Shown here: positions 1 through 64,000 of the stretch, one piece after another
Layout of the letters: each line of letters begins with the position of its first letter
How positions within the stretch are numbered: the first letter of the stretch is position 1
Assembly (NCBI GenBank): GCA_964016885.1
Contig: OZ024747.1
Span: forward strand, 73,842,001 to 73,906,000
Direction: 5' to 3'
DNA: 64,000 bases
From: Eledone cirrhosa
Lineage: Eukaryota
Notes under the pieces: generated by a model
Seen by the model: only the letters and a program-made list of their open reading frames with translations
Told to the model about the DNA's origin: nothing
Database searches by the model: none
Translations under genes and position numbers: made by a program

Positions 1-26710: not shown

Positions 26711-28157
26711 ACATTGATGGAGAGCTCCTCTAAGACAATTCATTGTTTCGAATAACATAATAGTGAATATAATTATGGTTTTCAGTAGCTTTAAACAATG
26801 ACCATTGCATTGGATGAAGAGAATGCACGTCCCATTAAATTAATCTGTATCTGACTAGTTCTAGTTATAACTCAATTAACAAAGCGAGTCATCGTAACAT
26901 AAAATGTAACAAGCATAGAATTTGAAATAAGATTGGACTTCCGGCTTTCTTATGACAGAAGTCATGATCACCCAGACAAGCCTGCGTCAATATATCAATA
27001 GCATTTCATGTGGACGTCCAATCACTATTCAGTTTCTCATTCTTTTCTTCTTCGGAAAGTCACAGACTTTACGTTCATAATCAGAAATGAATTGCAATGT
27101 TCGATTATTAAGAAAAGGAAAAGAAGCAGCTCATTTAGTTGTATTTGCACCTAATTTACCACATTTAGAATCCCTCATTTCAGCAATCCTCTGTCAATAC
27201 ATGAAATATAATAAAATGCGTTTAATTATAAAGAATGAACTTTAAAAAGAAACATAATTTTCATTGATTAGTTGTTTCTCTACATGACTCAGTAATGTCG
27301 AACAACGATAAATATAACAATTATTGTATCACCAGTAATTGAAGTACAAATTAAATCATTAAAACATTGGTCCTTACTTCTTACCCTGCTATGTTTGTTT
27401 GAAGATATATTCTTTGGTTGACTAAATTTAATTGAAAGTTATACAAAAATTGAAGAAGAAGAAGTCTTTCAGGCAATGAGTCAAACATCGTATGTTAAAA
27501 AGAATGAAAATATATATAAAGTTCTGAAGATATATATAAAGTTCTGAAGAACTTGAGTTGATATCATTATAATATAAATCTAAAATATTCAAATTGAATT
27601 GAACGAGGACAATGTAATATCTGTGATATATATTTTTTCTAAACACGTCTTGGTTGATGTGATCTCCCAGTACACACAGTCACAGAAACTCAGGTTTCTA
27701 AAGATATATTTTTAAAGAGAGGATGATTTTCCTTCTTTTCCTCAGAGTATTAATGACGCAATTGCAATGGAATGACGACAATTAAATATCTAAAGACGGT
27801 CACTGATGTTTCATACTACATTCATTAGAATATAATCAAAAGAATCCTTCAGGCCTATTCCTTATCTAGCGAAATCGCTGAAATCAGTGATGGACGTCTA
27901 GTTAGTTCTATTTCTACAGCGCTGTTAACCCATTGGATTGGAGGTGAATTGGCAGAATTGTTCGAACGTCGGATGGAATGATTTGCGGAATTCAATCTGG
28001 ATATCTGCACTGTGGTTCAATAGATGCTGAGATCAATTTTGCAATTCATCGTTTCGAGGTCAAAATAAAAAGAACCAATCCAGTATCGGGTCGGTTTCAT
28101 TTCTCTCTAATCTTTTTCTCACTGTCTCTTTTTCATATTCGTTCTTATTCTCTGAAG

Positions 28158-28350
28158 GGAACCTGCTGTGTTCAGACCTGGTTATGGTGGGCGTCGCCAT
28201 ATTAAAAGAATGCCCAAGAAACACCGTAAACCAATATGGCGCCCCTATGTCTCTAGTATAAGTTACGGGTCCATACATACATTAATGTACTGGAATATAT
28301 CGAACAGCACGTCTCTTCTGACGTCTTTTTTTTTTGCAGCGAAACAATAG
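28158..28350 (+). CDS. Candidate exon encoding basic peptide EPAVFRPGYGGRRHIKRMPKKHRKPIWRPY...
   Basis: Long polypyrimidine tract ending in AAG, non-repetitive open frame; no recognised homology. Confidence 0.2.
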
Positions 28351-28687
28351 AGGTACTTTGAAAATTGGAATGTTCGCATCCAACATTATGTCAGCTGAAA
28401 GCATGTATTGGTGTGTATTGTGTATTATTATCCATTTTTATATTTCTCTTCTTTGATGTCATGTTAGAAGCAGTTTGTGCAAGCCTTGCCTATTATTATA
28501 AATCATGTTGCAATAGTGTTTACTACACTTGCTACGTATTTGTTCTACTGATATTTGTTATGATAATACTGATGTTGAATAGGTTCTGCTTGCTATCCAG
28601 GCATTCTACACTCCCTTCTCCTGTTGTTATTTGGCCGACAAAGCTTTATTGGGATTGCTCTTGCAGATACGACATATGTTGTTATTG

Positions 28688-29005
28688 TTGATGGTGATGA
28701 TGATGATGATGGTGATGAGGACGATGATGGTGATGAGGATGAGAATGATGATGATGACAGTTATGATGAGTATGATGATGATAACGAGGATGTTGGCAGT
28801 GGTGGTGGTGATGATGGTAATGATGATGGCGATGATTGTGTTGATGAAGAGTATGATGGTGAAGACGACGACGACGACGATGATGATGATGATGGTGGTG
28901 GTAATGATGACGTAAATGATAATAATAACGATGATGGTGGCGGTGGTGATAGTGGTGATGATGATGATGGTGCTGCTGGTGATGATGATGATCACGACGA
29001 CGACG
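28688..29005. repeat. Degenerate (GAT/GAC/GGT)n low-complexity tract
   Basis: Directly visible. Confidence 0.85.
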
Positions 29006-29061
29006 ATATACCCTCCCCCCCATATATACAACATGGATTACAGGTTTTGAACATTTTCAAA

Positions 29062-29360
29062 GTAGGTTTATAATTATGAATTTCCTAAGATTTTTGTAGT
29101 TGTCTCTGTGGCCTACCGGTAGGTACTAGAGGCGGTGGAGATCCTGCCCTTCGGTTCAATCCTGGTCAAGAGGTACGTGTAAACTTTTTCAGTTTTTATT
29201 TTACAACCAATATAAAAAAAAAACTGTAAAGGATTATCGGGAACCCTACTGCTGACCAGTTTCGAACTTCAGACCAGGATCACCACCGTCTATGCTTCCT
29301 CCCACTAGGCCACCGAGACCGCTACAAAAGTCTATGGAAAATTGATAATTATAAACCTAC
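29062..29360. mobile_element. MITE-like fold-back with tRNA-like heads in both arms
   Basis: GTAGGTTTATAATTAT...ATAATTATAAACCTAC termini; ~100-bp imperfect arms; left arm has TGGCCTACCGG and GGTTCAATCC. Confidence 0.6.
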
Positions 29361-30352
29361 ATTCTCAAAATCAAAGTTAAAAAGTTGTTTTTGTCGTTCA
29401 TGGCTTTCCGAGAGCTATTAGTAATATTTAGGGTCGACTTCTGGTCCTTATTGAGAGTCCCTGGATTTTGCAATATACATAATATTTTTTATTGGAGAAG
29501 GTAAGATATTTTTTCGCAAAAATTTGATTGCCCTCTTTTGTTTTCACTAACGTATTTTTCGAAAATGTTATTTATTCATTATAAAAATTAAATGATAGCA
29601 TTCTATATGTAGGTGGACCCCCTTCATCTCCTGGCAACCAATATTTTTAGGCCCAGTCCGCCACTGTGTACATATATATATCGTCAATTGAATAGTATTT
29701 AGACATAATCATATAAAGAGCAAAAAAATAAATACTGAAATCTAGAAACTGAGAAATTCACTAAGGTCTGGAGTAGAATTGTATAGAAGGTGTATTGTAT
29801 TATTTAAGTGTGGAAGTATATAAATTGTATATATATGTTTCTGTTTGTCTATGTATGCGTGTGTGAGTGTCTGGTTGTGTGTGTGTGTGTATACCTCCGA
29901 AGTATATATTCGACTGGGCCTTATCTTTTAAATCATCAGGATGTAATATGAGAATCATTTGCACATTTTTTCTAGCACCTTAAGCGTCCATGTAGAGTCA
30001 TTTTCGATGAACTCCTGTAGCAAGCAGTTTAAAGGCAATAATATATCGGTTAAATTCTTCAAGTTGTCCATTACGAGCAAAACAGAAATCAATCGTTGAT
30101 TTATGTTCCAAGTTATTTTAGTAGCTTGTCAATATTTCTTCTGTTATTCCTGCAATTTCAATTAGATAATGATTGAATATCAACACGTATTTGAGAGAAT
30201 GAAATGTGATACTAGTTGTTGTCTGTAGGAAGAGTGGCAGAGAAGTAGAAAACAAACGTGTGTGAATAATAAAGTCGTAATACGGCAGACATGAGAAGAT
30301 ATGAGTGAATAGAAAGAGAAAGATATGTATAAATGTATGTGTACGTGAGTCA

Positions 30353-30397
<45 letters not shown>

Positions 30398-30437
30398 TAC
30401 ATACACACACAAACATAAACGCACACATACACACAAA

Positions 30438-30493
<56 letters not shown>

Positions 30494-30532
30494 AACACAC
30501 ATATGAGAAACAAATAAAGCATCAGTTTCAGC

Positions 30533-30787
30533 ATGGAACATCCCACCAAATCACGGCCCCTCGCCCTGCTCGAGTTCAGACTGGACATCACTGAAAGGGG
30601 TGAAATCCACACCAATTTCTACCGCCAAGCGACCAGAAGGGATCTTTTCGTCCACTACAAATCTGTGATCCGCAACGGGTCTAAAAGTAGGTACATTTCT
30701 TATATGATTGCTTGCATACGTAACAGATACAACAACGTTACGAATAGAGCCACCCATATCAGACTCTACACAAGGCTGAAAAATTGA
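30533..30787 (+). pseudogene. Fragment of Penelope-like reverse transcriptase (C-terminal RT/thumb)
   Basis: LALLEFRLDI...IHTNFYRQATRRDLFVHYKS resembles the PLE motif FLD..I....T..YRKPT....LH..S. Confidence 0.55.
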
Positions 30788-31164
30788 TTTACAACTGGTA
30801 GATGTTAGATGAGCAACTTAAATTCAGGGCAAAAGAAATGTGGAAAATAGAGAAAGTATATATATATATATATATATATATGTAGCTTGACCCTCCCTAT
30901 TTTAAACAACAATCATTGCCCCATCACTGGTTAGGCACATGCACTCATGTCTATTGTTACATAAAAAAAGGTAAGGTGGTGATATAGAACTATAAAGAGA
31001 AAAAGAATAGCATGTGTACATACTGAGCGGTTAGTATATATATAGAAAAAGAAATATATTGATAACTAGGTAACTAAATAAGTACGTATACATCCACACA
31101 CTTACATACATATATACATACATACATACATAAACACACACACACATATATATATATATATATG

Positions 31165-31285
31165 AAGGCGTGTGGCTGAGTGGTTAGAGAATTGGATTCG
31201 CAATCGTAAGGTTGTGAGTTAGATTCCGGGACCAGGCGATGCGTTATGTCCTTCAGCAAGACACTTTATTTCACGTTGCTCCTTC
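31165..31285 (+). mobile_element. SINE family B (tRNA head plus CORE-like box)
   Basis: TGGCTGAGTGG A-box, GAGTTAGATTCC B-box-like, TGTCCTTCAGCAAGACACTT. Confidence 0.7.
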
Positions 31286-32156
31286 TACCTTGAGTTGCGA
31301 CCGATAGATAGTATTAGCAATTGGAAAGACCAACGGAAACATTGTTCCCTCGGTCCGATTTGACGAAAGTCGATCGTCTATTCATATATATATATATATA
31401 TACATCCACATACATACATACACACACATACACACACATATATATATATATATATATACTTACACACAGAGAATCGCGAGAGAAATGAGAAATGTGAAAG
31501 TAGATTTTATGTAGTGTCGGGTTGAATTATCAATAGGAATATAGTAAAACCCATTTATCGTAAAGCTAGCTAACAATATATTTGTTTAGTGTTTGACTAT
31601 AACAGTGTACAGAGGAATCCCCAAGAGTATCAATACATTAACATATTACTAATGCAAACTCGTAATGGAGATCGAACCACAACGCTGATATACATATAAA
31701 AAGAATGCTATTTTTCGATGCAAAGATTTTAGTGCTTGAGAGAGCGTTCCGTCTGAATGTATTTTATTTCACACATAAATCTTACCAGAAGTAATAAAAG
31801 AATGCAAACTAACAAACTGGGTTACTGAATATTCTTTGAAAGGAAAGGTATTATATTGGGGCAATATTTATCACTTCACAGCATCGTCATCTAAAGGAGT
31901 TTAAATATATGAAAACATGTTTAGAATTATTGTGTAGCATGATTTATAGTTTTTCAAAATATTGATATCTTTCGATAAAGAACAAGTAAATTGTAAGATC
32001 AAATACAGAGTATTAATATGTATATACATAGGGAGAGAATTCGTAATATAAAGTGCATAGACGTGCTTACCTAATCATAGATTACATAAGAAGATATGGG
32101 AAGCAATTCAGGACAGTGGAAGTGATCTTGACAAGCGGAAACATAGGTACACATAC

Positions 32157-32302
32157 TCCGACTGTCGTAGGTATGGGTCGTAGAAGAAGAAGAAGAAGAA
32201 GAAGAAGGTTAGGACGTCGAATAGAGTGCTTTGCGGAGTTGTCGGCAGGAGTTTGTAATTCATCGATTGATCTTCCCATGTCATTTATCAAGCTGGTTCT
32301 GC
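32157..32302 (-). CDS. Candidate exon (phase 1 to 0): RTSLINDMGRSIDELQTPADNSAKHSIRRPNLLLLLLLLLRPIPTTVG
   Basis: Acceptor CTTTAACTTTCAG, donor GA|GTATGT, only one frame open from the acceptor. Confidence 0.25.
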
Positions 32303-33129
32303 CTGAAAGTTAAAGTAAACTACTGGCGAATACGGACCGCTTACTCGTTAATTCATGTCGGATATATTCCTGATCGAACGGCTACATGCTCATCGCCTAC
32401 AGCGACGTAGAATCATAACACCATACAATATATTTTTATTAATATCAAACATCTTCTCAACTACAACCTCTTTGACGTACTAGTAATCTCCGCTAGGAGG
32501 CCAATATAGAACTCTCTTTCCTACTAAGATAAATAGACAACATTTCTAAAGTATTTTTACTCGATCGTATTGATCTTGGTTCATATTTCTTAAGGTCTGG
32601 TACTTATTTTATAGCTCTCTATTTCTCAAACTGTGAGATTGCGGGATATAAACAAACAGTAATGGTAGATATAGGCATGAACATACACACATAAATACAG
32701 ATGCACAAACACACACGAGCATACATACACACACACACAGATTTTATATTTTTTCTTAACCCTGCATATGAATATCCGTTTTCACTGCCATGGCTTTTCC
32801 CAGTGTTTCTTCCCATTCTTTCATATTATCTCTACACATTCTCGCCTCAATGTGCATCACTTGTGATGCCTTTTCTTCCCTTATTTAATGGGAGGAAAGA
32901 AAAAAAAGTCTACTCTTATCACGTTTCTCGTTAAAGTAAGCTATGGCACATAATTGACCTCCATATCTCAACCTTATCCCGTATGCTTCCTCTCATATCA
33001 TATCGCGCTTGCCTTTTCATTTCCCTCCAGTATTCCGAGTACAGCAAGGTATTTAATCTGTTCTTACCCTTTCTGCCACTTCACTGCCTTTAAGTATTAG
33101 TAGCAGTAGTGGTATTATTATTATTATTA

Positions 33130-33278
33130 TTTTATATTTTTATATTTTCATTGTTAAATTAGTCTTGCCATTGTGCACTTTTACTCGACCTTATTGTAAA
33201 CCCCCACTGTCCCTGTCTTTGTATTGTCCCCTACATGTCGGCCCTTGTGACTAATAAATGAAATCATTATTATTATTG
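33130..33278 (+). mobile_element. Isolated 3' UTR/tail of the Tx1-like LINE family
   Basis: Near-identical to 35720-35830 (CCACTGTCCC..TGTATTGTCCCCTA..TGTCGGCCCTTGTG..AATAAATGAAATCATTATTATT). Confidence 0.8.
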
Positions 33279-33615
33279 GTCTAAGCGGACGTATTTTTCT
33301 CGCTCACAGCAAGTCGCTTTATTTGCCTGTTAAAATTATTTGTTGTTAAATATTTATTGTTGTGTAAGGGATATAAGCCCTTAGACTTTTTTTTTACATG
33401 TTAAAAAATTTACGAAGAAAAAAAAACATGGCTGAGCCACGCCCCCCAGCGATATGTCGGCTGTCGTGCGACAACAACGTAGAAGTTGAGAGGAGCGCTA
33501 CAGCGAAATTAACACACATTGATAACACAAACACCACCACAAACAAGGTAAACAAAGACACCAATGATACCAATAAGAACAAAATTATTGTTATAAAAAT
33601 GACAGTAACAGTTCT

Positions 33616-35830
33616 GTGAGCCGGGGCGTAGTGACGCTGATAAGGAAAGACGAGAACAAGAGGGACACATTAGACAATTTCAGGCCCATAACTCTGCTCA
33701 ACACAGAGTTTAAGATTTTGGTCAGGGTGTTAGCGAAGAGGTTGGCGCTTGTCGTCGGGGATTTGGTTGGGGAGGCGCAAACTTGTGCAATCCCAACCAG
33801 GTCCATACACGACAACCTCCACCTAATGCGATACATCATAGAGAGGGTAGGGTGTAATCCTGGCTTCGGTGGGACTCTGATCAACTTAGATCAATCGAAA
33901 GCATTCGATAGGGTCGACCATCGGTACCTGGAGGCTGTCCTCCAGGCGGCTGGATTCGGCCCGTCTTCAGAAGCTGGATCGCTGCAATGCACAGCGGCAC
34001 CTGCTCGATGGTCAAAATTAATGACCACCTCTCGGAACCGTTTCAGGTCTCCCGATCGGTCCGTCAAGGGTGCCCTCTCTCCTCCCTTCTGTACGTATAG
34101 ACTCTCGAGCCTTTAGTGCGGAAGCTGGAGCTGTTGCAGGGCATCCCGCTCGAACCGGGACGCGGAAAGGCTGTGTCGGCTTATGCGGACGACATCACCG
34201 TGATGGTGTCGGACACCTCAGAAATCGAGGTGGTCGGCAACTTATTGGAGGAATATGAAAGGTTGACGGGAGCAAAGCTTAACCTGGAAAAGTCAGTGGG
34301 CTTGCAACTCGGCACCTGGAGAGGCAAGTCCATGCCGTCCAACAGCGTCGTTAGGCGCTGGACGGACGGACCGGTAAAGTTGCTAGGGGTTGGTTCGGGC
34401 CAGACCTCCAGGTGGATAAGAATTGGGACGAGGTGACGGGCAGGGTAGTCAGTCTCACCCAGAAATGGGCTGGGAGGAAGCTATCACTGAAAGGTCGGAC
34501 GGTGGTGGCGAACGCGTACATCGCGTCCGTCATCTACTACCGTCTGACTGTCGTCCCTTGCCCCCGTTCGCGCCTCGCCATCTTGGAGCGGCTCCTCTTC
34601 AAATCTTGTGGATGGGTCAGGTTCCGCTGGTGAGGCGGTCCATCTGCTGCCAGCACCCTCTACGTGGAGGGCTGGGCATGCCGTGGCTAATGATGCGCAG
34701 GCACGCGCTGAGGCTGCGTCATCTCCAGATATTCTGCCTAAACGGTGAACAAGTGTGGTCGCCGTTTGTCAGACGGGCCTTTCCGCAGATCGTTTCTTTG
34801 ACTGAGTTGCAGTCCTGGGTCAAGAAGACACCGAGACTGGGTGACTGGCATCTGGAATGTTGCCAGGCACCTAATGCCCTCTACCAGGCGGGCAATGCGG
34901 TCAGTGGAACTTCCACTCTCGAGTTCTATAGAGGATTAGTGGTGGGCAAGTGCGACGACGCACTCGGAGAGGCTCTGGGAGTCAACGAAGTCGAACTAAC
35001 CAATCTGTACCGGAGTACTTTCGAGCCGGGGACAATGGATAATTTCCAAAAATCCCTCGCTTGGCAGTGCTACCGGGGGGGAGATAAACTCTACAGGCAC
35101 GGAAGTGCTGTCAAACGGACCTGCCCGAGATGCGCGCAGAGCGACGAAACCGTTCTGCACGTACTCGTCCAGTGTCCGTGCATTACTGACTTGTGGAGTT
35201 ATGTTGAACAGCTGTTGTCGCGTGTAGAACGGATCCGGCTATCGGCCGAGTCCATAGTGAAGATCGACCCGCCGCCTTCTTTTGGCCAGGAAGAGCAGGC
35301 AATTTTCCTCTGTCTGGTGGTAGTAGAGAAAGAGGTTGTATGGTGGACGAGGTTGAAAGGACTGAAGACAGACACTTTTCTCTTCGGCCAATCCCTCATC
35401 AACTTTTTCAAGTTTCACTTGGAAAGGAAGGTGATGGTGGAGAGAGAAGTGCTGCCCCCCAGTACATTTGCTGAAAGGTGGGTGAATGTGGCGAGAATGG
35501 CCCGTGTGAATGGGCCTACTCTGGTCATGCGGCTGTTGGTAGGTAAATTTGAAGAGGAGAGGTGTGCCATTCCAGGGTGCTCTCGAAGCGTCGGGTCGTT
35601 CAGGACTGGTGGTGTACCTGAGCGAACCCTAGGTGGTCATCCCCCCTATTGGGGAATTTTTTCTTGTTGTAATTTTCTTGTTACTTTATTGTTACTTTGT
35701 TATTGTTACTTTGTTATTGTTATTCATATTGTTTACTCGATTTTTCTGTAAAACTCCACTGTCCCAGTCTTTTGTATTGTCCCCTATATGTCGGCCCTTG
35801 TGGCCAATAAATGAAATCATTATTATTATT
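33616..35830 (+). mobile_element. 5'-truncated, frameshifted L1/Tx1-clade LINE (ORF2 RT, C-terminal Zn knuckle, 3' UTR)
   Basis: NFRPITLLNTEFKIL, DQSKAFDRVDH, VRQGCPLSP (shifted frame), YADD, CPRC-x8-HxxxxC; AATAAA then (ATT)n tail; GC-rich island. Confidence 0.93.
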
Positions 35831-36392
35831 AGTAGTAGTAGTAGTAGTAGCAGCAGCAGCAGCACAACGTGGATATTAATAGTCGCTTTGTTAAAAATAG
35901 AGGCTTAATAATTTAGAAATATAACGTCAAGTACGTTACAGGTTCTCTATTTTCAGTTACCCTGTAAGAGTGAAAGACAATTCTAACCCGGGTGGGATTT
36001 GAATTCAGAACCTAAAGGGACCTATATGAGCAAAGCATTTTATCAACTGCTCTAACAAATTCTTCCTACCACCACCATTACTATGTGTTTCTGATTTAGG
36101 CACAAGTCCAACAATTTTGGAAAAGTCGATTAAATCGACCGCAGTATGTAACTGGTACGTTATTTCATAGACCCCCGTAAAGATAAATTAACATTGGCAC
36201 AAGGGTAACAGTTTGTTTTGGAGAAGAGGAAAGTTGATTATATGTATTTCAGTACTTTTATAGGTAGTTTAATTTATTGACGAAAGATGATAAAAGCCTA
36301 ACTCAACCCCAAAGTAAGGGGCCGATACAAATACTGCAAGTCATCTTTTCCACACTTGAAATATTCTTTCTATGTACCAGACAGACTGTAGG

Positions 36393-36730
36393 GGCTGGTG
36401 GTGCTGGTGGTGCCGGTGGTGGTGCTGGTGGTGGTGCTGGTGGTGGTGGTTGTGGTGGTGCTGGTGGTGGTGCTGGTGATGGTGGTGGTGCCTGTGGTGC
36501 TGGTGGTGGTGCTGGTGGTGGTGCTGGTGGTGGTGCTGGTGGTGGTGGTGGTGATGCTGCTGGTGGTGCTGGTGGTGATGCTGCTGGTGGTGCTGGTGAT
36601 GCTGCTGGTGGTGGTGGTGCTGGTGGTGGTGCTGGTGGTGGTGCTGGTGGTGGTGGTGCTGGTGGTGGTGCTGCTGGTGGTGGTGGTGCTGGTGCTGCTG
36701 GTGGTGGTGGTGGTGCTGGTGGTGGTGCCT
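36393..36730. repeat. (GGT/GCT)n trinucleotide array
   Basis: Directly visible. Confidence 0.9.
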
Positions 36731-38058
36731 GTGTTGATTGTGTATTTTAAACATTCACAAAAGCTGCTTCAAAAGTCAGTAATATTTATACTTAGCAAAA
36801 TGTGCGTTACATTTTCCTCTCTTCCTTTTTGCTACGAAGTCTTTAGTTAATATGATGAAGGTTTTTGTCATCAAGTTGTATGTTCCAGCTGTCGTCGCTT
36901 CCATAGATTTCTCTATCCTTCGTTTTTATGTGCCCAAACGAGGCAAAAAAAGGAAATGAAATTCCTCACCTTTCTTTACACTACTTCTATTTAAATGAAC
37001 ATCGGAATTTTGAAAAGAAATCAACAAATTATAATCCAAAAAATATTAGCACATGTATACACATCTTGTCAGAACAACAACCATAACCATTATCATCATC
37101 AGGATCAGCACAATATTAACAACAACAACAACAACAAAGAACACAATACTCCCAATAATATGGTTAATAAACAAAACGATATTAATCAAAATGTGTTTAA
37201 TTATTTCCCAAAATCCTTTAAAAAATAAAGAAAAAACAATTATGTAAAAAATCTATTAATATCAAATTTCTTCTCCTCAAGATAAACAAGGTAGAAATGA
37301 ACGTGTGTGTGCATATGTGCTACACTTTGGTAGGGTAATTTATGTTTAGGGAATTTTCAATATAGTCTAATACAGACTTTTAAGTTTAATCTTGAGAGTA
37401 AATTCATGAGATGCTTCGTTGTCATTCATCCATTTTCTAATCAGTTTCTGGAGAATTTCTTAAGCAAAGTTCAGCGTAATTGAAATGGGATAAAGAAACG
37501 AGATAAATACAGTAAACATATCGATAATATCAAAAACAAAATAAAGAAATATTTTATATTTTAATTAAGATGAGAATTCTTTCATTGTAATTTGTTTAAT
37601 ATGAGTGTGGTGGTGGTGGTGGTGGTGGTGGAGAGTAACTGTCTTATTGAATGTTAATTTTTTTTACAATTCAAATTTCCAGGCTTTTGAAATTGCTTAT
37701 CATAAGTGATTAATTAAAAACAAAATTATTATTTTCTCAAAGAATAATTATCCAGAAGTTAGACGTTGTTTTAGAATTACCATAGCTGTGATTGCAGACA
37801 CAGATATAGAAATAAAGAGCCAACAGGCAGTATGATAAGAAAGGGGAGGAGATATCCTGATGAAAGTCGAAAGCAGGTATATATTTACACAACACACGCA
37901 CACAGAGTCTCTCTCTCTTTCTCTCACACACACACATGTCAGTTAGATGGTGTTCCGCGGTTCGTCACGTGAGGGTTGTATTCCAGAGGTAAGACGACTG
38001 TACACTGCAGAGTGTCAATAGACTAAGTAGAGTTGAAGTCAGTGTTGCAGTTTGTCTG

Positions 38059-38173
38059 CAATATTTATTGGTATATTACAATTGTTTCAATATCGATAAC
38101 CTCAGGGTACAATGAAAGTGACGGGACCCGATTCTTCTGAGTCGAAACAATTGAAATATGCCAATAAATATTG
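38059..38173. repeat. Short inverted repeat carrying GAAAC-AATT-GTA...AATAAA
   Basis: 38059-38088 is roughly the reverse complement of 38144-38173. Confidence 0.55.
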
Positions 38174-38205
38174 TACACATACGACGATTCTACTCTCTCT
38201 CTCTC

Positions 38206-38253
<48 letters not shown>

Positions 38254-41200
38254 TAGTTGCCAGTTTAGACTAGCATGAACATATTCTGCTAAGTACTCGA
38301 TACTTAGGAAAGTAGATTATATATGTGTGTGTGTGTGTGTACATAGAAACAGAGAGAGTGGGGAGAGACGTTTTGCATATTTTCTTATAGTAATTAATGT
38401 ACGTTTGCTTGATTCAAGTATTTATTTTACCATACTGTGACTACCCATATAACCGTAAAGGTACAAGATCCCTTTCTCTGCATGTATATTGTATATATAA
38501 CCTATTTTTATAACACATCGTTGCCGGGTTAGAACTAGAGTAAAGTGTTTCTTATTTTCTTACTTAAATACTTCACATTATTTAATTCGCAATCTATCAT
38601 ATCCAAGCTGACGTGTATGTTTGGGATTATAGATGTATTTAGAGCTATATTATTTCTGCCATTAAATAGAATTACTGTTCATAGTACGCATTTCTAACTT
38701 CCCCATTTTTTTCTGTATTTTATATTTTAGCACATTCGTTTACATTTAAAAATTGAGTGGTTTACTCTAAAATTCAATTTACAATTCCAATTGAATCCTT
38801 TTTGTAGTTTTTCAATTCATTCTCTTGTGTACAATTTTAAATCATACAGGAAATTAGACAGGAAATATGAGAAATAATTACTACAAGTAAAATACACCGC
38901 CAGAAGTCTGACCTAGAAAGACTATATTTTCTAAGTTTAGACCTATCTCGACGTCGTATGAAGTTACACTATTATCAAATATTCTCTGAAGAATTAAAAA
39001 AATTACTTGTAGATAATAATGAACATTATTTTTGCAAAGGAAACGAAAGTTATATGAAATAACATACTAGAGTGTTGCCAGGAATATCTTCTATATCGTA
39101 AATATATGAAATATGTTTAAATAATTAAGGAAATCTTCTAGCATTGGTGATGATGTTTACAATTCCAGGATTCATCATTAGGAGACAAAATCAGACAGTG
39201 TTCACCACAAACCACCAAAAGTATATAATGAACATAACACAATAAGTAAATCTGGAATAACGGTAAATGATGAATTAACCTCGTCATTGGTGGTTAATCA
39301 GTCTTAAGCAAAAGTAAAAAATGATATAATGAATATCTACAGATATGACAAATGTATGATTGAGATACATCAGAGGTTATGCCAGCATCATGAAGGAAAA
39401 CCAAAAGAGATGGTGTAAACATCCACTAGTAAAGTTTAAGAGAAGGGAAATCAATCATAATCTGGAATATATCAATATGTTTGGCAAAAACTACCAAGAA
39501 AAAAAAATGCGTCCTAACTGAGATCTTAGCTCCAACAGGTAATAATAGATCTCACAGAAATGGGTGAAATTATCCAAATATAAAGAGATAGAAATAGAGA
39601 TCAATTCGTCAACTGAAAGTAGATTATCTCTAAATATTTGAGAATGTAATAAGATACTATAAACTCATATATTACTTTTTAGTTACGTCTACTTCATTTG
39701 TTTATTAATGTTTTTTTTTTCTGTTTTGTTTTCAACTAAATACGAAATTATTGTGTTTATATATTTTTGCTTACTAATTATACATTCGCTTTAATGTCCG
39801 TTCGACTAGTATGTCTGTATTCAGCGTTAAACGTTTGACAAGCGATACCGTTAGGTTGGTTAATTAACAGAACGCATTAGCAATCTCCAATTTCCTTCTG
39901 TAGGAAATATATTCGACTTCTTCGGCAAGTAAATACATTTGGAGTAATATTAGGCATTACGTCATTAACGAATAAGATCTTCATCGCTTTCGGAATGCCA
40001 AAATGACAGGAGCGGAAACCATATTGGCTTCCTCGATCGATGGATGTTGGAGACATTTCACGTGATACACAGGAGGTTTAATGAGCAGGAGAAAATATTT
40101 CAGTAGCATCCAGAAGTAATATTTCATCTAACTTCAACATTTGTGGTGTCTTTCTAATTGCTACAATTTGTTTAGATAAGGTGAATGAGTTATATAGATA
40201 ATTTTACTTCCAGACACAATTAAGCGCTGTAAAGGTAGATCCTGTATATATAACAATATATTATAAGCGTCTGTTTTAAGCAGAAACTTCTGTAGAAAGT
40301 ATTCACTCTTTCAGTGAAATGTTGATTATTTGTGGGAATGCAAAATCAAATTTAGTGCCTCCCATGTGTGGTGTAGAGAAATGGTTTCGGCTAATTTCGT
40401 ATTGATGTTAATGAAACATTACACTAAATTTTAAAATGCATTTTTATTCTGAAACTAGTTGTAAACTAAAGAATAAAAGAATACATTCACAACAATATTG
40501 CTGAATGGGAATGACTGTTTTATGGCTGTTTCTCTCTGATTTTTCAGGAAGGGTGAAGCTTGGTGCTTATCCTGGGTTCATGGGTGTTAAATGATTGTAT
40601 AAAACTTACCCCTGAACAGGAGGCCTGTCCACTAAATCCCTGCTTCTACACATACTTATTTTGGACTGATTGAACTAAAGCAAACGTGAAAAGAAATGCC
40701 CTGCTTTAAGACACAACTTTGAAAGAATCACCATAATCACATGGCCATTCTCCTCACCATATGGTTGAATGTAACCCCTAAATTCAAGGAAATATATTTT
40801 TGTAAACCTGTTAGGACTACCAGTTTGTTAACCCTACTCAGCAGTTAACATTCATAAAATCAAAAATATTCCAGCCACGTCCATGACATCGTTTGGCTAT
40901 CCTGGAATAAATTATCTAATGTGTTCCATTTTATATACGAGAGTAGGATGTGAATTGTGTAAGAGTTTGCTTTCTATTAGACCATGTGGCTGCACGTTAG
41001 CAATATCACTTTTTTAAATGATGTTACATTTAATGTATACCCCCCCCCCCCCATCACACACACCAGAATAAACTATTTGCATCAGTTGTTAGCTGTCGGG
41101 ATACTGCATCCTTTAAAACCTCCATGTTTCCTGAAATTTGCCAACACTACACCTGATATCCCCCTCCATACACACGCACGTACACATGTATATCATGACT

Positions 41201-43018
41201 CATACACTGCTGACTTTCCTGACATTTGTACATTATTCTATGTACTATACATGCACCTTTGATGAGTTGTAATGCACCTGAGCACTGTAAACAATAACTT
41301 TATTATTATTATTAAATAATATTTGTCCAAAGTGTCATGATGTGGGGATAGAATCTGAGAATATGCCCCAGGAGCGAACTTCTTAACCGTTCAGCCTTAT
41401 TGCGTCAATCTTCAGAATTCATTTGGTTTAGAGGCAAAGAGGAATAGTGTATTTCTGATATAAAGTGAGATGGCGTCGGAAGGAAGAAGGAGAAGGAGAA
41501 GAATGGAGAAGATAGCACAATTTCAATGAATCAGAAATATATAAAAGAAATAATGAGACAAAAACAAAATGAAAAATGCTAAACGAATGCTGGCATAAAA
41601 ATGAAGAGAGATGAGCAATGATGTGAGGGAAATAAATTATAAGGGGGCGGGGGTGAGTATGGAGGAAATACTGGAAGACTGAACAACAGAAGTTTGAAGA
41701 AACGCAGAAGAATAAATGTAAAGTATTGGAGAATAGGCAAGAGGGGAAAAATAAGGAAAACTAGCAACAGAAAACAGAGAGAGGGGGTTAGAAAGGAGCA
41801 TAGTAAGAGAGAGAGAGAGAGAGAGAGACAAAAAAGAGGGAGATAACAAACAATTTTACACTTGCTTTAATGTGAAAACTAAATGTTAAATTGAAACCAG
41901 TGGGCGGAAATCCAAAACTAATACTCAAACAAAACATGGAATCATTTTACGAGTGCATTCACAGGAACGGCCGAGATCATAAAAACGGTAACATTTCATT
42001 CCTTATCTGACAAGTAAACTAAGATCTCTTAGTTGTTAAACACATCTAGAGTCAAAACTGGCCAGTTCAAACTGATACTAGCTTGTAATATATGATTGTT
42101 ATGGTGTCAAACGAAATCCCCCAAGGAGGATAGAAGTGCAATAAATATATGAATAGTTAGAAAGGAAGGGAAAGACAGAAGAGGAATATTAAAGTCAATT
42201 GATAAGTTTGATGAACTTGACTGAGTCTCGATACTACACCGTCCTTCAGGGAAGCTTTTATCATATTTCATTTTACAATTCTAAGATTTTTGGGGCTGTC
42301 AGCTAGATAAAAGACATAAAACCCAGCAGTAAATATTATTTTTAAAAATGACAAAAGCGTTCACAGACATTGTTCATACAAATATAATATCTCTTCTGTA
42401 GAACCATTACTCAGAAGTACAAATATGTTGCAACAATTCTCTATACACATTAAAAGCAAACATAAATAACAATGGGCTCACTAAAAGACAGATTGCCAAA
42501 ATAATATCTGAATTCAATGAAGAATAAATATGACTTTCCACACAAAAAACATAACAAACAGATAACAAGTGTAGTCTACTATGGAAATCTAATGAACTCT
42601 CACAAATTAAATAGAAAAATAGAGATAATTAAACAAAATACACGCTGCAATGAACCCCTGAGGACAAATCACTCGATTTCTTAGGCACCCTCACTCTCTC
42701 TTCATGTTACTATTTTATTTATGTTTTCGTGTGTGTACGTGTGCCTGTGTATGTTCACGTATGTATGTATCTGAGCGAGTGTGTATCTGTGTGTATATCT
42801 GTGTGTGTATATGTGTGCGTCTGTATGTTTCTGTATCTGGCTGGAGTTTATTTTTCTGTGGTAGAAAAATAGAAAAGTTCTCGATACAACTTTGTGTCAG
42901 GAAAGAGTAGTCTTATTTTCTCTTCACCAAAATAATAACAAATGTGTGCTCAGACTTGTTTATTTTCGCAGCGAGAGTTGTAATCAAAACCTGTAGTTGT
43001 GTGTGTGTATATATATAT

Positions 43019-43085
<67 letters not shown>

Positions 43086-43632
43086 TGCATAAAAATATGG
43101 ATGTGTGTGTATGTTTGCTCGTTAATTGCGTCTGAGGATTTGTAACGAAAATATATTAGAGTTTAACATAATAATAGTTTTACATAAACATGAAAAGTTC
43201 ATTCCCCTCTGAACAGTAGACAATATTCAATACAACTGTCATTGATAAAAAGTTCGCGACAAAAAAGTCTACTAGTTAAATACATATTTTACCATGAATC
43301 TCAATAAATTTTAAACGTTTGTGTTAATTGCTTTTTCTCAACACTTGACAATAACCATCCCAATAGTATTATTGTTCAGACAGTATACAACAATTTATTG
43401 TTGATATAACTATAAATTGGTTAAACATACAGAAAGAGAAAGCAGCATTGGAAAGGACTATAAATGCCATAAATAAGAGTAAAAGAAGAAAACATGGACT
43501 ACTAGACAAAGGAAGAAAGTGGGAAGGAGAGAGGATGAGAGATTCTCCACCCAGGTCAGAGCAGTGTTTCGGCTGAGCCCCGCGGTCAAAGTGACAAAGA
43601 TATTTCCGCTGACATTTGCCAGTGATACTCAC

Positions 43633-43789
43633 CTTTCATTGATTTGTTTTCATGGTCATGCATGTTTCCATGAAAAAACTTTCTTGCTTTTACTTTTTTC
43701 GGAGGAGGAGCCAATAATTGAAACGTTTGTGTAGACGGTTTCTTCTGACAGGATCCATTGGAAGTAGTGTTTGAGGACTCTGGCCCCAT
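43633..43789 (-). CDS. Candidate coding exon MGPESSNTTSNGSCQKKPSTQTFQLLAPPPKKVKARKFFHGNMHDHENKSMK(G), phase-1 donor
   Basis: ATG-initiated non-repetitive frame ending at consensus donor AAG|GTGAGT; NLS-like PPKKVK. Confidence 0.3.
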
Positions 43790-43889
43790 GACTAAGCCAG
43801 GTATAATTGATCATCAGGAGAGTATACTGTACATAACCAAAAACTGTAACTCTATTTACTGTGTCCATAAACTGCTTTGTCACCTCTCA

Positions 43890-44250
43890 GTAATGTGGTT
43901 CATTTAATTGAATGTATGTGTAGTTGTAACAGACATTCTGTCAGTTGTGATGACGAGGTTTCCAGTTGATACGATCAAGGCAACTCCTGCTTGTGAGATT
44001 GGCGCACAAGTAGCTGAGCATTCCACAGACACGTGTACCCTTAACGTATCTCTCAACGACATTCAGCGTGACCCAGAATGTGACAAGATTGATCTTTCAA
44101 ATTAAAGTTCGAACTCGTGGTGTGCCAACTGCGTAGACTATAGCAACGTCAAATAAAGACTCTTGCTCAAGGACACAACGTACCAACAGGAATCGAACTT
44201 ACGATCTTGAGTGAATTACGATAATCCCTCAGTCACGCGTCTTCACAAGT
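43890..44250 (-). mobile_element. SINE family B copy
   Basis: CTTGCTCAAGGACACAAC and GGAATCGAAC are reverse complements of the core and B-box; body resembles 58815-59130. Confidence 0.55.
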
Positions 44251-45152
44251 GAGGTTGTAAGCAGTGGCATATCGGTAAACGATCTGACGATGTGGGTGGT
44301 TGGGGCCCAGAAGGGGCGGTAGTTTTACAATCGTTTCGTATAAATGATCAAGAGAGTCTTGGAAATTATGATGATATAATTGATTTCTATTTTCGGATTC
44401 CAGTTTATAAATTACTGTCTCAAACTTTCATTGAAGATCAAAGATCAATAGAGTTGACTTTGCTCTTAATCCATTTTTAAGATCGATATAATACGTACAA
44501 GTAATTCAGTATATGTAACGTCAACCGTCTATGTACACTCGGTCGGAAATATTTGTGGAAGTTGGACGAACGAGAAGTATTAAATCAGCGGATTACAATG
44601 TTTATTCAGATGCTAGTACTGTTGTATGTTTCTTGACAGGACATACTACTGTGGATTCTGTGAGTCATCAGAGTTTAGGATTTAGGAACGACAAACACAT
44701 AAGGTCATATGGACACAGTCACATAACATTGTACGGAAGTATAAACTTTCATGGACAACCGAAGCAATTACATACATAGATATACGCACGTGCCATTATA
44801 TATATATATACGTGCAAAACACCACATATACATACAAAATAAATTTTAAAAATTCTCAAGTTGACACGAGAACAATATCGATTTGTTGCCCCTCCCTCAA
44901 AGGAAAAATATAAAATAAAATAAAAAGCATGTTCGAATAAATTTCAGGATTGGCAACATTTTTGACATACCTTATATTTGAATATTTCCTTTTTATTTTT
45001 ATTAACCTTCTCTGTTCATTTTACCTTAGAACCAATCTACAAAAACAGATGTTTTCTTATTCCACCCAAACACTTTTTTTTCCCTTTCAGAACATTTGCT
45101 TCCTTACATACGTATATAACTTGGACTGCTTACATTCCTAACGCTGTTGTTT

Positions 45153-45183
<31 letters not shown>

Positions 45184-45188
<5 letters not shown>

Positions 45189-45650
45189 TAAAATAACAGA
45201 TTACAGTTTAAGCAAAGAATCGCTGCTTTCACCCTTAAAGGGATTTCTGAAACTAAAAAAGTCAATCTGTGAACGCAGAAGTATATATTAAAAAAAACGC
45301 TGCAACCGAAAGAAGACAGGAAGACGATACTTTGGTTCGTGGAAGCGTTCCCTGGTAAATCTTTGGATTTTAGTCTTCAAATTTATTACTATATATATAT
45401 ATATAGTAATAATAATTGTTTCTACTTTAGGCACAATGCCAGCAATTACCCAGTGCATTACTGGTACTTTAATTTATCGACCCCGTAAGGATGAAAGGCA
45501 AAGTTAACCTCGGCGGGATTTGAACTCAGAATGTAAATGATGTAACTATGCTAGAAAGCATGGCGTCCGATCCTCTACCGATACTGCCAATTCACCGATA
45601 AGGGTGAAAGCAGCGATCTCTGCTTAAACTTTAATCTGTTATTTTAATAT
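45184..45650. mobile_element. Rearranged copy of the 56089-56430 fold-back family with a nested SINE
   Basis: 45184-45350 matches 56090-56250; tail end at 45368-45392; SINE at 45412-45597; partial right arm at 45599-45650. Confidence 0.8.
45412..45597 (-). mobile_element. SINE family A copy
   Basis: Reverse complement of the consensus. Confidence 0.85.
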
Positions 45651-45914
45651 ATATATATATATATGTGTGTGTGTTCCTTCATTCACGCACAAGGCGCTAA
45701 GGTACCCATGTATTGTCCAACCAAATGCCAGTGTGGTTCAATGGCGGGTTAATAAATTAACGAGCCAGAACAAATATAAACAAGGTTTAGCAAATATATA
45801 TATATATATATATATATTAGTTCTAACGCATCTCATGCTTAAACTTGCTCACGGTTTTTTTCTTTTTGGGGGTTTTCCAGGCGCAGTTGCCTCCAGGCCG
45901 AAGAGGGCAAATTG

Positions 45915-46138
45915 TCCACAAGATCGGACAAGATGATCTGTGACGTAGATACAGATCGTTACGTTCTTAGTTCAAATCCCGCCGAGGTTAGCTTTGCCTT
46001 TCATCTTTACGAGGTTGATACAATAAAGTACCAGTATTGCACTGGCCTCGTGCTAATAGAAGAAATCTTTATTACGCCTTACGGGGTCAATAAAATAAAG
46101 TACCAGCTGGCTTTGTGCTAAATGTAGAAACAATTATT
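45915..46138 (+). mobile_element. SINE family A copy with internally duplicated core
   Basis: B-box, core, a second CCTTACGGGGTCAATAAAATAAAGTACCAG, then tail. Confidence 0.75.
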
Positions 46139-46259
46139 ACTAGACATATCTACGAAGCCTATTTACTGAGATATTATCAATAACATTGCTGTTATTGCTA
46201 TACATATCAATGTTGCTATGTTGCTGGAGGTAAACTCAGTGATTTTTGTGTATGTGTAC

Positions 46260-46377
<118 letters not shown>

Positions 46378-46751
46378 ACATATATACAAATAAATATATC
46401 TGTATGCATATATGCACCTATTCGTGTATATATATACTGGATGGGTAGAAACTACATATTTGTTGTTTCTTATCATTTTTGCTCGGATTTCTATCTGGTT
46501 ATTTCAATTGGATGATTTTCTCAAAGCAAACGTTCAGCTAATTTATATGCTACTCTGATCCATGACAAGCTCGTTGGTGGCGAGAGAGTGATATGTCTTG
46601 GAGCTAATTGGCTTTTTGCGGTTTGAATGTACGCATGCATAGCAAATATTATAAGTGAAAGTAAGATCACTGTATTCACCGGGGTGCTGACTCACGCATT
46701 TATCAAATTCCATTGCCACTGCTACCGTATTTAAACATCATTCTGTTAAGA

Positions 46752-49455
<2,704 letters not shown>

Positions 49456-49476
49456 CACAAATATTTTTTGATACCC

Positions 49477-49527
49477 AGATTCCTGATGATTTCTAATGAA
49501 TGAAACAGTTCTAGTGCTGTAGAATCT
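49477..49527 (+). ncRNA. Type I hammerhead ribozyme motif
   Basis: Stem I AGATTC/GAATCT; core CTGATGA; stem II t-TTC-taat-GAA-t; GAAA; stem III ACAG/CTGT; GTA cleavage triplet (cut after 49521). Confidence 0.75.
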
Positions 49528-49609
49528 CATCTATATTAAAACTGTTATACTCTGCTATGTATTGTGTACCTTACTTACTGTGGTTACCTCCGATTCAACC
49601 CGGAATAAC

Positions 49610-49651
<42 letters not shown>

Positions 49652-49751
49652 ATATATATATATGTATATATATAGAGAGAGAGAGAGTGAGAGAGAGAGA
49701 TACGTGCACTGGCTTTTTATCGTTTCAAAGTTTATCAGGAGAAAGATCATT

Positions 49752-49980
49752 ATGGATTGGCAGTATCGGTAGAGGGTCTGACGCTATGCTTTGCAGCAAA
49801 GAGTTACGGCCCTTTATGGTTTGAGTTCAAATCCCGCCGAGGTTAACTTTGCCTTTCATCCTTACGGGGTCGATAAAATAAAGTACCAGTAATGCACTGG
49901 ATAATTGCTGGCCTTGTGCCAAAAGTAGAAACAATTATTTTGGGAAATTGCTGGCCTTGTGCCTAAAGTAGAAACAATTA
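49752..49980 (+). mobile_element. SINE family A with duplicated 3' tail
   Basis: Full consensus followed by a second AATTGCTGGCCTTGTGCCTAAAGTAGAAACAATTA. Confidence 0.9.
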
Positions 49981-50002
49981 TTTTTTTCTTTATAGTCATT
50001 AA

Positions 50003-53000
50003 CACAGGCTGACAGGCTTTGTTACTGGCACCATCACTCCCGCAACAACCACCGGCACCATCACTCCCGCAACCACCACCGGCACCATCACTCCCGCAAC
50101 CACCACCGGCACCATTACTCCCGCAACCACCACCGGCACCATCACTCCCGCAACCACCACCGGCACCATCACTCCCGCAACCACCACTGGCACCATCACT
50201 CCCGCAACCACCACCGGCACCATCACTCCCGCAACCACCACCTGCACCATCACTCCCGCAACCACCACCGGCACCATTACTCCCGCAACCACCACCGGCA
50301 CCATCACTCCCGCAACCACCACCGGCACCATCACTCCCGCAACCACCACCGGCACCATCACTCCCGCAACCACCACTGGCACCATCACTCCCGCAACCAC
50401 CACCGGCACCATCACTCCCGCAACCACCACCGGCACCATCACTCCCGCAACCACCACTGGCACCATCACTCCCGCAACCACCACCTGCACCATCACTCCC
50501 GCAACCACCACCTGCACCATCACTCCCGCAACCACCACCGGCACCATCACTCCCGCAACCACCACCTGCACCATCACTCCCGCAACCACCACCTGCACCA
50601 TCACTCCCGCAACCACCACCGGCACCATCACTCCCGCAACCACCACTGGCACCATCACTCCCGCAACCACCACTGGCACCATCACTCCCGCAACCACCAC
50701 CTGCACCATCACTCCCTCAACCACCACCTGCACCATCACTCCCGCAACCACCACCGGCACCATCACTCCCGCAACCACCACCGGCACCATTACTCCCGCA
50801 ACCACCACCTGCACCATCACTCCCGCAACCACCACCGGCACCATCACTCCCGCAACCACCACCGGCACCATCACTCCCGCAACCACCACCTGCACCATCA
50901 CTCCCGCAACCACCACCTGCACCATTACTCCCGCAACCACCACCGGCACCATCACTCCCGCAACCACCACCTGCACCATCACTCCCGCAACCACCACCTG
51001 CACCATCACTCCCGCAACCACCACCGGCACCATCACTCCCGCAACCACCACCGGCACCATTACTCCCGCAACCACCACCTGCACCATCACTCCCGCAACC
51101 ACCACCGGCACCATCACTCCCGCAACCACCACCGGCACCATTACTCCCGCAACCACCACCGGCACCATCACTCCCGCAACCACCACAGGCACCATCACTC
51201 CCGCAACCACCACCGGCACCATCACTCCCGCAACCACCACCTGCACCATCACTCCCGCAACCACCACCGGCACCATTACTCCCGCAACCACCACCTGCAC
51301 CATTACTCCCGCAACCACCACCGGCACCATTACTCCCGCAACCACCACCGGCACCATCACTCCCGCAACCACCACCGGCACCATTACTCCCGCAACCACC
51401 ACCGGCACCATCACTCCCGCAACCACCACTGGCACCATCACTCCCGCAACCACCACCTGCACCATCACTCCCGCAACCACCACCTGCACCATCACTCCCG
51501 CAACCACCACCGGCACCATCACTCCCGCAACCACCACCTGCACCATTACTCCCGCAACCACCACCGGCACCATCACTCCCGCAACCACCACCGGCACCAT
51601 CACTCCCGCAACCACCACTGGCACCATCACTCCCGCAACCACCACCGGCACCATCACTCCCGCAACCACCACCTGCACCATCACTCCCGCAACCACCACC
51701 TGCACCATCACTCCCGCAACCACCACCGGCACCATCACTCCCGCAACCACCACCGGCACCATTACTCCCGCAACCACCACCTGCACCATCACTCCCGCAA
51801 CCACCACCGGCACCATCACTCCCGCAACCACCACTGGCACCATCACTCCCGCAACCACCACCGGCACCATCACTCCCGCAACCACCACCTGCACCATCAC
51901 TCCCGCAACCACCACCTGCACCATTACTCCCGCAACCACCACTGGCACCATCACTCCCGCAACCACCACCGGCACCATCACTCCCGCAACCACCACCTGC
52001 ACCATCACTCCCGCAACCACCACCGGCACCATCACTCCCGCAACCACCACCTGCACCATTACTCCCGCAACCACCACTGGCACCATCACTCCCGCAACCA
52101 CCACCGGCACCATCACTCCCGCAACCACCACCTGCACCATCACTCCCGCAACCACCACCGGCACCATTACTCCCGCAACCACCACCGGCACCATCACTCC
52201 CGCAACCACCACCGGCACCATCACTCCCGCAACCACCACCGGCACCATCACTCCCGCAACCACCACCGGCATCATCACTCCCGCAACCACCACCGGCACC
52301 ATCACTCCCGCAACCACCACCGGCACCATCACTCCCGCAACCACCACCGGCACCATCACTCCCGCAACCACCACCGGCACCATCACTCCCGCAACCACCA
52401 CCTGCACCATTACTCCCGCAACCACCACCGGCACCATCACTCCCGCAACCACCACCGGCACCATCACTCCCGCAACCACCACTGGCACCATCACTCCCGC
52501 AACCACCACCGGCACCATCACTCCCGCAACCACCACCTGCACCATCACTCCCGCAACCACCACCTGCACCATCACTCCCGCAACCACCACCGGCACCATC
52601 ACTCCCGCAACCACCACCGGCACCATTACTCCCGCAACCACCACCTGCACCATCACTCCCGCAACCACCACCGGCACCATCACTCCCGCAACCACCACCG
52701 GCACCATCACTCCCGCAACCACCACCTGCACCATCACTCCCGCAACCACCACCGGCACCATTACTCCCGGAACCACCACCTGCACCATTACTCCCGCAAC
52801 CACCACCGGCACCATCACTCCCGCAACCACCACCTGCACCATCACTCCCGCAACCACCACCTGCACCATCACTCCCGCAACCACCACCGGCACCATCACT
52901 CCCGCAACCACCACCGGCACCATTACTCCCGCAACCACCACCTGCACCATCACTCCCGCAACCACCACCGGCACCATCACTCCCGCAACCACCACCGGCA

Positions 53001-55570
53001 CCATTACTCCCGCAACCACCACCGGCACCATCACTCCCGCAACCACCACCTGCACCATCACTCCCGCAACCACCACCGGCACCATCACTCCCGCAACCAC
53101 CACCGGCACCATCACTCCCGCAACCACCACCTGCACCATCACTCCCGCAACCACCACCGGCACCATTACTCCCGCAACCACCACCTGCACCATTACTCCC
53201 GCAACCACCACCGGCACCATTACTCCCGCAACCACCACCGGCACCATCACTCCCGCAACCACCACCGGCACCATTACTCCCGCAACCACCACCGGCACCA
53301 TCACTCCCGCAACCACCACTGGCACCATCACTCCCGCAACCACCACCTGCACCATCACTCCCGCAACCACCACCTGCACCATCACTCCCGCAACCACCAC
53401 CGGCACCATCACTCCCGCAACCACCACCTGCACCATTACTCCCGCAACCACCAGCGGCACCATCACTCCCGCAACCACCACCGGCACCATCACTCCCGCA
53501 ACCACCACTGGCACCATCACTCCCGCAACCACCACCGGCACCATCACTCCCGCAACCACCACCTGCACCATCACTCCCGCAACCACCACCTGCACCATCA
53601 CTCCCGCAACCACCACCGGCACCATCACTCCCGCAACCACCACCGGCACCATTACTCCCGCAACCACCACCTGCACCATCACTCCCGCAACCACCACCGG
53701 CACCATCACTCCCGCAACCACCACTGGCACCATCACTCCCGCAACCACCACCGGCACCATCACTCCCGCAACCACCACCTGCACCATCACTCCCGCAACC
53801 ACCACCTGCACCATTACTCCCGCAACCACCACTGGCACCATCACTCCCGCAACCACCACCGGCACCATCACTCCCGCAACCACCACCTGCACCATCACTC
53901 CCGCAACCACCACCGGCACCATCACTCCCGCAACCACCACCTGCACCATTACTCCCGCAACCACCACTGGCACCATCACTCCCGCAACCACCACCGGCAC
54001 CATCACTCCCGCAACCACCACCTGCACCATCACTCCCGCAACCACCACCGGCACCATTACTCCCGCAACCACCACCGGCACCATCACTCCCGCAACCACC
54101 ACCGGCACCATCACTCCCGCAACCACCACCGGTACCATCACTCCCGCAACCACCACCGGCACCATCACTCCCGCAACCACCACCGGCACCATCACTCCCG
54201 CAACCACCACCGGCACCATCACTCCCGCAACCACCACCGGCACCATCACTCCCGCAACCACCACCGGCACCATTACTCCCGCAACCACCACCGGCACCAT
54301 CACTCCCGCAACCACCACCGGCACCATTACTCCCGCAACCACCACTGGCACCATCACTCCCGCAACCACCACCGGCACCATTACTCCCGCAACCACCACC
54401 GGCACCATCACTCCCGCAACCACCACCGGCACCATTACTCCCGCAACCACCACCGGCACCATCACTCGCGCAACCACCACCTGCACCATCACTCCCGCAA
54501 CCACCACCTGCACCATCACTCCCGCAACCACCACCGGCACCATCACTCCCGCAACCACCACCTGCACCATCACTCCCGCAACCACCACCGGCACCATTAC
54601 TCCCGCAACCACCACCGGCACCATCACTCCCGCAACCACCACCGGCACCATCACTCCCGCAACCACCACCGGCACCATCACTCCCGCAACCACCACCGGC
54701 ACCATCACTCCCGCAACCTCCACCGGCACCATTACTCCCGCAACCACCACCGGCACCATCACTCCCGCAACCACCACCTGCACCATCACTCCCGCAACCA
54801 CCACCTGCACCATCACTCCCGCAACCACCACCGGCACCATCACTCCCGCAACCACCACCGGCACCATCACTCCCGCAACCACCACCGGCACCATCACTCC
54901 CGCAACCACCACCTGCACCATCACTCCCGCAACCACCACCGGCACCATCACTCCCGCAACCACCACCGGCACCATTACTCCCGCAACCAACACCGGCACC
55001 ATCACTCCCGCAACCACCACCGGCACCATCACTCCCGCAACCACCACTGGCACCATCACTCCCGCAACCACCACCGGCACCATCACTCCCGCAACCACCA
55101 CCTGCACCATCACTCCCGCAACCACCACCGGCACCATTACTCCCGCAACCACCACCGGCACCATCACTCCCGCAACCACCACCGGCACCATCACTCCCGC
55201 AACCACCACTGGCACCATCACTCCCGCAACCACCACCGGCACCATCACTCCCGCAACCACCACCGGCACCATCACTCCCGCAACCACCACCGGCACCATC
55301 ACTCCCGCAACCACCACTGGCACCATCACTCCCGCAACCACCACCGGCACCATTACTCCCGCAACCATCACTCCCGCAACCACCACCGGCACCATCACTC
55401 CCGCAACCACCACCTGCACCATCACTCCCGCAACCACCACCGGCAACATCACTCCCGCAACCACCACCTGCACCATCACTCCCGCAACCACCACCTGCAC
55501 CATTACTCCCGCAACCACCACCTGCACCATAACTACCGAAATCATCACTACTACAATTGTTACTCTATAA
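50003..55570 (+). CDS. Possible mucin-like Thr/Pro-rich exon, (TTT[G/C]TITPA)n
   Basis: Stop-free from 50003 to TAA at 55568-55570, no ATG; ATC/ATT, ACC/ACT/ACA and GGC/GGT variants are silent in this frame; possible CAG acceptors ending at 50007 and 50015. Confidence 0.3.
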   Translation, partial: HRLTGFVTGTITPATTTGTITPATTTGTITPATTTGTITPATTTGTITPATTTGTITPATTTGTITPATTTGTITPATTTCTITPATTTGTITPATTTGTITPATTTGTITPATTTGTITPATTTGTITPATTTGTITPATTTGTITPATTTGTITPATTTCTITPATTTCTITPATTTGTITPATTTCTITPATTTCTITPATTTGTITPATTTGTITPATTTGTITPATTTCTITPSTTTCTITPATTTGTITPATTTGTITPATTTCTITPATTTGTITPATTTGTITPATTTCTITPATTTCTITPATTTGTITPATTTCTITPATTTCTITPATTTGTITPATTTGTITPATTTCTITPATTTGTITPATTTGTITPATTTGTITPATTTGTITPATTTGTITPATTTCTITPATTTGTITPATTTCTITPATTTGTITPATTTGTITPATTTGTITPATTTGTITPATTTGTITPATTTCTITPATTTCTITPATTTGTITPATTTCTITPATTTGTITPATTTGTITPATTTGTITPATTTGTITPATTTCTITPATTTCTITPATTTGTITPATTTGTITPATTTCTITPATTTGTITPATTTGTITPATTTGTITPATTTCTITPATTTCTITPATTTGTITPATTTGTITPATTTCTITPATTTGTITPATTTCTITPATTTGTITPATTTGTITPATTTCTITPATTTGTITPATTTGTITPATTTGTITPATTTGTITPATTTGIITPATTTGTITPATTTGTITPATTTGTITPATTTGTITPATTTCTITPATTTGTITPATTTGTITPATTTGTITPATTTGTITPATTTCTITPATTTCTITPATTTGTITPATTTGTITPATTTCTITPATTTGTITPATTTGTITPATTTCTITPATTTGTITPGTTTCTITPATTTGTITPATTTCTITPATTTCTITPATTTGTITPATTTGTITPATTTCTITPATTTGTITPATTTGTITPATTTGTITPATTTCTITPATTTGTITPATTTGTITPATTTCTITPATTTGTITPATTTCTITPATTTGTITPATTTGTITPATTTGTITPATTTGTITPATTTGTITPATTTCTITPATTTCTITPATTTGTITPATTTCTITPATTSGTITPATTTGTITPATTTGTITPATTTGTITPATTTCTITPATTTCTITPATTTGTITPATTTGTITPATTTCTITPATTTGTITPATTTGTITPATTTGTITPATTTCTITPATTTCTITPATTTGTITPATTTGTITPATTTCTITPATTTGTITPATTTCTITPATTTGTITPATTTGTITPATTTCTITPATTTGTITPATTTGTITPATTTGTITPATTTGTITPATTTGTITPATTTGTITPATTTGTITPATTTGTITPATTTGTITPATTTGTITPATTTGTITPATTTGTITPATTTGTITPATTTGTITPATTTGTITPATTTGTITRATTTCTITPATTTCTITPATTTGTITPATTTCTITPATTTGTITPATTTGTITPATTTGTITPATTTGTITPATTTGTITPATSTGTITPATTTGTITPATTTCTITPATTTCTITPATTTGTITPATTTGTITPATTTGTITPATTTCTITPATTTGTITPATTTGTITPATNTGTITPATTTGTITPATTTGTITPATTTGTITPATTTCTITPATTTGTITPATTTGTITPATTTGTITPATTTGTITPATTTGTITPATTTGTITPATTTGTITPATTTGTITPATTTGTITPATITPATTTGTITPATTTCTITPATTTGNITPATTTCTITPATTTCTITPATTTCTITTEIITTTIVTL
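50024..55530 (+). repeat. 27-bp tandem array (ACCACCACCGGCACCATCACTCCCGCA)n, about 204 units
   Basis: Strict 27-bp period; only one length variant (in-frame, near 55360). Confidence 0.97.
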
Positions 55571-56042
55571 TGTTTATAGACCTCCATACATCGTTGTCAG
55601 AATCACAACCATCTCCCCGCCCCATCTACCAAGCTGTTGATTAGACATTTATCCTCACCTGGCAATCCCCTTCCTTCAACTTTACATTCCGTTTTCCGGA
55701 ACCAACCCACCGCCACACATATATTTAAATCTAGATAATATAATAAGAACAATAATATGCAGTAAAGTTGCCAGCGTGCAAATATTAGTGTACAGTATAT
55801 ACAGATAGTGCAGCGCAATGCACCTGATTAATGCAGTTTATTACAGAATATAACTGCATATCATGTTTCATGCCAATTGCATGATGTAATTTAAAAGAAA
55901 TTATTGATATAAACTCATACAAATTCTATCCATTATATCTAAATTCATTAACTTAGGAATAAATAAAGAAATATATATGTATATGTGAAGGTAAATGTGT
56001 GTGAGTGCGTATATGTGCATATATTTATATATATAGTCACAT

Positions 56043-56088
<46 letters not shown>

Positions 56089-56094
<6 letters not shown>

Positions 56095-56430
56095 TAAAAT
56101 AACAGATTAAAGTTTAAGCAAAGAATTGCTGCTTTCACCCTTAACGGGATATTCTGAAACTAACAAAGTCAATCTGTAAACGCAGAAGTGGATATTTAAA
56201 AAAACGTTGCAACCGAAGGAAGACAGGAAGACGATACTTTGGTTCGTGGAACCAAATTGACTTTGTTAGTTTCAGAAGATCCCGTTAAGGGTGAAAGCAG
56301 CGATTCTTTGCTTAAACTTTAATCTGTTATTTTAATAAATATTTGGTCTACGGTTCTTATATATTTGATATATATTTATCCTTATAGAGCCCTCTTTGCA
56401 TTTTAGTCTTCAAATTTATTATTATTACTA
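56089..56430 (+). mobile_element. Fold-back element (~85-bp arms plus ~90-bp tail) carrying a hammerhead-like fold
   Basis: 56089-56173 is the reverse complement of 56256-56341; flanked by (TA)n; second copy at 45184. Confidence 0.8.
56268..56318 (+). ncRNA. Variant type I hammerhead fold (core CAGAAGA)
   Basis: Stem I AGTTT/AAACT; CAGAAGA; stem II t-CCC-gttaa-GGG-t; GAAA; stem III AGCA/TGCT; CTT triplet; AATAAA at 56334. Confidence 0.55.
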
Positions 56431-56441
56431 TATATATATAT

Positions 56442-57050
56442 GGTGGCTGCCAACTCGTTTTCGAGTACGGCCACTACTTTATATCCATGTAGGAGAGTCC
56501 CTACCGAAGCGCTGAACAAGTGTGACTTTTTAGTCCAGCCACCGACTTAAAAACTCTGGTACAAACACTACACCTGTGACAATTATTGACACATAGTGCA
56601 GGGCCCATGGTACTATGTGACGACAAGGGCAGAGAGATCTCAAGATATAAAGCAATGCCTGTGCCGTGAAGCTTTTATAGTGAGCAAAGGCACTGCACAA
56701 AACCAGTCCCACTCTCTTGACCAAGATGATATTTACTAAAAAGAAGAACAAGTCAACATCATTGGATACCATCAGGGTTGCAGGTGTTATATCAGAGTTT
56801 TCCTTCTCCTAGAATTCTGCCTTGACAAAGGCTAAGGGGTCATCTCTCCCGGTGATTTTGGATGGCCATTGACTCATAAGAGCTCCTTTGCCCTTTGACA
56901 GGTTTTGTTTTTAGTCCTGCAGGATGTCCAAAGTCATCCTCTTCACCAAGAAACCTTGGTGGTGTTGCCAGTTTAGTCGCCAACGACCCGACCATGAGAC
57001 ATGTTGTACTGGGATACATGTTACCAGTAGCACCAACTGGTGACCTGGCA
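56442..57050 (-). mobile_element. Probable RTE-LINE 5' UTR-derived fragment
   Basis: GC-richer island between (TA)n tracts; minus strand has CTAGGAGAAGGAAAACTCTGA, recalled as an RTE 5' UTR motif. Confidence 0.35.
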
Positions 57051-57069
57051 TATATATATATATATATAC

Positions 57070-57225
<156 letters not shown>

Positions 57226-57435
57226 TTGCTTTGCAAGGTTTTTGATATGAAATCGTGTGTTGAAACAAATATTGTCATATTCAGGGAGAGTCATATTGTT
57301 ATGATATTGCCAGAAATAATAATAGAACACACTCACTGTTTGGTTTGGATTGGTTTTCGTTTCTGTATCTTTTATATCTCCATAGCTACTTTAGCTGGCA
57401 ATCAATGGTTATCATCGTTTTACCAACAGTTAAAA

Positions 57436-57481
<46 letters not shown>

Positions 57482-57605
57482 AATCAAAGTTCTTTCATCA
57501 GTAGTACACACACATACACACATCTATATATATACATATATATAAGGGTGGTGGCACTGGGCGGGCCTGGAGGGGGGATGGTCATCCCCAATATATATAT
57601 ATATA

Positions 57606-57700
<95 letters not shown>

Positions 57701-58043
57701 AAGAGAGATAGATAGAAAGAAAGGGGGAGATCTAGATTGATAGATATCACCTCATTCACATATCGTCATCAGAAATAATTTTCCAACCATGCTATTGTAC
57801 AAATTACGATATAAAAAATCCATGAAGATTAGATACATATATATCTATTATCGAGGATATTGAATACATATTAGTAGAAATTCATTAAATAATATCATAC
57901 CATCAAACTGACTACTTAGTCTTATATCAATGTATCACAAGATCTTATCTACCAACATACTTCTTAATGTATAGCACTGCATACATATCTTTTAGAAATC
58001 ATATTTCTATAATGTTTTTTTTTAAATCCAGTATGTTAATACG

Positions 58044-58123
<80 letters not shown>

Positions 58124-58256
58124 TATGGAGAGAGAGAGAGAGAGAGAGAATTTAAAAAGAAGCATCGTATTAACATTACCTGCATAGTGTAGTCTAATTA
58201 TGGAGCGTATAAACCCACTGAACGTAACAAGATGGCTTTCAGCACACACTCACACA

Positions 58257-58312
<56 letters not shown>

Positions 58313-58574
58313 AACGAAGCGCCCAAGCTATAAAAAAAAGGCATATAAAATGGACTGATGACTCTTAAAATACGGAAAAAGAAGTTGTCATCGGCCGTTA
58401 TGAGGAATTGAACTCCGTATCTTCCAGATACCTGGTAGACGATTTAATATTTAAGCTAAGGAGGCACGACAACTTTCCTTCCGTCATTATGTTATCACCA
58501 ATTTTTATTTTAAATCATTTCATTTCCTATATAACGTGGTTTAATTTTTAATTATCCAATTATATTATTGTTTT

Positions 58575-58632
<58 letters not shown>

Positions 58633-58814
58633 ACATAAGTTGTCTCTAATATTAGACATCTCAATGAAAAGATAAAGTGTAAAGATAAAATATCACCTCA
58701 GAGATATTAAACGTAAGCCAGAGTCTTTTCTATATCCCTAATTTGCCCTCACAAACTTCTCGCAAATACGTGAGCGTAAGATAAGAAGAAGAAGAAGAAG
58801 AATTGGTGAATACC

Positions 58815-59130
58815 TGGTGGAGTGAAGTCACGTGGTTAAGGTATTTCGATCGCGGTCGTAAGCTCGTGAATTTGATTCCTGACAAAGTTTTGGATACTTG
58901 AGTAGGACCTTTTTTTCGTATTGCTCCAGTTCATTCATCAGCTAAAATGGAGTTCTATTTGTACTTCAATGCTTCACCCTTGTCACACACTGTGTCTCAC
59001 TGAATCTCCCTGAGTATTGAGTTAATAATTCACGTATCTACTGAATTCTTTTTCACTACTTGTATGTGCGTTTCATGAGCAGGTTGTTACAGGATTCAAA
59101 GAATTTTGGACACAGCTTGTCGGAATCAAC
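58815..59130 (+). mobile_element. Diverged SINE family B copy
   Basis: tRNA-like head, TTGCTCCAGTTCATTCATCAGCT body. Confidence 0.5.
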
Positions 59131-59137
59131 GCCCGAC

Positions 59138-59585
59138 GAATATACATCATATATATATACACATCAAATATACAGCACACATCATATATACACATCGAAT
59201 ATACAGCACATATCATACATACACATCGAATATACAGCAGACATCATATATACACATCGAATATACAGCACATATCATATATACATATCGAATATACAGC
59301 AGACATATATACACATCGAATATACAGCACATATCATATATACACATCGAATATACAGCATATATCATATATACACATCAAATATACAGCACACATCATG
59401 TATACACATAGAATATACAGCAGACATCATATATACACATCAAATATACAGCACACATCATGTATACATATCGAATATACAGCATACATTATATATACAC
59501 ATCGAATATACAGCACACATCATGTATACATATCGAATATACAGCATACATCATATATACATATCGAATATACAGCACATATCAT
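59138..59585. repeat. 31-bp minisatellite (ACACATCGAATATACAGCACATATCATATAT)n, about 14 units
   Basis: Direct periodicity. Confidence 0.92.
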
Positions 59586-60087
59586 CACTTGCTAGACAAC
59601 TGACAATGAAGAGCAGGCGTTTTTATTGCCAATATAAGTATGTCTATGGGTGAGAATGATGTTGACTGCGTTGTTCCTAAGATTTCTAGATCTATCAATA
59701 TGTGATGTTTAATTCGATAAAGATTTTGTAGAGAAACAAGATTCCTTCATGAAGGGGATTGAAAGACTGCACTTAGGCCTCCTTAGATAACAGTTGACAT
59801 AAGATGAGCAAATAAATCTAACTAAATCCACAGGTAAACGTCCTATCTGGAAGAAAAGGGGTTATGTAAGACATATTCTTTTCTTTCTGTGGTTTATTCG
59901 GCATACTATTAACTTAGACCATCGACCTCAATAGACAAGTATGTTTAATTAAAGGGAATTATAGCATCATACATAACACTGTCCAAAGATTTAGCTGGCA
60001 TCAATAATGTCACAGAAGAAATCGCAAAATAACTGGGAAAAAGGAAAAGAAAAAAAACAGTAGAAACATTCTATATTTGTATTATTA

Positions 60088-60600
60088 TGAGAGTTTTGGA
60101 GAGAGAGAGAGAAAGACAAATGAGGGTTAGATAGAGAGTAAGAGAGAAAAGGGTAGTGAGTGCGGGAGAGAGTGTGAGAGAGAAGGTGAGAGAAGTGGAG
60201 AAAACGGGAGAGAGAAGCGAGTGAGAGAGCAGGGAATAGAGAAGGGGGAAAAGAGAATGGGAGACAGGGAGAAGGAAAATGGGAGAGAGAAAGAGGGGAC
60301 AGAGAGAGAGGTGAAGAAAGAAGAGGAGAGAGCGAGAGAGAAAATGTAAGAAAAGGAAAGAGGGGGAAAGGGAGAATGTGAGAGAGGTTGAGTGATGAGA
60401 GAGAATGAGAGAGAGAAGAAGTGAGATAGCAGTGGAGAGATAGAATGAGAGAGGGAGAAAGAGAGTAGAGGAGAGAAGGAAATAAAGAAGGTGAGAGAAG
60501 GGAAGAGAGGAAGAGAGATAATATGAGAGAGGGTGAGACATAAGGAGAGTGAGAGTGAGAGAGGGGTGAGAAAGTGAGCGTATATGAAAGGATGAAAAGT
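60088..60600. repeat. Purine-rich (GA) low-complexity tract
   Basis: Directly visible. Confidence 0.85.
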
Positions 60601-60649
60601 GAAAGTGGAAGTTGAATGAGGGTGAAAAGTAGTGTGAAGGGCGGAGTGG

Positions 60650-62636
60650 AGTTACAGTAGTGTGAGGGGTGTTATAGTAGAGTGAAAGGGGGGGCGTGTT
60701 ATAGTAGAGTGAAAGGTGGGGGTGTTATAGTAGTGTTAGGGGTGGAGGGGTTTTATAGTAATGTGAAGGTGGAGGGTATTATGGTAGCGTGAAGACGGCG
60801 GGGTGTTATAGTAGAGTGAAAGGTGGAGGGCAGCTAGAGTAAAGTGAAAGGTGGAGGGGTGTTATAGTAGAGTGAAAGGTGGAGGGGAGCTAGAGTAAAG
60901 TGAAAGGTGGAGAGGGGGTTATAGTAGAGTGGAAGGTGGAGGGGTGTTATAGTAGAGTGAAAGGTGGAGGGATGTTATAGTAGAGTGAAAGGTGGAGGGA
61001 TGTTATAGTAGAGTGAAAGGTGGAGAGGATGTTATAGTAGAGTGAAAGGTGGAGAGGATGTTATAGTAGAGTGAAAGGTGGAGGGATGTTATAGTAGAGT
61101 GAAAGGTGGAGAGGATGTTATAGTAGAGTGAAAGGTGGAGGGATGTTATAGTAGAGTGAAAGGTGGAGAGGATGTTATAGTAGAGTGAAAGGTGGAGGGA
61201 TGTTATAGTAGAGTGAAAGGTGGAGAGGATGTTATAGTAGAGTGAAAGGTGGAGAGGATGTTATAGTAGAGTGAAAGGTGGAGAGGATGTTATAGTAGAG
61301 TGAAAGGTGGAGGGCAGCTAGAGTAAAGTGAAAGGTGGAGGGGTGTTATAGTAGAGTGAAAGGTGGAGGGGAGCTAGAGTAAAGTGAAAGGTGGAGAGGG
61401 GGTTATAGTAGAGTGGAAGGTGGAGGGGTGTTATAGTAGAGTGAAAGGTGGAGGGATGTTATAGTAGAGTGAAAGGTGGAGGGATGTTATAGTAGAGTGA
61501 AAGGTGGAGAGGATGTTATAGTAGAGTGAAAGGTGGAGGGATGTTATAGTAGAGTGAAAGGTGGAGAGGATGTTATAGTAGAGTGAAAGGTGGAGGGATG
61601 TTATAGTAGAGTGAAAGGTGGAGAGGATGTTATAGTAGAGTGAAAGGTGGAGGGATGTTATAGTAGAGTGAAAGGTGGAGGGATGTTATAGTAGAGTGAA
61701 AGGTGGAGAGGATGTTATAGTAGAGTGAAAGGTGGAGGGATGTTATAGTAGAGTGAAAGGTGGAGAGGATGTTATAGTAGAGTGAAAGGTGGAGAGGATG
61801 TTATAGTAGAGTGAAAGGTGGAGAGGATGTTATAGTAGAGTGAAAGGTGGAGGGCAGCTAGAGTAAAGTGAAAGGTGGAGGGGTGTTATAGTAGAGTGAA
61901 AGGTGGAGGGGAGCTAGAGTAAAGTGAAAGGTGGAGAGGTGGTTATAGTAGAGTGGAAGGTGGAGGGGTGTTATAGTAGAGTGAAAGGTGGAGGGATGTT
62001 ATAGTAGAGTGAAAGGTGGAGGGATGTTATAGTAGAGTGAAAGGTGGAGAGGATGTTATAGTAGAGTGAAAGGTGGAGGGATGTTATAGTAGAGTGAAAG
62101 GTGGAGAGGATGTTATAGTAGAGTGAAAGGTGGAGGGATGTTATAGTAGAGTGAAAGGTGGAGAGGATGTTATAGTAGAGTGAAAGGTGGAGGGATGTTA
62201 TAGTAGAGTGAAAGGTGGAGGGATGTTATAGTAGAGTGAAAGGTGGAGAGGATGTTATAGTAGAGTGAAAGGTGGAGGGATGTTATAGTAGAGTGAAAGG
62301 TGGAGAGGATGTTATAGTAGAGTGAAAGGTGGAGAGGATGTTATAGTAGAGTGAAAGGTGGAGAGGATGTTATAGTAGAGTGAAAGGTGGAGAGGATGTT
62401 ATAGTAGAGTGAAAGGTGGAGAGGATGTTATAGTAGAGTGAAAGGTGGAGAGGATGTTATAGTAGAGTGAAAGGTGGAGGGATGTTATAGTAGAGTGAAA
62501 GGTGGAGAGGATGTTATAGTAGAGTGAAAGGTAGAGAGGATGTTATAGTAGAGTGAAAGGTGGAGGGATGTTATAGTAGAGTGAAAGGTGGAGAGGATGT
62601 TATAGTAGAGTGAAAGGTGGAGAGGATGTTATAGTA
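60650..62636. repeat. 28/29-bp minisatellite (GTTATAGTAGAGTGAAAGGTGGAG[A]GGAT)n with a higher-order repeat
   Basis: Direct periodicity; variant CAGCTAGAGTAAAGTG at about 60831, 61315 and 61855. Confidence 0.95.
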
Positions 62637-62922
62637 AGCAGAAGTGAGCTTTTCAAGTTGTATAGTTTCCGATAGCGAAGAGGGGAGGCTGCAATTACAG
62701 TCACCAACGACAATGTATGATTCGTTCTATTCTATAAAGCTCAGTGTGATATCATTCCTTATTTTGAACAGTACTAGATATCCTTTGTATCGCATGCTAT
62801 GTTGAATAATAACATCTTTAATGACCTTTTAATTCTTCATACAAGTGGGAAATGTCGTACTCACACGTATTCACTGAAACACACACACATACACACACAT
62901 ATACATACGCATATATATAATG

Positions 62923-63015
<93 letters not shown>

Positions 63016-63019
<4 letters not shown>

Positions 63020-63057
63020 CCGCCCATGGACGCATCTTAGCAACCATAAGACATATA

Positions 63058-63104
<47 letters not shown>

Positions 63105-63150
63105 CTTATATATGCGTCCATGGGCGGTATGCCGGTTGAGCACTCGATTT

Positions 63151-63155
<5 letters not shown>
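63016..63155. repeat. Small inverted repeat enclosing a (TA)n tract, with a short 3' tail
   Basis: ATACCGCCCATGGACGCAT..TAAGACA versus TGTCTTA..ATGCGTCCATGGGCGGTAT. Confidence 0.7.
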
Positions 63156-63185
<30 letters not shown>

Positions 63186-63189
<4 letters not shown>

Positions 63190-63380
63190 GGAACGAGTAG
63201 GACCCCGACGGCTGAGCTCAAGCCGTTTCGACGGCTAATTAGTCCAGAATTAGCCGTCGAAACGGCTTGAGCTCAGCCGTCTGTGTCCTACTCGTTCCTA
63301 TTACCCACTCTACTACCCTAAGTATTGAGTACTTTGGTGCGTTATGGTCCACCTGGTTCCTTACCACATTTCCTTCGTTA
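63186..63380 (+). mobile_element. Fold-back mini element containing the 3' half of a hammerhead fold
   Basis: 63186-63302 is palindromic; the right arm reads GAAAC-GGCT-tgagctc-AGCC-GTC; tail to 63380; (TA)n flanks. Confidence 0.8.
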
Positions 63381-64000
63381 TATATATATATATATATGTT
63401 GCAATTAGTAAATTCCCAATGGAGAGTCTACTCTCTACTCCGTTTTGGCTAGCCTGCAACATAGGCATACGCAGACAACACAGATCTACACACACACACA
63501 TATATATATATACGTATATATATATATTTATTTATATTTATATTTACATAGAGAGAGAGAATAGGGCAGGTGGATATGTAGATAGGCAGATAGGTAAGAA
63601 GACAATATATACATGAAATTTACCACAATACGATATATATGCAATATGATGTATACATTAAGTCATATCGAATTCTGAGAGGTTATCTTATTTGACAAGA
63701 AATTAATAGCATTAAGGTGTAAAATCAAATATTTATAAAAGTAAGGACCATAAATATCACACATACATCGATAATCGAATTACCCATTAGAACCCATTGT
63801 ATAATATAAACATTAATGTTAAACATGAATGTATGGTTAATGAAATTTTATATTTCAAACAGGACTGAGAGTGGTTAAAATGTTGCTTCATACACATCTG
63901 TTATAGGTTCGGTACCAGCTGCATACCACCATTTACAAGCCTGGTATATAATGCATATGTATACATATACATTATATGTATCTATTAATTTACACATTTC

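Follow-up and report, generated by a model that had tools for sequence, protein, structure and literature searches.

An inverted repeat at positions 56089 to 56430 of the window (the whole 64,000-nucleotide stretch of the Eledone cirrhosa genome analyzed here) contains what reads as a type I hammerhead ribozyme with A instead of U at position 4 of its core. The locus raises three questions: what the inverted structure is, whether the odd base belongs to a family or to one decayed copy, and whether a hammerhead built in this way would still cut. Published work is cited below from the portions of each paper that were covered.

An inverted pair of retroelement ends

The head-to-head junction at 56089..56430 consists of two 5'-truncated 3' ends of one Hydra-clade Penelope-like retroelement, whose family we call family A, flanked by (TA)n (Table 1). 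Positions 56087-56173 pair with 56256-56342 over 87 bp with 2 mismatches, and the predicted energy of this duplex is -145.6 kcal/mol (z -21.9), a value equalled by 0 of 200 shuffles. Among family A loci, junction positions vary freely between insertions, 43 of 75 fold-back junction pairs combine a long with a short end, and at least 16 head-to-head pairs spaced ≤5.5 kb were counted by eye among the first 100 places. Over 42 pairs, rare variants were common to both arms of the same insertion in 8 of 105 cases, whereas random partners shared 0 of 146, which fits copying of the two arms from a single RNA. Inverted 5'-truncated copies with a tail at one end only are a known insertion form of Penelope-like elements, and Hydra elements prefer (TA)n targets (Craig 2021, PMC8557442). 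Given this known geometry, the variable junctions and the variants shared between arms, the fold-back itself is ordinary insertion debris. The preliminary description, made from the letters alone, had taken it for a fold-back family, a label that does not hold for two truncated ends with variable junctions. It had also proposed that the antisense arm could sequester the ribozyme in long transcripts; a duplex is indeed expected in any read-through transcript, although it is a by-product of the insertion geometry.

Several other repeats were found in the window. A long GC-rich 27-nt minisatellite spans 50027-55538 (about 198 copies at 50027-55371, 96% matches), and an array related to it lies at about 16563-17579. 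At 60664-62636 lies a purine-rich minisatellite of 28-nt units (about 70 copies), and at 59153-59585 an array of 31-nt units.

Table 1 Features of the window and of related loci
Feature	Position	Strand	Description and basis
Left arm, 5'-truncated 3' end	56087..56251	-	-136 to +29 versus predicted cut; 97% identity to full-length L041; terminus is the short end, in (TA)n (alignment to L041)
Right arm, 5'-truncated 3' end	56253..56431	+	About -61 to +118; 96.8% identity to L041; terminus is the long end
Left-arm hammerhead copy	56111..56161	-	Family A4; private G8U at 56151, and at 56127 a CpG change in loop III (arm comparison)
Type I hammerhead motif, A4, U10.1-U11.1, G15.2-C16.2, U17	56268..56318	+	Sequence, motif scans
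Distal helix I strand remnant and 7-nt bulge	56256..56267	+	9-bp distal helix with +6 to +14 in full copies
Tail of about 89 nt, one arm only	56343..56431	+	Runs on to ORF start in tandem copies
(TA)n target microsatellite, left flank	56051..56088	.	Sequence; shorter run at about 56428-56441
Second family A insertion	45181..45405	-	Minus arm 45181-45359 (G8 deleted), plus-strand tail fragment 45360-45405
Third family A copy, short	45595..45654	+	Begins within helix II; comparison to family
Canonical CUGAUGA type I hammerhead, U-U closed, other family	49477-49527	+	Motif scan; one of a related group in the genome
Family B copies	23778-23975, 63186-63380 (window); L161:4960-5138; L174; L184

The parent element

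A whole unit of family A was found at locus L041, where a pLTR, a 709-codon ORF, a 0.97-kb 3' UTR and the hammerhead are contained in the 3,259 nt between one cut site and the next; longer family A copies extend into the ORF. The 709-aa product combines a reverse transcriptase (RT; YRDD at 346) with a C-terminal GIY-YIG endonuclease (VY...YIG at 584) and carries RWR at 37, DKT at 115, a CxCx5C linker at 564, CxxC at 662 and CxH at 690. It has 480 homologs at an E value of ≤1e-20 among 7,991 scored, and a Pfam scan of three partial frames returned 0 families. The diagnostic set published for the Hydra clade comprises an RWK motif, DKT, the CxCx5C linker, and CxxC and CxH near the endonuclease end (Craig 2021, PMC8557442), and the L041 protein differs from it by having RWR where the definition names RWK. 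The preference for (TA)n targets, pLTR tandems, an inverted 5'-truncated copy and a tail at one end are all present in family A. Judged by this diagnostic protein motif set and by its layout, family A is a Hydra-clade Penelope-like element; membership in Naiad was ruled out by the domain order. A pLTR hammerhead is a trait of the clade and not part of its protein-based definition. Its usual place is occupied in family A, but by a noncanonical core (A4). A more distant Hydra family (33 to 37% identity to family A) is represented in the window by an inverted pair of endonuclease-domain fragments at 5746-7050.

A hammerhead with A at position 4

As read from the sequence, helix I of the plus-arm motif pairs 56268-72 with 56314-18 (5 bp), the core C3 A4 G5 A6 A7 G8 A9 occupies 56273-79, and helix II (3 bp, with a loop of 5 nt) is closed by U10.1 (56280) facing U11.1 (56292). 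G12 A13 A14 follow at 56293-95, helix III pairs 56296-300 with 56308-12 (5 bp), and U17 is at 56313, with the predicted cut at 56313/56314 and CUU as the cut triplet. The three helices are thus arranged around the core in type I order, and GAAA is present within 56268-56318, so that the register given in the preliminary description was recovered, together with its A at position 4 (CAGAAGA core) and its U-U closure of helix II, as in the motif at 49477. The closure is common in Hydra hammerheads, being shared by 14 of the 26 Hydra rows in Craig File S2 (PMC8557442; counted by eye). C3, G5, A6, G8, A9, G12, A13, A14, the A15.1-U16.1 pair and H17 are present both in the plus arm and in the family majority. 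The U4 of the CUGA turn is absent, and the inverted arm also departs from the standard core at G8 (G8U). CAGAA does occur, as had been noted, in the inverted arm and in the copy placed at 45184 (here 45181), and G8 is lost in both, by G8U in the former and by deletion in the latter, a loss on which the description was silent.

Rfam gave no hammerhead match at the gathering threshold, nor at an E value of ≤10 over 56200-56400, and the identification therefore rests on the register, the place in the element and homology with Hydra hammerheads. In a relaxed scan of the whole family A unit on both strands, with stem II allowed up to 150 nt, this motif was the only hammerhead. The predicted minimum fold (-15.1 kcal/mol) differs from the hammerhead fold (-13.0 kcal/mol), as the predicted minimum of the canonical 49477 motif likewise does from its own hammerhead fold, and the computed energies fail to distinguish the two motifs. 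In full copies, the distal helix I has a mean pair probability of 0.93. The helices showed no inherited variation within family A, and covariation thus had no power.

The genome is very rich in type I hammerheads: the 628 kb of flanking DNA (L002-L172 flanks) contained at least 10 further families of them with canonical cores.

A4 is the family consensus

Exact-pattern counts over the 3.0-Gb genome gave 15,362 matches to a 32-mer with the A4 core compared to 141 in which position 4 was C, G or T (position 7 was left free in the non-A search, and reversed-pattern controls gave 0 matches). A4 therefore stands in 15,362 of 15,503 matches, or 99% of those in the exact context. The three other letters are about equally common among the first 100 of the 141 matches (36 T, 26 C and 38 G, by eye), and A4 is carried by young and older haplotype classes alike. 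In the 628 kb of genome loci, CA cores were confined to family A, the other hammerhead families having CT. No RNA run was among the sequencing runs listed, a result without bearing on expression. In contigs of four sequencing runs covering one copy, no letter other than A reached a 5% share at position 4; two of these runs are filed under other organism labels and, being of low depth (6 and 47 records) and possibly representing traces of the same host, are not counted as other species. The change to A4 is natural and fixed in the family and does not reflect decay of one copy, and on this point the preliminary description was right, the family consensus not being CTGA. Two insertions, L058 with three arms and L059 with two, have U at position 4 in every arm, which indicates that the template RNA or the first cDNA was in each case a natural revertant.

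A sister family with U4

The nearest family in the genome, family B, shares 50.9% protein identity with family A over 703 residues, and the two group with one public protein with a support of 0.92 in an RT tree of 85 sequences and 4 proteins. Its core reads U3 U4 G5 A6 N7 A8 A9, with GAAA, a long helix II and a GUC site, and its 30-mer has 42,637 exact matches in the genome. This is the U3-A8 variant described by Cervera and De la Pena 2014 (PMC4209133). Family B also contains a CAGAA stretch, which was considered as a homolog of the A4 core and rejected, as it forms part of the 3' strand of helix II. With this stretch outside the core, and with a U3-A8 core that has U4, a shared origin of A4 is rejected.

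The majority of short family B copies have their starts close to the helix II apex (32 of 57 inside a 9-nt stretch), which may reflect an RT stop, a nuclease cut or an RNA start. Such apex starts, for example at 23913-23916 and 63239-63240 of the window, lead to near-perfect palindromes with gaps of 0 to 20 nt.

Outside this genome, 53 of 77 Hydra-like loci from metagenomes carried the motif, and the 69 motif matches comprised 62 CT, 1 CC, 0 CA and 6 T-initial cores, A4 being found in 0 of the 63 C3-type cores of these related loci. The cut triplet was GUH in 54 of 54 outside canonical cores compared to CUU in family A. All 26 Hydra rows in Craig File S2 begin with ctga and have U4 and G16.2 throughout, with U17 in 10 of the 26 (by eye) (PMC8557442). 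The presence of U4 in family B and in outside Hydra elements, together with GUH outside, indicates that A4 and the CUU triplet are derived traits of family A.

Copy ends at the predicted cut

As a proxy for cutting we used the positions at which copies start, given that a cut RNA reverse-transcribed to its end would yield copies starting at +1. In family B, 29 of 83 usable matches among the first 100 of 742 started at +1 (by eye; 17 of the 100 were dropped as insertions or deletions), compared to 10.6 to 14.7 expected from simulated uniform breakpoints (P ≤ 1.3e-4). Among copies beginning at the ORF start (60 of 61 matches examined), 3 of 60, or 4 with L349 by eye, were at +1 over a background of 0.26 per position (P = 0.002). 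This pile-up of copy ends exactly at the predicted cut is a genomic sign of what would be cleavage in vivo.

Family A gave a different picture. Only 4 of 70 usable matches among the first 100 of 3,922 started at +1 (by eye; 30 of the 100 were dropped as indels), with 4.5 to 8.5 expected, and over -2 to +1 the same 70 matches gave 13 starts versus 14.8 to 18.4 expected. Such a count is unlikely under an enrichment like that of family B (P = 0.001 to 0.055). Genome-wide start patterns gave 136 matches at +1 and 194 at +4, which become about 117 and 66 after correction for how many of the first 100 matches to each pattern were true breakpoints (by eye). The resulting +1:+4 ratio of 1.8 compares with 1.2 to 2.7 simulated without cutting and, with generic flanks, leaves room for an enrichment of at most about 1.5-fold. 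Among ORF-start copies (70 of 380 examined), 2 of 70 were compatible with +1 when microhomology was allowed, no different from the 4 of 60 in family B (P = 0.41); this, like the enrichment that the +1:+4 ratio still allows, counts against reading the site as uncut. As the pile-up seen in its sister is missing, the hammerhead of family A likely cuts weakly or not at all. The natural core variant inferred in the preliminary description thus stands as far as a natural, family-fixed A4 is concerned, while the genomic cut-site footprint argues against strong ribozyme activity.

Short internal deletions spanning helix III and the cut, from -12 to +4, recur in family A and account for about two-thirds of the first 100 matches to one of the genome-wide start patterns. 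Many lie between repeated CTTT or GCTT words, and they possibly reflect RT slippage over the hairpin.

Sequence constraint on the 3' end

We compared variant columns in 131 copies from loci chosen irrespective of the motif, considering inherited non-CpG variants. Such variants occupied 28 of 238 columns upstream versus 0 of 60 from -46 to +14 (Fisher P = 0.002), and only two were found from -62 to +14, both in the helix I bulge. The downstream tail had inherited variants in 0 of 99 columns. As the tail is as invariant as the motif, the constraint does not single out catalysis, and it may act on the whole 3'-terminal RNA or on a promoter instead. Changes of G8 (377) and G12 (291), compared to the 15,362 matches, are near the 2.4% background. 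No spreading lineage with a dead G8 was found, the G8 mutants being spread across several haplotypes; G8U made up about 33 of the first 100 of the 377 matches and G12U 15 of the first 100 of the 291 (by eye). In the last helix I pair no compensatory change was seen, the two changes sitting in different copies.

Comparison with known hammerheads

Family A resembles the Hydra clade in having an RT followed by GIY-YIG, RW(K/R), DKT, the linker, CxxC and CxH, in its (TA)n association, its tandem and inverted truncated insertions and its type I hammerhead near the 3' end (Craig 2021, PMC8557442). It differs from the Hydra rows of the same source in A4 and in a G15.2-C16.2 pair with a CUU triplet in place of G16.2, and from Hydra hammerheads in a 7-nt nonpalindromic loop on helix III. 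Its 3.26-kb unit, 0.97-kb 3' UTR and 89-nt tail compare with Hydra elements that are generally <3 kb and Naiad tails of 30 to 40 bp (PMC8557442). Nor is it the published Hydra-1_oBim, whose row lists another hammerhead sequence. Like the minimal hammerheads of metazoans, it has a type I motif in the pLTR; those forms, however, keep U4 and, their helix III being minimal, are mostly dimer dependent (Cervera and De la Pena 2014, PMC4209133), whereas in family A helix III has 5 bp and helix I is extended. Low activity is reported for metazoan Penelope-like hammerheads in that paper, the covered portions of which do not mention U4A.

Two features of family A have natural parallels, namely a change at position 4, as U4C in a viroid, and the U10.1-U11.1 closure (Perreault 2011, PMC3088659); the text of that paper has 0 matches for U4A. 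In family A, by contrast, U4A is fixed across >15,000 copies of a mobile family. The viroid U4C had considerably lower activity in vitro, yet it was sufficient in the viroid (Perreault 2011, PMC3088659). In a type III hammerhead, mutating single bases of the CUGA turn left low activity, and in pairwise mutagenesis the turn tolerated only a C3-G8 swap (Roberts 2023). The low activity of these single mutants and of U4C in vitro agrees with the copy-end data. Natural contexts are able to rescue core changes that are harmful to engineered ribozymes (Eckert 2023), and the published natural variants U4C and A9U remain functional (Perreault 2011, PMC3088659; Eckert 2023). In the literature covered we found no natural family-fixed U4A core, although earlier cases may exist. 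What was known already is the kind of element, the inverted structure and the U-U closure; what is new is A4 and the CUU triplet. CUU is a poor cleavage triplet.

Competing explanations

We consider it probable that the locus is an inverted pair of truncated Hydra-clade ends whose family-fixed A4 and CUU triplet make for a slow or silent ribozyme, in a family whose spread did not depend on cutting. Priming on (TA)n beyond the motif, at +29 or +118, the element's own RT would have read through the uncut site and copied both arms from one RNA. U4 would have changed to A after the split from family B, and cutting would be largely dispensable for the spread of family A. The fold may have been kept because the 3'-terminal 170 nt or so act as a promoter or as the template end for the RT, and some slow cutting may persist. 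Conservation of the motif counts against a silent ribozyme, since a long-dead one should have drifted. That conservation extends to the other core positions, the three helices and the 9-bp distal helix I, all invariant across lineages, and it speaks for a working natural U4A variant in which contacts between loop II and the helix I bulge rescue the core, cutting goes on at a useful rate and the cut ends are religated or circularized too fast to leave a footprint. That both inherited changes fall in the bulge points the same way, as do the failure of U4 revertants to spread (the 36 T matches above) and the functional U4C and A9U variants already cited. Yet family A lacks the start enrichment at the cut that reaches 2- to 2.7-fold in its sister, A4 is compounded by CUU instead of GUH, a 3-bp helix II and the U-U closure, the published tolerance of the CUGA turn does not extend beyond the C3-G8 swap, and the tail is conserved as strongly as the motif. 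We therefore regard a variant hidden by rapid religation as quite unlikely. A bolder proposal, that of a working U4A/CUU hammerhead rescued by distal contacts, fixed in >15,000 copies and tuned to be slow for RT read-through, with family B as its on/off partner, is unlikely as well.

The fold-back could instead be a self-contained family, either MITE-like or an antisense-regulated unit, whose inverted arm serves to silence the ribozyme. In read-through RNA, the folding model predicts that the motif would be buried in the 87-bp duplex, and fold-backs are common, as the head-to-head pairs counted above illustrate. This explanation is very improbable, given that arm lengths and junctions differ with each insertion, the arms measuring anything between tens of bases and kilobases and in many cases reaching into the ORF, that the whole 256-nt query was matched by only 7 of 40 scored candidates (83 to 100%, the window itself included), and that inverted 5'-truncated copies are a described Penelope-like by-product (Craig 2021, PMC8557442). 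A MITE or fold-back DNA transposon was rejected, as the terminal inverted repeats are neither fixed nor uniform and the arms are retroelement 3' ends. It is hardly plausible at all that the motif is a chance look-alike or wrongly registered, with the true ribozyme elsewhere in the element. The silence of Rfam and a predicted minimum other than the hammerhead fold would agree with such an error, for which the CAGAA stretch of family B, which proved to be noncore, offers a precedent. But no other hammerhead exists in the unit on either strand under the relaxed scan, the position matches that of Hydra hammerheads, the layout with a short, U-U-closed helix II is common to other hammerhead families of this genome, and even for the canonical 49477 motif the hammerhead is not the fold of minimum energy.

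Implications

The function of hammerheads in endonuclease-bearing Penelope-like elements is still unclear (Craig 2021, PMC8557442). Here, two sister families that both became highly abundant (exact motif matches: 15,362 for A and 42,637 for B) differ in that the one with U4 has a pile-up of copy ends and the one with A4 has none. If the A4 form is inactive, cutting would be real in vivo and yet unneeded for spread, and mapping copy ends would reveal ribozyme activity from the genome alone. If the A4 form cuts, a core base supposed to be fixed would need relaxing in ribozyme searches, which miss family A, and were the working variant true, families A and B would constitute a natural on/off pair bearing on the role of the hammerhead in Penelope-like elements.
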